DNA of 64,000 nucleotides from Caulobacter sp. (GCA_032122215.1 JAUMCZ010000031.1:7131-71130); one strand, 5' to 3'; numbered from the stretch's first letter, positions 1 to 64,000 are shown. Numbers and translations: made by a program. Notes: a model not told the origin generated them from the letters alone.

Positions 1-29
1 AGATGGGCCGTCGGCGGGCCGGAGGGAAG

Positions 30-500
30 TCAGTCCTGCGGGTTGGCGACCAGGCGGCGGCTCAGCCACTCCTTCTCCGGGGTCTTCATGTAGACGTCCT
101 CGATGACCCACCGGCCGTCCTCGACGACCATGTCGATCAGGCGCTCGCGAGCCTCTCGGTAGTTCCTGAAGGTGACCCGGACCTGGGCGGTTTCGGGGGT
201 TTGCCTGAGGACCACGATCTTCAGGTTCTTGTAGTCGGGCAGGTCCTGACCGCCCGAGACCCAGTCGAAGTCGAGGTAGTTCATGTCGCGCTGGGCGTCG
301 ATCGCCAGCAGGGCCCGCAGGCTGGCGGCGAACAATGGCGGCTCGTCCGGCGCCTCCTCGATGGGCGGAGCGTCCGGACCAGGGTCCGGCACCGGCTTGT
401 AGAGTTCCGCGATGACCTCGGCCGGGCCTGGCGTCTGGGCAAACGCGGGGGCGCCGAGGGCAAGGGTCAGGCAAAGGGCCAGGATCAGTCGTCCGCGCAT
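30..500 (-). CDS. Exported hypothetical protein, DUF3828/YbjP-like
   Basis: Signal peptide MRGRLILALCLTLALGAPAFA; LDFDWVSGGQD and VEDGRWVIEDV segments resemble DUF3828 proteins; start moved to the ATG at 500. Confidence 0.6.
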   Translation of the reverse strand: MRGRLILALCLTLALGAPAFAQTPGPAEVIAELYKPVPDPGPDAPPIEEAPDEPPLFAASLRALLAIDAQRDMNYLDFDWVSGGQDLPDYKNLKIVVLRQTPETAQVRVTFRNYREARERLIDMVVEDGRWVIEDVYMKTPEKEWLSRRLVANPQD

Positions 501-568
501 GGTCGTCTCCGTTGTCCGTTGACCTATGCGCGAGCCGGCGGCGGCCGTCTTCCCCCGTTGGGGTGGGG

Positions 569-1870
569 TCAGGCGCGGGTGATGGGCGACAGGCGCCATT
601 CGCCGTTGATCAGGGCGGGTCTGGGCAGGTAAGCGCGCCAGGTGACCATCCAGGGGCCGGCCTTGGGGGCGGGCAACCAGTTGGCGGTGCGCTCGCCGCC
701 CGGATCGGTGCGACCGATCCAGACATCGACGCCGCCGTCCCTGCGGCGCTTCAGGCCCTTGCTGCGGTCTCCGATGGCGTAGCGTTTCAACGGGTTGTCG
801 GTGAAGAAGAACTGGCCGTCGGCCGTAGCCTCATACATCGACAGCGACCAGAAGCCGTCCAGCGGGACATCGGCCGGCAGGCTGAAGCGGTAGAGGCCAT
901 CGCCGTGGAAGACGCCGTCCTTCTCGCCCTCGGGCCGCATGTACAGGGCCTCGGCCGTAGGCAGGGCGCCCAAGCCGGCCAGGGCGACGGCGGCGCGATA
1001 GACGTAGTCCTGGCCATAGTCACCGAGGTTGGCGCGGGGATAGCGCCAGCCCTTGATCGACTCCTGGCCGCCGAAGCCGATGTTGATCAGGCTCTTCGCC
1101 TCGGCGACACCGGCGGCGACAGCGGCCATGTCGGCCGGCGCGATCTGGCCTTCGCCGAGCAGGCCGGCGATGCGGCGCAGCAGACGCAGGTCCAGGGCGG
1201 TGGCCGGGTCGCTGGCCATCAACTCGCGGACGCTGGTGAAATAGGCGGCGGGGTCGGCGTCGCGCTCGGCGTAGGCGCCCGGCCGCTGGCCGGCCTTGCC
1301 CGAGACCTTGAAGCCGCGCAGCAACTGCTGGACGGCGGCGACCTCTTCAGGGCCATCGACGAGCACCCGGGCAAGGGCCCAGGCATGGGGCGTGGCGACG
1401 CGCACCGGGTTGGGACCGGTCGACGGCTGGCCCGGACCGCAGAGAGTGAAGGTTCCGCCCGCCCCGCCGATCGTGCGGCTGCCCAGGACGGCATTGTTGT
1501 TGGTGAACATGTCCATGATGGCGACTGACCAGTAGCGGTCGCCGGTCTCGGGAACCGTCAGGGTCACCGGGCCTTCAGTCAGGTCGAGCCAGGCTGACAG
1601 GTAGAGAGTGTCATTGTTTGGCGTGGTGACGACGCGGGCGGTGTGATCGGACAGCGCACGGCCGCCGGCGAAAAAGTTCGGCGGCAGGCCCTGCTTCATC
1701 TGGCGGGCGCGGGTCGTTGCCATCTCGATCAACGGCAGGCCGAAGATCCAGGCGTCGCGGGCGGCGGACTTGAGGTCGGCCCCCTTGGCGTTGGATTGTG
1801 CGAAGGCGGCGGGCGCGAGACCGGACAGGCCGAGGGCGCTGAAGGTCAGCATGAGTTCGCGGCGATTCAT
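569..1870 (-). CDS. DUF1254/DUF1214 domain protein with Tat-like signal
   Basis: MNRRELML twin-arginine-like leader; TPNNDTLY..AWLDL..GPV (DUF1254) and FWSLSMY, NWLPAP (DUF1214) motifs. Confidence 0.85.
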   Translation of the reverse strand: MNRRELMLTFSALGLSGLAPAAFAQSNAKGADLKSAARDAWIFGLPLIEMATTRARQMKQGLPPNFFAGGRALSDHTARVVTTPNNDTLYLSAWLDLTEGPVTLTVPETGDRYWSVAIMDMFTNNNAVLGSRTIGGAGGTFTLCGPGQPSTGPNPVRVATPHAWALARVLVDGPEEVAAVQQLLRGFKVSGKAGQRPGAYAERDADPAAYFTSVRELMASDPATALDLRLLRRIAGLLGEGQIAPADMAAVAAGVAEAKSLINIGFGGQESIKGWRYPRANLGDYGQDYVYRAAVALAGLGALPTAEALYMRPEGEKDGVFHGDGLYRFSLPADVPLDGFWSLSMYEATADGQFFFTDNPLKRYAIGDRSKGLKRRRDGGVDVWIGRTDPGGERTANWLPAPKAGPWMVTWRAYLPRPALINGEWRLSPITRA

Positions 1871-1942
1871 GGCGTGCTCCCGTGGTTGCAGGGAACGTAA
1901 CCGCGCGGTTTCATTGGGGCAAGCGCCAGCAGGTCGCGGGGT

Positions 1943-2725
1943 CTACTCGCCCTTCTCCGCCGCTGCCTTCTGCGCCGCCAGCTTGGCCAGCACCCTGCCC
2001 CGGCCCTTCGACAGCGCCGTGACCACGCCGCGGAAGGTGCGGACTTCCTGCTCGGTCATCTGGGCCTTGCCGAGGGCGACGCGCAGGTTGCGGATCATCG
2101 AGGGGCGTTTGGCCGGCGGGTGGAAGAAGCCGGCTTCATCAAGTTCCGCCTCCAGCTGTTCGTAGAGCCCCATCATCGCCTTCTGGTCGGCCGGCGGCAG
2201 GGCGTTCTGGGCAAAGGCCTGACGCGGACCCTCGTCGATGGTCAGCCGCCATTCGTAGGCGGTGAGGGCCACGGCCTGGGCCAGGTTCAGCGACCGGAAG
2301 CGCTCGTCGACGGGGATGGTGACGATAGCCTGACAGAGGGCGATGTCGTGGGTCTCCAGCCCTGCCCGCTCACCGCCGAACAGCATGCCCACGGCCTGGC
2401 CGGCGGCGACGCGCTCGTGCAGGTCGGCCGCCGCCTGGCGCGGGGTGATGACCGGCAGCTGGGTCTCACGCGGCCGGGCGGTGGTTGCGAAGGTCAGGCT
2501 GAGGTCGCCGATCGCCTCGGCGAGGGTCTCGAAGACCCTGGCATTGTCGAGCGGCCAGCTGGCGCCCGAGGCGCTCGCCCAGGCGCGATCCTGCGGCCAG
2601 CCATCGCGGGGCCGGACAAGGCGCAGCTCGGACAGGCCGAAATTGGCCATCACCCGGGCGACGGCGCCGATGTTCTCGGCCAGCTGGGGTTCGTTGAGGA
2701 TGACAACGGGGGGGCGGTTGGACAT
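1943..2725 (-). CDS. trmJ: tRNA/rRNA 2'-O-methyltransferase, TrmJ/LasT (SPOUT) family
   Basis: EPQLAENIGAVARVMANFGL, FGGERAGL and SLNLAQAV SPOUT motifs. Confidence 0.88.
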   Translation of the reverse strand: MSNRPPVVILNEPQLAENIGAVARVMANFGLSELRLVRPRDGWPQDRAWASASGASWPLDNARVFETLAEAIGDLSLTFATTARPRETQLPVITPRQAAADLHERVAAGQAVGMLFGGERAGLETHDIALCQAIVTIPVDERFRSLNLAQAVALTAYEWRLTIDEGPRQAFAQNALPPADQKAMMGLYEQLEAELDEAGFFHPPAKRPSMIRNLRVALGKAQMTEQEVRTFRGVVTALSKGRGRVLAKLAAQKAAAEKGE

Positions 2726-2787
2726 GCCGGCTTCCTACTCCACCACGGCAGTCGATGTCGAACCGGCGTCTGGCGCGTTAGGGTCGG

Positions 2788-3795
2788 ATGATGCGCGCCC
2801 TCCTCATCCCCGTCGCCCTGCTAATCGCCGCTTGCGGAGGGGAGACCGAGACTATTGCCCAAACACCCACCATGCGTATCGAGGTGCTCGACAAGGGCAT
2901 CACCCAGCTGGCCGACCGCATCGACGGCCGGCTGGAGGTGGCGGTACAGAACATCGATGGCGGCGAGATCTGGGCTCGAAACGCCGAACAGACCTTCCCC
3001 CTGCAGAGCGTCTTCAAGGCCCCGCTGGGCGCGGCCGTGCTGGCCGAGGTGGATGGCGGGCGGCTTTCGCTGGACGAGGTCCTGACCATCAGCGACATGG
3101 AGCTGTCGCCGCCGCTCAGCCCGATCGCGCAGGCCTGGCCCGGACGCACGACCTACACGGTGCGCGAACTGCTCGTCGCCGCCGTGCGCGACAGCGACAA
3201 CACAGCCGCCGACGTGCTGATGCGCAAGATCGGCGGGCCCGGCGCCTTGAAGTCCTGGCTGGTCGAGCACGGCATCGTCGGGTTGCGGGTCGACCGGTAC
3301 GAGCGGGAACTGCAGGTCGAGGCCGTCGGCATGCCGTCGTTCCGCCCCGCCTGGCGCACGCCCCAGGCCTTCGAAGCGGCCAAGCTGGCCGTGCCGGAGG
3401 CCGATCGCCGTGCGGCGTGGGAGGCCTATGCCGCCGATCCGCGCGACACAACCATCGCTTCGGGTTCGCTCAACTTCCTGCGGCAGCTGTCAACGGGTCA
3501 GCTGCTGTCGCCGGCTTCGAGCAAGCTGCTGCTGGGCCTGATGACCGAGACGAAGACGGGGGCGAACCGGCTGAAGGCCGGGCTGCCGGAAGGCGCGACC
3601 CTGGCCCACAAGACCGGCACGTCAGCGACCAACTTCGGTGTCACCGTGGCGACCAACGATATCGGCATCCTGACCCTGAAGGACGGACGCAAGTACGCCG
3701 TCGTGGTGCTGCTTGCGGACTCGACGGCGGATCAGAAGACCCGCGAGGCGGCCATCGCCGGGGCGATGCGGGTGATCGCCGAGGCGGTGGAGTAG
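2788..3795 (+). CDS. bla: Class A beta-lactamase-like serine hydrolase, predicted lipoprotein
   Basis: SxxK (QSVFK), SDN, E166-like DRYE and KTG (HKTGT); lipobox LIAA-C. Confidence 0.85.
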   Translation: MMRALLIPVALLIAACGGETETIAQTPTMRIEVLDKGITQLADRIDGRLEVAVQNIDGGEIWARNAEQTFPLQSVFKAPLGAAVLAEVDGGRLSLDEVLTISDMELSPPLSPIAQAWPGRTTYTVRELLVAAVRDSDNTAADVLMRKIGGPGALKSWLVEHGIVGLRVDRYERELQVEAVGMPSFRPAWRTPQAFEAAKLAVPEADRRAAWEAYAADPRDTTIASGSLNFLRQLSTGQLLSPASSKLLLGLMTETKTGANRLKAGLPEGATLAHKTGTSATNFGVTVATNDIGILTLKDGRKYAVVVLLADSTADQKTREAAIAGAMRVIAEAVE

Positions 3796-3912
3796 CGTTA
3801 CGCCTCGCGCCGCACCGCCATCAGACGGCGGCGACACAGGACCGTCACCTCGCGTCACCGTTGGCGGATCGGCATCCGTGCGGCATCCTCCCTGAAAACA
3901 GGGGAGCGACGC

Positions 3913-5361
3913 GTGTCCAAGGGTCTCGACGCCATCATCATCGGGGCGGGCTTTGGCGGCCTGTGCGCGGCCATCAAGCTCAAGGAGGCCGGCTTCGGGC
4001 GGCTCGTGGTGCTGGAAAAGGCTGACCGACTCGGCGGCACCTGGCGTGACAACACCTATCCCGGCGCCTGCTGTGACGTGCCCTCGAGACTCTATTCCTA
4101 CAGCTTCGCGCTCAATCCGAACTGGAGCCGCGCCTACAGCGGCCACGCCGAGATTCGCCAGTACATGGAGGATGTCGCGCTGCGCTTCGGGGTGCGCGAC
4201 AGGTTCCGTTTCAACGCCGAGGTCGAACGGGCTGACTGGGACGGCGAGGCCTGGACCGTGACACTCAAGGGCGGCGAGACCCTGACCGCGCCGGTGCTGG
4301 TTTCAGGGTTGGGACAGCTGAACCGGCCGAGCTTCGCCGGCATCCCCGGCCGCGAGAGCTTCAAGGGCGACAGCTGGCACAGCGCCCGCTGGAACCACAA
4401 TGTCGATCTGACCGGCAAGACGGTCGGCTGCATCGGGGCCGGGGCCAGCGCCATCCAGTACATCCCGGAACTGGTGAAGACGGCCGGCAAGGTCGTGGTC
4501 TTCCAGCGGACCCCCAACTACGTTGTCCCCCGCCTAGACAAGGCCATGAGCCCGGCCCGGCAGGCGCTTTACGCGACCTTCCCCTTCATCGACCGGGCCC
4601 AGCGCTGGCTGACCTGGAAGATGATGGACGCCCGGTTCCAGGCCTTCAAACAGGGGACCAAGGCGGCGGCGGATTTCCGCAAGGTGGCGATGGACTATCT
4701 GGACGCCACCATCACTGACCCGGTGCTCAAGGCCAAGCTGACGCCGGACTATCCGATCGGCTGCAAGCGCATCCTGGTGTCGGACGACTACTACCAGGCC
4801 CTGGCGCAGCCGAACGTCGAACTGGTCACCGAGGATGTGAAGGCGATCACCGCAGCCGGCGTGCGCACCGGCGACGGGGCCGAGCATGCCTGCGACTTGC
4901 TGGTCTTCGGCACCGGCTTCGAGACCACCGACTTCCTGGCCCCGCTGGCCATCCACGGCGAGAATGGCCGCTCGCTCGACGACGCCTGGAAGGACGGCGC
5001 GGAGGCCTACTACGGCGTCACCGTCACCGGCTTCCCCAACCTCTTCCTGCTCTACGGCCCCAACACCAACCTCGGCCACAACAGCATCATCCTGATGATC
5101 GAGGCCCAGGTCGGCTACATGGTCGAGGCGATGCACATCCTGAAGGCGCGGGGGGCGAAGGCGTTGAAGCTCAAGCCGGACGCGCAAGTGCGGTTCAATG
5201 CGCAGCTGCAGCACGACCTGCAGGACACGGCGTGGGCCGGGTCGTGTTCGAGCTGGTACAAGACGGCGTCAGGCAAGATTACCAACAACTGGAGCGGGGA
5301 TACCGCGACCTACATGAAGGCGATGCGCGAGCCGGTGCTGGCGGATTATGAGCTCCGGTGA
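3913..5361 (+). CDS. Flavin-containing monooxygenase, Baeyer-Villiger type
   Basis: GAGFGG and GAGASA Rossmann motifs, GGTWRDNTYPG, BVMO fingerprint FxGxxxHxxxW (FKGDSWHSARW); GTG start. Confidence 0.9.
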   Translation: MSKGLDAIIIGAGFGGLCAAIKLKEAGFGRLVVLEKADRLGGTWRDNTYPGACCDVPSRLYSYSFALNPNWSRAYSGHAEIRQYMEDVALRFGVRDRFRFNAEVERADWDGEAWTVTLKGGETLTAPVLVSGLGQLNRPSFAGIPGRESFKGDSWHSARWNHNVDLTGKTVGCIGAGASAIQYIPELVKTAGKVVVFQRTPNYVVPRLDKAMSPARQALYATFPFIDRAQRWLTWKMMDARFQAFKQGTKAAADFRKVAMDYLDATITDPVLKAKLTPDYPIGCKRILVSDDYYQALAQPNVELVTEDVKAITAAGVRTGDGAEHACDLLVFGTGFETTDFLAPLAIHGENGRSLDDAWKDGAEAYYGVTVTGFPNLFLLYGPNTNLGHNSIILMIEAQVGYMVEAMHILKARGAKALKLKPDAQVRFNAQLQHDLQDTAWAGSCSSWYKTASGKITNNWSGDTATYMKAMREPVLADYELR

Positions 5362-5400
5362 CGGTGACAGCATCCGGCTGCGCCGGAGGACAGCCACCCC

Positions 5401-5601
5401 TCACCCACCCCCGATAAACGTCACGATCTCGATCCGGTCCCCGTCCACCACCGGCGTGTCGGCATAGGTCGATCGCGGCACGATCTCGAGATTCCGCTCG
5501 ACCGCGACCTTCCTCGGATCGAGCTCCAGCGCCGCCACCAGGGCCGCCACCGTCGCCACGCCTTCAAACGTCTGTTCTTCGCCGTTCAGCTGTATCCGCA
5601 T
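5401..5601 (-). CDS. thiS: Sulfur carrier protein ThiS
   Basis: 66 aa, [13 protein letters not shown]-terminal IGGG. Confidence 0.93.
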
Positions 5602-5666
5602 GCCTGCGCTTGTTACCCCGGCCTTGCGGCGATACAAGGCCCGTCGTGAATCGACGGCGGGGCCGG

Positions 5667-6116
5667 ATGCCGAAACCGATCTTTGTTTTGAGCGGGCCCA
5701 ATCTCAACCTGCTTGGGACGCGTGAACCCGAAATCTACGGATACGACACCCTGTCGGACATCCATGAGCGCTGCGCCGCGCGCGCTGAGGCCTTCGGCCT
5801 GACCGTCGACTGCCGTCAGTCCAACCACGAAGGCGACCTGATCGACTGGGTCCAGCAAGCTCGTGAAGAGGCCAGCGCCCTGGTCATCAACCCGGCCGGT
5901 TACGGTCACACTTCCGTGGCCCTGCTGGACGCGCTGAAGACTCTCGCTATTCCGGTGGTGGAGTGCCACCTGTCGAACCCTGCGGCGCGCGAGGCGTTTC
6001 GCAAGACGACCTATGTTTCGCTCGCGGCGACCGGCATCGTGTCCGGATTCGGCGGGGCAAGTTATGAACTGGCGATCGAAGCCGCCGCCGGCCTGATCGG
6101 CGCGGCCCGGTCGTAA
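5667..6116 (+). CDS. aroQ: Type II 3-dehydroquinate dehydratase
   Basis: [34 protein letters not shown]. Confidence 0.95.
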
Positions 6117-6145
6117 GCGACAAAGACAAGAACAAGGTACCGATA

Positions 6146-6655
6146 ATGTCCAATTCCCCGGCCGACGACTCCGCCGAGAACAGCGCCGCCATCGACACCC
6201 GGACGGTCCGCAAGCTCGCCGACATCCTGAAGAGCACCGGCCTGACCGAAATCGAAGTGGAACGCGGCGACCTGCGGATCCGCGTCGCCCGTGAAATCAC
6301 CGTCGCCGCCGCGCCGCAAGCGACCTATGCCGCCGCCCCGGCGCCGGCCCCTGTCGCCGCCCCGGCGGCCGCGCCCGTGGCTGCCGCCGCCCCGGTGGAG
6401 GCCGCGCCGGCCGCCCGCAAGGGTGATGAGGTCAAGTCGCCGATGGTCGGCACCATCTACCTGCAGGCCCAACCCGGCAGCCCGCCCTTCATCAAGGTCG
6501 GCGACAAGGTCGGCGAGGGCCAGACCCTGCTGATCGTTGAGGCCATGAAGACGATGAACCCGATCCCCGCGCCCCGCGCCGGCGTCGTCGTCGAAATCCT
6601 GGTCGGAGACTCCCAGCCGGTCGAGTTCGGCCAGCCGCTCGTGATCCTCGAGTAG
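6146..6655 (+). CDS. accB: Acetyl-CoA carboxylase biotin carboxyl carrier protein
   Basis: Ala/Pro linker, SPMVGT, biotinylation motif EAMKTM. Confidence 0.96.
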
Positions 6656-6660
6656 CCGCT

Positions 6661-8004
6661 GTGTTTGACAAGATCCTGATCGCCAACCGGGGCGAGATCG
6701 CCCTTCGCATTCACCGCGCCTGCAAGGAAATGGGCATCGCCACCGTGGCGGTCCACTCCGAGCCCGACGCCAGCGGCATGTGGGCCCGCCTGGCCGACGA
6801 AAGCGTCTGCATCGGCCCGGCCCCGGCTGCCAAGAGCTATCTGAACATCCCGTCGATCATCGCGGCGGCCGAGATCACCGGGGCCCAGGCGATCCACCCC
6901 GGCTACGGCTTCCTATCGGAAAACGCCCGCTTCGCCGAGATCGTCAACACCCACGGCATGACCTTCATCGGGCCCAAACCCGAGCATATCCGCATGATGG
7001 GCGACAAGATCAGCGCCAAGCAGGCGGTGAAGGAGGCAGGCATCCCCGTGGTGCCCGGCTCCGACGGCGCCGTGACGACCGAGGAAGAGGCCTTCGCGGC
7101 GGCCAAGGAGATCGGCTTCCCGGTCCTGATCAAGGCGGCTGCCGGCGGCGGTGGCCGGGGCATGAAGGTCGCGGCGACGCAGGAAGACCTCTACGAGGCG
7201 GTCTCGACCGCCCGCTCCGAAGCCCGCGCGGCCTTCGGCGACGACGCGGTCTATATGGAGCGCTACCTCCAGACCCCGCGCCACATCGAGATCCAGGTCG
7301 TGGCGGACAGCCACGGCAACGTCGTGCACCTGGGCGAACGCGACTGCAGCCTGCAGCGCCGCCACCAAAAGGTGCTGGAAGAGGCTCCCTCGCCGGCCCT
7401 CAGCGCCGAAGGTCGCAAGAAGATCGGCGCCGTCGTCGTCGAGGCCATCCGCGCCATCGGCTATCTGGGCGTCGGCACCATCGAGTTCCTGTGGGAGAAC
7501 GACGAGTTTTTCTTCATCGAGATGAACACCCGCCTGCAGGTCGAGCATCCGGTCACCGAGGCCATCACCGGCATCGACCTGGTCCGCGAACAGATTCGCA
7601 TCGCCGCCGGCCTGCCGCTCAGCTTCACCCAGGCCGACGTGACCTTCGAAGGCCATGCCATCGAATGCCGCATCAACGCCGAAAACCCGCGCACCTTCAC
7701 CCCGTCGCCGGGCAAGGTGACAGACTTCCACGCGCCGGGCGGTCTGGGCGTGCGTCTCGATAGCGGCCTCTACGCCGGCTATTCGATCCCGCCCTATTAC
7801 GACAGCCTGGTCGGCAAGCTGATCGTCCACGGTCGCGACCGGGCCGAGTGCATCGCGCGCACCCAGCGGTGCCTGGGCGAGATGGTCGTCAGCGGCATCG
7901 AGACGACGATCCCGCTGTTCCAGGACCTGCTGCAGAACGACGACATCCGCAGCGGCGACTACAACATCCACTGGCTGGAAAACTGGCTCAAGGCGCAGGC
8001 CTGA
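6661..8004 (+). CDS. accC: Acetyl-CoA carboxylase, biotin carboxylase subunit
   Basis: [54 protein letters not shown]. Confidence 0.97.
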
Positions 8005-8010
8005 CCCTTT

Positions 8011-8147
8011 CCGTCATCCCGGACGGTCCGCAGGACCGATCCGGGACCCAGGGGGTGACAGAGTGAGATATCGGTCGCCGCCAAACCCATCTCATCGCCC
8101 TGGGTCCTTAGCTCTCGGGCCCTACGGGCTTCCGGCCGGGATGACGG
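8011..8147. repeat. REP/MITE-like intergenic element, family A (CCGTCATCCCGG termini), copy 1
   Basis: Perfect 12-bp terminal inverted repeats (8011-8022 and 8136-8147), internal GGACCCAGGG/CCCTGGGTCC inverted repeat; related copy at 35226. Confidence 0.85.
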
Positions 8148-8184
8148 TTGTGTTTGATGGTCGGGCCTTGAGTCTGGAGCCCGC

Positions 8185-8832
8185 GTGGACGACGCCTTCA
8201 CCCCCGAAGATCTGATCGCCTGCTACCAGCGCGGCGTCTTCCCGATGGCGGACTCGCGGGATGACGAAGGCGTATTCCTCATCGATCCCCAGCGGCGCGG
8301 CGTCCTGCCGCTGGACGGCTTCAAGCTCTCGTCCCGGCTGGCGCGCACGGTCAGAGCCGACCGCTTCGAGGTCCGCACCGACACCGCCTTCAACCGCGTC
8401 GTCGGCCTGTGCGCACAGTCTGCCCCGGGCCGCGAGGACACCTGGATCAATCCGGTGATCGAGTTCCTCTACGGGGAGCTTCACCGCCGCGGCCAGGCCC
8501 ATAGTGTCGAGACCTGGCATGATGGCGAGCTGATCGGCGGGCTCTACGGTGTTTCGCTGGGCGGCGCCTTCTTCGGCGAGAGCATGTTCAGCCGCGCCAC
8601 CGACGCCAGCAAGGTCGCACTCGTCCACCTGGTCGCTCGCTTGCGGGTCGGCGGCTACCGCCTGCTCGACTGCCAGTTCGTCACCGAGCACCTGACGCAG
8701 TTCGGCGTCGTCGAGATACCGCGCGCCGAGTATCACCGGCGACTGGCCCAGGCGCTTGAGGTAGAAGGCGATTTCGCCCGCTTCGAAGGCGGCGGTCAGG
8801 CGGCCTTGCAGGCGATCAGCCAGGCGTCATAG
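8185..8832 (+). CDS. aat: Leucyl/phenylalanyl-tRNA--protein transferase
   Basis: [38 protein letters not shown]. Confidence 0.95.
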
Positions 8833-9404
8833 ACCGGGTGTTGCAGGGGGTTCAGCCCCGGCGACGAAGCGAACATCCAGCCCTTGAACACCTGCCGCGT
8901 CGGCGGCGAAGGCCGGCCGGGCTGCGGTTTGGGCGAGCTGTCGACCGTGATGTAGGCGGCCGACTCCGGGGCGGTCTCGTCGGGTGCGGCGCTCTCGCAG
9001 GCCCGCACTGAGAAGACCAGCGACTTGTAGCGCACGCTCCCGCCGACCGGCACCTCGAAGCGCAGCGTCTCGGCGGTGACCTTGTCGAGCGCCTGGATGA
9101 TCGCCGAACCGGCCCGCACGCGTTTCACAGGCTCGACCGGCTTGGCCTCGGCGGCCTTGGCCTTCTGGGCCGGCTTGGGATCGGGCAGGGGCACGATCGG
9201 CACCGGCGTCACCGGCTGGGCGACCACGGGCGGCGGAGCAGTGACATTGGCCGGCGGCGGTTCTTCCGGGGCGGGCGCGGTCGGCGGAGCCTTCGGTTGC
9301 GGCGCAGTCTTCGGCTGCGACGGCGCAGGGGCGGTCGTCTGCGCGACCGCGACCCCGCCCATGGCCAGGCCGGCCACTGCCAGAAGGATCAGCCGCATCT
9401 TCAT
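8796..9404 (-). CDS. DUF2155 domain exported protein
   Basis: Signal peptide, Pro-rich linker, [13 protein letters not shown] and [22 protein letters not shown] motifs. Confidence 0.85.
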
Positions 9405-9406
9405 GA

Positions 9407-9805
9407 CTATTCGGGCGTCCAGGGCAGATAGTCGCCCGTCGCCTTGTCGCGCTGTCCATCGCCGGAGATCGAACCCTTGGGCCGCCAGGCATAAACGGTG
9501 CCGGTCAGGTTCGGCCGGTGTTCCTTCTCCCAGCTGCGGCGCGGCAGCGGAGCGATAGTCGGCGGCTCTTCGAACGTGTAGCGCAGCCAGCCGTGCCAGT
9601 CCGGCGGCACCTTCGAGGCCTCGGCATAGCCGTTGTAGATCACCCAGCGGCGCTTGCGACCGACGTCGTAGCTGTCCTTGTCGTCGCGGGCTTCATAGTA
9701 GGTGTTGCCGAACTCATCCTGGCCGATCTTCACGCCGCGGCGCTTGATGTGGAACGTCTGCCCCAGAGTGGCGCCGTTCCACCAGGTAAAGATCGCTTTC
9801 AGCAC
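9407..9805 (-). CDS. NADH:ubiquinone oxidoreductase subunit NDUFA12 (17.2 kDa) family protein
   Basis: FTWWNGAT, G.DEFGNTYY, RRWVIY, EASKVPPDWHGWL, EHRPNLTGT; probable GTG start at 9805. Confidence 0.88.
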   Translation of the reverse strand: MLKAIFTWWNGATLGQTFHIKRRGVKIGQDEFGNTYYEARDDKDSYDVGRKRRWVIYNGYAEASKVPPDWHGWLRYTFEEPPTIAPLPRRSWEKEHRPNLTGTVYAWRPKGSISGDGQRDKATGDYLPWTPE

Positions 9806-9879
9806 AGGAGAATCCGTCTGTCGGGAGGGGTCGAATTTCGAGCGGAACATAGAGGGCGGCGGAGGAAAAACAAAGCGTT

Positions 9880-10054
9880 CCTTCTCCCGCTTGTCGGGAG
9901 AAGGTGGCCCCCGAAGGGGGTCGGATGAGGGCTGAGCAGAAGTGGAAGATTGGCGACAGCGGCCAACGCGCCAGAACACGCGCAATCGTCTACCGCCGGT
10001 GCTGCCCTCATCCGACCGCTACGCGGCCACCTTCTCCCGACAAGCGGGAGAAGG
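9880..10054. repeat. REP doublet-like element, family B (CCTTCTCCC..GGGAGAAGG), copy 1
   Basis: Two ~52-bp arms (9880-9931 and 10005-10054) are near-perfect reverse complements and differ only in an inner hairpin. Confidence 0.88.
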
Positions 10055-10065
10055 GATCATTGATT

Positions 10066-10113
10066 GCACCATATCTTGTGGATGACACCGCGCCGCACCC
10101 CATCATCTATTGC
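10066..10113 (+). promoter_or_regulatory. Tandem NrdR-box-like sites with an overlapping DnaA-box-like site upstream of the NrdJ-like gene
   Basis: GCACCATATCTTGTGG (10066-10081) fits acaCwAtATaTwGtg; weaker copy 32 bp downstream (10098-10113); TGTGGATGA (10077-10085) is TCATCCACA on the minus strand. Confidence 0.6.
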
Positions 10114-10167
10114 TCAAGCCCTATCCGCGCCCTACCCTGCCCGCGTTAGCGTGGGAGCGGCGGACGT

Positions 10168-12708
10168 ATGCGTTTCGAGCGACGGCGAGCCAAGGCCGCG
10201 GGGCCGGAAGTCGAGCTTCGCACCCTGGAGGGGGCGAGCGCCCTCACTGGCGTGCTAGCGCCCATCAGCTGGCCGAGCGCCCGCGTCCAGGCCTGGGCTG
10301 ACTGGGCCGACACGCTGGCCGATCCCGCGGCGGCGCAAGACCTGCCCAACGTCCTCAGCCAACCCCTGACCCCCATCGGCCTTCTTGGCGGCGGCCCTGC
10401 CCGCAAGGCGCAGGACCTGGCCGGCAAGGGCTGGACCGCCGGCCTGTTCGCCCGACCCACCGACGCCGGCGCCTTCCGTGACGAGCTGTTCGCCCTGATG
10501 AGCCACGGGGTGGTCGCCCTGGCCGGCGCACGGCGACCCGCGCCCGTCCCGGTGATCGATCTCGCCACGCCCGACTCCGACCGCGCCCTGGCCGCCTTCG
10601 CCGCCGATATCGCCGCCCACGACCTGACCCGGCCGGCCCTGCGCACCCTGACCGAGCGCCTCGCCGCCGTCAGCGACGCCGTCCGCCGCTGCGAGGGCGA
10701 CGCCGCCGCCTGTGCCGATCCGACCGCCAACCCGGCGCTGGCCCGCATGGCGCGCGCCGCCCGCGCCGCCGGAGCCAGCGACGCCGCCATCAGCGACGCC
10801 ATCGGGGCGGGCCTGTGCGGCCTTGCCACCGCGCCGCAGGCCGCCGAGGCGCCCGCTCGCCCTGCCGTCATCCTTCAGGCCGCCGACGATGCCCACACCG
10901 GCCGCGAACGTGAGCTGGCCGCTCTCGGCTGGCGCACCGGCGCCGCTACACTGGCCCTGACCGCCGAAGACGCCGCCGCCCTGTCGGCTCGCGCCGCCGG
11001 CCCGGTCGCCGCCCTCGATCTGCTCGCCTTCCAGCGGGGTCAGACCTTCGACATGGCGGGCTTCGAGGCCGCCGCCCGCCTGCTGGCCGCAGCCGTCCGC
11101 CTCGACGCCGGCCCGGACGGCCCGGCAACCCTGACCCTTGCCAATACCGCCGCCCTGATCGTCGCCCGAGGCCTGGCCTACGACAGCGACGAGGCCCGCG
11201 ACCTGGCCGCCGACCTGTGGAGCCGCGCCGCCTCGGCCGCCCGCGGCCTCGCCGACGTCGCCCCGCATGAGGACGCCGAACTCCAGCTGCGCCTCGGCGC
11301 AGCCTCGATGGCCGCCGCCCCCTGGTCCGGCCCGCTCACCATCGCCGAGACCGAAGACGGCGAAACCCTGCGCGTGATCGCCGAGCCGGCCCTCGATGCG
11401 CTCGCCTGTCTTGGCGAAGACCCCGACGCCCTGCGCCTGGCCCTGCTCGGCCACCGCGACTTCGCCGAAGCCCCGCATATCAACAGCGCTTCCCTGGCGG
11501 CCCTGGGCTTCACCGTCCTCGAGACCGAGTCCATCCAGGCCGTCCTGCCCCTGGTCACCGACCTGCGCGACGCCTTCAGCCCGCTGGTCGTCGGCGAGGG
11601 CTTCCTGCGCGACATTCTCGGCGCCGATCCGGAAGCCCTGCGCCGTCCCGGCTTCGACACGCTCGGGCTGGCCGGCTTCACCGACCGCCAGATCGCCGAG
11701 GCGGGCGCCTGGGTCCTTGGCTCCGCAAGCCTCGACCTGGCAAGCGACCTCTCGCCCGCCGCCCGCGCCATCCTGGATCCTGAGCAGCCCTTCGCCGCCC
11801 GCCTGGCCCTGCACGCCGCCATCGAGGACGCCTGCGGCCACGCCGGGGCGCTGCGCCTGCCGCTCAGCTTCACCGCCCTGCCCTCCGAAGCGGTCCTGCT
11901 CCAGGCCCAGGCGCTCGCCGCCGGGGTCCGGGCCCTGCGGCTGGACCGCGCCGGTCCTCCGCTTGCGTTCAATCTCGCCATCCCGGACGAGGCCGCCCCC
12001 GAAGCGCCGCGCGCCGCGCCGGCCCAGGAGCGCATCATCGAGCGCGTGGTCGAACGCGACCGCACCCGCCGCAAGCTTCCCGACCGCCGCAAGGGCTACA
12101 TCCAGAAGGCGGCCGTCGGCGGCCACAAGGTCTACCTGCACACCGGCGAGTACGACGACGGCGAGCTGGGCGAGATCTTCATCGACATGCACAAGGAGGG
12201 CGCCGCCTTCCGCAGTGTGATGAACAACTTCGCCATCGCCATCAGCATCGGCCTGCAATACGGCGTGCCGCTCGAGGAGTTCGTCGACGCCTTCGTCTTC
12301 ACCCGCTTCGAGCCCGCCGGCCCGGTGACCGGCAACGACACCATCCGCTCAGCCACCTCCATCCTCGACTACGTCTTCCGCGAACTGGGGGTCAGCTATC
12401 TGGGCCGCAACGATCTCTCCAACGCCGACGGCGAGGAGCTCAACGCCGATGGCCTCGGCCGCGGAAAGGCCGACGACGCCCTGACCAGCGAAGCCGAACC
12501 CCAGCCCGCCAGCCGCTTTATCTCCAAGGGCTTCTCCAGGGGCGCCGCCCCGGATAACCTGGTCTTCCTGCCCTTCGGCAAGCGCCCGGGCGAGGTGATG
12601 ACCGACCACCCCCGCGCCGCCAGTGTCTGCCCCTCCTGCGGCGATCAGTCGGTGTTCAGCGGTGTCTGCGACACCTGCGGCGTGGTGATCGAGCAGAACG
12701 CCCGTTAA
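10168..12708 (+). CDS. Class II ribonucleotide reductase (NrdJ)-like protein with degenerate catalytic barrel, intact TSCPD domain and C-terminal Zn ribbon
   Basis: C-terminal [11 protein letters not shown]...[12 protein letters not shown]...[13 protein letters not shown]...[11 protein letters not shown]...FTRFEPAG is typical of alphaproteobacterial NrdJ; CPSC/CDTC ribbon; no NPCxE motif. Confidence 0.85.
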
Positions 12709-12744
12709 CCGAACAAAGACCCCTTCCATGGCAGGGTTTCGCCC

Positions 12745-13230
12745 ATGAAACGCCTCGCCCTGCTCATCCTCGTGGCCGCCGCCCTCGCGGGCCCCGCGAC
12801 CGCCCAGAACGCCGGCCAGATCGCCCGCGTGCGCGGCGGGGCCAGCTGCCCCGGCTGCAACCTCTTCCAGGCCGATTTCATGGGCATGGAACGCAGCGGC
12901 CTCAACTTCCGCAAGGCCCGCCTGCGCCAGGCCACCCTGACCGCCGTGGTCATGAATCGCGCCAACTTCGCCGGCGCCGACCTGCGCGACGCCGACGCCT
13001 CGGCGGCGACCTTCTCGGGCGCCAGCTTCGCCGGGGCCAATCTGACCAACGCCAACTTCGTCGGCAGCTACCTGCAGGGCGCCAACTTCAGCGGCGCCAA
13101 CCTCTCCGGCACGGTCTTCTCCGGGGCCGAGATGGACCGCGCCGTCGGCCTCACGCAACGCCAGCTTGACCAGGCCTGCGGTGACGAGACCACGCGCCTG
13201 CCGAGGGGTCTGCGGATCCCCCGGTGCTGA
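12745..13230 (+). CDS. Exported pentapeptide-repeat protein
   Basis: Signal peptide; CPGCNL cap; A(N/D)(L/F)xx repeats; C-terminal AC...TRLPRGL..PRC. Confidence 0.9.
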   Translation: MKRLALLILVAAALAGPATAQNAGQIARVRGGASCPGCNLFQADFMGMERSGLNFRKARLRQATLTAVVMNRANFAGADLRDADASAATFSGASFAGANLTNANFVGSYLQGANFSGANLSGTVFSGAEMDRAVGLTQRQLDQACGDETTRLPRGLRIPRC

Positions 13231-13320
13231 TTGAAACGGGCTGACCCGGAACCGGGAAAACCCAATCCTTACCGCGAATTAAGTGGCGCCCCTTCGGCGC
13301 GTGGGCCACATCTGATCTCG

Positions 13321-14181
13321 ATGAACAAGCTCGCTGTCGCCCTCTCCGCTTTCACGCTTCTGGCCGCCGCCGCCGGCGCGGCAGAGGCGAGGATCGTTGC
13401 GAACGAGAAGGACATTCCGCGCCAGCTGTCGTTCGGCGGCGCCTGCCGCCAGTGCGACCTGTCGGGCAAAAAGCTGGTCAACGCCCGCTTCACCGGAGCC
13501 GATTTCGGCGGCGCGACCATGGTCCGGGCCGACCTGCGCGGAGCCAGTTTCGTCGGCTCCAACTTCCAGGGCGCCCGTCTCGCCGACGCCGATCTCTCGG
13601 GGGCCGAGATGATGGGCTCCAACTTCTCCTACGCCGATTTCACCGGCGCTGAACTCGACGGCATCGAGGGCGCCGGCGCCGTCTTCCAGAAGGCGAACTT
13701 CACCCGCGCCAGCTTCGAGGGCGCCGAACTGCCGGCGGTGAATTTCCAGGGCGCCAAGCTGGTCTCGACCAGCTTTCGCGGCGCGGAACTGCCCCACGCG
13801 ATCATGACCCAGGTCCAGGCGACCGGAGCCAGTTTCCGTGACGCCGAACTGGTCGGCGCCAAGCTGATCAGCGCGACCTTTACCGACGCAAACTTCCGCG
13901 ACGCCGATCTGACCGGCGCCATGCTTTTGCGGTCGACCTTCAACAACGCCGATTTCCGCGATGCCGACCTGACGAACGCCAGCCTGTTCGGCGCCGACCT
14001 CAGCAAGGCCCGCAACCTGACCCAGCATCAGGTCAACGAGGCCTGCTCGGATAACAGCACCAGGCTGCCGAACGGCCTGACCCCGCGCCTGTGCAAAGGT
14101 CGCCGGATGGTGGTGTTCAAGACCCCGGCCCCGCCCGAGCCGCCTGAACCACCGAGGGCGCCGAGGCAGGCTCAGCGCTAG
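13321..14181 (+). CDS. Exported pentapeptide-repeat protein (long)
   Basis: Signal peptide MNKLAVALS; CRQCDL cap; about 35 pentapeptide repeats; AC...TRLPNGL...C; Pro-rich tail. Confidence 0.9.
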   Translation: MNKLAVALSAFTLLAAAAGAAEARIVANEKDIPRQLSFGGACRQCDLSGKKLVNARFTGADFGGATMVRADLRGASFVGSNFQGARLADADLSGAEMMGSNFSYADFTGAELDGIEGAGAVFQKANFTRASFEGAELPAVNFQGAKLVSTSFRGAELPHAIMTQVQATGASFRDAELVGAKLISATFTDANFRDADLTGAMLLRSTFNNADFRDADLTNASLFGADLSKARNLTQHQVNEACSDNSTRLPNGLTPRLCKGRRMVVFKTPAPPEPPEPPRAPRQAQR

Positions 14182-14196
14182 GTCGCGATCCAAGAC

Positions 14197-14230
14197 AAAC
14201 GGCCGCCTCCTGCGAGGCGGCCGTTTTCTT
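14197..14230. terminator. Probable bidirectional intrinsic terminator
   Basis: AAACGGCCGCCTC-ctgc-GAGGCGGCCGTTT followed by T-rich tract, between convergent genes. Confidence 0.8.
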
Positions 14231-14251
14231 GTGCCCGGCGTGATGCGCCGA

Positions 14252-16030
14252 TCAGGCCTTGAGCGGCGGGTTCAGGCGAATGTGCAGTTCTTTCAACTGC
14301 TTCTCCGACACTTCCGACGGCGCGCTCATCAGCAGATCCTGCCCCTGCTGGTTCAGCGGGAAGGCGATGACCTCGCGGATGGCCGTCTGGCCGGCCAGCA
14401 GCATGACGATGCGGTCGATGCCCGGCGCCAGGCCCCCGTGCGGCGGCGCGCCGTAGCGGAAGGCGTTCAGCATGCCGCCGAACTGTTCCTCGACGACGTC
14501 GGCGCCATAGCCGGCGATCTCGAAGGCCTTGAGCATGATCTCCGGCTTGTGGTTCCGGATCGCGCCCGAGCACAGCTCGTAGCCGTTGCAGACGATGTCG
14601 TACTGGTAGGCGAGAATATCGAGCGGGCTCTTGGTTTCGAGCGCTTCCAGCTCGCCCTGCGGCATCGAGAAGGGGTTGTGGCTGAAGTCGACCTTCTTCT
14701 CTTCGTCCGACCATTCGAACATCGGGAAATCGACGATCCAGCAGAACTCGAACGTCCCCTCGTCGATCAGCTTCAGCTCCGTGCCCACGCGGGTGCGGGC
14801 AGAGCCGGCGAACTTGTAGAAGACGCCCGGATCGCCGGCCACGAAGAAGGCGGCGTCGCCTTCGCCCAGGCCCAGACCGGTCATCAGGGCCTGGGTCTTC
14901 TCTTCACCCAGGTTCTTGGCGATCGGCCCGCCCCAGGCGTTCTGATCAGCGCTCCAGAAGATGTAGCCGAGGCCCGGCTGGCCCTCGCCCTGGGCCCAGC
15001 TGTTCATGCGGTCGCAGAAGGCGCGCGAACCGCCGCCCGGCGCCGGCACGGCCCAGACGGCGTTCTTCTCGGTTTCCAGGATGCGGGCGAAGAGGCCGAA
15101 GCCGCCGCCGCGGAAGTGTTCCGAGACGTCCGACATCTTGATCGGGTTGCGGGTGTCGGGCTTGTCCGAGCCGTACCAGGCGATGGCGTCACGGTAAGGG
15201 ATGCGCGGGAACGGATAGGGCGTCACCGACTTGCCGTCGGCGAACTCCTCGAAGACGCCATGCATCACCGGCTCGATGGCCGCGAACACGTCTTCCTGGG
15301 TGACGAAGCTCATTTCGACGTCGAGCTGGTAGAATTCCAGGCTGCGGTCGGCGCGCAGGTCCTCGTCGCGGAAACAGGGGGCGATCTGGAAGTAGCGGTC
15401 GAAACCGGAAACCATCAGCAGCTGCTTGAACTGCTGCGGGGCCTGCGGCAGCGCGTAGAACTTGCTGGGGTGCAGCCGCGACGGCACCAGGAAGTCGCGC
15501 GCGCCTTCCGGCGACGAGGCGGTCAGGATCGGCGTCTGGTACTCGAGGAAGCCCTGGCCGACCATCCGCTTGCGGATGCTGTCGATGACCTTGGAGCGCA
15601 GGATGATGTTCTTGTGCAGGGTCTCGCGACGCAGGTCGAGGTAGCGGTGCTTGAGGCGAATTTCCTCGGGATAGTCGGGCTCGCCGAACACCGGCAGCGG
15701 CAGCTCGGCCGCTTCCGACAGCACCTCGACCGAGGTGACCCGCACTTCGACTTCGCCGGTGCCGAGGTTGGCGTTGATGGTCTCGGCCGAGCGGGCGACG
15801 ACTTCACCGTCCACGCGGATGACGCTCTCGGCGCGCAGCCGCTCGACGGCATCGAAACCGGGCGTGCCCGGGTGCAGGACCAGCTGGGTCAGGCCGTAAT
15901 GGTCGCGCAGGTCGATGAACAGCAGGCCGCCGTGGTCACGCTTGCGATGGATCCAGCCGGACAGGCGCACCGTGGCGCCGGTGTCGGTGGCGCGCAGGGC
16001 GCCGCAGGTATGGGTGCGATAGGCGTGCAT
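14252..16030 (-). CDS. aspS: Aspartate--tRNA ligase
   Basis: [57 protein letters not shown]. Confidence 0.97.
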
Positions 16031-16110
16031 GAATCTGTGCTTTGGAGTCGGAATTTCGAGAGGCGCGGAAGGGCGCATGAGGGCCTTGGAAAGTCAAGGC
16101 AAACGGCGTT

Positions 16111-16398
16111 TCAGTCGGTGCTTTCGACCAGCGCCCAGACGATCTTCGGCACCGCGAAGGAGACCCCCTCCCCCTGGTTCCAGTGCGCCTCCGGGTTCCA
16201 GATCCAGTCCCCGCCGCCCTCGACCCAATCGGTCGCCAGCCGCGCCTTCACGGCCTCGAGGTCAAGGTCGCTGAAGGTCGGCGTCACCTCGATCCAGCCC
16301 TCTTCCTTGTAGTAGGGCTCGACCAGCAGGCTCTTCACTGTCGCCACGCCATCGAGCGCCGCCAGAAGGTCGCGGGCGACGTCGAGCGCATCGCTCAT
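16111..16398 (-). CDS. Small hypothetical protein (95 aa)
   Basis: Open frame with GC3-biased codons between aspS and the methyltransferase; no recognised motif. Confidence 0.55.
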   Translation of the reverse strand: MSDALDVARDLLAALDGVATVKSLLVEPYYKEEGWIEVTPTFSDLDLEAVKARLATDWVEGGGDWIWNPEAHWNQGEGVSFAVPKIVWALVESTD

Positions 16399-16485
16399 GG
16401 TGGCGACCCTGGCGAAGCTGCGCAGGTATCCTTGAGGCATGTTTCCCCCGTTGCGCCGGGCGGCGAAGCCGGATCATCTGGCCGC

Positions 16486-17205
16486 ATGTCCGAAGACCTC
16501 TATGACCCCCGGTTCGTCAAGGCCGTCTTCGACCGTTGTTCGGACCGCTACATCGCTTTCAGCTACATCTGCTCGATGGGTTTCACCGAGCGGTGGCGGC
16601 GTCAGTGCGTGGCGCTGATGCCGGTTCCGGCCGTGGCTGCGCCTAGCGGCTACGACTTCATGGCTGGAACCGGCGAGGTCTGGCCGCATCTGCTGAAGCG
16701 GTTCCCGGGCCTTGGCGCCATCACCGCCGTCGATATCTCCTCGGGCATGCACCGGCGGGCGCTGGAGCGGCTGCACGCGATGCGGGCCCAAAAGATCGCC
16801 TTCATCGAGGACGACCTGCTGGCCAGCGACCTGCCCTCCGACAGCGCCGACTTCGTGGTGGCGACTTTCGGGCTGAAGACCTTCAATCCCGAGCAGCATG
16901 GGCGGCTGGCGAAGCTGACGGCGCGGGTGCTGAAGCCGGGCGGGGTGTTTTCCATGGTCGAGGCCTCCGATCCCAAGGGGTGGTGGCTGCGGCCGCTGTA
17001 CCGGCTGCATCTGTTGGTCGTGCTGCCGCTGATCGAGCGGCTGTTCCTGCGGGGCGCGCAGGATTTTGCGATGATCGGGACCTACAGCAGCAATTTCGGC
17101 GACGCGTCCGGGCTGGCGGAGATGATGCGGGCCGAGGGGCTGGAGGTCACCTATCACCGGCTGTTCTTCGGCTGCGCTACGGCGGTGTCCGGTCGGAAGC
17201 ACTAG
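16486..17205 (+). CDS. Class I SAM-dependent methyltransferase (UbiE-like)
   Basis: DFMAGTGE motif I variant, AVDISSGM, DFVVATFGLK, LKPGGVF. Confidence 0.8.
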   Translation: MSEDLYDPRFVKAVFDRCSDRYIAFSYICSMGFTERWRRQCVALMPVPAVAAPSGYDFMAGTGEVWPHLLKRFPGLGAITAVDISSGMHRRALERLHAMRAQKIAFIEDDLLASDLPSDSADFVVATFGLKTFNPEQHGRLAKLTARVLKPGGVFSMVEASDPKGWWLRPLYRLHLLVVLPLIERLFLRGAQDFAMIGTYSSNFGDASGLAEMMRAEGLEVTYHRLFFGCATAVSGRKH

Positions 17206-17430
17206 CGAAGCGGGGACCAGTATAGCACGGGGGCGGCGGCCTCTAGGACTTTAATCTCAATAAATCAATTAGATACATAGACATGCAGCCAACCATCTGA
17301 CGACATCCGTCGACCAGAAAGACGACAAAAAGTCACCCGCGAGACAACACAAACCAGCCCGAAACCCAACCGGCCGGACGCCAATCAGCGTAGGTGACCG
17401 AAAGCCGGCGAGCTCAGAGCCCCTAAACGC

Positions 17431-17456
17431 GATGAATATGTCTAGACATATTCATC
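17431..17456. promoter_or_regulatory. 26-bp perfect palindrome of unknown function, copy 1
   Basis: GATGAATATGTCTAGACATATTCATC; near-identical copy at 52363. Confidence 0.6.
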
Positions 17457-17475
17457 AGAGGCGCCGTTAAGCCTG

Positions 17476-17484
17476 TTGTCCACA
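17476..17484 (+). promoter_or_regulatory. DnaA box upstream of hdaA
   Basis: TTGTCCACA, one mismatch to TTATCCACA; hdaA is a known DnaA-activated gene in Caulobacter. Confidence 0.7.
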
Positions 17485-17560
17485 GGCGGCGACCGGTTCT
17501 CCCCCGCCCTGCCCCGTCCCTGCGGTGACCGCCGCGCGGGGGCTTGCTAGAACCCCTGCC

Positions 17561-18226
17561 GTGACCGCCGCCCAGTTCCGACTGCCGTTCGAGCCCGCGA
17601 CCAGCTGGACGCGTGACGCCTTCGTGCTGTCGGACGCCAATCGCTCGGCGGTGATGGCGCTCGACGACTGGGCCAGCCTTGGCCGCGGCGCCCTGGCCCT
17701 GATCGGTCCGGCCGGCAGCGGCAAGACCCATCTGGCCCAGACCTGGGCCGACGCCAACGGGGCCCAGCTGGTCTTCCCCGGTCGCACGCCGGGCCTGGAC
17801 GGCTCCGGCCCCATCCTCATCGAGGACGCCGACCTTCTGGGACAGGACGAGGCCGTCTTTCACCTGCTGAATCAGGCCCAGGCCGGCCGCGCCGTGCTGC
17901 TGACCGGGCGCGAGCGTCCGCTGGCCTGGCCGACCGCCCTGGCCGACCTGCGCTCGCGCTACAACGCCCTGCCCGTGGCCGAGATCGATCCGCCGGACGA
18001 CGCCCAGCTGCGCGCGGTGCTGGAGGCGTTGTTCAAGGCCCGCCACATCAAGCCGGACGATGATCTGTATCCCTACCTGTTGAGCCGCATGGAACGGTCG
18101 GTGTCGGCGGCGCGCATCCTGGCGGCGAAGATGGATGAAGTGGCGGCGTCACGCGGACGGGCGATCAACCGGGCCCTGGCCCGCGAGCTGCTGGACGAGA
18201 CCTCGGACCTGTTCGAGGAGGTCTAG
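17561..18226 (+). CDS. hdaA: DnaA regulatory inactivator HdaA
   Basis: N-terminal clamp-binding motif QFRLPF, Walker A GPAGSGKTHL, DLRSR, RMERS; start either GTG 17561 or GTG 17525. Confidence 0.9.
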   Translation: MTAAQFRLPFEPATSWTRDAFVLSDANRSAVMALDDWASLGRGALALIGPAGSGKTHLAQTWADANGAQLVFPGRTPGLDGSGPILIEDADLLGQDEAVFHLLNQAQAGRAVLLTGRERPLAWPTALADLRSRYNALPVAEIDPPDDAQLRAVLEALFKARHIKPDDDLYPYLLSRMERSVSAARILAAKMDEVAASRGRAINRALARELLDETSDLFEEV

Positions 18227-18353
18227 GTCCCAGCCCGACCTCCCGAAGACACCGCCTTGGGGAGATTGCCGGATTTGGCAGGAACGGGACGCACTCGGTT
18301 GAAACTGTCACGACCATGCGCCAAAGGTCGGCGAAACCGCCTATAGAGTCCCG

Positions 18354-20549
18354 ATGCCCCGAACCGCGACCGCCAGCGCACCCAAGAAAAGCCCCACGGC
18401 CCTCCGGGACCTGACCCTCGACGAGACCCTGCTGGCCTCGCCGGAGCGGTTCTTCAACCGCGAGATCTCTTGGCTGGCCTTCAACAGGCGGGTGCTGGAA
18501 GAGGCTGAAAACCAGCGCCACCCGCTGCTCGAGCGGCTGCGCTTCCTGTCGATCAGCGCCAACAACCTCGACGAATTCTACATGGTCCGGGTGGCCGGCC
18601 TGAAGGGCCAGGTCCGTGAGGGCGTGCGCAAGGTCAGCCTCGACGGCCTGACCCCCATCGAACAGCTGGACCGCCTCAACGCCGCCGCCTCGGTGCTGAT
18701 GGACGACCAGCAGCGGATCTGGCGGAGCCTGCGCGCCGAGCTTGGTCACGAGGGCCTGCGCCTGCTCGACGCGCGCGACGTCACGGCGGTCGATCTTCCG
18801 GCGGCGCTCGATGTCTTCCAGAACAAGCTGTTCCCGGTCCTCACGCCCCTGGCCATCGACCCCGCCCACCCCTTCCCCTTCATTCCGAACCTCGGCTTCT
18901 GCCTGGGGCTGAAGATGAAGCGGGCCGACGGCAAGCTGCTGTTCGCCCTGGTGCCGGTGCCCCAGCAGGTGAAGCGGTTCTGGGAGCTGCCCGGCCCGGC
19001 GCGGCGCAAGGAGCGGCGGTTCATTGCCCTGGAAAGCCTGATCATCCTGTTCCTTGACCAGCTGTTCCCCGGCTACTCGGTCGAGGGCCGGGGCCTGTTC
19101 CGGGTGATCCGCGACAGCGACATCGAAATCGAGGAAGAGGCCGAGGACCTGGTCCTGGAGTTCGAGACCCAGCTGAAGCGTCGCCGCATGGGAGAGGTGG
19201 TGCGGGTCAAGATCCAGACGACCATGCCCGACGACCTGCGCGAGTTCATCCTCGACGGCCTCGGCGCGCGGCCCGACGACGTTGTGCTGATCGACGGCAA
19301 GCTGGGCCTGGCCGCCATGTCGGAGATGATTCCCAAGGATCGCGCCGACCTGAAATTCCCGCCCTTCGTCGCCCGCTTCCCCGAACGCATCCGCGACCAT
19401 GCCGGCGACTGCTTCGCCGCCATCCGCGAGAAGGACATCCTGGTCCACCACCCGTTCGAGAGCTTCGACGTGGTCGTCCAGTTCCTGCGCCAGGCGGCGC
19501 GGGACCCGCAGGTGCTGGCCATCAAGCAGACGCTGTATCGGACCAGCCAGGACAGCCCGATCATCGCCGCCCTGATCGAGGCGGCCGAGAACGGCAAGAA
19601 CGTCACCGCCCTGGTCGAGATCAAGGCCAGGTTCGACGAGGAGAACAACCTGCGCTGGGCCAAGGACCTGGAGAAGGTCGGGGTCCATGTCGTGTTCGGC
19701 TTCGTGGAGTACAAGACCCACGCCAAGCTCAGCCTGGTGGTGCGCCGCGAGGGGGAAACCCTGCGCACCTACTGCCACTTCGGCACCGGCAATTACCACC
19801 CGGTGACGGCCAAGGTTTACACCGACCTCAGCCTGTTCACGACCGACCCGGCCATGGGCCGGGACAGTGCGCGGCTGTTCAACTACATCACCGGCTACGC
19901 CCGCCCCGAGCGGCTGGAGAAGCTCAGCTTCTCGCCGGACACGATGAAGCCGGACCTGCTGGGCATGATCGCCGCCGAGGCCGACAACGCCCGGGCCGGC
20001 AAGCCCTGCGGCATCTGGGCCAAGCTCAACGCCCTGGTCGATCCGGAAATCATCGACGCCCTCTACCGCGCCAGCCAGGCCGGGGTCCCGATCGACCTGG
20101 TCATCCGGGGCATCTGCTGCCTGAAGCCCGGCGTTGTCGGCCTGTCGGAGAACATCCGGGTCAAATCCATCGTCGGGCGGTTCCTGGAGCATTCGCGCAT
20201 CGCCGCCTTCGCCAACGGCGAGCCGCTGCCCAGCAAGGCGGCCAAGGTGTTCATCTCCTCGGCCGACTGGATGCCCCGCAACCTCGACCGCCGGGTCGAG
20301 GCGTTGACGCCGATCGATAATCCGACGGTGCATGAGCAGGTCCTGGGTCAGATCATGGTCGCCAACCTCAACGACGAGGCGCAGAGCTGGAACCTGGACA
20401 GTCAGGGCGGCTATGCCCGCGACCCGGCCTGGAACAAGCGCATGGCCTTCTCGGCCCACGACTACTTCATGACCAACCCCAGCCTGTCGGGCCGGGGGCA
20501 CAATGTTCGCGACATGCCGGGCGCCCTGGCCCTGGATCACGATCAATGA
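18354..20549 (+). CDS. ppk1: Polyphosphate kinase 1
   Basis: [71 protein letters not shown]. Confidence 0.97.
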
Positions 20550-22021
20550 CCAGCCATGACGCCGCCGTCGTTGACGTCGGCTCCAACTCGGTCCGCCTGG
20601 TTCTGTACCGGGTCGAAGGTCGTTCGATGTGGACGGTATTCAACGAAAAGGTGCTGGCCGGCCTCGGCCGCGACCTGAAGAAGACCGGCCGGCTGAGCCC
20701 GGACGGTTCCGCCAGTGCGCTGGCGGCCCTGAAGCGGTTCCGGATGGTGGTCGACCGCCTGCCGCCCGAGCGGGTGTTCACCGCCGCCACCGCCGCCATC
20801 CGCGACGCCGAGGACGGCCCGAGTTTCGCCGGAAGGGTGCAGGCCGAGACCGGGCTGGTGCTTCGCGTGCTCAGCGGCCAGGAAGAGGCGAAGTACGCGG
20901 CGCTGGGCGTCCTGGCCGGCGCCCCGGCGGGCGACGGCGTCGTCGGCGACCTTGGCGGCGCCAGCCTTGAATTGACTCCCATCGGGCCGAAGGGCGCCGG
21001 CGAAGGGGTCACCCTGCCGCTGGGTCCCTTCTCGTTCGGCGTCTTCCCGGACGACGATCCGGAGATCCGCCGCAAGGAGGTCGATGAGCGGCTGAGCGAC
21101 CTCACCCGCTTTCACGCCGAGACCTTTCATGCTGTCGGCGGCGCCTGGCGCAACCTGGCGCTCATCCACATGCACATGACCGGCTATCCGCTGCGGGTGG
21201 TGCATCAGTATGAGATGAGCCGCGCCGAAGCGCTCAACGCCTGTCGCTTTGTGGCCAGCCAGTCGCGGCGGTCGCTCGAGGCGGTCGAAGGCGTCTCCAA
21301 AAAACGCGCCGAGACCCTGCCGCACGCCGCCGTGGTGCTGGAACGGCTGATCGTGGCCCTGGGCGTCGAGAAGGTGGTGCTGTCGGCCTATGGCGTGCGC
21401 GAAGGCATGCTGTTCGAGGCCATGGACCCGGCGACACAGGCGCTCGATCCGCTAATCGAAGGCTGCGCCGATCTCACGGTCCGCACCGGCGCCGACGCCA
21501 CCCTCGGCCCGACGCTCGAGGCCTGGCTGGGCCCGGTGTTCAATGCCCTTGATCCGGTGTTCCCCGGCCGTGACGCCATCCTTCTGGCCGCCGCCTGCCG
21601 GCTGGCCGACCTTGGCGCCCGGCTGCACCCGGATCACCGGGCCGACCTGGTCTTCGAACAGGTGCTGCGCGCGCCGGTCGCCGGCCAGAACCACGCCGAA
21701 CGCGCCTTCCTGGCGATCGCCGCCTTCAGCCGGCACAGCAGTTCGAACAACACGCCGGAACCGGGGACCATCACCCGCCTGCTGCCGGATGCGGCGAGGA
21801 AGCGGGCGCGGGCGCTGGGCGCCGCCATCCGACTGGGCTGCGACCTGACCGCGCGCGACAGCGCCCTGCTGGCCCACACCCGTCTCAGCCTGAAGGGCGA
21901 TCGCCTGCTGCTGACCACGGATGCCGACCGGGCCGACTTGCTGCTGGGCGAACAGACCGGGCGACGGGCCGCGACCCTGGCCGGCCACCTTGATGCCAAG
22001 GCCGAAATCCGCGCAGATTGA
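20546..22021 (+). CDS. ppx: Exopolyphosphatase Ppx/GppA family
   Basis: [30 protein letters not shown]; ATGA overlap with ppk1. Confidence 0.93.
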
Positions 22022-22094
22022 CCTAGCGTAAACGAACAGGTGACAGACGCCGTAGTCGGCGTAAGCTTCCTCAAAATGGAGAGGGAGCTGCTCG

Positions 22095-23894
22095 ATGAAA
22101 CCCTGGATCAAGGCCCTTGGCCTGACGGTGCTGATCGCCGCCGCGCCGGCGACGCCGGTGTTCGCGCAGGATGACGACGACAACGCCGATGTCGGCGAAC
22201 TGGTCATCACCGCGTCCCGCATCCGCCAGGGCGGCGCCCAGGACATCAGCTTCTTCCGCGGCGAAGCCGAGGCCGGCCGCATCGCCTTCCCGGACTCCCT
22301 GACGCCGGAAGGACTGCTGGGCGGCTACAACCTGGTGCTGGGACCGCAGGACCCGTGCCAGCAGCTGTTCTGCCTGACCGGCGAGGCCATGCGCGCCGAT
22401 CTTCTGACCCGGCCGGACGACCGCGCCTTCGTCGGCCTGGGCTTCAGTTCGAACATCGACGCCTCGACCTGGTCCCGCGAGCCGTTGAACCTGGTGGCGG
22501 TGGTCGACAAGTCCGGCTCGATGAGCGGCCAACCTCTGGCTCTGGTGCGTGAGAGCCTGAAGCAGATCGTCGGCCAGCTTCGGCCCGGCGACCAGCTGAC
22601 CATCGTCCTCTACGGCGACATCTCGCATCGCTACATGCAGCCGACCCGGGTCACCGCCAGCAACAGGGCCGAGATCCTGACGCAGATCGACGCCATCGCC
22701 AGCGCCGGCTCGACCAACATGGAGGCGGGCCTGAAGGTCGGCTACGAGGCCGCCTTCGAGACCGCGCCGGCGTTCAAGGGCGTCACCCGGCTGATGCTGT
22801 TCACCGACGAGCAGCCCAACGTCGGCCGCACGGACGCCGACAGCTTCATCGGCATGGCCAAAACCGCCTCCCAGAAGCAGGTCGGCCTGACCACCATCGG
22901 CGTCGGGGTGCAGTTCGACGCTGCCCTGGCCACCAAGGTGTCGTCGACGCGCGGCGGCAATCTGTTCTTCATGAAGAACGCCGGGGACGTCAAATCCGTC
23001 TTCGAGGCCAAGCTGGACTACATGGTCAGCGAGGTGGCGCACGACATCCGCGTCACCCTCAAGCCCAACCCCGGCTACCGGGTCTCGGCGGTCTACGGCG
23101 TGCCGGGTGAGGCGCTGAACTATACCGAGGCCGGCGAGGTCAGCTTCGAGGTGCCGAGCGTCTTCCTCAGCAACGAGGGCGGCGGGCTGTTCGTGGCCAT
23201 GTCGCGGGCGCCGGGCGCCGAGAACCTGCCTGACCCCCGCATTCCGGCCGGAACGCCGGTGCTGACCGCGTCGATGACCTATGTCGACGCCCGCGGGGAC
23301 CGGCCCGAAGCCTTCACCCTGGCCGTGGCCATGCCGGCCAATGGGGCCAAGCCCGGCGCCGACCTGGCGCTCGGCCACACCCTGATGAGCGAATACCTCG
23401 GCATCCGGGAAGGCACAGCCGCCTATCACCGGGGCGATGTCGAGGGCTCCTACCGCATCTTCGCCAGGCTGAATGATGTGGTCGAGGCCAACACCGACGA
23501 GCGGCTGAAGCCGGAGCGGGCGCTGATCGGCGGGCTCTACAAGCAGACCGCCATGCTGTCGGGTAATCTCGAGGGCGTCGAGCCGCCCAAAAGCCTGGCC
23601 ATCCTTGGAAACTGGGAAGTCGTGCGGGCCGACGTCGGCATCGACCTGCGTCGTGGCGACCAGCTGGCCCTGACCGGCGAGCAGCAGGCGGTGATCACCC
23701 GCCTTAGCAGCGGCAAGGCGGTCGTCGACGAGCCCGAGGACTATGAGATCAACGACAAGCAGATCCTGCTGACCGACTCGCGCATCGTCTTCGGCTTTCG
23801 CCTGAACGACCGCAAGCTGACCCTGACCGACGCCAAGACAGGCACGACGGTGGTCCTGCGCCGGATGGTGACGGAGAAGGTCGCCGGGCTTTAG
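22095..23894 (+). CDS. Exported VWA-domain protein (YfbK / Ca-activated chloride channel homologue-like)
   Basis: Signal peptide; MIDAS DKSGSMSG, GSTNMEAGL, LFTDEQPNVG, TIGVG. Confidence 0.85.
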   Translation: MKPWIKALGLTVLIAAAPATPVFAQDDDDNADVGELVITASRIRQGGAQDISFFRGEAEAGRIAFPDSLTPEGLLGGYNLVLGPQDPCQQLFCLTGEAMRADLLTRPDDRAFVGLGFSSNIDASTWSREPLNLVAVVDKSGSMSGQPLALVRESLKQIVGQLRPGDQLTIVLYGDISHRYMQPTRVTASNRAEILTQIDAIASAGSTNMEAGLKVGYEAAFETAPAFKGVTRLMLFTDEQPNVGRTDADSFIGMAKTASQKQVGLTTIGVGVQFDAALATKVSSTRGGNLFFMKNAGDVKSVFEAKLDYMVSEVAHDIRVTLKPNPGYRVSAVYGVPGEALNYTEAGEVSFEVPSVFLSNEGGGLFVAMSRAPGAENLPDPRIPAGTPVLTASMTYVDARGDRPEAFTLAVAMPANGAKPGADLALGHTLMSEYLGIREGTAAYHRGDVEGSYRIFARLNDVVEANTDERLKPERALIGGLYKQTAMLSGNLEGVEPPKSLAILGNWEVVRADVGIDLRRGDQLALTGEQQAVITRLSSGKAVVDEPEDYEINDKQILLTDSRIVFGFRLNDRKLTLTDAKTGTTVVLRRMVTEKVAGL

Positions 23895-23903
23895 AGGGAC
23901 GCT

Positions 23904-24755
23904 CTAGTCGCGCTGATCGGCCGGCATCGTCCCTTCATGGATGGCGATCCGGCCGAGGATGCCCTTGACGATCAGGTCGAGCGCACTGCCGTCGGTGTAG
24001 TTGGCGGCGGCGACGAAGTTGACCCGGTCCTCGGCGATCAGGCGATGCAGTTTCGTCTGGTCGTTGGGCTCGGTGCGCGGGTCGTAGACGGCGATCGAGT
24101 GGCCGCCCTTGGTGTGCATCATCTTCATGGTCGGCACGTCGGTGTCGCCGTCGCCGACGAAGATCATCCGCTCGAACGGCACCGGACGCTCGTCGTCGGG
24201 CATGAAGCGGTTGATCTTCTCGTGCTCCCAGTTGTTGTGCACGCCCTTGTTGATGCGGAACAGGTACTGGGTCTTGGTGGTGTAGTTGATGCCCACCGCC
24301 GGCCATTCGGCCTCGCCATCGTCGTTGTAGACATAGTGGCTGGCGAAGACGTGCTCGAAGGCCGGATAGATGGGGCAGCCCTCGACCATCTCCTGCAGGC
24401 CGGACGAGAGGATGAAGTGCTGGATCTTCAGGCCGTAGTTGGCGCCGAAGGCGTTGATGCGGTCGAACCAGCTCATGTCGCGCAGGCCGTCGAACAGCAG
24501 GACGCCCTCGCCGTGCTTCTGCAGCATCTCCTTGGTCACCGTCAGCCCGGCCTTGCGGGCCGTCTGCAGCATCAGCTGCATGTACATCAGGATGTCGTCG
24601 CCATCGGACTTGATGGTCTGCGGCCGGACCGTGTCGTTCCAGAACTCCTTGGGCGTCAGGCCGAGCGCCGGAATGAAGCTGGTCTCCTGCATGTTGCCCC
24701 GCGCGAGGGTGCCGTCGAAGTCATAGATGATGGCGGTCTGGAGGAGCTTGGACAT
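23904..24755 (-). CDS. HAD-superfamily hydrolase
   Basis: YDFDGTL (motif I), ILSSG (II), TTKTQYLFRINKG, GDGDTDVP (IV). Confidence 0.88.
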   Translation of the reverse strand: MSKLLQTAIIYDFDGTLARGNMQETSFIPALGLTPKEFWNDTVRPQTIKSDGDDILMYMQLMLQTARKAGLTVTKEMLQKHGEGVLLFDGLRDMSWFDRINAFGANYGLKIQHFILSSGLQEMVEGCPIYPAFEHVFASHYVYNDDGEAEWPAVGINYTTKTQYLFRINKGVHNNWEHEKINRFMPDDERPVPFERMIFVGDGDTDVPTMKMMHTKGGHSIAVYDPRTEPNDQTKLHRLIAEDRVNFVAAANYTDGSALDLIVKGILGRIAIHEGTMPADQRD

Positions 24756-24862
24756 GAAGGACTCGGGGAACGCTCTAAAAGGCGGTTGCTTGGACGGACT
24801 GTGAATCACCTTTCCGGGGCGGTTGGCAAGGTTTGCGCGCCGTGGCCCTAAGGGATCGCGCC

Positions 24863-25489
24863 TCAATCCAGCCGGATCGTGGGCCCAAGATCGTCCAGCA
24901 TTCGGGAGACAAGGGCCTCGGCCGCCACATCCGGATAGGCCTCGCCGATCATCGCCAGCAGCCAGTCACGGACCTCGGCGGTCGCGACCACGTCGCGCCC
25001 CTCGCCCAGCACCAGCAGGTCCATGAGCGGCGGATCGCCCTCACCGGGCAGCGGCAGGATGTAGGGCAGGCCCACCAGCTGGCGACAGCCGAGCCGGCGG
25101 TAGAAGTCCTTGCGACGCTTGCGGATAGCGCGGTCCGCGGACGCCTCACGCTCGGAGTCCACCTCGACCAGCAGCCGGCGGTCGCCAAGCGTGTCGGCGA
25201 CGGCGCTGAACAGGGCGGCGCCCAGCCCGGAGCCCCGCATGTCCTCGCGGGAAAACAGATAGTCGAGCAGCGAGACCCCGGCGCTTTCGCAGTCGAAAAT
25301 CACCGCCGCCGCGACCAGGGCGCCCTCATGCCAGGCGCCGTGGATGCGGTAGCGACCCTGCCGGGCAAGGTCGGTGACGGCGGCGCGCGTCCGCCGCTCG
25401 CGCGCCGGGATCGAGGCCTCGTAGATGGCGAACAGGGCGTCGGCGTCCGCCCTGTCGGCCAGGTCGACGGGGCCGAAGGTCCAGATGAC
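24863..25489 (-). CDS. GNAT-family N-acetyltransferase-like protein; start codon not canonical
   Basis: IYEASIPARERR, LLDYLFSREDMRGSGLGAAL (acetyl-CoA motif A), RRKDFYRRLG; the frame stays coding-like for 62 codons upstream of the first GTG (25303). Confidence 0.75.
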   Translation of the reverse strand, partial: VIWTFGPVDLADRADADALFAIYEASIPARERRTRAAVTDLARQGRYRIHGAWHEGALVAAAVIFDCESAGVSLLDYLFSREDMRGSGLGAALFSAVADTLGDRRLLVEVDSEREASADRAIRKRRKDFYRRLGCRQLVGLPYILPLPGEGDPPLMDLLVLGEGRDVVATAEVRDWLLAMIGEAYPDVAAEALVSRMLDDLGPTIRLD

Positions 25490-25491
25490 CC

Positions 25492-26673
25492 CTACTCCGC
25501 CGCCGCCGCCTTGGGCGCCCGCCGCACCTCGACGACCCGCACCCGCGTGCCGTCCAGCACCAGGGCCAGTTCGCCGCGCTTCAGCTTCAGGGCGTCCGTC
25601 CCGAAGGCGTCCTTGCGCCAGCCGGTCAGGGCGCCGACGTCGGCCTTGTCGTCGTTGGCGATCTTCTCAAGGTCGGAGACCGTGGCGATCAGCTTCGACG
25701 CCACGCCGGCGTCCTCGGCCCGCGCCTTGAGCAGCACCTTGAGCAGCTCGACTACTGCGCCGGCGGCCGGGTTGTGGCTGGTCTTCTCGCGCTCGACGAC
25801 GGGAGCGTAGGCTTCCGGATCGCGCAGGGCTTCCTTGATGGCGGCCATCAGGTCGGGGCCGAACTTGGAGCCCGAGAAGCCTTTCGGCACCCCGCGCAGG
25901 CGGTCCATGGCCGCCGCGTCGGTCGGGGCCTGGGCGGCCAGTTCGTCCATGGCGTCATCCTTGAGGATGCGGCCACGCGGCTGGTCGCGGCTCTGGGCCG
26001 TGCGTTCGCGCCAGGCGGCGACGGCCTTGAAGACGGCCATGTACTTGGCCGAGTGCTTGCGCGGGCGCAGGCGCTTCCAGGCGTTCTCCGGATTGACGTC
26101 ATAGAGCTCCGGATCGACCAGAGCCTCCATCTCTTCCTCGACCCAGGCCAGGCGACCGGCCTTCTCGAGCGTGCCGCGAAGGATCGGATAGAGGCGCGCC
26201 AGATGGGTGACATCGGCGATGGCGTAGGTCAGCTGGTTGTCGCTGAGCGGCCGGCGGCTCCAGTCGGTGAAGCGGCTCGACTTGTCGAGGTCGATCTTCA
26301 GCATCTGGCGGACCAGGGCGTCATAGGCGATCTGCTCGCCAAAGCCTGCGGCCATGCCGGCGATCTGGGTGTCGAACAACGGCCTCGGCATGGCGCCCAG
26401 GTTGTTGAAGATTTCGACATCCTGGCGGGCGGCGTGGAACACCTTCTGGATGCCCGTGTCGCGCAGCACGTCGAGGAAGGGACTCAGATCGATGCCGGGG
26501 GCCAGCGGGTCGATGCAGGCTTCAGCCCCATTCGGCGCGGCGGCCTGGATCAGGCAAAGCATCGGCCAGTAGGTCGTTTCGCGCATGAACTCGGTGTCCA
26601 CGGCGACGAAAGGCTGGCCCTTGAGTTGATTGCAGAACGCCGCCAGGTCGGCGGTGGTTGTAATAGGCGTCAT
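25492..26673 (-). CDS. rnd: Ribonuclease D
   Basis: AVDTEFMRETTYWPMLCLIQ, KVFHAARQD, FDTQIAG, DWSRRPL, YAIADV; HRDC region. Confidence 0.96.
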   Translation of the reverse strand: MTPITTTADLAAFCNQLKGQPFVAVDTEFMRETTYWPMLCLIQAAAPNGAEACIDPLAPGIDLSPFLDVLRDTGIQKVFHAARQDVEIFNNLGAMPRPLFDTQIAGMAAGFGEQIAYDALVRQMLKIDLDKSSRFTDWSRRPLSDNQLTYAIADVTHLARLYPILRGTLEKAGRLAWVEEEMEALVDPELYDVNPENAWKRLRPRKHSAKYMAVFKAVAAWRERTAQSRDQPRGRILKDDAMDELAAQAPTDAAAMDRLRGVPKGFSGSKFGPDLMAAIKEALRDPEAYAPVVEREKTSHNPAAGAVVELLKVLLKARAEDAGVASKLIATVSDLEKIANDDKADVGALTGWRKDAFGTDALKLKRGELALVLDGTRVRVVEVRRAPKAAAAE

Positions 26674-26764
26674 GCGGCAGCTATAGCCCCGCGCGCGGGC
26701 GAGTCTGCAAGTTTTTGAACGCCGCCCGTTTCAATTATCGTTTTCTCGTGACCCGGATGCCGCC

Positions 26765-27783
<1,019 letters not shown>

Positions 27784-27787
<4 letters not shown>

Positions 27788-28422
27788 GCCGCAGCCCAGG
27801 ATCGCGGACCAAGGTCGGCATCCTGATTTCCGGGACCGGCTCCAACATGGAGGCGCTGATCCGCGCCGCGGAGGCGGACGACTGCCCCTATGAGGTCGCG
27901 GTGGTGATCTCCAACCGCCCGGACGCCGTCGGCCTTGATCGCGCCCGGGCGATGGGCGTTGCCGCCATGGCCATCGATCACGCGCCGTTCGGCAAGGATC
28001 GCGAGGCCCATGAACGCGCCCTGGACGCGGCCCTGCGCCAGGCCGGATGCGTCTACATCGCCCTTGCAGGCTATATGCGGGTTCTGACCCCGTTCCTGGT
28101 CCAGGGCTGGGCCGGCCGCATGATCAACATCCACCCTTCCCTGCTGCCCCGGCATCCCGGCCTCGACACCCATCGCAAGGCCATCGAGGCCGGCGATGCG
28201 GAGGCCGGCTGCAGCGTGCATCTGGTGACCGTCGGCGTCGACGAGGGCCCGGTCCTGGCCCAGGCCCGCCTGCCCATTCGCCCCGGCGAAACGCCCGAAA
28301 GCCTGGCCGAGCGCGTTCTGGCCGAGGAGCACCGACTCTATCCGGCGGCGCTCAGCGCATACGTCGCGCGTTCGCCATCCGGGCTTCCATCGGACCCAGC
28401 GCCCCGTTCCGCGCCAGAGTGA
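27784..28422 (+). CDS. purN: Phosphoribosylglycinamide formyltransferase
   Basis: [34 protein letters not shown]; ATGA overlap with purM. Confidence 0.95.
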
Positions 28423-28945
28423 TGCGCGCCGCCCGCATGCGCGGGGCATATTCGGAGCCGTACCGGGTCTCGAGAGCGACATCCCACGCCTCACTCTCGG
28501 CCTGCATCACCTTGGCGACGCTCATCGCCGTCATGACGTCGCGCACGACCGTCATATTGCTTTGCTCGCTCTTGCAGATGCGGATGGTCGCAGGAACCTC
28601 GGCGCGCGTGATGCCGCCGCGTCCCAGGTGTTCGAGATAGACGTAGCGCGCCTCGGGGGACATCGAGACGACGGTCGGGTTGTTGATCCGCCGGATGATG
28701 AAGGCGACGGCGGCCGCCTTGGACGCCCTGATCCCCTGGTCGGTGCAGGGGTCGTCGCCGCCAACGGCCGCGCTTTCGAGCGCGGCCTGCGTCGCCGTTG
28801 AGTCGGTGAGGGCATTCAGCGCCGCGGCATCGCCTTCGCGATAGGCGACGACAGCCTGGCTCAGCTCATTGGGCTTCCTGGCCAGATCGGCCATCTGGCA
28901 ACCCGCCAGCACCGTCCCCGCCACAGCCAACGCAATCCAGCGCAT
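28352..28945 (-). CDS. Hypothetical lipoprotein
   Basis: MRWIALAVAGTVLAG-C lipobox; GC3-biased codons; 3' end overlaps the purN 3' end. Confidence 0.6.
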   Translation of the reverse strand: MRWIALAVAGTVLAGCQMADLARKPNELSQAVVAYREGDAAALNALTDSTATQAALESAAVGGDDPCTDQGIRASKAAAVAFIIRRINNPTVVSMSPEARYVYLEHLGRGGITRAEVPATIRICKSEQSNMTVVRDVMTAMSVAKVMQAESEAWDVALETRYGSEYAPRMRAARITLARNGALGPMEARMANARRMR

Positions 28946-29010
28946 ATCCATCCCCACCTGATCAGCGCCGTCACTCAACCACAGGGACTTTAGCGCTGAC
29001 CTAACGCCCA

Positions 29011-29041
29011 AAGAAAAAGCCGGCGGGTCGCCCCGCCGGCT
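29011..29041 (-). terminator. Intrinsic terminator of ndk
   Basis: AGCCGGCGGG-tcgc-CCCGCCGGCT with an A-tract on the left (U-tract on minus strand). Confidence 0.75.
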
Positions 29042-29066
29042 CGATCTCTCTCGATGAGAAAGGCGC

Positions 29067-29486
<420 letters not shown>

Positions 29487-29582
29487 GGCCTAGTTTCTTT
29501 CAGCCCTACAAAGAGGTGGGATTTGGGAGGTCGCGGGCTTATAGCGGCGGGCCCTCCCCGCGCCAACACCCCAAAGCGTTTC

Positions 29583-31472
29583 ATGCTCCAGATCAACGAA
29601 CTGACATTCAACGCATGGGGCAGACGCTTCTTCGACAAGGCGTCAGTGACCCTGCCGACCGGGGGGAAGATCGGCCTGGTCGGTCGGAACGGCATCGGCA
29701 AGTCGACCCTGTTCAAGCTGATCCTCGGCGAGCTGCACGGCGGCGAGGACGAGATCAAGATCCCCAAGGCCGCCCGTATCGGCACCGTGGCCCAGGAGCA
29801 TCCGGCCACCCCGGTCTCCCTGCTCGACACGGTTCTTGAGGCCGACGAGGAACGCCACAGCCTGATGACCCGGCTGGAGACCGCCGATCCCGAGGAGATG
29901 GGCGACATCTGGACCCGGCTGATCGAGATCGACGCCGACTCGGCGCCGTCGCGGGCCTCCGAAATCCTCGCCGGCCTCGGCTTCAGCAATGAAGACCTGA
30001 CCCGGCCGATGGCGGAGTTCTCCGGCGGCTGGCGGATGCGCGTGGCCCTGGCCGCCGCCCTGTTCAGCCAGCCGGACCTGCTGCTGCTCGACGAGCCGAC
30101 CAACTATCTCGACCTCGAAGGCGCCCTCTGGCTCGAGGCGCGGCTGAAGAAGTATCCGCACACCGCCCTGATCATCAGCCACGACGGGGAATTGCTCAAT
30201 AATTCCTGCGGTTACATCCTGCATGTTCGTGAGGGAAAGCTCGACCTCTACACCGGCGGCTACGACAGCTTTGAAGAGCAGCGCGCCGAAAAGGCCCGCC
30301 TGGCCGAGGCCATGCGCGGCAAGATCGAAGCCAAGCGCGCCCATATGCAGGCCTTCGTCGACCGCTTCCGCGCCACCGCGTCAAAGGCCACCCAGGCCCA
30401 GTCGCGCCTGAAGATGCTGCAGAAGCTGCCGCCGGTGACGATGACCCTGGAGGAGCGCACAGCCCCCTTCACCATCCCCTCCCCGACCCGGCCCCTGGCG
30501 CCGCCGCTGGTGCGGCTGGACAACGCCACGGTCGGCTATGGCGGCCCGCCGATCCTCAAGAACCTCAACCTGCGGATGGATGTCGACGATCGCATCGGCC
30601 TGCTGGGCGTCAACGGGGCCGGCAAGTCGACCTTCGCCAAGATGATCGCCGGCGCCCTGCCCATCCAGTCGGGCGACCTGCACCGCGATCGCCGCATCAA
30701 GGTCGGCTGGTTCCACCAGCACCAGATCGAGGCCCTCGATCCGGTCGATACGCCGATGGACATCATCCGCCGCGCCCTCCCCGAGTCCAGCGAATCGCAG
30801 CGCCGCTCGAAACTGGCCCAGTGGGGCATCAGCTACGAAAAGGCGGAAACCACCGTCGCCAACCTGTCCGGCGGCGAGCGCGCGCGGCTGCTGCTCAACA
30901 TGGTGGCGATGGAAGCGCCCCACCTGCTGATCCTCGACGAACCGACCAACCACCTCGACATCGACAGCCGCCGGGCTCTGCTCGATGCGCTCAACGACTA
31001 CCGCGGCGCCGTCATCCTGATCACCCACGACCGTTCGCTGATGGAGCTGGTCGCCGACCGGCTGTGGCTGGCCGCCGACGGCGGCGTGAAGAATTTCGAC
31101 GGCGACATGGACGACTACGCCAAGTTCGTCCTCGACCGCGCCCGCGTCGCCGCCCGCGCCCCGACCCAGGTCAGGGGCGAGGAGCCCAAGCCGACCGTCA
31201 ACACCAAGGCCCCCCTCGCGTCCAACCGCGATCCGGCGGCCGCGGCCGGCCCGCTGAAGCGCAAGCTGACGGCGGCCGAGGAGACCCTGGCCCGGGTGAC
31301 GAAGCAGCTGGCCGAGATCGACGAAAAGCTGGGTGATCCGAACCTCTATGTCCGCGATCCCACCGCCGCAGCCGACCTCGGCAAGCGACGGACGAAGATC
31401 CAGGCGCAGGTTGATGAAGCGGAAGCGGTCTGGATGGCGGCGGCCGAGGCGCTGGAAGCGGTCGCCGGCTGA
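29583..31472 (+). CDS. ABC-F family ATP-binding protein (YheS-like)
   Basis: Two ABC cassettes (GRNGIGKS/FSGGWRMR/LLLDEPTN and GVNGAGKS/LSGGERAR/ILDEPTN), no transmembrane segments, C-terminal coiled coil. Confidence 0.93.
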   Translation: MLQINELTFNAWGRRFFDKASVTLPTGGKIGLVGRNGIGKSTLFKLILGELHGGEDEIKIPKAARIGTVAQEHPATPVSLLDTVLEADEERHSLMTRLETADPEEMGDIWTRLIEIDADSAPSRASEILAGLGFSNEDLTRPMAEFSGGWRMRVALAAALFSQPDLLLLDEPTNYLDLEGALWLEARLKKYPHTALIISHDGELLNNSCGYILHVREGKLDLYTGGYDSFEEQRAEKARLAEAMRGKIEAKRAHMQAFVDRFRATASKATQAQSRLKMLQKLPPVTMTLEERTAPFTIPSPTRPLAPPLVRLDNATVGYGGPPILKNLNLRMDVDDRIGLLGVNGAGKSTFAKMIAGALPIQSGDLHRDRRIKVGWFHQHQIEALDPVDTPMDIIRRALPESSESQRRSKLAQWGISYEKAETTVANLSGGERARLLLNMVAMEAPHLLILDEPTNHLDIDSRRALLDALNDYRGAVILITHDRSLMELVADRLWLAADGGVKNFDGDMDDYAKFVLDRARVAARAPTQVRGEEPKPTVNTKAPLASNRDPAAAAGPLKRKLTAAEETLARVTKQLAEIDEKLGDPNLYVRDPTAAADLGKRRTKIQAQVDEAEAVWMAAAEALEAVAG

Positions 31473-31581
31473 TCTGCGACCAATTTGACGGGTTCGATGA
31501 TTCTTTCGTCGAGCCGGCAACTATCCGGCTGCCCGTACGTAACTGCCTCCAGTAACCACAGCTTTTCAGGCAGTTCCAAAA

Positions 31582-34311
31582 ATGCGTACGACCACTAACC
31601 TCACGGGCCAAGGGCTCGTGAGCTCCGCCCCGCGCGCCCGATCCGGCGCCCGCACCCGCAATCTCCTCCTGTCCACCGCCTCGACCGCCATCGGCGGCTT
31701 CCTGGCTCTGGCCGCCATCGGCGCCCCCGGTGTCGCCATGGCGCAGGACGAATGCGGCATCGCCGCGCCGGGCGGTGACACGGTCACCTGCACCTCGGCC
31801 GGCAACCCCTATCCGAACGGCATCACCTATTTCACCCCGGGCGGCGACCTGACCATCAACCTCGACGGTGACGTGGTCGTCGACACCAGCGGCGGTCTCA
31901 ACGCGGGCATTCTCGGCCTCGGTCTCGGCACGGACGCCCTGACGATCAACGGCCTGACCGGCGCCTCGATCACCACCGACGCCGACGGCGGCTTCGGCAT
32001 CCTCGGGGTTACCACTGACGGCGATCTGGCGATCAACATCAGCACCATCAACACCAGCGGTGTGAACGCCTTCGGCATCGTCGGCGGTTCGGCCACCGGC
32101 AATGTCACCGTCAACGCCGGCACGATCTCGACCACCGGCCTCGGCGCCAACGCCATCGACATCCTGACCAACAGCGGCGACGTCGCCATCTCCGGCCTCA
32201 ACATCCGCACCACGGGCGACAATGCCTTCGCGGTGAACGCCAGCAGCGACGCCGGCGGCGACGTCTCCGTCACGGGCGGAACCTTCAGCACCACGGGCGC
32301 CGGTTCGGTCGGCATCCGCGCCAACGCCGATCTCGGCAGCGTCTCGGTCACCCCGACGACGGTAACTACCACGGGCGCCAATGCCACCGGCGTTCTGGTT
32401 ACCTCGAACGGCGTCGCCACCATCGGTGTCGGCCGCGTCGCCGTCACCGGCCTCGGGGCTTCGGGCATCGTCGCGACCAGCGCCACTGACGCGGTGAACG
32501 TCAACGTCAACGGCGCCGGGGTCACCTCGGCCCAGGCCGACGCCATGACCCTGAACGGCCTCACGGTCTCGGTGAACAGCCAGGCGGGCTCGGTCATCAA
32601 TGGCCAAGCCGCGGGCATCCGCGCGATCTCGACCAACGGCACGGGCGTCACCAACCGCGGAACCATCGGCTCCTCGGCCGGCTACGCCATTGATGTCAGC
32701 GGCGGCCTCGCCACCATCACCAACGTCTCCGGCGGCGTGATCAACGGCCGCGTGCGGCTGACCGACAACGCCGACGTCGTCAACAACGCCGGCACGTTCA
32801 ACGCGGCGGGCGTCAGCCTGTTCGGGGCCGGCGCCGACACCGTCAGCAACACCGGAACCTGGAACGCCAACGCCGGGGCCGACTTCGGCGCGGGCGCCGA
32901 CGTCTTCAACAACGCGGGCAACTTCAACGTCCTCAACGGCGCCTTCCCGGTCGGCAACGTCACCTTCGCCAACCTGGAAACCTTCAACAACACCGGCCGC
33001 GTCTCGCTGCAGAACGGCCGCGCGGGTGACAGCTTCACCCTTCCGGGCGTCTTCAACGGCGGCGCTGGCAGCCGTCTCGCCCTGGACGTCAACTTCACCG
33101 GCGCCACGCCGGTGGCCGATCGCCTGATCATCGGCTCGGCGACCGGCTCGACCGGCGTGCAGGTCAACAATGTCGGCGGCGGGGTCCTGACCCCCGGTGT
33201 CGTCATCGTCGACGGCGCGACGGCCTCGGCGACCTCGGCCTTCGTGCTCGACCCGTCGAACGTCAACCTCGACCTGGTCCAGTACCAGATCGTCTATGAC
33301 GCCCCCTCGGCCAACTTCCTGCTCATCGGCACGCCGCAAAGCGTCGTCTTCCAGCAGGTCCTGGCCGGCGAAGCGGCAGCCAACCTGTGGCGCAAGACGG
33401 GCGAGAGCTGGTCCAACCACATGGCCAGCGTCCGTGACGGCGCCTGGGCCGGCGACCCGATGGCGATGAGCGATGGCGCCCATGTCTGGGGTGAATTCCA
33501 CGGCGGCCTCGAAGGCCGTGAGGCCGACGGCGCCTACACGACCTTCGGTGTCAACCAGACGGTCAACCTGGGCTACGAGCAGCAGTACGGCGGCTTCCAG
33601 GGCGGCATCGACTGGTATCGCAGCATGGGCTCCGGCACCCTGGCGCTGGGCGTCACCGGCGGTTACGCCGGCGCCTACCTCGACTTCGAGGACAGCGGTG
33701 GCAGCATCGACTTCACCGGCTTCAACGTCGGCGCGTCGGTCGGCTACAGCATGGGCGGCCTGTTCGTTAACGGCCTGGTCAAGGCTGACATCCTGCAGGG
33801 CGACACCACCTTCGCCAACGTGGCCCAGCGCGCCGAATTCGACGCCCAGGCCTATGGTGCGACCCTGGAAGGCGGCTACCGCTTCGGCGGCTCGAGCTTC
33901 TTCATCGAGCCGGTGGCCAGCCTCTCCTACGTCCGCACCGAACTGGACGACTTCGACATCCTGAACTCGACGATCAGCTTCGACGACAACGACAGTCTGC
34001 GTGGCAAGCTCGGCGTTCGCGGTGGCGGCGTCTGGAACATGAGCAGCGGCGGACGGGTCATCCCCTACGCCGCCGTCTATGCGGTCGAAGAGTTCGAGGG
34101 CGAAGACGGCCTGACCTTCACCAACGGCGGACTCGACGTGCCGATCGCCAGCCTCGCGCCGGACACCTACGGCCAGGCGCAACTGGGCCTGGGCTTCTCG
34201 CCCTGGACCGGTCCGCTGTCGGGCTTCACCGGCTATGTCCAGGCTGACGGCAACTTTGGCAACGACATGCACGGTGGCGGCGTCCGCCTCGGCTTCCGCT
34301 TCAAGTGGTAG
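31582..34311 (+). CDS. Autotransporter outer-membrane protein with Gly/Thr/Asn-rich beta-helical passenger
   Basis: Long signal peptide, repetitive I.T.G..A.GI units, DRLII.SATGST autochaperone-like region, C-terminal beta-barrel ending GFRFKW. Confidence 0.85.
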   Translation: MRTTTNLTGQGLVSSAPRARSGARTRNLLLSTASTAIGGFLALAAIGAPGVAMAQDECGIAAPGGDTVTCTSAGNPYPNGITYFTPGGDLTINLDGDVVVDTSGGLNAGILGLGLGTDALTINGLTGASITTDADGGFGILGVTTDGDLAINISTINTSGVNAFGIVGGSATGNVTVNAGTISTTGLGANAIDILTNSGDVAISGLNIRTTGDNAFAVNASSDAGGDVSVTGGTFSTTGAGSVGIRANADLGSVSVTPTTVTTTGANATGVLVTSNGVATIGVGRVAVTGLGASGIVATSATDAVNVNVNGAGVTSAQADAMTLNGLTVSVNSQAGSVINGQAAGIRAISTNGTGVTNRGTIGSSAGYAIDVSGGLATITNVSGGVINGRVRLTDNADVVNNAGTFNAAGVSLFGAGADTVSNTGTWNANAGADFGAGADVFNNAGNFNVLNGAFPVGNVTFANLETFNNTGRVSLQNGRAGDSFTLPGVFNGGAGSRLALDVNFTGATPVADRLIIGSATGSTGVQVNNVGGGVLTPGVVIVDGATASATSAFVLDPSNVNLDLVQYQIVYDAPSANFLLIGTPQSVVFQQVLAGEAAANLWRKTGESWSNHMASVRDGAWAGDPMAMSDGAHVWGEFHGGLEGREADGAYTTFGVNQTVNLGYEQQYGGFQGGIDWYRSMGSGTLALGVTGGYAGAYLDFEDSGGSIDFTGFNVGASVGYSMGGLFVNGLVKADILQGDTTFANVAQRAEFDAQAYGATLEGGYRFGGSSFFIEPVASLSYVRTELDDFDILNSTISFDDNDSLRGKLGVRGGGVWNMSSGGRVIPYAAVYAVEEFEGEDGLTFTNGGLDVPIASLAPDTYGQAQLGLGFSPWTGPLSGFTGYVQADGNFGNDMHGGGVRLGFRFKW

Positions 34312-34336
34312 GCTGAAGGTCGTCTGACCTGAAAAG

Positions 34337-34373
34337 AACCCCCGGTCGCGCCCGCGGCCGGGGGTTTTTCTTT
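34337..34373 (+). terminator. Intrinsic terminator after the autotransporter
   Basis: AACCCCCGGTCGCG-cc-CGCGGCCGGGGGTT followed by TTTCTTT. Confidence 0.8.
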
Positions 34374-34415
34374 ATCGCAAGTCGAGCACCTCATCCCGCC
34401 GGCGGGAGGTCGGAG

Positions 34416-34751
34416 TCACCCGCACTTCACGTCCTTGATGATGCCGGTATCGAGATCGAAGACGATGTTCAGCCGCTCGGGGTTGTAGTCCATCGTCACC
34501 GCGCAGGTGGAACAGGTCATCCGCCGCTTGGTTGGATCAACCGGAACCGGCGCTTCGCTCCTGGGCCGGCCGACCAGATACTGCAGCGCCCTGGCCCCGC
34601 AGGTGTCCTTCGGCTCCTGGGCCGGCATCGACGTCGGCGTTTCCACCTTTGGCGGCGGCGGCGGAGTCGGCGCGGGCGCAGGCTCGGGCGTGGCGCAGGC
34701 GAACAGGGCCATCAGACCGAGAACTGAAACCGTCGCGCGAACCGTCTTCAT
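34416..34751 (-). CDS. Peptidase inhibitor I78 family lipoprotein
   Basis: Lipobox LFA-C; DTCGA...LVG, VTMDYNPERLNI, terminal VKCG. Confidence 0.85.
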   Translation of the reverse strand: MKTVRATVSVLGLMALFACATPEPAPAPTPPPPPKVETPTSMPAQEPKDTCGARALQYLVGRPRSEAPVPVDPTKRRMTCSTCAVTMDYNPERLNIVFDLDTGIIKDVKCG

Positions 34752-35209
34752 GCCTGCTTCTCCCAACCTTTTCGTTCGCCCTGCCGCCAATAGGATGCCG
34801 GCAGCCCTTGCGCCTTCACAGATTTCCACAGCCCCCGCGCCCCGGCCAGCGCCTCCTCGTCGCGACCGTCGAACAGGACGATGCAGCGTTCGTAGGGCTT
34901 CAGGTCGCCGGGTTGGGCGCCATCAATCAGGAACAACGCCTGGGCGCCGTTCGGGTTGTCCTCGCCCGTCGTCAGCAACACCGGCTGATGATCGGCGAAC
35001 GGCTCGTCCATGACCCCATGCGGCAGGAAACCGTCCTCCTGGAAGGTCCAGAGGAAGCTATCCAGCTGCTCCAGGCGCTCGGGCACACTGGTGCGCACGA
35101 GGGCGCGCCAGCCGCGCTGCAGGGTCTTGGCCAGCAACTCGGGCAGCACCTGATCGAGCGTCGAGCGCTCCAGGTGATAAAACCAGACCTCGCAGGGCGC
35201 TGCCCCCAT
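34748..35209 (-). CDS. holC: DNA polymerase III chi subunit
   Basis: VWFYHL, LPELLAKTL.RGWR, LDSFLWTF..DGFLPHG, QPVLL, ERCIVLFDG. Confidence 0.92.
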   Translation of the reverse strand: MGAAPCEVWFYHLERSTLDQVLPELLAKTLQRGWRALVRTSVPERLEQLDSFLWTFQEDGFLPHGVMDEPFADHQPVLLTTGEDNPNGAQALFLIDGAQPGDLKPYERCIVLFDGRDEEALAGARGLWKSVKAQGLPASYWRQGERKGWEKQA

Positions 35210-35225
35210 CTACACTCCAACCTAT

Positions 35226-35357
35226 CGTCATCCCGGCCGTAGCGCGCAGCGCGGAGAGCCGGGACCCAGGGGCCGCAAGCACCGCCATCGCAGCGGCGAT
35301 ACAGCGCCCCTGCCCTCCCTGGGTCCCGGATCGGCCTGGCGGCCGTCCGGGATGACG
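35226..35357. repeat. REP/MITE-like intergenic element, family A, copy 2 (inverted relative to copy 1)
   Basis: CGTCATCCCGG...CCGGGATGACG termini; its right arm is the reverse complement of the copy-1 left arm except in a small hairpin. Confidence 0.85.
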
Positions 35358-35385
35358 GAAGGAAGGGGCGCGGCAAGATCGAAGG

Positions 35386-36864
35386 CTAACCCTCGTAGTT
35401 GTCGGCGACCATCTGGTTCAGCAGGCGCACGCCGAAACCCGTGGCGCCGTCCGGAATGGTCGGATCGGTCGACGGCTTTTTCCAGGCGGTGCCGGCGATA
35501 TCCAGGTGCGCCCAGGGCGTCTTGTTGACGAAGCGCTGCAGGAACAGGCCGGCCGTGATCGAACCGCCCGCGCGGCCGCCGGTGTTCTTCACATCGGCGA
35601 TCATGCTGTCGATCTGCTTCTCGTAGGCCGGCGGCAGCGGCATGCGCCAAAGTTGCTCGCCGGTCGCTTTCGAAGCCGCCAGCAGGTTTTCCGACAGCGC
35701 GTCGTTGTTGCTGAACAGGCCGCTGACGTCGTTGCCCAGCGAGATGATGATCGCCCCGGTCAGGGTGGCCAGATCGACCATGAACTGCGGCTTGAAGCGG
35801 TCCTGGCAGTACCAGAGGGCGTCGGCCAGAACGAGGCGGCCCTCGGCGTCGGTGTTGATGATCTCGATGGTCTGGCCCGACATCGAGGTGACCACGTCGC
35901 CCGGACGCTGGGCGTTGCCGTCCGGCATGTTCTCGACGAGACCCAGGATGCCGACCACGTTGGCCTTGGCCTTGCGACCGGCGATGACGTGCATCAGCCC
36001 GGCCACGGCGGCCGAGCCGCCCATGTCCCACTTCATGTCTTCCATGCCGTCGGCCGGCTTGATCGAGATGCCGCCGGTGTCGAAGGTCACGCCCTTGCCG
36101 ACGAAGGCGATGGGCTGGGCGTCGCCGCCGCCCTTCCACTGGATGACGACCAGCTGGCTGTCACGGATCGAGCCCTGGCCGACGCCGAGCAGGGAGCCCA
36201 TGCCCAGCTTGGCCATCTCGGCCTCACCGAGGATCTCGACTTCCAGGCCCAGGGATTCCAGCGCCTTGATGCGCTGGGCGTAGCTTTCCGGGTGGAGGAC
36301 GTTCGGCGGCTCGGAGACAAGGTCGCGGCTGAAGAAGATGGCGTCCGCCAGCGCCTTGAGATCGCCCCAGGCGGCCCCGGCGGCGGCCGGATCGTCGACG
36401 GCGACCTTCACGGTCTCGATCGAGGGCTTCTTGTCGGCCTTCTCGGTGGTCCGGTACTTGTCGAAGCGGTAGCTGGCCAGGGTGGCGCCGAAGGCGGCGC
36501 GGGCCCCCTCCTCGCCGCTGGCGCCCGGCAGCAGCAGGGTCAGGGTCGAGGCGCCGCTGGTCTTGGTCGCCTGGTAGGCCGAGGCGCCGAAGGTCTCGGC
36601 CGACTCGGCGTTCCACTCGCCGTCGCCGACGCCCAGCAGGGTGATGCGGGCGTTCTCGCGACCGGTCGGGGCGATCAGCTCCAGGCTGGCGCCCTTGGCG
36701 CCCTTGAAGCGGCCGGCGGCCACGGCCCGGGCCAGCGCCCCGCTGGTGGCCTTGTCCAGGTCCTGCGCGCCTTCCGACAGCTTGCCGCCATCGATGATGG
36801 CCGTGGCGATGGCCTCGTCGGCCGGGGGATTGGCCCGATCGACCGAAACGAACTCAATACGCAT
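35386..36864 (-). CDS. pepA: Leucyl aminopeptidase (M17)
   Basis: VGKGVTFDTGGISIK, MKWDMGGSAAV, NTDAEGRLVLAD, DLATLTGA, WAHLDIAGT. Confidence 0.96.
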   Translation of the reverse strand: MRIEFVSVDRANPPADEAIATAIIDGGKLSEGAQDLDKATSGALARAVAAGRFKGAKGASLELIAPTGRENARITLLGVGDGEWNAESAETFGASAYQATKTSGASTLTLLLPGASGEEGARAAFGATLASYRFDKYRTTEKADKKPSIETVKVAVDDPAAAGAAWGDLKALADAIFFSRDLVSEPPNVLHPESYAQRIKALESLGLEVEILGEAEMAKLGMGSLLGVGQGSIRDSQLVVIQWKGGGDAQPIAFVGKGVTFDTGGISIKPADGMEDMKWDMGGSAAVAGLMHVIAGRKAKANVVGILGLVENMPDGNAQRPGDVVTSMSGQTIEIINTDAEGRLVLADALWYCQDRFKPQFMVDLATLTGAIIISLGNDVSGLFSNNDALSENLLAASKATGEQLWRMPLPPAYEKQIDSMIADVKNTGGRAGGSITAGLFLQRFVNKTPWAHLDIAGTAWKKPSTDPTIPDGATGFGVRLLNQMVADNYEG

Positions 36865-37040
36865 GACGCGCTCCTGAAAATGTCTTGGGCTGCGAGATAG
36901 GCCTTTCCGCGTGATTGGGGAAGCCGGAGGAATTCGCCCCGCAGAGCAAGGAATCGCGACCGTCCGGGTTCCGTTCGACGCCAACGCGCACTACTAACAA
37001 CCCTTCCGCGGCCCGTCAGAGGCCGAGCATCCAAGTCCGC

Positions 37041-38192
37041 ATGCGCCTGATCGAACGCTACCTCTTTGGCCAGCTGCTATGGCCCACGCTGCTGGCGACG
37101 GCGGCGCTCGCGGCCGTGGGCCTGCTGAGCCAGAGCCTAGGCCAGCTCGACATCATCATCGAGCAGCGTCAGAGCGCCTGGATCTATCTGCAGATCATCG
37201 TCCTGGCCATGCCGCAGCTGGCCAACCTGATCATCCCCATCGCCGTGCTGGTCGCCGCCTTCGTGGCGCTGAACAAGCTGCAGGGCGATCAGGAGCTGGT
37301 GGTCTGCTACGCCGGCGGCATGAGTCGCTGGCGGGTGATCAGCCCGGCGATAAAGCTGGCGACACTGGCCACCCTGACCTGCCTGGTTATCAACCTGTGG
37401 GTCCAGCCGGCGGCCTATCGCGAATACCGCAAGCTGATCTTCCAGGCCAAGACGGACCTCGCCGCCATGCTGGTCGTCGAGGGGCAGTTTTCCGACCCGG
37501 CCCCGCGCCTGACCGTCTATGGCCAGACCGTCGACAGCAATGGCGCCATCCACAACCTCTTCATCCACCAGATGACCGAGGACGGTCAGGCCACCACCTA
37601 CACCGCCAAGGAAGGCCAGGTTCTGTTCAAGAACGGCGCACCGCTGCTGCTCATGCGCCACGGCTCGACCCAGGAATTTTCCGAGCGCGGCGTCCTCAAC
37701 TACCTGACCTTCGACGAGTACGCCCTGGACCTGAAGCCGTACCTGAACAGCAACGAGACCATCCGGTTCAAGGCCTCTGACCGCTACCTGCACGAGCTCT
37801 TCTATCCGGACCTGTCTCAGGAGTACGAGAAGAAGAACCGCAAGCGCATGCTGGCCGAGGGCAATTCCCGCCTGGCCTCTCCGCTCTACGCCCTGGCCTT
37901 CATGGTCATGGCCCTGGCCGCCGTGGTCGGCGCCGGCTTCAACCGCATGGGCTATGCCCGGCGCATCGCCCTGATCGGGGCGGCCGCCGCCCTGGTCCGG
38001 ATCATCGGCTTTGCGGTGCAGGCCGCCTGCGAAGACAATGTCGCCTTCAACGTCCTGCAGTACGCGATCCCCATCGGGGCGATGATCTGGGGCTTCGACC
38101 AGGTGTTCCGCCCGGTCGAGAGCCGTCACGGCTGGCAGGCCTGGATCCCCTTCATGCGCATGCCGCGCTCTCCCTTTGGAGCCGCCGCATGA
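37041..38192 (+). CDS. lptF: LPS export ABC transporter permease LptF
   Basis: RLIERYL, multiple transmembrane helices, DQELVVCYAGGMSRWR; first gene of the lptFGD cluster. Confidence 0.88.
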   Translation: MRLIERYLFGQLLWPTLLATAALAAVGLLSQSLGQLDIIIEQRQSAWIYLQIIVLAMPQLANLIIPIAVLVAAFVALNKLQGDQELVVCYAGGMSRWRVISPAIKLATLATLTCLVINLWVQPAAYREYRKLIFQAKTDLAAMLVVEGQFSDPAPRLTVYGQTVDSNGAIHNLFIHQMTEDGQATTYTAKEGQVLFKNGAPLLLMRHGSTQEFSERGVLNYLTFDEYALDLKPYLNSNETIRFKASDRYLHELFYPDLSQEYEKKNRKRMLAEGNSRLASPLYALAFMVMALAAVVGAGFNRMGYARRIALIGAAAALVRIIGFAVQAACEDNVAFNVLQYAIPIGAMIWGFDQVFRPVESRHGWQAWIPFMRMPRSPFGAAA

Positions 38193-39295
38193 GACTGATG
38201 CCCGGACGCCTCGAGCGCTACGTCCTCAACCGCACCATGACCTCGGTCGCCGGGGCCCTGGCGATCATCGCCGCGGTCATCCTGCTGATCGATTTCGTCG
38301 ACGTGTCGCGCAATGTCGGCGGTCGCGCCGACGCGGGCTTTGTCGTGCTGCTGTGGCTGACCCTGCTCAAGGCGCCGTCGACCATCCTAACCCTGCTGCC
38401 GTTCGCTTTCCTGTTCGGCACCCTGGCGGCCTTCGTCGGCCTGAACCGGCGCAGCGAACTGATCGCCATGCGCGCCGCCGGCGTCTCGGCCTGGCGCTTC
38501 ATCCTGCCGGCCGCCGCCGCCGCCTTCGTGGTCGGGGCCCTGACCGTGGCCGTGCTCAATCCCATGGCCGCCTGGATGAACGTAAAGTTCGAGCAGGCCC
38601 GCACGGCGGTGATGGACGACTATCTCGCCAACGCCCCCAAGGAGACCTGGCTGCGCCAGACCGACGACCGCACCCAGGTGGTCATCCGCGCCCGCAGCCA
38701 CGATCAGGTCGAGGGCGTCGTGCGGCTGAAGGTCGTCTCGATGTTCATCTACCGCATCGAACCGGACGGCGGCCTGGAGTTCTCCCGCCGGGTCGAGGCG
38801 GCGGAGGCGCGGCTGATGCCGGGCTACTGGCGTCTGACCGATGTGCGCGAGGCGACGCCCGGCGCGGGATCGGTGCGCTCCGAAAGCCTGACCATCCCCT
38901 CGACCCTCGACGACCAGGCGGCCATCGAGCGGTTCACCACGCCCGAGGCCATCGCCTTCTGGCGCCTGCCGGCCACCATCGTCGGCACCGAGAAGGCCGG
39001 CTTCTCGGCCCTCGCCTATCGCCTGAGGCTGCAGCAATTGCTGGCCACGCCCATCCTGTTCTCGGCCATGTCCGTTCTCGCCGCCGCATTTTCGTTGCGC
39101 CTGATGCGGCTCGGCGGCCTGCCGGCCCTGGCCGGGTCGGGGGTGGTCCTTGGTTTCGCCTTCTTCTTCTTCAACCAAATGTGCATAGCGCTCGGCAGGG
39201 CGGAGATCATACCGGCCATTCTGGCGGCCTGGGCGCCGCCCTTGCTGGCGCTTTTGTCGGGGCTGACCCTGCTTTGCTATACGGAAGACGGGTGA
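38189..39295 (+). CDS. lptG: LPS export ABC transporter permease LptG
   Basis: LERYVL, RRSELIAMRAAGVSAWR, YjgP/Q-type transmembrane pattern; ATGA overlap. Confidence 0.9.
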   Translation: MRLMPGRLERYVLNRTMTSVAGALAIIAAVILLIDFVDVSRNVGGRADAGFVVLLWLTLLKAPSTILTLLPFAFLFGTLAAFVGLNRRSELIAMRAAGVSAWRFILPAAAAAFVVGALTVAVLNPMAAWMNVKFEQARTAVMDDYLANAPKETWLRQTDDRTQVVIRARSHDQVEGVVRLKVVSMFIYRIEPDGGLEFSRRVEAAEARLMPGYWRLTDVREATPGAGSVRSESLTIPSTLDDQAAIERFTTPEAIAFWRLPATIVGTEKAGFSALAYRLRLQQLLATPILFSAMSVLAAAFSLRLMRLGGLPALAGSGVVLGFAFFFFNQMCIALGRAEIIPAILAAWAPPLLALLSGLTLLCYTEDG

Positions 39296-39336
39296 CTCGC
39301 GGCCCTAGTGCTTCGCGAGAGGGAAACAGGGGTTAC

Positions 39337-41631
39337 ATGAGGCTGGACCGCACCGATCCGCGCAAGACTCGCGCCCGCCTGCTGGCCGGGGCGACGGCGC
39401 TCGCGTTCACCGCCCTGGCCCTGCCCGCCTTCGCGGACGAGGACGGCGCCATCGCCACCGCCCTGCCCGCCATGGCCGCCGCGCCGGAACCGGCCGCGCC
39501 GCTTGCCGACGATGGCCTGGGTGAGACGGGCTACCTGCTGGAATCCGACACGCTCGTCCAGGACGACACCGGCGGCACGATCACCGCCGAAGGCGAGGTC
39601 CAGATCCGCAACCAGGGCCGCACCCTGCGGGCCGATCGCGTGGTCTACAATCGCACCACCGGCGTCGTTGTCGCCTCCGGCAACGTGGTTGTCGTCGACC
39701 AGGACGGAACGACCGCCTTCGCCAATGAAATGGTCCTCGACGACCAGTTCCGGGCCGGCGTCGCCAAGGGCTTCTCGGCCCGGCTGCAGAACAACATCAA
39801 GATCGCCGGCGACACCCTGGTCCGCCGCGATGACAACACCGCCGAACTCAACAAGGGCATCTACACCCCCTGCGAGCTCTGCGAGGAAGACAAGACCAGG
39901 GATCCGACCTGGTCGATCAAGGCCGACAAAGTGGTCCAGGATGGTGAAAACCACCTGATCTATTACGAGAACGCCGTCATAGAAATGTTCGGCGTTCCAG
40001 TGTTTTACACGCCGATCCTCTGGCACGCGGATCCCGGCGCCGACCGCATGTCCGGCCTGCTGCCCCCGACCATCGTCGCCTCGCAGCGGCGCGGCCTGTC
40101 GTACGAGCAGCCCTACCTCTGGGTGATCAACCCCTACTCCGACCTGACCGTGACGCCGCAGGTCAACACCAAGGTCAATCCGTTCGTCAACTTCGACTAC
40201 CGCCAGCGCTTCTACAGCGGCGAGATCGAGGCCCGGTTCGGCTATACCTACAGCAAGGACCTCGACAGCAACGGCAGCAAGATCGGTGACGCGACCCATC
40301 GCTCCTACGTGCTGGCCAACGGCGCCTTCGATATCGACGAGAAATGGAAGTGGGGCTTTGCGGCCGAGCGCGCCAGCGACGACCTGATCTTCGACAAATA
40401 CGACATCAGCGACGTCTCCCGGCAACGCGGCCTGGTTTCCAGCGATAACCGTCGCCTGACCAGCCAGCTGTTCGCCACGCGTCAGGACAATCTCTCCTGG
40501 TTCTCGGTCAACGCCATCAGCGTCCAGGGCCTGCGCCCGACCGACAATGACCGCACCTTCCCGACCATCGCCCCGCTGATCGAAGGCCGGTTCGAGCTGC
40601 CGATGCCGGTGCTGGGCGGTCGTTTCCGCATGCAGGGCTCGGCGGTGGTGCTGACCCGCGAGCAGTCGCAGTTCGTGGCCAGCCAGCCCGGCGCCGATTC
40701 GCGTCGCGCCACCTTCCAGGCCGACTGGCGCACCAGCGTCACCTTCGACAGCGGCCTGCGGATTTCGCCCTTTGTGGAAGCGCGCGGCGACTACTACTCC
40801 ATCGAGGACTATCCGGCCGCCGGAGGCAGTGCGAGCTTTGGCCGCGCCCTCGGCGTGATCGGTTTCGACCTCACCTACCCGCTGTTCCGCCGCGACGGCG
40901 ACCGCACCATCGTGCTGGAACCGATCGCCCAGATCGCCGTGTCGCCCGACAGCGACCTCGACCCCCGCCTGCCGAACGAGGACTCCATCGTCCTGGAGTT
41001 CGACGAGACCAACCTCTTCCGCGCCAACAAGTCGCCCGGGTTCGATCTCTACGAAGGCGGCCTGCGGCTCAACGTCGGGGGCCGGGCGACCGTCTCCTTC
41101 GACGACGGCCGTTCCTTCAGCCTGCTGGTCGGACGCAGCTTCCGCGACACGGACGACACCGTCCTGCCCGCCCGCAGCGGCCTGCAGCCCAAGGCCAGCG
41201 ACTGGATCGTGGCCGGCGACGCCAAGCCCTTCCAGAACCTGACCCTGTACGGTCGGGCTCGCCTGGATTCGGAAACCCTGGACCTGCGCCGCCTCGAGAT
41301 CGGGGTGAACGCCACGTTCGAACGGGCCAACGGCTATGTCCGCTACCTGCACGACAACCAGGACATCACCGGCGTCGAACGCCAGGACATCGACTTCGCC
41401 GCCGATGTCATGGTCACCAGGACCTTCGGCATCACCACGGCCGGTGTCTGGGATATCGAGAACGACGTCTGGCGCCGCCAGGAACTGGGCGCCTTCTACC
41501 GCGACGACTGCCTGGACCTGGCCATCGTCTGGATCCACGAGGAGACGTTCAACCGCTCGCTCGGCCCATCGGACTCGGTGGTCCTGCGCCTAACGCTCGC
41601 CACATTGGGCGATAAAGGCTACAGGCGGTGA
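39337..41631 (+). CDS. lptD: LPS assembly protein LptD
   Basis: OstA-like N-domain (LRADRVVYN), YTPCELC, WSIKA, GVPVFYTP, C-terminal YRDDC...L.LATLG. Confidence 0.92.
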   Translation: MRLDRTDPRKTRARLLAGATALAFTALALPAFADEDGAIATALPAMAAAPEPAAPLADDGLGETGYLLESDTLVQDDTGGTITAEGEVQIRNQGRTLRADRVVYNRTTGVVVASGNVVVVDQDGTTAFANEMVLDDQFRAGVAKGFSARLQNNIKIAGDTLVRRDDNTAELNKGIYTPCELCEEDKTRDPTWSIKADKVVQDGENHLIYYENAVIEMFGVPVFYTPILWHADPGADRMSGLLPPTIVASQRRGLSYEQPYLWVINPYSDLTVTPQVNTKVNPFVNFDYRQRFYSGEIEARFGYTYSKDLDSNGSKIGDATHRSYVLANGAFDIDEKWKWGFAAERASDDLIFDKYDISDVSRQRGLVSSDNRRLTSQLFATRQDNLSWFSVNAISVQGLRPTDNDRTFPTIAPLIEGRFELPMPVLGGRFRMQGSAVVLTREQSQFVASQPGADSRRATFQADWRTSVTFDSGLRISPFVEARGDYYSIEDYPAAGGSASFGRALGVIGFDLTYPLFRRDGDRTIVLEPIAQIAVSPDSDLDPRLPNEDSIVLEFDETNLFRANKSPGFDLYEGGLRLNVGGRATVSFDDGRSFSLLVGRSFRDTDDTVLPARSGLQPKASDWIVAGDAKPFQNLTLYGRARLDSETLDLRRLEIGVNATFERANGYVRYLHDNQDITGVERQDIDFAADVMVTRTFGITTAGVWDIENDVWRRQELGAFYRDDCLDLAIVWIHEETFNRSLGPSDSVVLRLTLATLGDKGYRR

Positions 41632-41673
41632 CCTTCCCCGCAGAGCGCGCTTTTGCGCTGGCGGACTTGCACT

Positions 41674-43014
41674 ATGGGAACGACGAATTTGCTCTCGACG
41701 CTTAAGGTAACGGGCAGGATCCTGGCCACGGTTTCGGTCATCGCCCTGGCCACGGCTGGCATGCCCACGGCCGCTTTCGCGCAGGAAGCGCCCGCTCCCG
41801 CCGTGCAGCCGGACCTGGCCGAAGGCGTCGCGGCGGTCGTCAACGACGACATCATTTCCAGCTACGACCTGGTGCAGCGCATGAAGCTGCTGATCCTGAC
41901 CACCGGCTTCCAGCCGACCGCGGAAACCCTGCCGCAGCTGCAGTCCGAAGCCCTGCGCCAGATGATCGACGAGCGCCTGAAGCGTCAGGAGCTGCGCCGC
42001 GTCGAGAAGGAAAACAAGACCAGCATCCTGCCCACCGACAAGGAGCTGGATGAGGTCATCGCCGATCAGGTCCAGGGCCAGTACAAGGTCACCGCCGACC
42101 AGTTCTTTGCCCAGTTGGCGGCCCAGGGCGTCGCTTCCGAAACCTATCGCGAACAGATTCGCATCGACTACGCCTGGGAAGGCTACATGCGCGGCCGTTA
42201 CGGCTCCCGCCTGCGCGTCGGCGCCGATCAGGTGAAAGCCGTTCAGAAGCGCCTGTCCGACGCCGCCACCAAGCCGCAGTATCAGGTCAGCGAAATCTTC
42301 ATCGACAACGCCCGCGTCGGCGGCCCGGACGTGGCCTTCAACGGCGCCCAGTCGCTGATCAGCCAGATGCAGCAGGGCGCGCCCTTCCCGCAGGTGGCCC
42401 GCCAGTTCTCCGCCTCGCCGACAGCGGCCAGCGGCGGCGACGCCGGCTGGGTCTCGCCCGGCGAGATGCCGCCCGAAGTCGACGCGGTGCTCGATGCCGT
42501 GCGCCCCGGACAGATCTCCCCGCCGATCCCGACCCAGGACGGCGTCTATGTCATCTGGGTCCGCGAAAAGCGGGCCGGCGGCACGACCAGCCTGGTGACC
42601 CTCAAGCAGGCCGCCGTCACCGTCGACGCCGCCGCCGACCAGGCCGCTGTCAACGCCGCCTCCGCCTCGCTGGAAAAGCTGCGCGCCCTGAACCCCACCT
42701 GCGCCGATCTCGAGGGCAAGGCCGGCCAGGTGGCTGACGTCGTCGCCGGCGACATGGGCGAAATCGAGGTCTCCGGCCTCACCGGCGGCTTCGCCGAAGC
42801 CGCCGCCAACACCCCGGAGAACCAGCTGTCGGCGACCCCGATCCGCACGGACGTCGGCGTCCACCTGGTCATGGTCTGCGGCAAGCGCAACAGCGGCGGC
42901 GCCATCCCGACCGCCGAACAGATCGAACGGCGCCTGATCGCCCAGCAACTGGATCTGGTCGGCAAGCGCGTCATGCGTGACCTGAGGATGCAGGCCACGA
43001 TCGAGAACCGGTGA
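41674..43014 (+). CDS. surA: SurA-like peptidyl-prolyl isomerase/chaperone
   Basis: VAAVVNDDIISSYD, parvulin domain FPQVARQFS..GGDAGW, PIPTQDGVY; position between lptD and pdxA. Confidence 0.88.
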   Translation: MGTTNLLSTLKVTGRILATVSVIALATAGMPTAAFAQEAPAPAVQPDLAEGVAAVVNDDIISSYDLVQRMKLLILTTGFQPTAETLPQLQSEALRQMIDERLKRQELRRVEKENKTSILPTDKELDEVIADQVQGQYKVTADQFFAQLAAQGVASETYREQIRIDYAWEGYMRGRYGSRLRVGADQVKAVQKRLSDAATKPQYQVSEIFIDNARVGGPDVAFNGAQSLISQMQQGAPFPQVARQFSASPTAASGGDAGWVSPGEMPPEVDAVLDAVRPGQISPPIPTQDGVYVIWVREKRAGGTTSLVTLKQAAVTVDAAADQAAVNAASASLEKLRALNPTCADLEGKAGQVADVVAGDMGEIEVSGLTGGFAEAAANTPENQLSATPIRTDVGVHLVMVCGKRNSGGAIPTAEQIERRLIAQQLDLVGKRVMRDLRMQATIENR

Positions 43015-44045
43015 CCGGTCGGCCGCTCGCCGTCACCCTTGGCGATCCGGCCGGCATCGGCGCGGAAATCATCGTCAAGGCCTGGAACGCCGTGCGGGCG
43101 GAAGGCCGGCCCTTTCTGGTGATCGGCGACGCCGGCTGCCTTCGCTCGGCCCCCGGCGGGCTCGGCACGCCGGTCCAGGCCATCGGCAGCCCCGCAGAGG
43201 CCGACAAGGTCTTCGCCACCGCCATTCCCGTGCTGCACCAGCCCATGTCGGCCCCGGTCGTCGCCGGCAAGCCCTCGCCGGACCATGCGAAGTCGGTGAT
43301 TGGCTGGATCGAGACCGCCGTCGGCCTGGCCCTGACCGGCGCGGTGAAGGGCATCGTCACCGCCCCCATCGCCAAGGCCCCCCTCTATGCCGCCGGCTTC
43401 AAATTCCCGGGCCATACCGAGTTCCTGGCTGAACTGACCGCCGCCGAGAGCCACGATGGCGCCGGTGGACCGGTCATGATGCTGGCCGCTCCCGAACAGC
43501 CGGGCAGTCACGGCGGCCTGCGCGTCTGCCTGGCCACCATCCACACCCCGCTTTCACAAGTGGCGGCCAGCCTGACCATCGAGAGCCTGGTCAACGCCGG
43601 CCTGGTCACCGCCCAGGCCCTGCGCCGCGACTTCGGCATCGCCCAGCCCCGCCTGGCGGTCGCGGGCCTCAACCCGCACGCGGGCGAGGATGGCGGCATC
43701 GGCCGCGAGGAGATCGAGATCATCGGCCCGGCCGTGCGCGCGCTGCGCGACCTCGGGGTCGAGGCGACCGGCCCGTCACCGGCCGACACCCTGTTTCACC
43801 CGGAGGCCCGCCGACGCTATGACGCGGTCCTCTGCATGTATCACGATCAGGGCCTTATCCCGTTGAAGATGCTCGACTTCTGGGGCGGCGTTAATGTGAC
43901 GCTCGGCCTGCCCATCGTCCGCACCTCCCCCGATCACGGGACCGGGTTCGACATCGCCGGCCGGGGTCTGGCCCGCGCCGACAGTTTCATCAACGCCTTG
44001 AAGATGGCGGCCCGGATCGCCGATCGCCGCCTGGCCGCCGCATGA
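43011..44045 (+). CDS. pdxA: 4-hydroxythreonine-4-phosphate dehydrogenase
   Basis: TLGDPAGIGAE, TAPIAK, PGHTEFLA, GLNPHAGE, MYHDQGLIP, RTSPDHGT. Confidence 0.96.
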   Translation: MTGRPLAVTLGDPAGIGAEIIVKAWNAVRAEGRPFLVIGDAGCLRSAPGGLGTPVQAIGSPAEADKVFATAIPVLHQPMSAPVVAGKPSPDHAKSVIGWIETAVGLALTGAVKGIVTAPIAKAPLYAAGFKFPGHTEFLAELTAAESHDGAGGPVMMLAAPEQPGSHGGLRVCLATIHTPLSQVAASLTIESLVNAGLVTAQALRRDFGIAQPRLAVAGLNPHAGEDGGIGREEIEIIGPAVRALRDLGVEATGPSPADTLFHPEARRRYDAVLCMYHDQGLIPLKMLDFWGGVNVTLGLPIVRTSPDHGTGFDIAGRGLARADSFINALKMAARIADRRLAAA

Positions 44046-44854
44046 CCCTCGAAGACCTGCCCCCCCTGCGCGAAAGCCTCGACCAGCACGGCCTGCTGGC
44101 CAAGAAGGCGTTCGGCCAGCACTTCCTGCTGGACCTCAACATCACCCGCAAGATCGCCCGCCTGGCCGGCCCTCTGGAAGGCCGCACGGTCATCGAGGTC
44201 GGTCCCGGCCCCGGCGGCCTGACCCGCGCCCTGCTGGAGGCCGGCGCCCGGGTGGTGGCGGTCGAGAAGGATCCCCGCTTCGTCCCCCTGCTCGAAGAGC
44301 TGGGCGAGGCGTCCGGCGGCGCCCTGACCATCATCCAGGGCGACGCGCTCAAGGTCGATGAGGCCGTGCTGGCGGGCGGAGACGGCCTGATCGTCGCCAA
44401 CCTGCCCTACAACGTCGGCACGCCCCTGCTGATCAAGTGGCTGACCGGCCCCTGGCGGCCGGTCTCGATGAGCCTGATGTTCCAGAAGGAAGTCGCCGAC
44501 CGCATCGCCGCGCCCGTCGGCTCCGACGCCTATGGCCGGCTTGGCGTCATCAGCCAGGCCATCTGTCGCTGCCGCGTGGTCATGGACCTGCCCGCCAAGG
44601 CCTTCACGCCGCCGCCGAAGGTGGCCTCGGCCGTGGTGCGGCTGGATCCGCTGGAGGATGCCCCGTCTCCACAGACCATCGCGGCGCTGGAAAAGGTGAC
44701 CGCGGCGGCCTTCGGCCAACGCCGCAAGATGCTGCGCTCCAGCCTGAAGCAGCTCGGCGGCGCGGCGCTGTGCGAAAAGGCCGGCATCGACCCCGACGCC
44801 CGCGCCGAAACCATCGATGTCGCCGGGTTCCTGCGGTTGGCGGACGCCCTGTGA
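44042..44854 (+). CDS. rsmA: 16S rRNA m6,2A1518/1519 dimethyltransferase
   Basis: KAFGQHFL, EVGPGPGGLT, ANLPYNV, MFQKEVA, FTPPPKV, QRRKMLR. Confidence 0.96.
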   Translation: MTLEDLPPLRESLDQHGLLAKKAFGQHFLLDLNITRKIARLAGPLEGRTVIEVGPGPGGLTRALLEAGARVVAVEKDPRFVPLLEELGEASGGALTIIQGDALKVDEAVLAGGDGLIVANLPYNVGTPLLIKWLTGPWRPVSMSLMFQKEVADRIAAPVGSDAYGRLGVISQAICRCRVVMDLPAKAFTPPPKVASAVVRLDPLEDAPSPQTIAALEKVTAAAFGQRRKMLRSSLKQLGGAALCEKAGIDPDARAETIDVAGFLRLADAL

Positions 44855-45017
44855 CCTCCCTCCCCGAATGGGGAGGGCAGACGCGCGGTTACGCGCGTCG
44901 GGTGGGGAACTCGGTCAATGACGTTGAATTTTGAGCGCTGCGGAGCTTCACCGGAGGTCGTGGTGACCCACTTCCCCACCCGGGCTTCGGCCTGCCCTCC
45001 CCATTCGGGGAGGGAGG
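44855..45017. repeat. REP doublet-like element, family B variant (CCTCCCTCCCC..GGGGAGGG), copy 2
   Basis: Arms 44855-44907 and 44974-45017 are reverse complements with identical outer hairpin and variable inner hairpin; between convergent rsmA and gmk. Confidence 0.85.
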
Positions 45018-45034
45018 GGTTCCAGCGCCTGCGC

Positions 45035-45676
45035 CTAAACGTCTTCCTTAAGCAGCTCATCCACGAACGGCGCGATCCACAGGTTGCGCGCCCGCTTCAT
45101 CCGCTCGGCGTGATAGATGTGCGCCAGGTCGGAGTAGGCCTTGTCGAAGTCCTCGTTGAGCAGGACGTAGTCGAACGTCTTCCACTGCTCGACCTCGTCC
45201 TTTGAGCGCGCGATCCGCTGGGCGATCACCGCCTCGCTGTCCTGCGACCGGGCATGCAGCCGCCGGCTCATCTCGGCCAGCGACGGCGGCAGGATGTAGA
45301 CCAGCACCGAGTCTTCCGGGGCCTGCTCATGGATCGACATGGCGCCCTGGTAGTCGATGTCGAACAGCACGCTCTCGCCGCGATCCAGCGCCTCCATGAT
45401 CGGCTTGCGCGGGCTGCCGTAGCGGTTGCCGTAGACCTCGGCCCATTCGAGAAAGGCGTCCTCGGCGACCATGGCGTCGAACTCGGCCCGGTCGACGAAG
45501 TGGTAGTCGCGGCCCTCGTGCTCGCCGGGGCGCGGATCGCGGGTCGTGGCCGAGATCGACAGCAGGAGGTCGGAGTGGTCGGCCACCAGGCGGCGGGTCA
45601 GGCTGGTCTTGCCGACCCCCGACGGCGCGACGACCATCATCAGCAGTCCGCGCGTCCGGTGCGGTTCACTCGACAT
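45035..45676 (-). CDS. gmk: Guanylate kinase
   Basis: APSGVGKTS, SATTRDPRPGE..GRDYHF, FLEWAEV.GNRYG, DIDYQG. Confidence 0.96.
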   Translation of the reverse strand: MSSEPHRTRGLLMMVVAPSGVGKTSLTRRLVADHSDLLLSISATTRDPRPGEHEGRDYHFVDRAEFDAMVAEDAFLEWAEVYGNRYGSPRKPIMEALDRGESVLFDIDYQGAMSIHEQAPEDSVLVYILPPSLAEMSRRLHARSQDSEAVIAQRIARSKDEVEQWKTFDYVLLNEDFDKAYSDLAHIYHAERMKRARNLWIAPFVDELLKEDV

Positions 45677-46550
45677 TCTGCACCTGCTCCCGGAACTGTT
45701 CGATGGTGGCTTTCAACTCCAGCCCGGTCGCCGTCAAGGCGGGCGTCGCCGATTTCGAACAAAGCGTGTTGGCCTCGCGCATGAATTCCTGGGTCAGGAA
45801 GTCCAGGCGCCTCCCGGCCGGGCCCTCGCCGGTCAACAGCAGGCGCGCCGCCGTCACATGCCCGCCCAACCGGTCCAGCTCTTCCCGCACATCGGCCTTC
45901 ACGGCCATGGCCGCGGCCTCCTGCAGGATGCGCTCCTCGCTGGCGGCCTCGCCGGCCAGTTCGGTCAGGCGTTTCCGGAAGCGGTCGCGAATCATCGGCG
46001 GCTGCTCTCCGGCCAGCGACGCGGCCGCGTCGGTCAGCGCCTCGATGCGATCGACCAGCGCCGACAGCACCGGCAGCAGGGCTGCCCCCTCTTCCAGTCG
46101 CGCCTGCTTCAGGCCATCCAGCGCCACGGCCACGGAGGCCGCCATGGCCGCCTCCAGCACGCTCCGGTCCTCCTCGAGGTCATCCCCCTCGGCCGTCTCC
46201 AGCACGCCGCGCAGGGCCAGCAGCCCATCGGCGCTGGGCGCCGTCGCCTGTCCGGCCGCCACATAGGGCGCCACGGCCGCCAGATAGCGCTCCAGCTGGG
46301 CGATATTGACGTTGACCGCCGAGGTCGCGCCTTCGGCCCGCCGGGCCTGCAGGGTCAGCGACACCTGGCCGCGCTGGAACCGCGCCTGCCCCGCCTCGCG
46401 GGTCCCGCGTTCGAGCGCATCGAACCCTTGCGGGCCCTTGAAGCGGATCTCCAGGTTACGGCCGTTGACGCTGCGCGCCTCGACCGCCCAGCTCCAGGCT
46501 CCCTGCGCGCCCTCGGCCCGCGCGAAGCCTGTCATGCCGGATAGGGCCAT
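45666..46550 (-). CDS. yicC: YicC/YloC family endoribonuclease
   Basis: SGMTGFAR, RSVNGRNLE, KADVREELDRL, GRRLDFL.QEF.REANTLCSK. Confidence 0.93.
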   Translation of the reverse strand: MALSGMTGFARAEGAQGAWSWAVEARSVNGRNLEIRFKGPQGFDALERGTREAGQARFQRGQVSLTLQARRAEGATSAVNVNIAQLERYLAAVAPYVAAGQATAPSADGLLALRGVLETAEGDDLEEDRSVLEAAMAASVAVALDGLKQARLEEGAALLPVLSALVDRIEALTDAAASLAGEQPPMIRDRFRKRLTELAGEAASEERILQEAAAMAVKADVREELDRLGGHVTAARLLLTGEGPAGRRLDFLTQEFMREANTLCSKSATPALTATGLELKATIEQFREQVQNVE

Positions 46551-47608
46551 CAGTTCCCCTTGCCGGGATTCTGGCCGGCCCTTGCGGCGGCCTTCTGCTG
46601 CTCGACGATCCGCCAGCGGGCGACGTTGGCGTTATGCTCCTCCAGCGTCGCGGCGAAGACGTGCCCGCCCGTGCCGTCGGCCACGAAGAAGATCTCGTTG
46701 GTTTCCGGCGGATCGAGCACGGCGGCCAGGCTGGCGCGGCCCGGATTGGCTATGGGTCCGGGCGGCAGGCCGTCGATCTGGTAGGTGTTGTAGGGGTTGG
46801 GCGCGTCCAGCTCGGAGCGGCGAATGCCCCGGCCCAGCGGCCGGCCCTTGGTCAGGCCATAGATGATGGTCGGATCGCTCTGCAGCCGGATCCCCTGGTT
46901 CAGCCGGTTCATGAACACGGCCGCCACGCGCGGGCGCTCGGAGGCGACCCCCGTCTCCTTCTCGACGATGGAGGCCAGGGTGACGGCGTCCTCCGGCGTG
47001 CGGATCGGCAGGCCGCTCTTGCGCTTGTCCCACAGGGCGGCCAGCAGACGGTCGTGGTCGTCCATCATCCGCTGCAGCACGGCGGCGCGCTCCTCGCCCC
47101 GCTCATAGTCATAGGTCTCCGGCAGGATGGTCCCCTCGGCCGGGGTCGCCACGTCGCCGGTCAGGTTGGCTTCCTTCATCAGGGCCTCGACGACCATCTC
47201 GCTGGTCCAGCCCTCGGGGATCGTCACCTGATGGCGTACGACCCTGCCCTTGCGGACATAGTCGAGCACCTGGCTCATCGGCGCCTTGTTCGGAAACTCG
47301 TATTCCCCCGCCTTCAGCTCACGCGCCGCGCCGGTGATCTGCGCCGCCGCCAGGAAGACCGGCGCGGATCGCACCGCCCCCGCCTTTTCCAGCGAGGCGG
47401 CGATCTCGTTCAGACCCGCGCCCCGGCGCAGCATGACGACGTGCACGCTACCATCCTTGGTCGCCGGCCCCGGACCCTGATAGGTCCAAAGCGCCCAGAT
47501 GCCGCCCAGCGCCGCAACCAGCGCCAGCGTCAGCAGGCCGCTGATGGCCATGATCATCAATCTACGCAAAGCTGGTAGGCCCCCGCCCCGACGCTCCGTC
47601 CGTGCCAT
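46550..47608 (-). CDS. mltG: Endolytic transglycosylase MltG
   Basis: N-terminal transmembrane helix, TIPEG, EGTILPETY, LASIVEKET, RLQSDPT, YNTY..GLPPGPIANPG. Confidence 0.95.
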   Translation of the reverse strand: MARTERRGGGLPALRRLMIMAISGLLTLALVAALGGIWALWTYQGPGPATKDGSVHVVMLRRGAGLNEIAASLEKAGAVRSAPVFLAAAQITGAARELKAGEYEFPNKAPMSQVLDYVRKGRVVRHQVTIPEGWTSEMVVEALMKEANLTGDVATPAEGTILPETYDYERGEERAAVLQRMMDDHDRLLAALWDKRKSGLPIRTPEDAVTLASIVEKETGVASERPRVAAVFMNRLNQGIRLQSDPTIIYGLTKGRPLGRGIRRSELDAPNPYNTYQIDGLPPGPIANPGRASLAAVLDPPETNEIFFVADGTGGHVFAATLEEHNANVARWRIVEQQKAAARAGQNPGKGN

Positions 47609-48885
47609 TACACCCGGCGGAAAATGACAGCGGCGTTGGTGCCGCCAAAGCCGAAGCTATTGCTCATCGCGATGTCGATCTTCATCGGCTTCGCCTTGTT
47701 GGCGACCAGATCCAGCGCCGTTTCCTGCTCCTGGTTGTCCAGGTTGATGGTCGGCGGGGCGATGTTGTCGCGGATGGCCAGGATCGAGAAGATCGCCTCG
47801 ATGGCCCCGGCGGCGCCCAGCAGGTGCCCGGTCATCGACTTGGTCGAGCTCATCGCCTTGCCCTTGGCCGCATCCCCCATCAGGCGCTCGACGGCGCCCA
47901 GTTCGAGGTAGTCGGCCATGGTCGAGGTGCCGTGGGCGTTGATGTAGTCGATGTCGCCCGCATCGATGCCGGCGTCCTTGACGGCCGCCCGCATGGCCCG
48001 GAAGCCACCGTCGCCGTCCTCGGCCGGGGCGGTGATGTGGTAGGCGTCGCCGGCCAGGCCGTAGCCGATGACCTCGGCATAGATCTTCGCGCCGCGCGCC
48101 TTGGCGTGCTCGTATTCCTCCAGCATCACCATGCCGGCGCCCTCGCCCATGACGAAGCCCGAACGATCCTTGTCGTAGGGGCGCGAGCCGCCGGTCGGAT
48201 TGTCGTTGTAGTCGGTGTTCATGGCCCGGCAGGCGACAAACCCGGCGATGCCGATCGGGCAGATCGAGGCTTCCGCCCCGCCGGCCAGCATCACGTCGGC
48301 GTCGCCGTATTTGATCAGGCGGCAGGCGTCGCCGATGGCGTGGGCGCCGGTGGCGCAGGCGGTGACGACCGAGTGGTTGGGCCCTTTAAAGCCGTAGCGG
48401 ATCGACACCTGGCCCGAGACCAGGTTGATCAGCGCCGAGGTGATGAAGAAGGGGCTGACCCGGCGCGGACCCTTGTCACGCAGCTCCAGGGCCGTCTTTT
48501 CGATCGTGGCCAGGCCGCCGATGCCGGCGCCGATGATCACGCCGGTGCGTTCGAAGTCCTCGTCGGTCTGCGGGACCCATCCCGAATCACGCACGGCCTC
48601 GTCGGCCGCGGCCATGCCGTAGAGGATGAAGTCGTCGACCTTGCGCTGCTCCTTGGGCGCCATCGTCCCGTTGGGATCGAAGCTGCCGGGCACGTCCGGC
48701 CCGCCGCCGCCGCGTCCATCGACGCGCGGCACCTCACAGGCGATCTCACAGCCGAACCCGGTCGGATCGAAGGTGGTGATCTTGCCCGCGCCGGACTTGC
48801 CGGCCTTGATGCCTTCCCAGGTGATCTCCGCGCCCTGACCCAGGGGCGTGATCAGACCGATTCCGGTAACAACAACACGACGCAT
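47608..48885 (-). CDS. fabF: 3-oxoacyl-ACP synthase II
   Basis: RRVVVTGIG, TACATG, YINAHGTST, TGHLLGAAG, SFGFGGTN. Confidence 0.96.
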   Translation of the reverse strand: MRRVVVTGIGLITPLGQGAEITWEGIKAGKSGAGKITTFDPTGFGCEIACEVPRVDGRGGGGPDVPGSFDPNGTMAPKEQRKVDDFILYGMAAADEAVRDSGWVPQTDEDFERTGVIIGAGIGGLATIEKTALELRDKGPRRVSPFFITSALINLVSGQVSIRYGFKGPNHSVVTACATGAHAIGDACRLIKYGDADVMLAGGAEASICPIGIAGFVACRAMNTDYNDNPTGGSRPYDKDRSGFVMGEGAGMVMLEEYEHAKARGAKIYAEVIGYGLAGDAYHITAPAEDGDGGFRAMRAAVKDAGIDAGDIDYINAHGTSTMADYLELGAVERLMGDAAKGKAMSSTKSMTGHLLGAAGAIEAIFSILAIRDNIAPPTINLDNQEQETALDLVANKAKPMKIDIAMSNSFGFGGTNAAVIFRRV

Positions 48886-49011
48886 TAGAAAAGCTCCGTA
48901 AAGCCCAGAAATCTCTAACTAAAAGCCTGCCCCGAAACGAAGACCGCCGCGCGCATCAGGTTTAAGCCCATGCGGCGCGGCGGCCAACGTATCAGAACTG
49001 TCTTGGCGGGT

Positions 49012-49251
49012 TTAGCCGCCGGTCTTTTCCGAGATGAACTTCACGGCGTCACCAACCGTTTGGATGTGTTCGGCAGCGTCGTCGGGGATTTCGATGTCGA
49101 ATTCCTCTTCGAACGCCATCACCAGCTCAACGTTGTCGAGGCTGTCGGCGCCCAGGTCATCGATGAAGCTCGCCTTCTCGGTGACCTTCTCGGGATCGGC
49201 ATCGAGATGTTCGATGACGATCTTACGCACACGCTCGAGAATGTCGGACAT
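49012..49251 (-). CDS. acpP: Acyl carrier protein
   Basis: DDLGADSLD phosphopantetheine site, [10 protein letters not shown]. Confidence 0.97.
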
Positions 49252-49383
49252 TCGCTATGGTCCCTCTTGGTCTTTTCAAAGGTCCGCGCCAACGCTGGCG
49301 GCGGAAATCGGTGTCTGGCTATCACCTTTTATTCAGGCTTGCCAGCAGGAGAAGGTTTCAGTCGGAACCTAACATTTGCGTGT

Positions 49384-50124
49384 TCAGACCATCACCATGC
49401 CGCCGTTCACGTGCAGCGTCTGCCCGGTGACATAGGCGGCCTCCTGGCTGGCCAGGTAGACACAGGCCGCCGCCACATCCGCCCCCTCGCCCAGCCGGCC
49501 GGCGGGGATACGGGTTGTCAGGGCGGCCTTCTGGGCCTCGTTGAGCTCATCGGTCATCGGGCTGGTGATGAAGCCGGGGGCGACGCAGTTGACCGTCACG
49601 TTGCGGCTGGCGACTTCCTGCGCCAGGGCCTTGGAGAAGCCGATCATGCCGGCCTTGGAGGCCGCGTAGTTGGCCTGGCCGGGATTTCCGGTGACGCCGA
49701 CGATGGAGGTGATGCCGATGATCCGGCCGTACCGGCGCTTCATCATGCCCTTCAGCGCCGCGCGCGAGAGCCGGAAGTAGGATTCGAGGTTTACCCGAAT
49801 CACCTCGTCCCAGTCGGCGTCCTTCATCCGCAGCATCAGCCCGTCGCGGGTGATGCCGGCATTGGCGACCAGGATGTCGAGTTCCTTGCCCGACGCGGCC
49901 TCGGCGGCGGCGATCAGCCCATCGACGCTGGCGGCGTCAGACAGGTTGGCGGCGGCGACCGACACGCGCTCGCCGAACCCGACGGCCAGCTCATCCAGCA
50001 CCGCCTGGCGAGTGCCGGAGAGAACCACATGGGCCCCGGCGTCATGCAGCGCCTTGGCGATGGCGCCGCCGATACCGCCCGTGGCGCCGGTGACGAGGGC
50101 GGTCTTGCCGGTGAGGTCGAACAT
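49384..50124 (-). CDS. fabG: 3-oxoacyl-ACP reductase
   Basis: TGATGGIG, NAGITRD, NYAASKAG, QTLHVNGGM. Confidence 0.96.
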   Translation of the reverse strand: MFDLTGKTALVTGATGGIGGAIAKALHDAGAHVVLSGTRQAVLDELAVGFGERVSVAAANLSDAASVDGLIAAAEAASGKELDILVANAGITRDGLMLRMKDADWDEVIRVNLESYFRLSRAALKGMMKRRYGRIIGITSIVGVTGNPGQANYAASKAGMIGFSKALAQEVASRNVTVNCVAPGFITSPMTDELNEAQKAALTTRIPAGRLGEGADVAAACVYLASQEAAYVTGQTLHVNGGMVMV

Positions 50125-50203
50125 GTCGTTGTCCCGTTCTTTTCCAGTCACCCGCCGAAACGCGCGACTCTGTCTTTCGCTCTACTTACCTGCACCGCGA
50201 AGA

Positions 50204-50280
50204 GGGGACACATTGAATTTCGCCCCGCCCCGCCGGGGGTCTTTCACGCAGGATAGGGGGGCGAAATTCAATGTGTCCCC
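50204..50280. repeat. 77-bp element with perfect 23-bp terminal inverted repeats (family C)
   Basis: GGGGACACATTGAATTTCGCCCC (50204-50226) and its exact reverse complement (50258-50280) between fabD and fabG. Confidence 0.85.
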
Positions 50281-50292
50281 GCTTGCCGTCGC

Positions 50293-51237
50293 CTAAAGCG
50301 ACTTCGCGAACCCTTCCAGATCCGCCGGGCTGTTCAGCGGCGTCGCCGTCGCGTCCGGGCAGCTGCGCTTGATCATGCCCGACAGCACCTTGCCGGCCCC
50401 GGCCTCGGCGAAGCGGGTCACGCCCCCCTCCCCGGCCATCCAGTCCATGGTCTCGCGCCAGCGGACCCGGCCGGTCACCTGCTCGATCAGCTGGCGCCGG
50501 ATCACTTCCGGATCATGCACCGGCCGCGCCGTGACGTTGGCCACCAGCGGCGCCCGCGGCGCCAGGATCGTCGTCCCTTCGAGCGCCGCCGCCATCTCGT
50601 CGGCCGCCGGCTGCATCAGCGGGCAGTGGAAGGGCGCCGAGACGTTCAGCCGGATGGCGCGGGCGCCCAGTTCCTCGGCCTTCTCGATGGCCCGCTCGAC
50701 GGCCGCCTTGGCGCCGGAGATGACCACGTTGCCGGTGTTGTTGTCATTGGCCACGACGCAGACGCCGACTTCCGCGCCCGCCGCCGCCGCCGCTTCGGCC
50801 AGCGCCACATCGGTGTTCTTGCCGATCAACGAGGCCATCGAGCCCTCGCCCACCGGCACGGCCCGCTGCATCGCCTGACCGCGCAGCTTCAGCAGCTTCG
50901 CCGTTTCGCCAAGCGCGATGGAGCCGGCCGCCGCCAGGGCGCTGTATTCCCCAAGGCTGTGGCCCGCCACGAAGGCGGCGCGGTCGAGCCCGACGCCGAA
51001 CTCCTTCTCCAGCGTCCGCGTCACGGCGAGGCTGACGGCCATCAACGCCGGCTGGGCGTTCTGGGTCAGGGTCAGCTCGTCCTCGGGACCTTCCCACATC
51101 AGCTTGCTGAGCTTCTGGTTCAGGGCGTCGTCGACTTCCTGGAAGACTTCGCGGGCGGCCGCAAAGGCCTCGGCAAGATCGGCGCCCATGCCGACGGCCT
51201 GGCTGCCCTGACCGGGGAAAACGAAGGCGAGTGACAT
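50293..51237 (-). CDS. fabD: Malonyl-CoA-ACP transacylase
   Basis: FPGQGSQ, QNAQPAL, GHSLGEY, VSAPFHC, VRWRE. Confidence 0.96.
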   Translation of the reverse strand: MSLAFVFPGQGSQAVGMGADLAEAFAAAREVFQEVDDALNQKLSKLMWEGPEDELTLTQNAQPALMAVSLAVTRTLEKEFGVGLDRAAFVAGHSLGEYSALAAAGSIALGETAKLLKLRGQAMQRAVPVGEGSMASLIGKNTDVALAEAAAAAGAEVGVCVVANDNNTGNVVISGAKAAVERAIEKAEELGARAIRLNVSAPFHCPLMQPAADEMAAALEGTTILAPRAPLVANVTARPVHDPEVIRRQLIEQVTGRVRWRETMDWMAGEGGVTRFAEAGAGKVLSGMIKRSCPDATATPLNSPADLEGFAKSL

Positions 51238-51419
51238 GTTTGGGCTCCTGTAGCGGAAGCCTGTCAGGCGAAGTGCGCGCGGTTCGCCGCCCGGACAGGC
51301 TCCCAAAGAATGGGCGCGCAGGGTTAGGCCAATCGCCAAAAAGGGGCAAGTCACCCCCCAAACAGGCCGTGCCGAACGACACAGGGCGTGACCAACTCCC
51401 CCGACATTGGGGAGTTTCC

Positions 51420-52367
51420 ATGCGCCGCCTGATCCTGACCGCCGCCCTCGTCCTTCTGCCCGCCTGCGCCGCCGGCGCGGCCACCCCGCCCGCCTCCATC
51501 GTCGAGGAGGCGCGCCAGACCATCTACGCCAACCTCACCGAGGGCTCGACGCCCGAGGAGATCAAGGAGCTGCCGGCCTGGATGCTGAAGACCTCGCCCA
51601 GGATGTTCAGCCGGATCGACATCAACGGCGACAAGCTGGCCGACTGGCGGGTCAGCTACGAGGGCGCCCCGACCGCCTCCTATTTCTGCGGCACAGGCGG
51701 CTGTCGCAACATTCTCTATCTCGGCCAGGCCGACGGCACGGTCCGCAAGGTCTTCCAGAACAGCGGCGGCGACTACAAATTCACCGGGCCGAAGTCGGCC
51801 CGCAAGCTGGAGGTCAATCTGCATGGCTCGGCCTGCGGCAGCTACGGCGCCGACGAGTGCCTGCGCGCCTGGCGCTGGGACAGGGCGACGGACGCCTATG
51901 TCGAAATCCCCAACAGCAAGGGCCTGGCCCTGCTCGCCTCGGGCTCCATCCCCGCGCTGCAGCCGGAGCTGAAGGACGCCCCTGCCGAGATCAAGACCGA
52001 GGTCGCGGCCCGCGAGGCCGCCTGCAAGGCGTTCGGCGCCGAAAAGTTCGACGCCATCCAGATCAGCACCATCCCCGACGTGAACGGCGACGGCCTGCGC
52101 GAATGGACCGTCGGCATGCCCTATCCCGACTGCGGCTACGAGAAAGAGAACCCGCCGCCCGGCAAGCTGTCCTTCTTCCTCTCGGACGGCGGCGCGTTCG
52201 TGAAGGCCTTCGAACAGGAAGAGAGCTGGAACCTCGACCTCAGCTCCACGCCAGCCAGGATCCAGCAGGTCCTCGACAGCGAAGACTGCGGTCTCGGCGA
52301 AAAGCCCTGCCCTACCCGCACCCTGGTCTGGGACCCGGCCAGCAAGACGCTGAAACCGGCCGGATGA
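51420..52367 (+). CDS. Exported hypothetical protein with two related DxNGD-containing, Cys-rich domains
   Basis: Signal or lipoprotein leader; DINGDKLADW / DVNGDGLREW; FCGTGGC; GC3-biased codons. Confidence 0.7.
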   Translation: MRRLILTAALVLLPACAAGAATPPASIVEEARQTIYANLTEGSTPEEIKELPAWMLKTSPRMFSRIDINGDKLADWRVSYEGAPTASYFCGTGGCRNILYLGQADGTVRKVFQNSGGDYKFTGPKSARKLEVNLHGSACGSYGADECLRAWRWDRATDAYVEIPNSKGLALLASGSIPALQPELKDAPAEIKTEVAAREAACKAFGAEKFDAIQISTIPDVNGDGLREWTVGMPYPDCGYEKENPPPGKLSFFLSDGGAFVKAFEQEESWNLDLSSTPARIQQVLDSEDCGLGEKPCPTRTLVWDPASKTLKPAG

Positions 52368-52388
52368 ATATGTCTAGACATATCCATT
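52363..52388. promoter_or_regulatory. Near-perfect palindrome of unknown function, copy 2
   Basis: GATGAATATGTCTAGACATATCCAT, first 25 bp match copy 1 (17431) except one base; overlaps the TGA of the upstream gene. Confidence 0.55.
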
Positions 52389-52461
52389 TTCGGGCCTCGC
52401 CGAGCGGCGCTGAAAGGCGCCGCAAATGCCAGGGGGGTTGCGGCGCCTTCCAGCCGCGTTT

Positions 52462-52557
52462 GTAGGCCGGACCGACCTCCAACCGACCTACATTCGGTGA
52501 CACTCGACCTACACACCGACCTACGCCCGGACCTACGCCCGCTGAGCCTCGACCCAC
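52462..52557. repeat. Array of 9-bp YCGACCTAC-like direct repeats
   Basis: Six direct copies starting at 52472, 52483, 52504, 52516, 52528 and 52549, plus one inverted copy at 52462. Confidence 0.75.
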
Positions 52558-52712
52558 GTCCCGGTGACGGTTTCGGCAGACATTTCAACGCGCGTCAGCC
52601 GCCATCGCCCCTTCCCCCTCGATGATCGGGTATAATGGTAGCCCGCTTCGATAGCCGGCCTTGCCACCGCCCCCCGTGGCCCTAGCTTCGCAGCCAGCCC
52701 TGGAGCCTCGAA

Positions 52713-53264
52713 ATGAACCGCCGCCTGCTGATTTCCGCCCTCGCCGCCGTCTCTGTCGCCGCTGTCGGCATGCCTGCCTTCGCCGCGCTCAAGGTCGGAA
52801 CAAAGGTTCCCGACTTCACGCTGCCGGGCTTCAAGGCCGGCAAGGCCCTGACCTACAGCCTCGCCGACGCCCGCAAGAAGGGGCCGGTGGTGGTCTATTT
52901 TTTCCCGGCGGCCTTCACCGGCGGCTGTGATCTGGAGGCCCGCCTGTTCGCCGAGGCGGCCGACGACTACGCCAGGCAGGGCGCCAGCATCATCGGCGTC
53001 ACCGCCGGCTCGATCGACCGTCTGCAGGAGTTCTCGGCCGACAACGCCCGCTGCTCCGGCAAATTCCCGGTCGCCGCCGACAAGGGCGCCAAGGTCGCCA
53101 GGCAGTGGGATTCGGCCCTGCCGGTCGGCATCTCCAACCGCACCAGCTACGTCATCGCCCCGGACGGCACTGTGCTCTACGTCCACAGCGAGATGAACGC
53201 CCAGAAGCACGTCGAGCTGACGCTGGCGGCGGTGAAGAAGTGGAAGGCCGGCAAGAAGGGCTAG
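52713..53264 (+). CDS. Exported peroxiredoxin (BCP/AhpC-TSA family)
   Basis: Signal peptide MNRRLLISALAA; peroxidatic PxxxTxxC (FPAAFTGGC), SNRTSYVIAPDG. Confidence 0.9.
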   Translation: MNRRLLISALAAVSVAAVGMPAFAALKVGTKVPDFTLPGFKAGKALTYSLADARKKGPVVVYFFPAAFTGGCDLEARLFAEAADDYARQGASIIGVTAGSIDRLQEFSADNARCSGKFPVAADKGAKVARQWDSALPVGISNRTSYVIAPDGTVLYVHSEMNAQKHVELTLAAVKKWKAGKKG

Positions 53265-53309
53265 GACTGACCCTGGCGGGCCATCCGCGCACCGCTGATC
53301 CCGCCGGAA

Positions 53310-53858
53310 TCAGGAGCTGTGCTTGCGCAGCTTGTCGCGCATCGACGGCGTGCAGGTGGTCTTCTGGCAATAGAGGGTGACCATGTCGTCGATGTACTCC
53401 GGCATGAGCTCCATCATGGCCGCCATCATCGGCATGTTGAGGTCGTTGCTCTTGGCGACGACCGACTTGCCGACATCGCTCTCGTAGAACGCCACCATCG
53501 CCTCAAGTTCGGCCTCGGTGAACGTCTGCGCCACGATCGGGATCATCGCGTCGACCATCCGCGGCAGAAGGGCCTGCGTCGCCTCGCGCGCCGCCGAGGA
53601 CATGGCCTTGCCATCGAAACCTTCGGCGTCTTCCTCGAGCTCACCGAACACGTCCATGGCTTCGAACGTGCTCATCATCATCTGCTCGAACTGCATGGCG
53701 ACGAAGTAGCGCCGCGCCAGCGACAGGGCGCGCTCGGACGGCTTGGCGACCTTGGCGGACTTGGCGACAGGTTCGGCGGCCAGCGCCATGGGCGCCGTGG
53801 GAGCGGAAGACAGCAACAGCCCGACGGACAGGCCGGCGGAAATCAACAGACGACGCAT
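53310..53858 (-). CDS. DUF2059 domain exported protein
   Basis: Signal peptide; [21 protein letters not shown] signature. Confidence 0.82.
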
Positions 53859-53974
53859 GGAAAAGCCCCCCAACGGCGAAACGCGAAACAAGCCAGCCAT
53901 CCCACGGCCACCCCCGGCGATCAACGCCAAAACCCGCGCGCCGCTTGCGTTTCCGACGCCTTGCCTGTAATAGC

Positions 53975-54115
53975 GCGCCCTCTCTTGGAAGGCGGTCTTG
54001 CACGGATCCCTTTAGTGGCGGGCGGATTCTCCGTTCTCCTACGTGCAGGATCCATCGGAATCGCCGGGCTTGCGCCGTCGCTTTCGCCGCCTTCCTCATC
54101 GCAAGAAGGATAACC
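53975..54115 (+). promoter_or_regulatory. Probable structured 5' leader of rpsF-rpsR-rplI
   Basis: TTGCGT-N17-TGTAAT promoter-like pair just upstream; TGCACG/CGTGCA and GGGCGGA/TCCGTTC pairings; S6:S18 autoregulatory leaders are known in many bacteria. Confidence 0.35.
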
Positions 54116-54568
54116 ATGGCGCTCTACGAGCATGTGGTCATTGCGCGGCAGGACATCAGCCCGCAACAGGCCGAACAAATGAATGAGGACATGAAGGCCC
54201 TCATCGAAGGTCAAGGCGGTCACATCGCCAAGATCGAGTACTGGGGCCTCCGCAACCTCACTTTCCGCATCAAGAAGAACCGCAAGGGTCACTACTCCCT
54301 GCTGGCCATCGACGCCCCGGCGCCGGCCGTCAAGGAAATGGAACGTCAGCTGTCTCTCAACGAAGACGTGCTGCGCTTCATGACCATCCGCGTCGAGGAA
54401 CTCGACCTGGAACTGTCGCCCGTTCTCGCCCGTCGCGACCGCGACCGTGAGCGCCGCGACGACTTCGGCGGCGACCGTCCCGATCGTGGCGATCGTCCCG
54501 ACCGTGGTGACCGCCCCGAGCGCGGTGACCGTCCGGAACGCGTTGAGCGCACCGGTGAGGAGGCCTGA
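54116..54568 (+). CDS. rpsF: 30S ribosomal protein S6
   Basis: [38 protein letters not shown]. Confidence 0.97.
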
Positions 54569-54570
54569 TC

Positions 54571-54846
54571 ATGACTGACGCTACCGAAACCTCGGAGGCT
54601 CCGGCCGCCGCCGCTGGCGGCGCCCGCCGTCCGTTCTTCCGCCGCCGCAAGGTGTGCCCGTTCTCCGGCGCCAACGCTCCGAAGATCGACTACAAGGACG
54701 TCAAGCTCCTGCAGCGCTACATTTCCGAGCGTGGCAAGATCGTTCCGAGCCGCATCACGGCCGTCTCGGCCAAGAAGCAGCGTGAACTGGCCCGCGCCAT
54801 CAAGCGCGCCCGCTTCCTCGCCCTGCTCCCCTACGTCGTGAAGTAA
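54571..54846 (+). CDS. rpsR: 30S ribosomal protein S18
   Basis: [39 protein letters not shown]. Confidence 0.97.
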
Positions 54847-54859
54847 GGGAACCAGATCG

Positions 54860-55444
54860 ATGAAAGTCATTCTGCTCGAACGTGTTGAAGGCTGGGGCAC
54901 CCTCGGCGACGTGGTCAACGTGAAGGACGGGTTCGCCCGTAACTTCCTGCTGCCGCGCTCCAAGGCCCTGCGCGCCACCGCCTCGAACCTGAAGACCTTT
55001 GAAGGTCAACGGGCCGATATCGAAGCGCGCAACGCCAAGACCCGTGAACAGGCTGGGACCGCCGGCGAGAAGCTGGACGGCACCTCCTACATCATGATCC
55101 GCCAGGCCGGTGAGTCCGGTCAGCTGTACGGTTCGGTCTCCGGCCGTGACGTCGCTGACATGGTCAACGCCGAAGGCGGCAAGATCGACCGGTCGATGGT
55201 CATCCTCGACAAGCCGATCAAGACGCTGGGCGTTCACCCCGTGAAGGTGAAGCTGCATGCTGAAGTGACCATCTCGGTCAACATCAACATCGCCCGCAGC
55301 CAGGACGAAGCCGAACGCCAGGCCAAGGGCGAGGACGTCATCGCCAGCCGCTTCGAAGACGAAGCCCGGGCCGACGCCGAAGCCGCCGCTGACCTTCTCG
55401 AAGGTGGCGCCGGCCAGCAGGAGCGCTTTGGCGACGACGCCTGA
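54860..55444 (+). CDS. rplI: 50S ribosomal protein L9
   Basis: MKVILLERV, VKDGFARNFLLP, LYGSVS, PIKTLG. Confidence 0.97.
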   Translation: MKVILLERVEGWGTLGDVVNVKDGFARNFLLPRSKALRATASNLKTFEGQRADIEARNAKTREQAGTAGEKLDGTSYIMIRQAGESGQLYGSVSGRDVADMVNAEGGKIDRSMVILDKPIKTLGVHPVKVKLHAEVTISVNINIARSQDEAERQAKGEDVIASRFEDEARADAEAAADLLEGGAGQQERFGDDA

Positions 55445-55469
55445 GCCTTTCTACTGAAAGACCAAAATG

Positions 55470-55507
55470 AGCGGCGCGGAGGGCAACCTCCGCGCCGCTT
55501 CTTTTTT
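55470..55507 (+). terminator. Intrinsic terminator of rpsF-rpsR-rplI
   Basis: AGCGGCGCGGAGG-gcaa-CCTCCGCGCCGCT then TCTTTTTT. Confidence 0.88.
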
Positions 55508-55512
55508 GGAGG

Positions 55513-55571
55513 CCTCTCCCAAAGGGAGAGGGAGGAGCCCGTCCGCGCAGCCTTCTCCCTCCGGGAGACGG
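55513..55571. repeat. Degenerate family-B REP-like hairpins
   Basis: CCTCTCCC-aaa-GGGAGAGG and CCTTCTCCC-tcc-GGGAGACGG resemble the outer hairpins at 9880 and 44855. Confidence 0.5.
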
Positions 55572-55678
55572 CATGGAAATTCAGCGCCGCTCAGGCATCC
55601 ACAGACCCGGCGACTTACCAACAGCCAATCACGTCCTCCTGACCCCATTCTCGCGCCCGTTAAGATATCGGTTAACAC

Positions 55679-57184
55679 ATGGCCATCGTCCCCGCGCTCG
55701 ATCTCCGTCCGGTCCCCTCCGACCCGGCGCCGCAGCACCTGCCGTCCAACATCGAGGCGGAACAGGCGCTGCTCGGGGTCCTGCTCTATGACAACGCCGC
55801 CTATGAGCGGCTGAGCGACAAGCTCGGCGGCAGCCACTTCTTCGAGCCCTTCCATCAGCGCCTGTTCAGCGCGATGGAAAACCACATCCGCAAGGGTCAG
55901 CTGGCCGAGCCCATCCTGCTGGCCGACGAATTCCGCAACGACCCGGCCTTCCAGGAGCTGGGCGGCCTGCGCTACCTCGCCGACCTCGTGGATCGCGCGC
56001 CGCCGGCCGCCAACGTCGGTGACTACGCCCGGGTGGTCTACGAGCTTGCGATCCGACGGGAACTGATCCGTATCGGCGGCGAGATCGCCGTCGAGGCCGG
56101 CACGCCCGACGCCGAGCGCGACAGCCGCGACCAGATCGAACTGGCGGAACAGAAGCTCTACAACCTCGCCGAATCCGGCACCGCCTCGACCGGCTTCATC
56201 GGCTTCGCCGACGCCCTGCGCGGCGCCGTCGAGATGGCCGCCGAGGCCTACAGCCGCGATGGCGGCCTGGCCGGCATCTCGACCGGCCTGATTGACCTCG
56301 ACCAGAAGATGGGCGGGCTGCACCCTTCCGACCTGCTGATCCTCGCCGGTCGACCCTCGATGGGAAAGACCGCCCTGGCGACCAACATCGCCTTCAACGT
56401 CGCCAAGGCCTACGCCTGGGAGCCGCAGCCGGACGGCAGCAAGAAGACGGTCAGCGGCGGCGTCGTCGCCTTCTTCTCCCTCGAAATGAGCGCCGAACAG
56501 CTGGCCCTGCGTCTGCTGGCCGACGCCTCCGGCGTCTCCGGCGACCGCCTGCGCAAGGGCGAGATCGACGCCTCCGAATTCGGCCGGGTCCGCGACGCGG
56601 CCATGGAGATCCAGGAAGCGCCGCTCTACATCGACGCCACCGGCGGCCTGGCCATCGCCAAGCTGGTGGCCCGCTCGCGCCGCCTCAAGCGCTCGGTCGG
56701 CCTCGACCTGATCGTCGTCGACTACCTGCAGCTGCTGACCGGCGGCGAGGGCAAGAGCGACAACCGGGTGCAGGAAGTGTCGATGATCACCCAGGGCCTT
56801 AAAGCCCTGGCCAAGGAACTCAGCGTCCCCGTCATCGCCCTGTCTCAGCTCTCCCGCCAGGTCGAGAACCGTGAGGACAAGCGGCCACAGCTGTCCGACC
56901 TTCGCGAGTCCGGTTCGATCGAACAGGACGCCGACATGGTCATGTTCGTGTATCGCGAAGCCTACTATCTGGGCCGCGCCGAACCGGACAACACCAAGGA
57001 CCAGGCCAAGCACCTCGAGTGGCAGGAGCGGCTGGATGAAATCCAGAACGTCGCCGAAGTGATCATCGGCAAGCAGCGTCACGGTCCTATCGGTACGGTG
57101 AAGCTGCACTTCAACGCGGACCTGACCAAGTTCGGCAACCTTGCCCAGGACGGTCGTTTCGCCAGCCGATTCCCGAGCGACTAG
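55679..57184 (+). CDS. dnaB: Replicative DNA helicase
   Basis: PSNIEAEQALLG, GRPSMGKT, FSLEMSAEQL, VDYLQL, LSQLSRQVE, DLRESGSIEQDAD, KQRHGP. Confidence 0.97.
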   Translation: MAIVPALDLRPVPSDPAPQHLPSNIEAEQALLGVLLYDNAAYERLSDKLGGSHFFEPFHQRLFSAMENHIRKGQLAEPILLADEFRNDPAFQELGGLRYLADLVDRAPPAANVGDYARVVYELAIRRELIRIGGEIAVEAGTPDAERDSRDQIELAEQKLYNLAESGTASTGFIGFADALRGAVEMAAEAYSRDGGLAGISTGLIDLDQKMGGLHPSDLLILAGRPSMGKTALATNIAFNVAKAYAWEPQPDGSKKTVSGGVVAFFSLEMSAEQLALRLLADASGVSGDRLRKGEIDASEFGRVRDAAMEIQEAPLYIDATGGLAIAKLVARSRRLKRSVGLDLIVVDYLQLLTGGEGKSDNRVQEVSMITQGLKALAKELSVPVIALSQLSRQVENREDKRPQLSDLRESGSIEQDADMVMFVYREAYYLGRAEPDNTKDQAKHLEWQERLDEIQNVAEVIIGKQRHGPIGTVKLHFNADLTKFGNLAQDGRFASRFPSD

Positions 57185-57254
57185 TCAGCCATTTCACTTG
57201 ACCCATATCGCCGTGGTGAGCGACATCCCGTCGCACACCGTACGGGCGTTTGTT

Positions 57255-58928
57255 TTGCAGTCTCCGCCGTTCCTCGCACCCTCGCTTCGCAAGGCCATCG
57301 GCCCCAGTGTGCGCAGCCGACTTGTGCTGATGGCGCTCAGCCTGGTGGTGCCGGCCGTGGTGCTGATGGTCATCGTGACCGCCAACGCCTACCGCGAGAG
57401 CCAGACGCGCTACGAACAGCAGCTGGTCGCCACCACCCGCGCCCTGGGCGTCGCCACCGATCGCCAGATTTCCCAGGGCGTCGCCACCCTGGAAACGCTG
57501 GCCCTCTCGCCTGCCCTGCAGGATGGCGACCTGGCCGCCTTCGAGCGCCAGGCGCGCGAGACGGTCAAACAGGGCACGTCCTGGATATTGCTGGCCGACG
57601 ACCAACGACAGGTCATCAATACCCGTGCCGCGCCGGGCGCCGCCCTGCCCCGTCCCAATCGCAGCGCCGCCGCCTGGAAGGCTCTGAATGAAGGCCGCAC
57701 AACCGTCTCCAACCTGGTTCCAAGCCAGGTCGTCCGGGGACCGGTCGTCGCCATCAACATGCCGGTGGTGGTCAAGGGGAAGCTGTATGGCCTGTCCCTG
57801 GTCCAGGAGCCTGTCGCCTACGAAAGCATCTTCCGTTCCCAGCGGCTGCCCCGGACCTGGACCGGCGCCATCCTTGACCGCGACCACCGCCTGATCGCGA
57901 GGTCGGTGGACGGCCAGCGTCTGCGGGGGCGCATGGCCACACAAGATCTCCGCACCGGACTCGAGAAATCGGCGGAGGGCGTCATTCTGAGCCACACGCT
58001 GACCGGGGTCCCGACGCTGGCCGGCTTCAGCCGTTCACCCAACTACGGCTGGACCTTCGTCGTCGGGGTGCCGCGCAACGAAGTCTATGCCGCGGTAACC
58101 CAGTCGGTCATCGGCCTGTCTGCGGCCACCGGCCTGTTGCTCGTCCTTGGCCTTCTGCTGGCCGTGGGCTTCTCGGTGCAGATCTCCCGCCAGGTTCGCA
58201 GTCTGGCCGCCGACGCCGCCCTGATCGCCGAGAACCGCATCGTCGAGACCCGCTCCGACGACCTGACCGAAACCGCCCAGGTCCGCGAGGCCCTGCACCA
58301 GGCCTCCCTTGCCCTGCGGGTGCGGGAGGAGGAACGGACCGCTGCCGCCGCCCGCCAGGAGGTGATGATCAACGAGCTGAACCACCGGGTGAAGAACACG
58401 CTCGCGATGATCCAGTCCCTGGCCCGCCAGAGCTTCAGCGTCGCCGACCCCGGGGCGCTGGAGACCTTCACCGAACGCCTGGTCGCTCTGTCCCGGGCAC
58501 ACGACCTGCTGACCGAACGGACCTGGATCAACGCCGACCTCAGCGAGGTCGTGGGCCGCACCCTCGACCCCTACGGTGAGCGGGCCCGGTTCAGCGGCCC
58601 GCCGCTCAGCCTGGCGCCGAACGCCGCAGTGACCATGAGCATGATCCTGCACGAGATGGCGACCAACGCCGTCAAGCACGGAGCCCTTTCGAGGCCGGAG
58701 GGCCAGGTCGAAGTGATGTGGACCCTCGATGGCGAGCACAGCCTGACCCTGATCTGGCGCGAACGCGGCGGCCCGGAGGTCAAGAAACCCGGCAATGGCG
58801 GGTTCGGCTCGCGGCTCATAACGGCCAGCGTGCAGCACGAGTTCAGCGGCCAGGTCCAGGTGGAGCACCTGCCCACGGGCCTGGTCTGCACCCTTGTCAT
58901 CCCGTTGGGTCCGCGGCTGATCGGCTAG
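57255..58928 (+). CDS. Membrane sensor histidine kinase, HWE family, with periplasmic Cache-like domain
   Basis: Two transmembrane helices; ELNHRVKNTL, HEMATNAVKHGAL, WRERGGP, GFGSRL; start uncertain (TTG 57255 or GTG 57309). Confidence 0.88.
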   Translation: MQSPPFLAPSLRKAIGPSVRSRLVLMALSLVVPAVVLMVIVTANAYRESQTRYEQQLVATTRALGVATDRQISQGVATLETLALSPALQDGDLAAFERQARETVKQGTSWILLADDQRQVINTRAAPGAALPRPNRSAAAWKALNEGRTTVSNLVPSQVVRGPVVAINMPVVVKGKLYGLSLVQEPVAYESIFRSQRLPRTWTGAILDRDHRLIARSVDGQRLRGRMATQDLRTGLEKSAEGVILSHTLTGVPTLAGFSRSPNYGWTFVVGVPRNEVYAAVTQSVIGLSAATGLLLVLGLLLAVGFSVQISRQVRSLAADAALIAENRIVETRSDDLTETAQVREALHQASLALRVREEERTAAAARQEVMINELNHRVKNTLAMIQSLARQSFSVADPGALETFTERLVALSRAHDLLTERTWINADLSEVVGRTLDPYGERARFSGPPLSLAPNAAVTMSMILHEMATNAVKHGALSRPEGQVEVMWTLDGEHSLTLIWRERGGPEVKKPGNGGFGSRLITASVQHEFSGQVQVEHLPTGLVCTLVIPLGPRLIG

Positions 58929-60028
58929 TCGGTGTCGATCGGCGTCGCATTGGGTGGGAGCGCCGCCGAGTCTTCCCCCGCCACAGCCCGCGCCACGCTG
59001 ACCATGAAGTCCTGCCGCGCTTTCAACGGCTGGCGGGTCGCCCCGATCATCACCGCCACGGCATAGACGCGCCCGTCCGGGGCGGTGATCAGGCCGACGT
59101 CATTGTAGCCGGTGGCCAGCGATCCCATGACCTGGCCCGTGCCGGTCTTGTGGGCGAGCTTCCAGCCGGCCGGCAGCCCCGCCCGCAGGCGTCCACCCCC
59201 GGTGACACTGCCGCCCATGACGCCCAGCATCTCGGCCGTCGACCCGGCCGATAGCAGCTCGCCGCGTTGCAGCCGGCTCAAGGCCTCGACGATGCCCAAC
59301 GGCGTCGCCGCATCGGGCGGGTCGGCCAGATAGGCGTCCAGCGCGGCCTTCCGCTTCGCCGCAGGCAGCGCCTCCCGCTCGTCCCAGAACGTCCGGTCAA
59401 AGCTGTACTCCGGCTTCCAGCTCAGCCCCGCCGCCGCGGTCTGCATGTCGCGCTCGCCAGGTCCAAAACGAATGCCATCCAGGTTGCGCCCGACGATGGC
59501 CACCTGCACGGCGAACGGCCCGCCCAGCCGCTTCACCAACGCATCGTTGGCGGCGTTGTCGCTCTGCTGCAGCGCCCCCTCCATGAGGCTGCGCAGCGAG
59601 GTGGTGTAGCCGGTCTCTCCGACATACCTGCGGATCGGCTGATGAAAGAGGCTGAGGTCTTCCTTGCGGACCGTGATCCGTTCGTCGAGACCAAGTTCGC
59701 CCCGGTCGGCCGCCGCCAGGATGGCCATCGACACCCACAGTTTGCTGACGCTTTGCTGGGGCATCGCCCGGTCGCCGTTGATACTGACCGTCCAGTCGGC
59801 GTCCAGCCGCCGCACCGCGACGCCGACGTCACCCGGAAATTGCAGGGTCAGCGCCCGCAAACCCTGCTCAAGACGGTCGGCCTCGCTCAGGGACCGGATC
59901 GGCGGCGCCTGCAGCCGATTGGAGATCAGCAGAACGTCGCCCTCGTTGATCGGCGCGGCCGAAGCGACGGCGAGCACTGTCGCCCCCAGCGCCATCCGTC
60001 CCAGCCATGCTCGCAACCGCTCGCCCAT
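58925..60028 (-). CDS. bla: Class A beta-lactamase-like serine hydrolase (resembles sphingomonad SGM-type enzymes)
   Basis: QQSVSKLWV (SxxK), QSDN, PGERDMQ (E166-like), HKTGTG, NDVG; signal peptide. Confidence 0.85.
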   Translation of the reverse strand: MGERLRAWLGRMALGATVLAVASAAPINEGDVLLISNRLQAPPIRSLSEADRLEQGLRALTLQFPGDVGVAVRRLDADWTVSINGDRAMPQQSVSKLWVSMAILAAADRGELGLDERITVRKEDLSLFHQPIRRYVGETGYTTSLRSLMEGALQQSDNAANDALVKRLGGPFAVQVAIVGRNLDGIRFGPGERDMQTAAAGLSWKPEYSFDRTFWDEREALPAAKRKAALDAYLADPPDAATPLGIVEALSRLQRGELLSAGSTAEMLGVMGGSVTGGGRLRAGLPAGWKLAHKTGTGQVMGSLATGYNDVGLITAPDGRVYAVAVMIGATRQPLKARQDFMVSVARAVAGEDSAALPPNATPIDTD

Positions 60029-60121
60029 GGCGCATTGAACCACCACCGGCCCGCCTCGCGAAGTGGCTTGCCGCGAAGGGCGAATTGGCTATGTTGCGCG
60101 GCCCCGGTCCAGCCGGGCGAT

Positions 60122-60196
60122 GCGGCCGTAGTTCAGAGGTAGAACGTCAGCTTCCCAAGCTGAATGTCGGGGGTTCGATTCCCCCCGGCCGCTCCA
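60122..60196 (+). tRNA. tRNA-Gly(CCC)
   Basis: Cloverleaf: GCGGCCG/CGGCCGC acceptor, TCAGC-TTCCCAA-GCTGA anticodon arm, GGGGG-TTCGATT-CCCCC T arm, encoded CCA. Confidence 0.95.
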
Positions 60197-60314
60197 GTTT
60201 TCCCGACAATTCGCAGACTTCCCCGCCGCCTGGCGTCGTTGGACCCTTGCAGGGCGGGCCGAAGCGTCGTGTGCTGTGCGGCAACAAGAACAGACACGGC
60301 ATCGGGAGGACTTC

Positions 60315-61364
60315 GTGAAAGGTCCGGCGATTTTTCTGGCGCAGTTCGCTTCTGACGAGCCGCCGTTCAACAGCCTGAAGTCCATCGCCGAATGGGCCGG
60401 GGGGCTGGGCTACAAGGGCGTGCAGATTCCCACCTGGGACCGACGCCTGTTCGATCTCAGGCTGGCGGCGGAAAGCGACGCCTACTGCGATGAGGTGCGC
60501 GGCGTTCTGGCCGATGCCGGCCTCGAGGTTTCCGAACTGTCGACCCACAGTCAGGGGCAGCTGGTCGCGGTTCATCCGGCCTATGACGAGATGTTCGACG
60601 GCGGCGTCCCCCGCGAGGTGCGCGGCAATCCCAAGGCCCGTCAGGCCTGGGCCGTGGAACAGGTCCTGCTCGGCGCCAAGGCCTCGCGGCGGATGGGCCT
60701 CGACGCCCATGTGACCTTCTCCGGCTCGCTGGCCTGGCCCTATTTCTACCCCTACCCGCAACGCCCGGCCGGGCTGATCGAGGAAGCCTTCGACGAGCTG
60801 GGGCGGCGCTGGCGGCCCATCCTCGACGCCTTCGAGGATGTGGGAGTCGACCTCTGCTATGAGGTCCATCCGAGCGAGGACCTGTTCGACGGGACGACGG
60901 TGGAGATGTTCTGGGACCGCGTGGACCACCATCCCCGCGCCTGCCTGCTCTACGATCCCAGCCACTTCCTGCTGCAGCAGCTGGACTATCTGGAATACAT
61001 CGACCTCTACCACGACCGCATAAAGATGTTTCACGTCAAGGACGCCGAGTTCCGGCCGACCGGGCGGCAGGGCGTCTACAGCGGCTACGCGCCCTGGAAG
61101 GAACGGGCCGGACGGTTCCGGTCGCTCGGCGACGGCCAGATCGATTTCAAGGCCATCTTCTCCAAGTTCGCCCAGTACGGATACAAGGGCTGGGCCGTGC
61201 TGGAGTGGGAGTGCGCGCTGAAAGACCCGGTCGACGGGGCCCGCGAAGGCGCGCCCTTCATCCGCGACCACATCATCAAGGCCACCGGCAAGAGCTTCGA
61301 TGACTTCCTGGCCACCGGCGTCGACCAGGCGGCCAACCGCAGGATGCTCGGCCTTGACCGCTAG
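60315..61364 (+). CDS. Sugar phosphate isomerase/epimerase family TIM-barrel protein (AP endonuclease 2-like)
   Basis: GPAIFLAQF, YEVHPSED, YDPSHF, FHVKDAE, GDGQIDF, VLEWEC; GGAGG RBS before GTG. Confidence 0.88.
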   Translation: MKGPAIFLAQFASDEPPFNSLKSIAEWAGGLGYKGVQIPTWDRRLFDLRLAAESDAYCDEVRGVLADAGLEVSELSTHSQGQLVAVHPAYDEMFDGGVPREVRGNPKARQAWAVEQVLLGAKASRRMGLDAHVTFSGSLAWPYFYPYPQRPAGLIEEAFDELGRRWRPILDAFEDVGVDLCYEVHPSEDLFDGTTVEMFWDRVDHHPRACLLYDPSHFLLQQLDYLEYIDLYHDRIKMFHVKDAEFRPTGRQGVYSGYAPWKERAGRFRSLGDGQIDFKAIFSKFAQYGYKGWAVLEWECALKDPVDGAREGAPFIRDHIIKATGKSFDDFLATGVDQAANRRMLGLDR

Positions 61365-62487
61365 CCGGCTGAAGCTCGGCATGGTCGGCGGCGGCGACGG
61401 CGCCTTCATCGGCGGGGTTCACCGCATGGCCGCGAGGCTTGATGGTCGCTGGGACCTGGTCGCCGGGGCGTTCAGCAGTGAGCCGGCGCGTTCCCGGGCG
61501 TTTGGCCGATCGTTGGGGCTGGCCGATGAGCGCTGCTACGGCGACTGGAGCGAGATGGCGCAGGCCGAGGCAGGCCGGCCGGACCGTATCGACGCTGTCG
61601 CCATCGTCACGCCCAACCATCTGCACCACGGCCCGGCGAAGGCCTTTCTGCAGGCCGGCATCGCGGTCATCTGCGACAAACCCCTGACCAACTCGCTGTC
61701 AGACGCGCTGGACCTGGAAGCCGTCGCCAGGCGCTCAGGCGCGCCCTTTGTCCTGACCCACAACTACAGTGGCTACGCGATGGTTCGCCAGATGCGGACC
61801 ATGGTCGCGGACGGCGTGCTGGGGAGCCTTCGTGTCATCCAGGCAGAGTATGCCCAGGACTGGCTGGCCAGCGACCTTACCGGCAACAAGCAGGCCGACT
61901 GGCGCGGCGATCCGGCCCGGGCCGGGGCCGGCGGGGCGCTTGGCGACATCGCCACCCATGCCTACCACCTGGCGACCTTCGTGACGGGCCAGACGGCTGA
62001 GGCCATCAGCGCCGAGACGTCGCGCTTCGTCCCAGGTCGGCGGCTCGATGACGACGTGCAGATCCGCCTGCGCTGGGCCGGCGGGGCGCGCGGCCAGCTG
62101 TGGGCCAGCCAGGTCGCTATCGGCGTCGCCAACGGCCTGCGCCTGCGGGTCTACGGGGACAAGGCGGCGCTGGAATGGGCGCAGGAGGAGCCGGACCTGC
62201 TGCTCTTCAGCCGGCTCGGAGAAGCGCCGCAGATGCTGCGCCGGGGCGGACCTGGCCTGTCGTCGGCGGCCATGGCGGCGACCCGTATCCCGGCCGGGCA
62301 TCCCGAGGGCTACCTCGAAGGATTCGCCCAGATCTACGCGGATGCGGCCGACCTGATCGGCGGCGGCGCGGCGCCGATGCTGCCCGGCATCGCTGACGGG
62401 GTCGCAGGCATGCGCTTCATCGAGGCGGCCGTGGCCAGCGCAGCGGAAGACGGGCGCTGGGTGGCCCTGAACGAGGGGGCGGCATGA
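61354..62487 (+). CDS. Gfo/Idh/MocA family NAD-dependent oxidoreductase
   Basis: LGMVGGG.GAFIG, IVTPNHLH, ICDKP, GDIATH, PAGHPEGY; TTG start overlapping the previous stop. Confidence 0.9.
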   Translation: MTASRLKLGMVGGGDGAFIGGVHRMAARLDGRWDLVAGAFSSEPARSRAFGRSLGLADERCYGDWSEMAQAEAGRPDRIDAVAIVTPNHLHHGPAKAFLQAGIAVICDKPLTNSLSDALDLEAVARRSGAPFVLTHNYSGYAMVRQMRTMVADGVLGSLRVIQAEYAQDWLASDLTGNKQADWRGDPARAGAGGALGDIATHAYHLATFVTGQTAEAISAETSRFVPGRRLDDDVQIRLRWAGGARGQLWASQVAIGVANGLRLRVYGDKAALEWAQEEPDLLLFSRLGEAPQMLRRGGPGLSSAAMAATRIPAGHPEGYLEGFAQIYADAADLIGGGAAPMLPGIADGVAGMRFIEAAVASAAEDGRWVALNEGAA

Positions 62488-63245
62488 TGCGGCAGAGCTT
62501 TGCCTGGTGGTCGTTCACGATGGGACGCGAGATCGATCCGGCCACCTTCCTTGCGCAGGCGGCGGCGGCGGGCGCCAAGGGTGTCGAGATGTTGCCTGAG
62601 GACCTGTGGCCGATCGCCCGGGATCTAGGCCTGTCGATCGTCACCCTGACCGGCCACAAGCTGGAAGAAGGCTTCAACGATCCGGCCCGCCACCCTGCCC
62701 TGCAGGCCGAGGTGCGCCGCAATATCGACGCGGCGGCCAGGGGCGGCTGCGAGCAGGTCATCGTCTTCGCCGGCAACCGTTTCGGCGACGGTGACGACGA
62801 GCGGGCCATCGCCGCCTGCGTCGAGGGTCTGGCGCCCGTGGTCGCCGATGCGGAGAGCGCCGGCGTCCAGCTGCTCATGGAACTGCTGAACAGCAAGGTC
62901 GACCATCCGGGCCAGCAGTGCGACCGCACCGACTTCGGCGCGGCGGTGGCGCGCGGCGTGGGATCGTCGGCCCTGAAGCTGCTCTACGACGGCTATCACA
63001 TGCAGCTGATGGAAGGCGACCTCAGCCGCACCATCAAGGCCAACCTGGACATCATCGGCCATATCCACACGGCCGGCGCGCCCGGCCGGCGTGATCTCGA
63101 CGACCGCCAGGAGATCAACTGGCGCGGCGTCGCCGGTATGCTGAAGCATCAGGGCTACGACCGCTGGGTCGGGCATGAATTCATTCCGCGCGGCGAGCCG
63201 ATCGCCGCGCTCAAGCAGGCGATAGACCTGTTCAATCAAGCCTAG
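62484..63245 (+). CDS. Hydroxypyruvate isomerase-like TIM-barrel protein
   Basis: ELLNSKVDHPG, LLYDGYHMQLMEGD, HIHTAGAPGRRD, GHEFIP. Confidence 0.88.
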   Translation: MMRQSFAWWSFTMGREIDPATFLAQAAAAGAKGVEMLPEDLWPIARDLGLSIVTLTGHKLEEGFNDPARHPALQAEVRRNIDAAARGGCEQVIVFAGNRFGDGDDERAIAACVEGLAPVVADAESAGVQLLMELLNSKVDHPGQQCDRTDFGAAVARGVGSSALKLLYDGYHMQLMEGDLSRTIKANLDIIGHIHTAGAPGRRDLDDRQEINWRGVAGMLKHQGYDRWVGHEFIPRGEPIAALKQAIDLFNQA

Positions 63246-63255
63246 GGGGGATGCG

Positions 63256-64000
63256 ATGGCGTTCGACGCGATTGTCGTTGGGTCAGGGATAAGCGGCGGC
63301 TGGGTCGCCAAGGAGCTGTGCCAGCGCGGCCTGAAAGTGCTGATGCTGGAGCGCGGGCCGGACATCGAGCACGGCGGGCCGGACTACAGCAAGGATACCG
63401 CCCTTCGCCTGCATCCCAGCGAGGACCAGGTGTCGGACGAGGACAAGGCCCTGCACTATCCCTATTACGAAGGGGTTTCCTACGCCCTGTTCAACTCCAA
63501 CCGGAAGTTCTGGGCCAGCGACCACGACCATCCCTATGAGACCGTGCCCGGAAAGCCTTACCGCTGGATCCGCGGCTATCACCTTGGCGGCCGCTCGCTG
63601 ACCTGGGCGCGGCAGTCCTACCGCTGGGCGCCGCAGGACTTCGAGTCCAACGCGAAAGACGGCCACGGCGTCGACTGGCCGATCCGCTATGAGGATCTCG
63701 AGCCCTGGTATGACCACGTCGAGGCCTTCGCCGGGGTCAGCGGCAACTACGACGAAATCCCCCAGCTGCCCGACGGCGACTTCCTGCCGCCCTTCCCGTT
63801 CAACTGCGTCGAGGAGGCGGTGAAGGCGAGGATCGAGGACGCCTTCCCGACCCGCCGGATGATCATGGGCCGCACGGCCAACCTCAGCCGGATCACCAAG
63901 GCTCAGATGGATGTCGGCCGCCAGAAGTGCGAGCAGCATGTGAAGTGCCATCACGGTTGCCAGATCGGCAGCTACTTCTCTTCGCTTGCCGCCACCCTGC
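63256..64000 (+). CDS. GMC-family flavoprotein oxidoreductase (glucoside 3-dehydrogenase/LacA-like), truncated by the window end
   Basis: MAFDAIVVGSGISGGWVAKEL, LMLERG, WIRGYHLGGRSLTW.RQSYR, DWPIRY..L.PWYD; not in the ORF track because no stop is reached. Confidence 0.88.
   Translation, partial: MAFDAIVVGSGISGGWVAKELCQRGLKVLMLERGPDIEHGGPDYSKDTALRLHPSEDQVSDEDKALHYPYYEGVSYALFNSNRKFWASDHDHPYETVPGKPYRWIRGYHLGGRSLTWARQSYRWAPQDFESNAKDGHGVDWPIRYEDLEPWYDHVEAFAGVSGNYDEIPQLPDGDFLPPFPFNCVEEAVKARIEDAFPTRRMIMGRTANLSRITKAQMDVGRQKCEQHVKCHHGCQIGSYFSSLAATL

Follow-up and report, generated by a model that had tools for sequence, protein, structure and literature searches.

The gene at positions 10168..12708 of the analyzed 64,000-nucleotide stretch of Caulobacter sp. 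DNA (the window) is the positional orthologue of nrdJ, the gene for the long NrdJd type of class II ribonucleotide reductase (RNR), and not a paralogue or an extra copy. Its product is probably a non-catalytic, putatively NrdR-controlled NrdJ orthologue that was kept for a catalysis-independent role of its C-terminal domain. Since the catalytic residues have all been lost and the gene was nevertheless kept intact, a role of this ‘NrdJ’ other than making deoxyribonucleotides is proposed. The gene and its parts are located as follows (window coordinates):

10066..10081, + strand: NrdR-box-like site 1, GCACCATATCTTGTGG, with a score of 18/24 or higher for the 16-bp NrdR palindrome
10098..10113, + strand: NrdR-box-like site 2, CCCCATCATCTATTGC, 32 bp after site 1, within a conserved block
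10168..12708, + strand: gene for the non-catalytic NrdJ orthologue, an uninterrupted frame of 846 codons and a stop, ATG start
10168..11997, + strand: remodelled RNR-derived domain, aa 1-610 (AlphaFold, Foldseek to 7b9p, dN/dS)
10684..10743, + strand: insert motif, aa 173-192, homologous to NCEGSGDDCFDPEKNPAL of true NrdJ
10957..11028, + strand: relic of finger loop and strand F, aa 264-287 (alignment with true NrdJ)
11416..11829, + strand: best-preserved NrdJ-like segment, aa 417-554 (phmmer to 7b9p), helical in the model
12058..12417, + strand: core of the C-terminal domain, aa 631-750 (PF12637), a TSCPD-like, Cys-free variant
12619..12687, + strand: Zn ribbon with four invariant Cys (C821, C824, C834, C837), without the two redox Cys

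The intact 846-aa frame claimed in the original prediction was confirmed by the ORF listing of the window, and the beginning of the deduced protein, MRFERR, aligned with MRIERR of true NrdJ. Sequencing runs containing the gene comprised metagenomic DNA only. In profile searches, the TSCPD domain (PF12637) was the sole Pfam match, covering aa 650-740 with 38.3 bits, above the cut-off of 22.8. The NCBIfam NrdJ equivalog PRK07562 matched aa 610-799 only and, at 349.7 bits (E 3e-104), stayed below its cut-off of 1737, as did PRK06556 with 159.5 bits against a cut-off of 859. The predicted collinearity with NrdJ was borne out by phmmer, MAFFT and Foldseek alike. The phmmer search against the PDB matched the protein to R. 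sphaeroides NrdJ (7b9p) with an E-value of 6.5e-13, aa 417-554 corresponding to residues 725-862 of 7b9p (E 1.6e-11) and matches upstream of this segment being weak but ordered. The MAFFT alignment with 13 true alphaproteobacterial NrdJ sequences showed an identical order of segments, and Foldseek, applied to the AlphaFold model, returned 7b9p as the top match (E 2.3e-19, TM 0.45), all listed matches being RNRs. The N-terminal motifs named beforehand, i.e., the insert, the segment at aa 335-344, a 13-residue segment and the counterpart of ALYRDG, present as an 11-residue segment, were all located in the alignment. Furthermore, the N-terminal part used alone as query matched 517 representatives at E <= 0.001. 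This part is composed of 25% Ala and encoded by DNA of 73-80% G+C, compared to approximately 67% G+C for the C-terminal part. Regarding annotation, the expectation that automated pipelines would call the protein a working RNR applied to JGI (‘ribonucleoside-diphosphate reductase alpha chain’), to NA1000 (‘vitamin B12-dependent ribonucleotide reductase’) and to some UniRef entries, but not to newer NCBI records, which label the family ‘TSCPD domain-containing protein’.

Assignment of the gene to the nrdJ lineage is based on shared gene order and collinear homology. For gene-order comparison, the best 80 of 324 loci were considered. The order accC-aat-DUF2155-NDUFA12-[gene] was found in the window, in 62 loci carrying the shortened, non-catalytic (dead) form and in true-nrdJ loci, e.g., of Hyphomicrobiales and Reyranella, in which the slot is occupied by a NrdJ of 1220-1350 aa with an intact finger-loop motif. 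All 62 examined loci of Caulobacter, Phenylobacterium, Brevundimonas and Glycocaulis harbored the dead form, with complete frames throughout. The losses map to the branch from which Caulobacter, Phenylobacterium and Brevundimonas arose, and are seen in Glycocaulis as well. Based on gene order, the window gene very probably corresponds to CC1889/CCNA_01966 of C. crescentus: the signature proteins CC1886 and CC1887 and the aspS gene CC_1892 belong to the uninterrupted series CC1883-CC1892. No C. vibrioides record was among the matches listed in the homology searches or cluster look-ups, and a MAG with the label C. vibrioides (L046) differs from the laboratory strain according to the runs in which it occurs.

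In order to locate the catalytic columns, 13 true NrdJ and 14 dead sequences were compared. The residues C199, N474, C476, E478 and C487 (L062 numbering) are invariant in 13/13 true sequences. None of the 14 dead sequences has a residue in the columns of C199, N474 and C476, and the column of the Glu (E478) holds Ala in 12, Glu in one (L005) and a gap in the remaining one. At the position of the second redox Cys on strand F (C487), G, A, S, R, P, E or a gap was observed. In the window protein, the Glu column is represented by Ala269 and that of the second redox Cys by Gly278, and the columns of the Asn and the thiyl Cys are gapped. The mapping thus placed no Cys at the canonical active-site positions, and the absence of NPCxE noted beforehand was corroborated by a wider survey: at least 120 full-length relatives were retrieved, and the NPC motif was missing from the window protein and from all 120 relatives checked.

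These substitutions are accompanied by large deletions, the dead form being approximately 400 residues shorter than true NrdJ. Relative to a true enzyme, residues 155-277, 392-427, 458-476 and 584-665 have been removed. Among the lost parts are the strand A region (true residues 155-238), which bears the first redox Cys in true NrdJ, and the substrate-side NNS segment. Moreover, the specificity site and the canonical dimer interface, consisting of helices A/B and loops 1 and 2 within residues 155-277 (...DLWVREARLFKYGSGTGSNFSRL...SGGTTRRA), have no counterpart. Retained parts are the N-terminal helical part, the C..C.DP..NPAL insert, the second barrel half with its helical appendage, the C-terminal core and the four-Cys Zn ribbon. 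From these alignments, we infer that the protein would be unable to reduce ribonucleotides, and canonical binding of an allosteric dNTP or of adenosylcobalamin is probably lost as well. The suggestion of a nucleotide sensor operating through the RNR specificity site is contradicted by the deletion of helices A/B and of loops 1 and 2. In class II RNRs, the adenosyl pocket is bordered by the finger-loop Cys on one side and by strand J on the other (2022 RNR phylogeny preprint); since the finger loop, which flanks this pocket, is deleted, binding of adenosylcobalamin appears unlikely, and the proposed function as a B12 sensor likewise. The Rfam scan of the 64-kb window matched one tRNA only and revealed no B12 riboswitch. 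A role as scaffold or regulator, which was also suggested initially, is possible.

A protein that still acts as an RNR or another radical enzyme by means of non-canonical residues is highly unlikely on these data. Such an activity would be compatible with the RNR-derived, well-ordered predicted fold and with the invariance of C175, C182, N188, R193, D397 and E452 in the N-terminal domain. The insert region is the best-conserved part of this domain: aa 173-191 align to NCEGSGDDCFDPEKNPAL of true NrdJ, the block aa 181-210 matches the window sequence at a mean identity of 0.71, and C175, C182, N188, L191 and R193 are invariant among 89 sequences, D397 and E452 being the further invariant positions. 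However, C175 and C182 were inherited from the insert common to the true NrdJ sequences in the alignment, and the active R. sphaeroides enzyme does without this insert, as seen in the phmmer alignment. Moreover, deletion has completely removed strand A, the finger loop, the NNS segment and the effector loops, so the barrel could not hold substrate and radical as in known RNRs.

Both halves of the protein are under purifying selection. Reliable dN/dS ratios were obtained from the closest pairs only, because dS was high in many pairs; in these, values of 0.07-0.25 were calculated for the N-terminal 630 aa, 0-0.1 for the C-terminal core (125 codons) and 0.05-0.25 for the tail. For neighboring genes in the same genome pairs, the ratios were 0.01-0.06 (accC), 0.02-0.1 (aspS) and 0.07-0.18 (aat), and the N-terminal values are similar to those of the neighboring aat and DUF2155 genes. 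In the AlphaFold model, residues 1-610 mostly reached a pLDDT above 90. Compared to the ten-stranded alpha/beta barrel of NrdJ, the model is RNR-like, although with a TM of only 0.45, and lacks the first strand. The C-terminal domain showed a pLDDT below 50 at aa 620-817 of the full-length model; modelled alone with active and dead sequences aligned, aa 620-846 gave a mean pLDDT of 58. The original prediction of a pseudoenzyme selected for its TSCPD/Zn-ribbon module thus holds insofar as purifying selection is present and strongest in the core, but the N-terminal 630 aa are constrained as well and confidently modelled, so that selection is not confined to the module.

These results bear directly on the idea of a functionless, decaying relic that has simply not been interrupted yet. 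The N-terminal part is indeed Ala-rich, very G+C-rich, shortened and faster-evolving than in active enzymes. Decay, however, was not observed in the dN/dS ratios, which lie far below 1 in both halves, or in the frames, which are complete in 62/62 loci from at least four genera. Furthermore, the N-terminal domain was predicted with confidence from co-variation, and the C. crescentus counterpart is translated to approximately 1,000 molecules per cell. A relic is therefore considered extremely unlikely.

Conservation of the C-terminal domain exceeds that of the remaining protein. Its core reads TSILD in place of TSCPD and is Cys-free, as in true alphaproteobacterial NrdJ. For the dead family as a whole, blocks within aa 631-750 reach mean identities of 0.87-0.94 with the window sequence. 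Over a 115-aa stretch of the core, active enzymes are 86% identical to each other and dead forms 91%, and comparison of active with dead sequences gives 83%; the corresponding values for the catalytic/N-terminal part are 69%, 46% and 30%. The core is thus better conserved than the catalytic domain even in active enzymes, which would be explained by a second job of this domain.

The tail underwent a specific loss. In true NrdJ, it follows the pattern C-x2-C-x10-C-x2-C-x2-C-x5-C, with a final GCS in 61/62 sequences. Members of the dead family carry C-x2-C-x13-C-x2-C (88/114) or C-x2-C-x9-C-x2-C (24/114, including the window protein), so that 112/114 possess only four Cys. The Cys of the terminal GCS, correctly noted as missing beforehand, and one further Cys are gone, and the redox pair was absent from all 114 members checked. 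For NrdJd, the six Cys of the C-terminal domain were assigned to four Zn ligands and an electron-shuttling redox pair, the redox pair having been defined by experiment in the tail of S. nassauensis NrdJd (Loderer et al. 2017, PMC5704485). Alignment to the true tail, CxEC..NGTCMKCDTCGSTTGCS, showed the proposed Zn ligands in place and no Cys at the positions of S. nassauensis C933 and C945.

This pattern contradicts the earlier proposal of an NrdJb-like accessory whose catalytic class II partner would be the product of another gene of the genome, comparable to the split NrdJa/NrdJb of Pseudomonas aeruginosa, and this explanation is regarded as very unlikely. On our reading, the dead form and P. 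aeruginosa NrdJb (Crona et al. 2015, PMC4520616) share the C-terminal (TSCPD-type) domain, of which NrdJb consists, and inter-subunit electron transfer is documented for NrdJd (PMC5704485, PMC4520616). Some alphaproteobacteria also possess two NrdJd genes, only one of which encodes the C-terminal domain (PMC5704485). NrdJ-like proteins without this domain exist (P0252, P0248), yet those also lack NPC. The known task of NrdJb and of the C-terminal domain, however, is dithiol exchange, which NrdJb performs reductively for NrdJa, and exactly the two Cys residues performing it are missing in 114/114 members of the dead family. The NrdJb-type domain itself binds neither B12, substrate nor effector (PMC4520616). 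Moreover, the dead form carries this domain on the same chain as an inactive RNR body of 610 aa, the gene resides in the slot of a full-length enzyme, no NrdJa-like partner is known, and the C. crescentus papers name no further class II gene. When the catalytic part of the Euryhalocaulis enzyme served as query, the best 120 relatives were all active NrdJ, none of them named Caulobacter, Phenylobacterium or Brevundimonas, which is a weak argument as most are nameless and active NrdJ proteins are all 63-67% alike.

Upstream of the gene, two NrdR-box-like sites were detected. For scoring, the consensus of the 16-bp NrdR palindrome reportedly described by Rodionov and Gelfand (2005) was used, which does not stem from experiments in Caulobacter. 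Site 1 was the sole site reaching at least 18 of 24 in the 64-kb window, and a tandem pair appeared in 0/30 shuffles. In an alignment of 45 upstream regions, the blocks CAAnATnTTGkGGAT (site 1) and CCnCAACATCTATTG (site 2) were conserved. The best pair of boxes was spaced by 31-32 bp in 49/52 Caulobacterales loci and in 8/12 true nrdJ loci, spacing being uniform in shuffles. Two NrdR boxes about three helical turns apart represent the known arrangement at RNR promoters, to which the putative tandem boxes upstream of the dead gene conform. A scan around the gene found no promoter-like or terminator-like sites.

The boxes could be inherited baggage. This notion belongs to an alternative that we consider rather unlikely, namely that the protein was co-opted for a job unrelated to nucleotides, either together with the downstream pentapeptide-repeat proteins or as a general scaffold, the NrdR boxes having lost their meaning. 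Co-option would agree with the disappearance of all canonical ligand sites and with the strong divergence of the N-terminal domain (30% identity to active enzymes). Two pentapeptide genes lie downstream in the same orientation in most Caulobacteraceae loci, separated from the dead gene by 36 bp that contain no terminator-like site, and these genes had no tblastn match in any true-nrdJ locus. However, the pentapeptide proteins begin like secreted ones (MKRLALLILVAAALAGPATAQ), which makes a direct partnership with a cytoplasmic protein unlikely. Furthermore, rate and sequence of the C-terminal core did not change after the loss of catalysis, which fits an old, kept function better than a new one. 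Across three genera, the boxes are conserved in sequence and spacing and the DNA between them is not, which argues for their continued use.

According to the favored reading of a non-catalytic orthologue kept for its C-terminal domain, the mostly aerobic hosts would rely on class I NrdAB for deoxyribonucleotides. The C-terminal domain, mounted on a remodelled RNR scaffold, would perform a second, redox-free job that was already present in active NrdJd, and would engage the same partner as the C-terminal domain of active enzymes. Most likely, the protein would act in a binding, adaptor or regulatory capacity, and its expression, like that of the RNR genes, would still be controlled by NrdR, a repressor sensing (d)ATP. 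In a more far-reaching version, which is put forward tentatively, a second function of the NrdJd C-terminal domain, e.g., interaction with a conserved partner or signal that links the supply of dNTPs to replication or the cell cycle, might be the reason why the whole family kept the gene after dropping reduction. The ‘NrdJ’ of C. crescentus might then be a pseudoenzyme regulator within the NrdR regulon of a host having no B12 route to deoxyribonucleotides.

Non-enzymatic use of RNR-type proteins has precedents. M45 of murine and UL45 of human cytomegalovirus (betaherpesviruses) have an R1-type fold, lost the catalytic residues and are used for protein binding; these homologues are of viral origin, belong to class I and have an additional interaction motif at the N-terminus. 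The dead NrdJ, in contrast, is a cellular class II orthologue in which the native C-terminal domain is conserved and regulation of the RNR type has probably been preserved. Rnr4 of Saccharomyces cerevisiae is an inactive paralogue of the small (beta) subunit that supports Rnr2 and forms a heterodimer with this active twin. It resembles the dead NrdJ in being an RNR-family pseudoenzyme kept for supporting or regulating an active RNR, whereas the dead NrdJ has no known active twin of the same class and its large-subunit dimer interface is deleted. The closest relative in all respects is the active NrdJd class II RNR (PRK07562; 7b9p; Loderer et al. 2017, PMC5704485), with which slot, ancestry, segment order, the C..C.DP..NPAL insert, the C-terminal core (83% identity), the Zn-ribbon ligands and tandem NrdR-box-like sites upstream are shared. 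Differences comprise the approximately 400 missing residues and the lack of the thiyl Cys, Asn and Glu, the active-site Cys pair, the specificity loops and the redox pair of the tail.

No earlier description of a dead NrdJ family was found in the literature on RNR/NrdJ pseudoenzymes and TSCPD domains, in the RNRdb paper or in the 2022 RNR phylogeny preprint. In the C. crescentus papers, nrdE, nrdB, ‘nrdJ’ (CCNA_01966) and nrdR (CC_1358) are listed as RNR-related genes, and CCNA_01966 is treated as a B12-dependent RNR representing an alternative to NrdAB. In M2G, approximately 1,000 molecules of this protein are translated per cell, and in PYE approximately 1,200. CCNA_01420, which was considered as a possible second RNR, was rejected because it is nrdR. 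If the protein is dead, reasoning on CCNA_01966, B12 use and dNTP supply in C. crescentus needs revision, and hydroxyurea- and B12-based experiments are to be read with the class I enzyme alone. The gene would then represent a natural separation-of-function allele, with catalysis, allostery and redox relay removed and the C-terminal core frozen. The extreme conservation of this core and the physiological partner of NrdJd (PMC5704485) would become directly testable in a tractable organism, for which an nrdR deletion strain exists. A transcriptome of this strain was looked for and not found. It would also constitute a bacterial pseudoenzyme that arose from an enzyme of an essential pathway by degeneration of the orthologue and not by duplication. 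For metabolic reconstruction and surveys of B12 dependency, homology-based counts of ‘nrdJ’ would be too high in Caulobacteraceae. Similar dead forms were also observed in Paracoccus, suggesting that the Caulobacteraceae are not a single case.

The coding region and its surroundings in the window comprise the following features:

9407-9985, minus strand: NDUFA12-like ORF (192 aa when read mechanically)
9881-9903 and 10031-10053: 23-nt G+C-rich hairpin (CTTCTCCCG-loop-CGGGAGAAG), present as two identical, mutually inverted copies
10066-10081: NrdR-box-like site 1, GCACCATATCTTGTGG, in the divergent intergenic region
10098-10113: NrdR-box-like site 2, CCCCATCATCTATTGC, 32 bp from site 1 in the same region
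10168-12708, plus strand: nrdJ-like ORF of 846 codons, ATG start, uninterrupted
12745-13230, same strand: pentapeptide-repeat gene 1, encoding a signal-peptide-like N-terminus
13231-14181, same strand: pentapeptide-repeat gene 2, whose product becomes hydrophobic over a stretch starting some 35 residues from its N-terminus

TSCPD (aa 650-740) was the sole Pfam domain recognised in the nrdJ-like product, and the NCBI equivalog model of the long alphaproteobacterial B12-dependent reductase covered only aa 610-799 (349.7 bits versus a cut-off of 1737). Among solved structures, aa 417-554 matched residues 725-862 of Rhodobacter sphaeroides NrdJ (7b9p; E 1.6e-11), and three weaker 7b9p matches upstream of aa 417 followed an identical order along both proteins. 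Each motif quoted in the original prediction, which had read the ORF as a catalytically inactive class II ribonucleotide reductase (RNR), was located where it had been placed. Alanine makes up 25% of the N-terminal 630 residues, and the G+C content of their coding DNA is 73-80%, versus about 67% for the C-terminal part. The corresponding segment (10250-11750) also shows strongly negative GC skew, the flanks and the conserved C-terminal part having 63-70% G+C. This composition fits relaxed constraint combined with G+C-biased substitution pressure, which would yield alanine-rich sequence.

In order to examine catalytic columns, the window protein and 13 relatives were aligned with 13 true NrdJ (NPCxE-bearing, NrdJd-type) from genome loci. 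All true enzymes carried the strand A cysteine (HACFIQ), the SNPCSE residues Asn, Cys and Glu and the strand F cysteine (TACNLAS) without exception. Columns of the strand A cysteine, the Asn and the thiyl cysteine were gaps in all 14 members of the inactive family, the Glu column held Ala in 12, Glu in one and a gap in one, and the strand F cysteine was replaced by G, A, S, R, P, E or a gap. Furthermore, the NPC motif occurred in none of 120 relatives. The predicted absence of NPCxE and the catalytic residues is upheld. Mapped against a 1251-aa true NrdJ, the window protein has lost residues 155-277 (strand A, helices A and B, loops 1 and 2, i.e., the specificity site and canonical dimer interface), 392-427, 458-476 (finger loop) and 584-665 as well as a linker preceding the Zn ribbon.

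The tail of true NrdJ follows the pattern C-x2-C-x10-C-x2-C-x2-C-x5-C and ends in GCS in 61 of 62 sequences; inactive-family tails read C-x2-C-x13-C-x2-C (88/114) or C-x2-C-x9-C-x2-C (24/114). Of the six tail cysteines in S. nassauensis NrdJd, four were attributed to Zn binding and two, C933 and C945, to the electron-delivering redox pair (PMC5704485). By alignment, the counterparts of C933 and C945 are precisely the pair missing from the inactive family, whose tails retain all four Zn ligands; this bears out the proposed loss of the terminal GCS redox cysteine. The window protein belongs to the NrdJd lineage by descent; as an enzyme, it fails each defining RNR feature open to testing.

Nei-Gojobori dN/dS values were determined for the closest genome pairs, dS being near saturation in all other pairs. 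Values were 0.07-0.25 for the N-terminal 600-odd codons, 0-0.1 for the C-terminal domain core (125 codons) and 0.05-0.25 for the tail; accC, aspS and aat gave 0.01-0.06, 0.02-0.1 and 0.07-0.18 in the same pairs. The per-domain check suggested previously thus left the N-terminal part far from the value of about 1 expected of decay. Queried alone, this part retrieved 517 cluster representatives (E <= 0.001), and AlphaFold modelling with 89 family sequences gave residues 1-610 mostly pLDDT >90. Foldseek returned 7b9p as the nearest structure (E 2.3e-19, TM 0.45), all matches listed being RNRs. Together, relatives, constraint and model mark the N-terminal part as a folded, constrained and remodelled RNR body, as opposed to drifting sequence. 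Identity in the C-terminal core amounted to 86% among active enzymes, 91% within the inactive family and 83% between both groups, versus 69%, 46% and 30% in the N-terminal/catalytic part. The core is thus under tighter constraint than the catalytic domain, in active enzymes as well, and the loss of catalysis left this unaltered.

An alignment restricted to the N-terminal part served to scan genomes, each species being represented once. Among the best 80 of 324 loci, 62 encoded the inactive form (no NPC, roughly 800-975 aa); their labels were Caulobacter, Phenylobacterium, Brevundimonas, Caulobacteraceae or Caulobacterales, with a single Glycocaulis. A further 15 loci, from other alphaproteobacteria, hold in the same slot a gene whose product, 1220-1350 aa in complete copies, contains [22 protein letters not shown]. 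The order accC, aat, DUF2155 gene, NDUFA12-like gene and inactive or true nrdJ is common to the window and the other loci, including those of Hyphomicrobiales, Reyranella and Euryhalocaulis. By this shared slot, the window gene is the orthologue of nrdJ as opposed to a further copy, so that catalysis was lost in the resident nrdJ prior to the Caulobacteraceae radiation.

The Glycocaulis MAG combines the inactive form with an insert region nearer to true NrdJ (INCDGSEGECFDPRHNRAL), and active NrdJ occurs in a Euryhalocaulis MAG (L077) and some Maricaulaceae (P0287, P0311). The boundary of the loss lies within these marine stalked relatives and could make the event datable. A contig labelled MAG Alsobacter soli (L033) carries a Caulobacter-type locus, its N-terminal part being 85% identical to Caulobacter sp. 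32-67-35 (L017), and is probably mis-binned or mislabelled. Moreover, the protein cluster of Caulobacter sp. BE254 (P0415) includes P0501 (594 aa) and P0507 (327 aa), for each of which the longest contig given is 78905 bp; they may represent a split or frameshifted gene copy in one assembly, be it through a sequencing error or a genuine but rare disruption.

When sites were scored by their fit to the 16-bp NrdR palindrome, using a consensus attributed to Rodionov and Gelfand (2005) and not one measured in Caulobacter, only 10066-10081 reached at least 18/24 across 64 kb, and no tandem box pair appeared in 30 shuffles. Two blocks, CAAnATnTTGkGGAT and CCnCAACATCTATTG, were conserved in 45 upstream regions, the intervening DNA being unconserved. 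Of 52 Caulobacterales loci, 49 had their best box pair at a spacing of 31 or 32 bp, as did 8 of 12 true-nrdJ loci, with no preferred spacing in shuffles; the described RNR promoters likewise contain two NrdR boxes each. By conservation and fixed spacing, the inactive gene still bears the RNR-regulon signature, and NrdR may bind at 10066-10113.

The hairpin copies lie 150 bp apart between the NDUFA12-like gene and nrdJ, just upstream of the boxes (chance expectation 0.01 matches), and resemble paired REP-type or miniature elements. The Pfam match of the NDUFA12-like ORF covers only aa 84-191, and its C. crescentus homologue CC1887 has 105 aa. Translation of this gene probably begins far beyond the first start codon of the ORF, hence the intergenic region around hairpins and boxes would be wider.

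RNR-related genes described for C. crescentus are nrdE (CCNA_03607), nrdB (CCNA_00261), nrdJ (CCNA_01966) and CCNA_01420 (CC_1358, nrdR). CCNA_01966 (CC1889), annotated as 'vitamin B12-dependent ribonucleotide reductase' and translated at about 1,000-1,200 molecules per cell, lies within the run CC1883-CC1892. This run includes the alphaproteobacterial signature proteins CC1886 and CC1887, the latter also present in eukaryotes and fitting an NDUFA12 homologue, and aspartyl-tRNA synthetase (CC_1892). The window order DUF2155, NDUFA12, inactive nrdJ, two pentapeptide genes and aspS equals this arrangement. Based on position and the uniformity of all Caulobacter loci examined, CCNA_01966 very probably belongs to the inactive family. 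The pentapeptide genes begin after a 36-bp gap, in which no terminator-like site was found; they occur in most Caulobacteraceae loci, with no match in true-nrdJ loci.

The C-terminal domain is known to exchange dithiols with the active site and to take part in effector-dependent oligomerisation. Dithiol exchange is impossible for the window protein, the redox cysteine pair being gone, and canonical dNTP sensing is excluded because the specificity site is deleted. Moreover, B12 binding appears unlikely, since the adenosyl pocket requires the finger loop. What would be left is a folded scaffold, under RNR-type expression control, that bears a structural Zn ribbon and an unchanged C-terminal domain core. 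On these features, the protein is proposed to contribute to deoxyribonucleotide supply without catalysis, by binding or regulation, which would draw on a putative partner-binding function of the C-terminal domain shared with active NrdJd; a co-opted function without relation to nucleotides is the main rival. The closest parallels are other RNR-family pseudoenzymes, namely yeast Rnr4 and the large-subunit homologues M45/UL45 of cytomegaloviruses. The literature search returned no account of an inactive NrdJ and no comment on the Caulobacter protein.

NPCxE-less NrdJ-like proteins were also observed outside Caulobacteraceae, and NrdJ catalysis may therefore have been lost more than once. P0242 of Paracoccus zeaxanthinifaciens (locus L082, 8001-10964) has 987 aa, a four-cysteine tail and a different gene neighbourhood, P0264 (1197 aa) reads SSSDSALMFLDGSFAPQATIDL at the active site, and P0252 and P0248 (about 800 aa) lack the C-terminal domain too. 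Furthermore, P0260 (1414 aa, NCBI metagenome contig) is a true NrdJ, its extein serving as true-NrdJ reference, with an intein exactly between NP and C of NPC (junctions INATNP/CVTGDTLV and VVHN/CSEYIFLDD).
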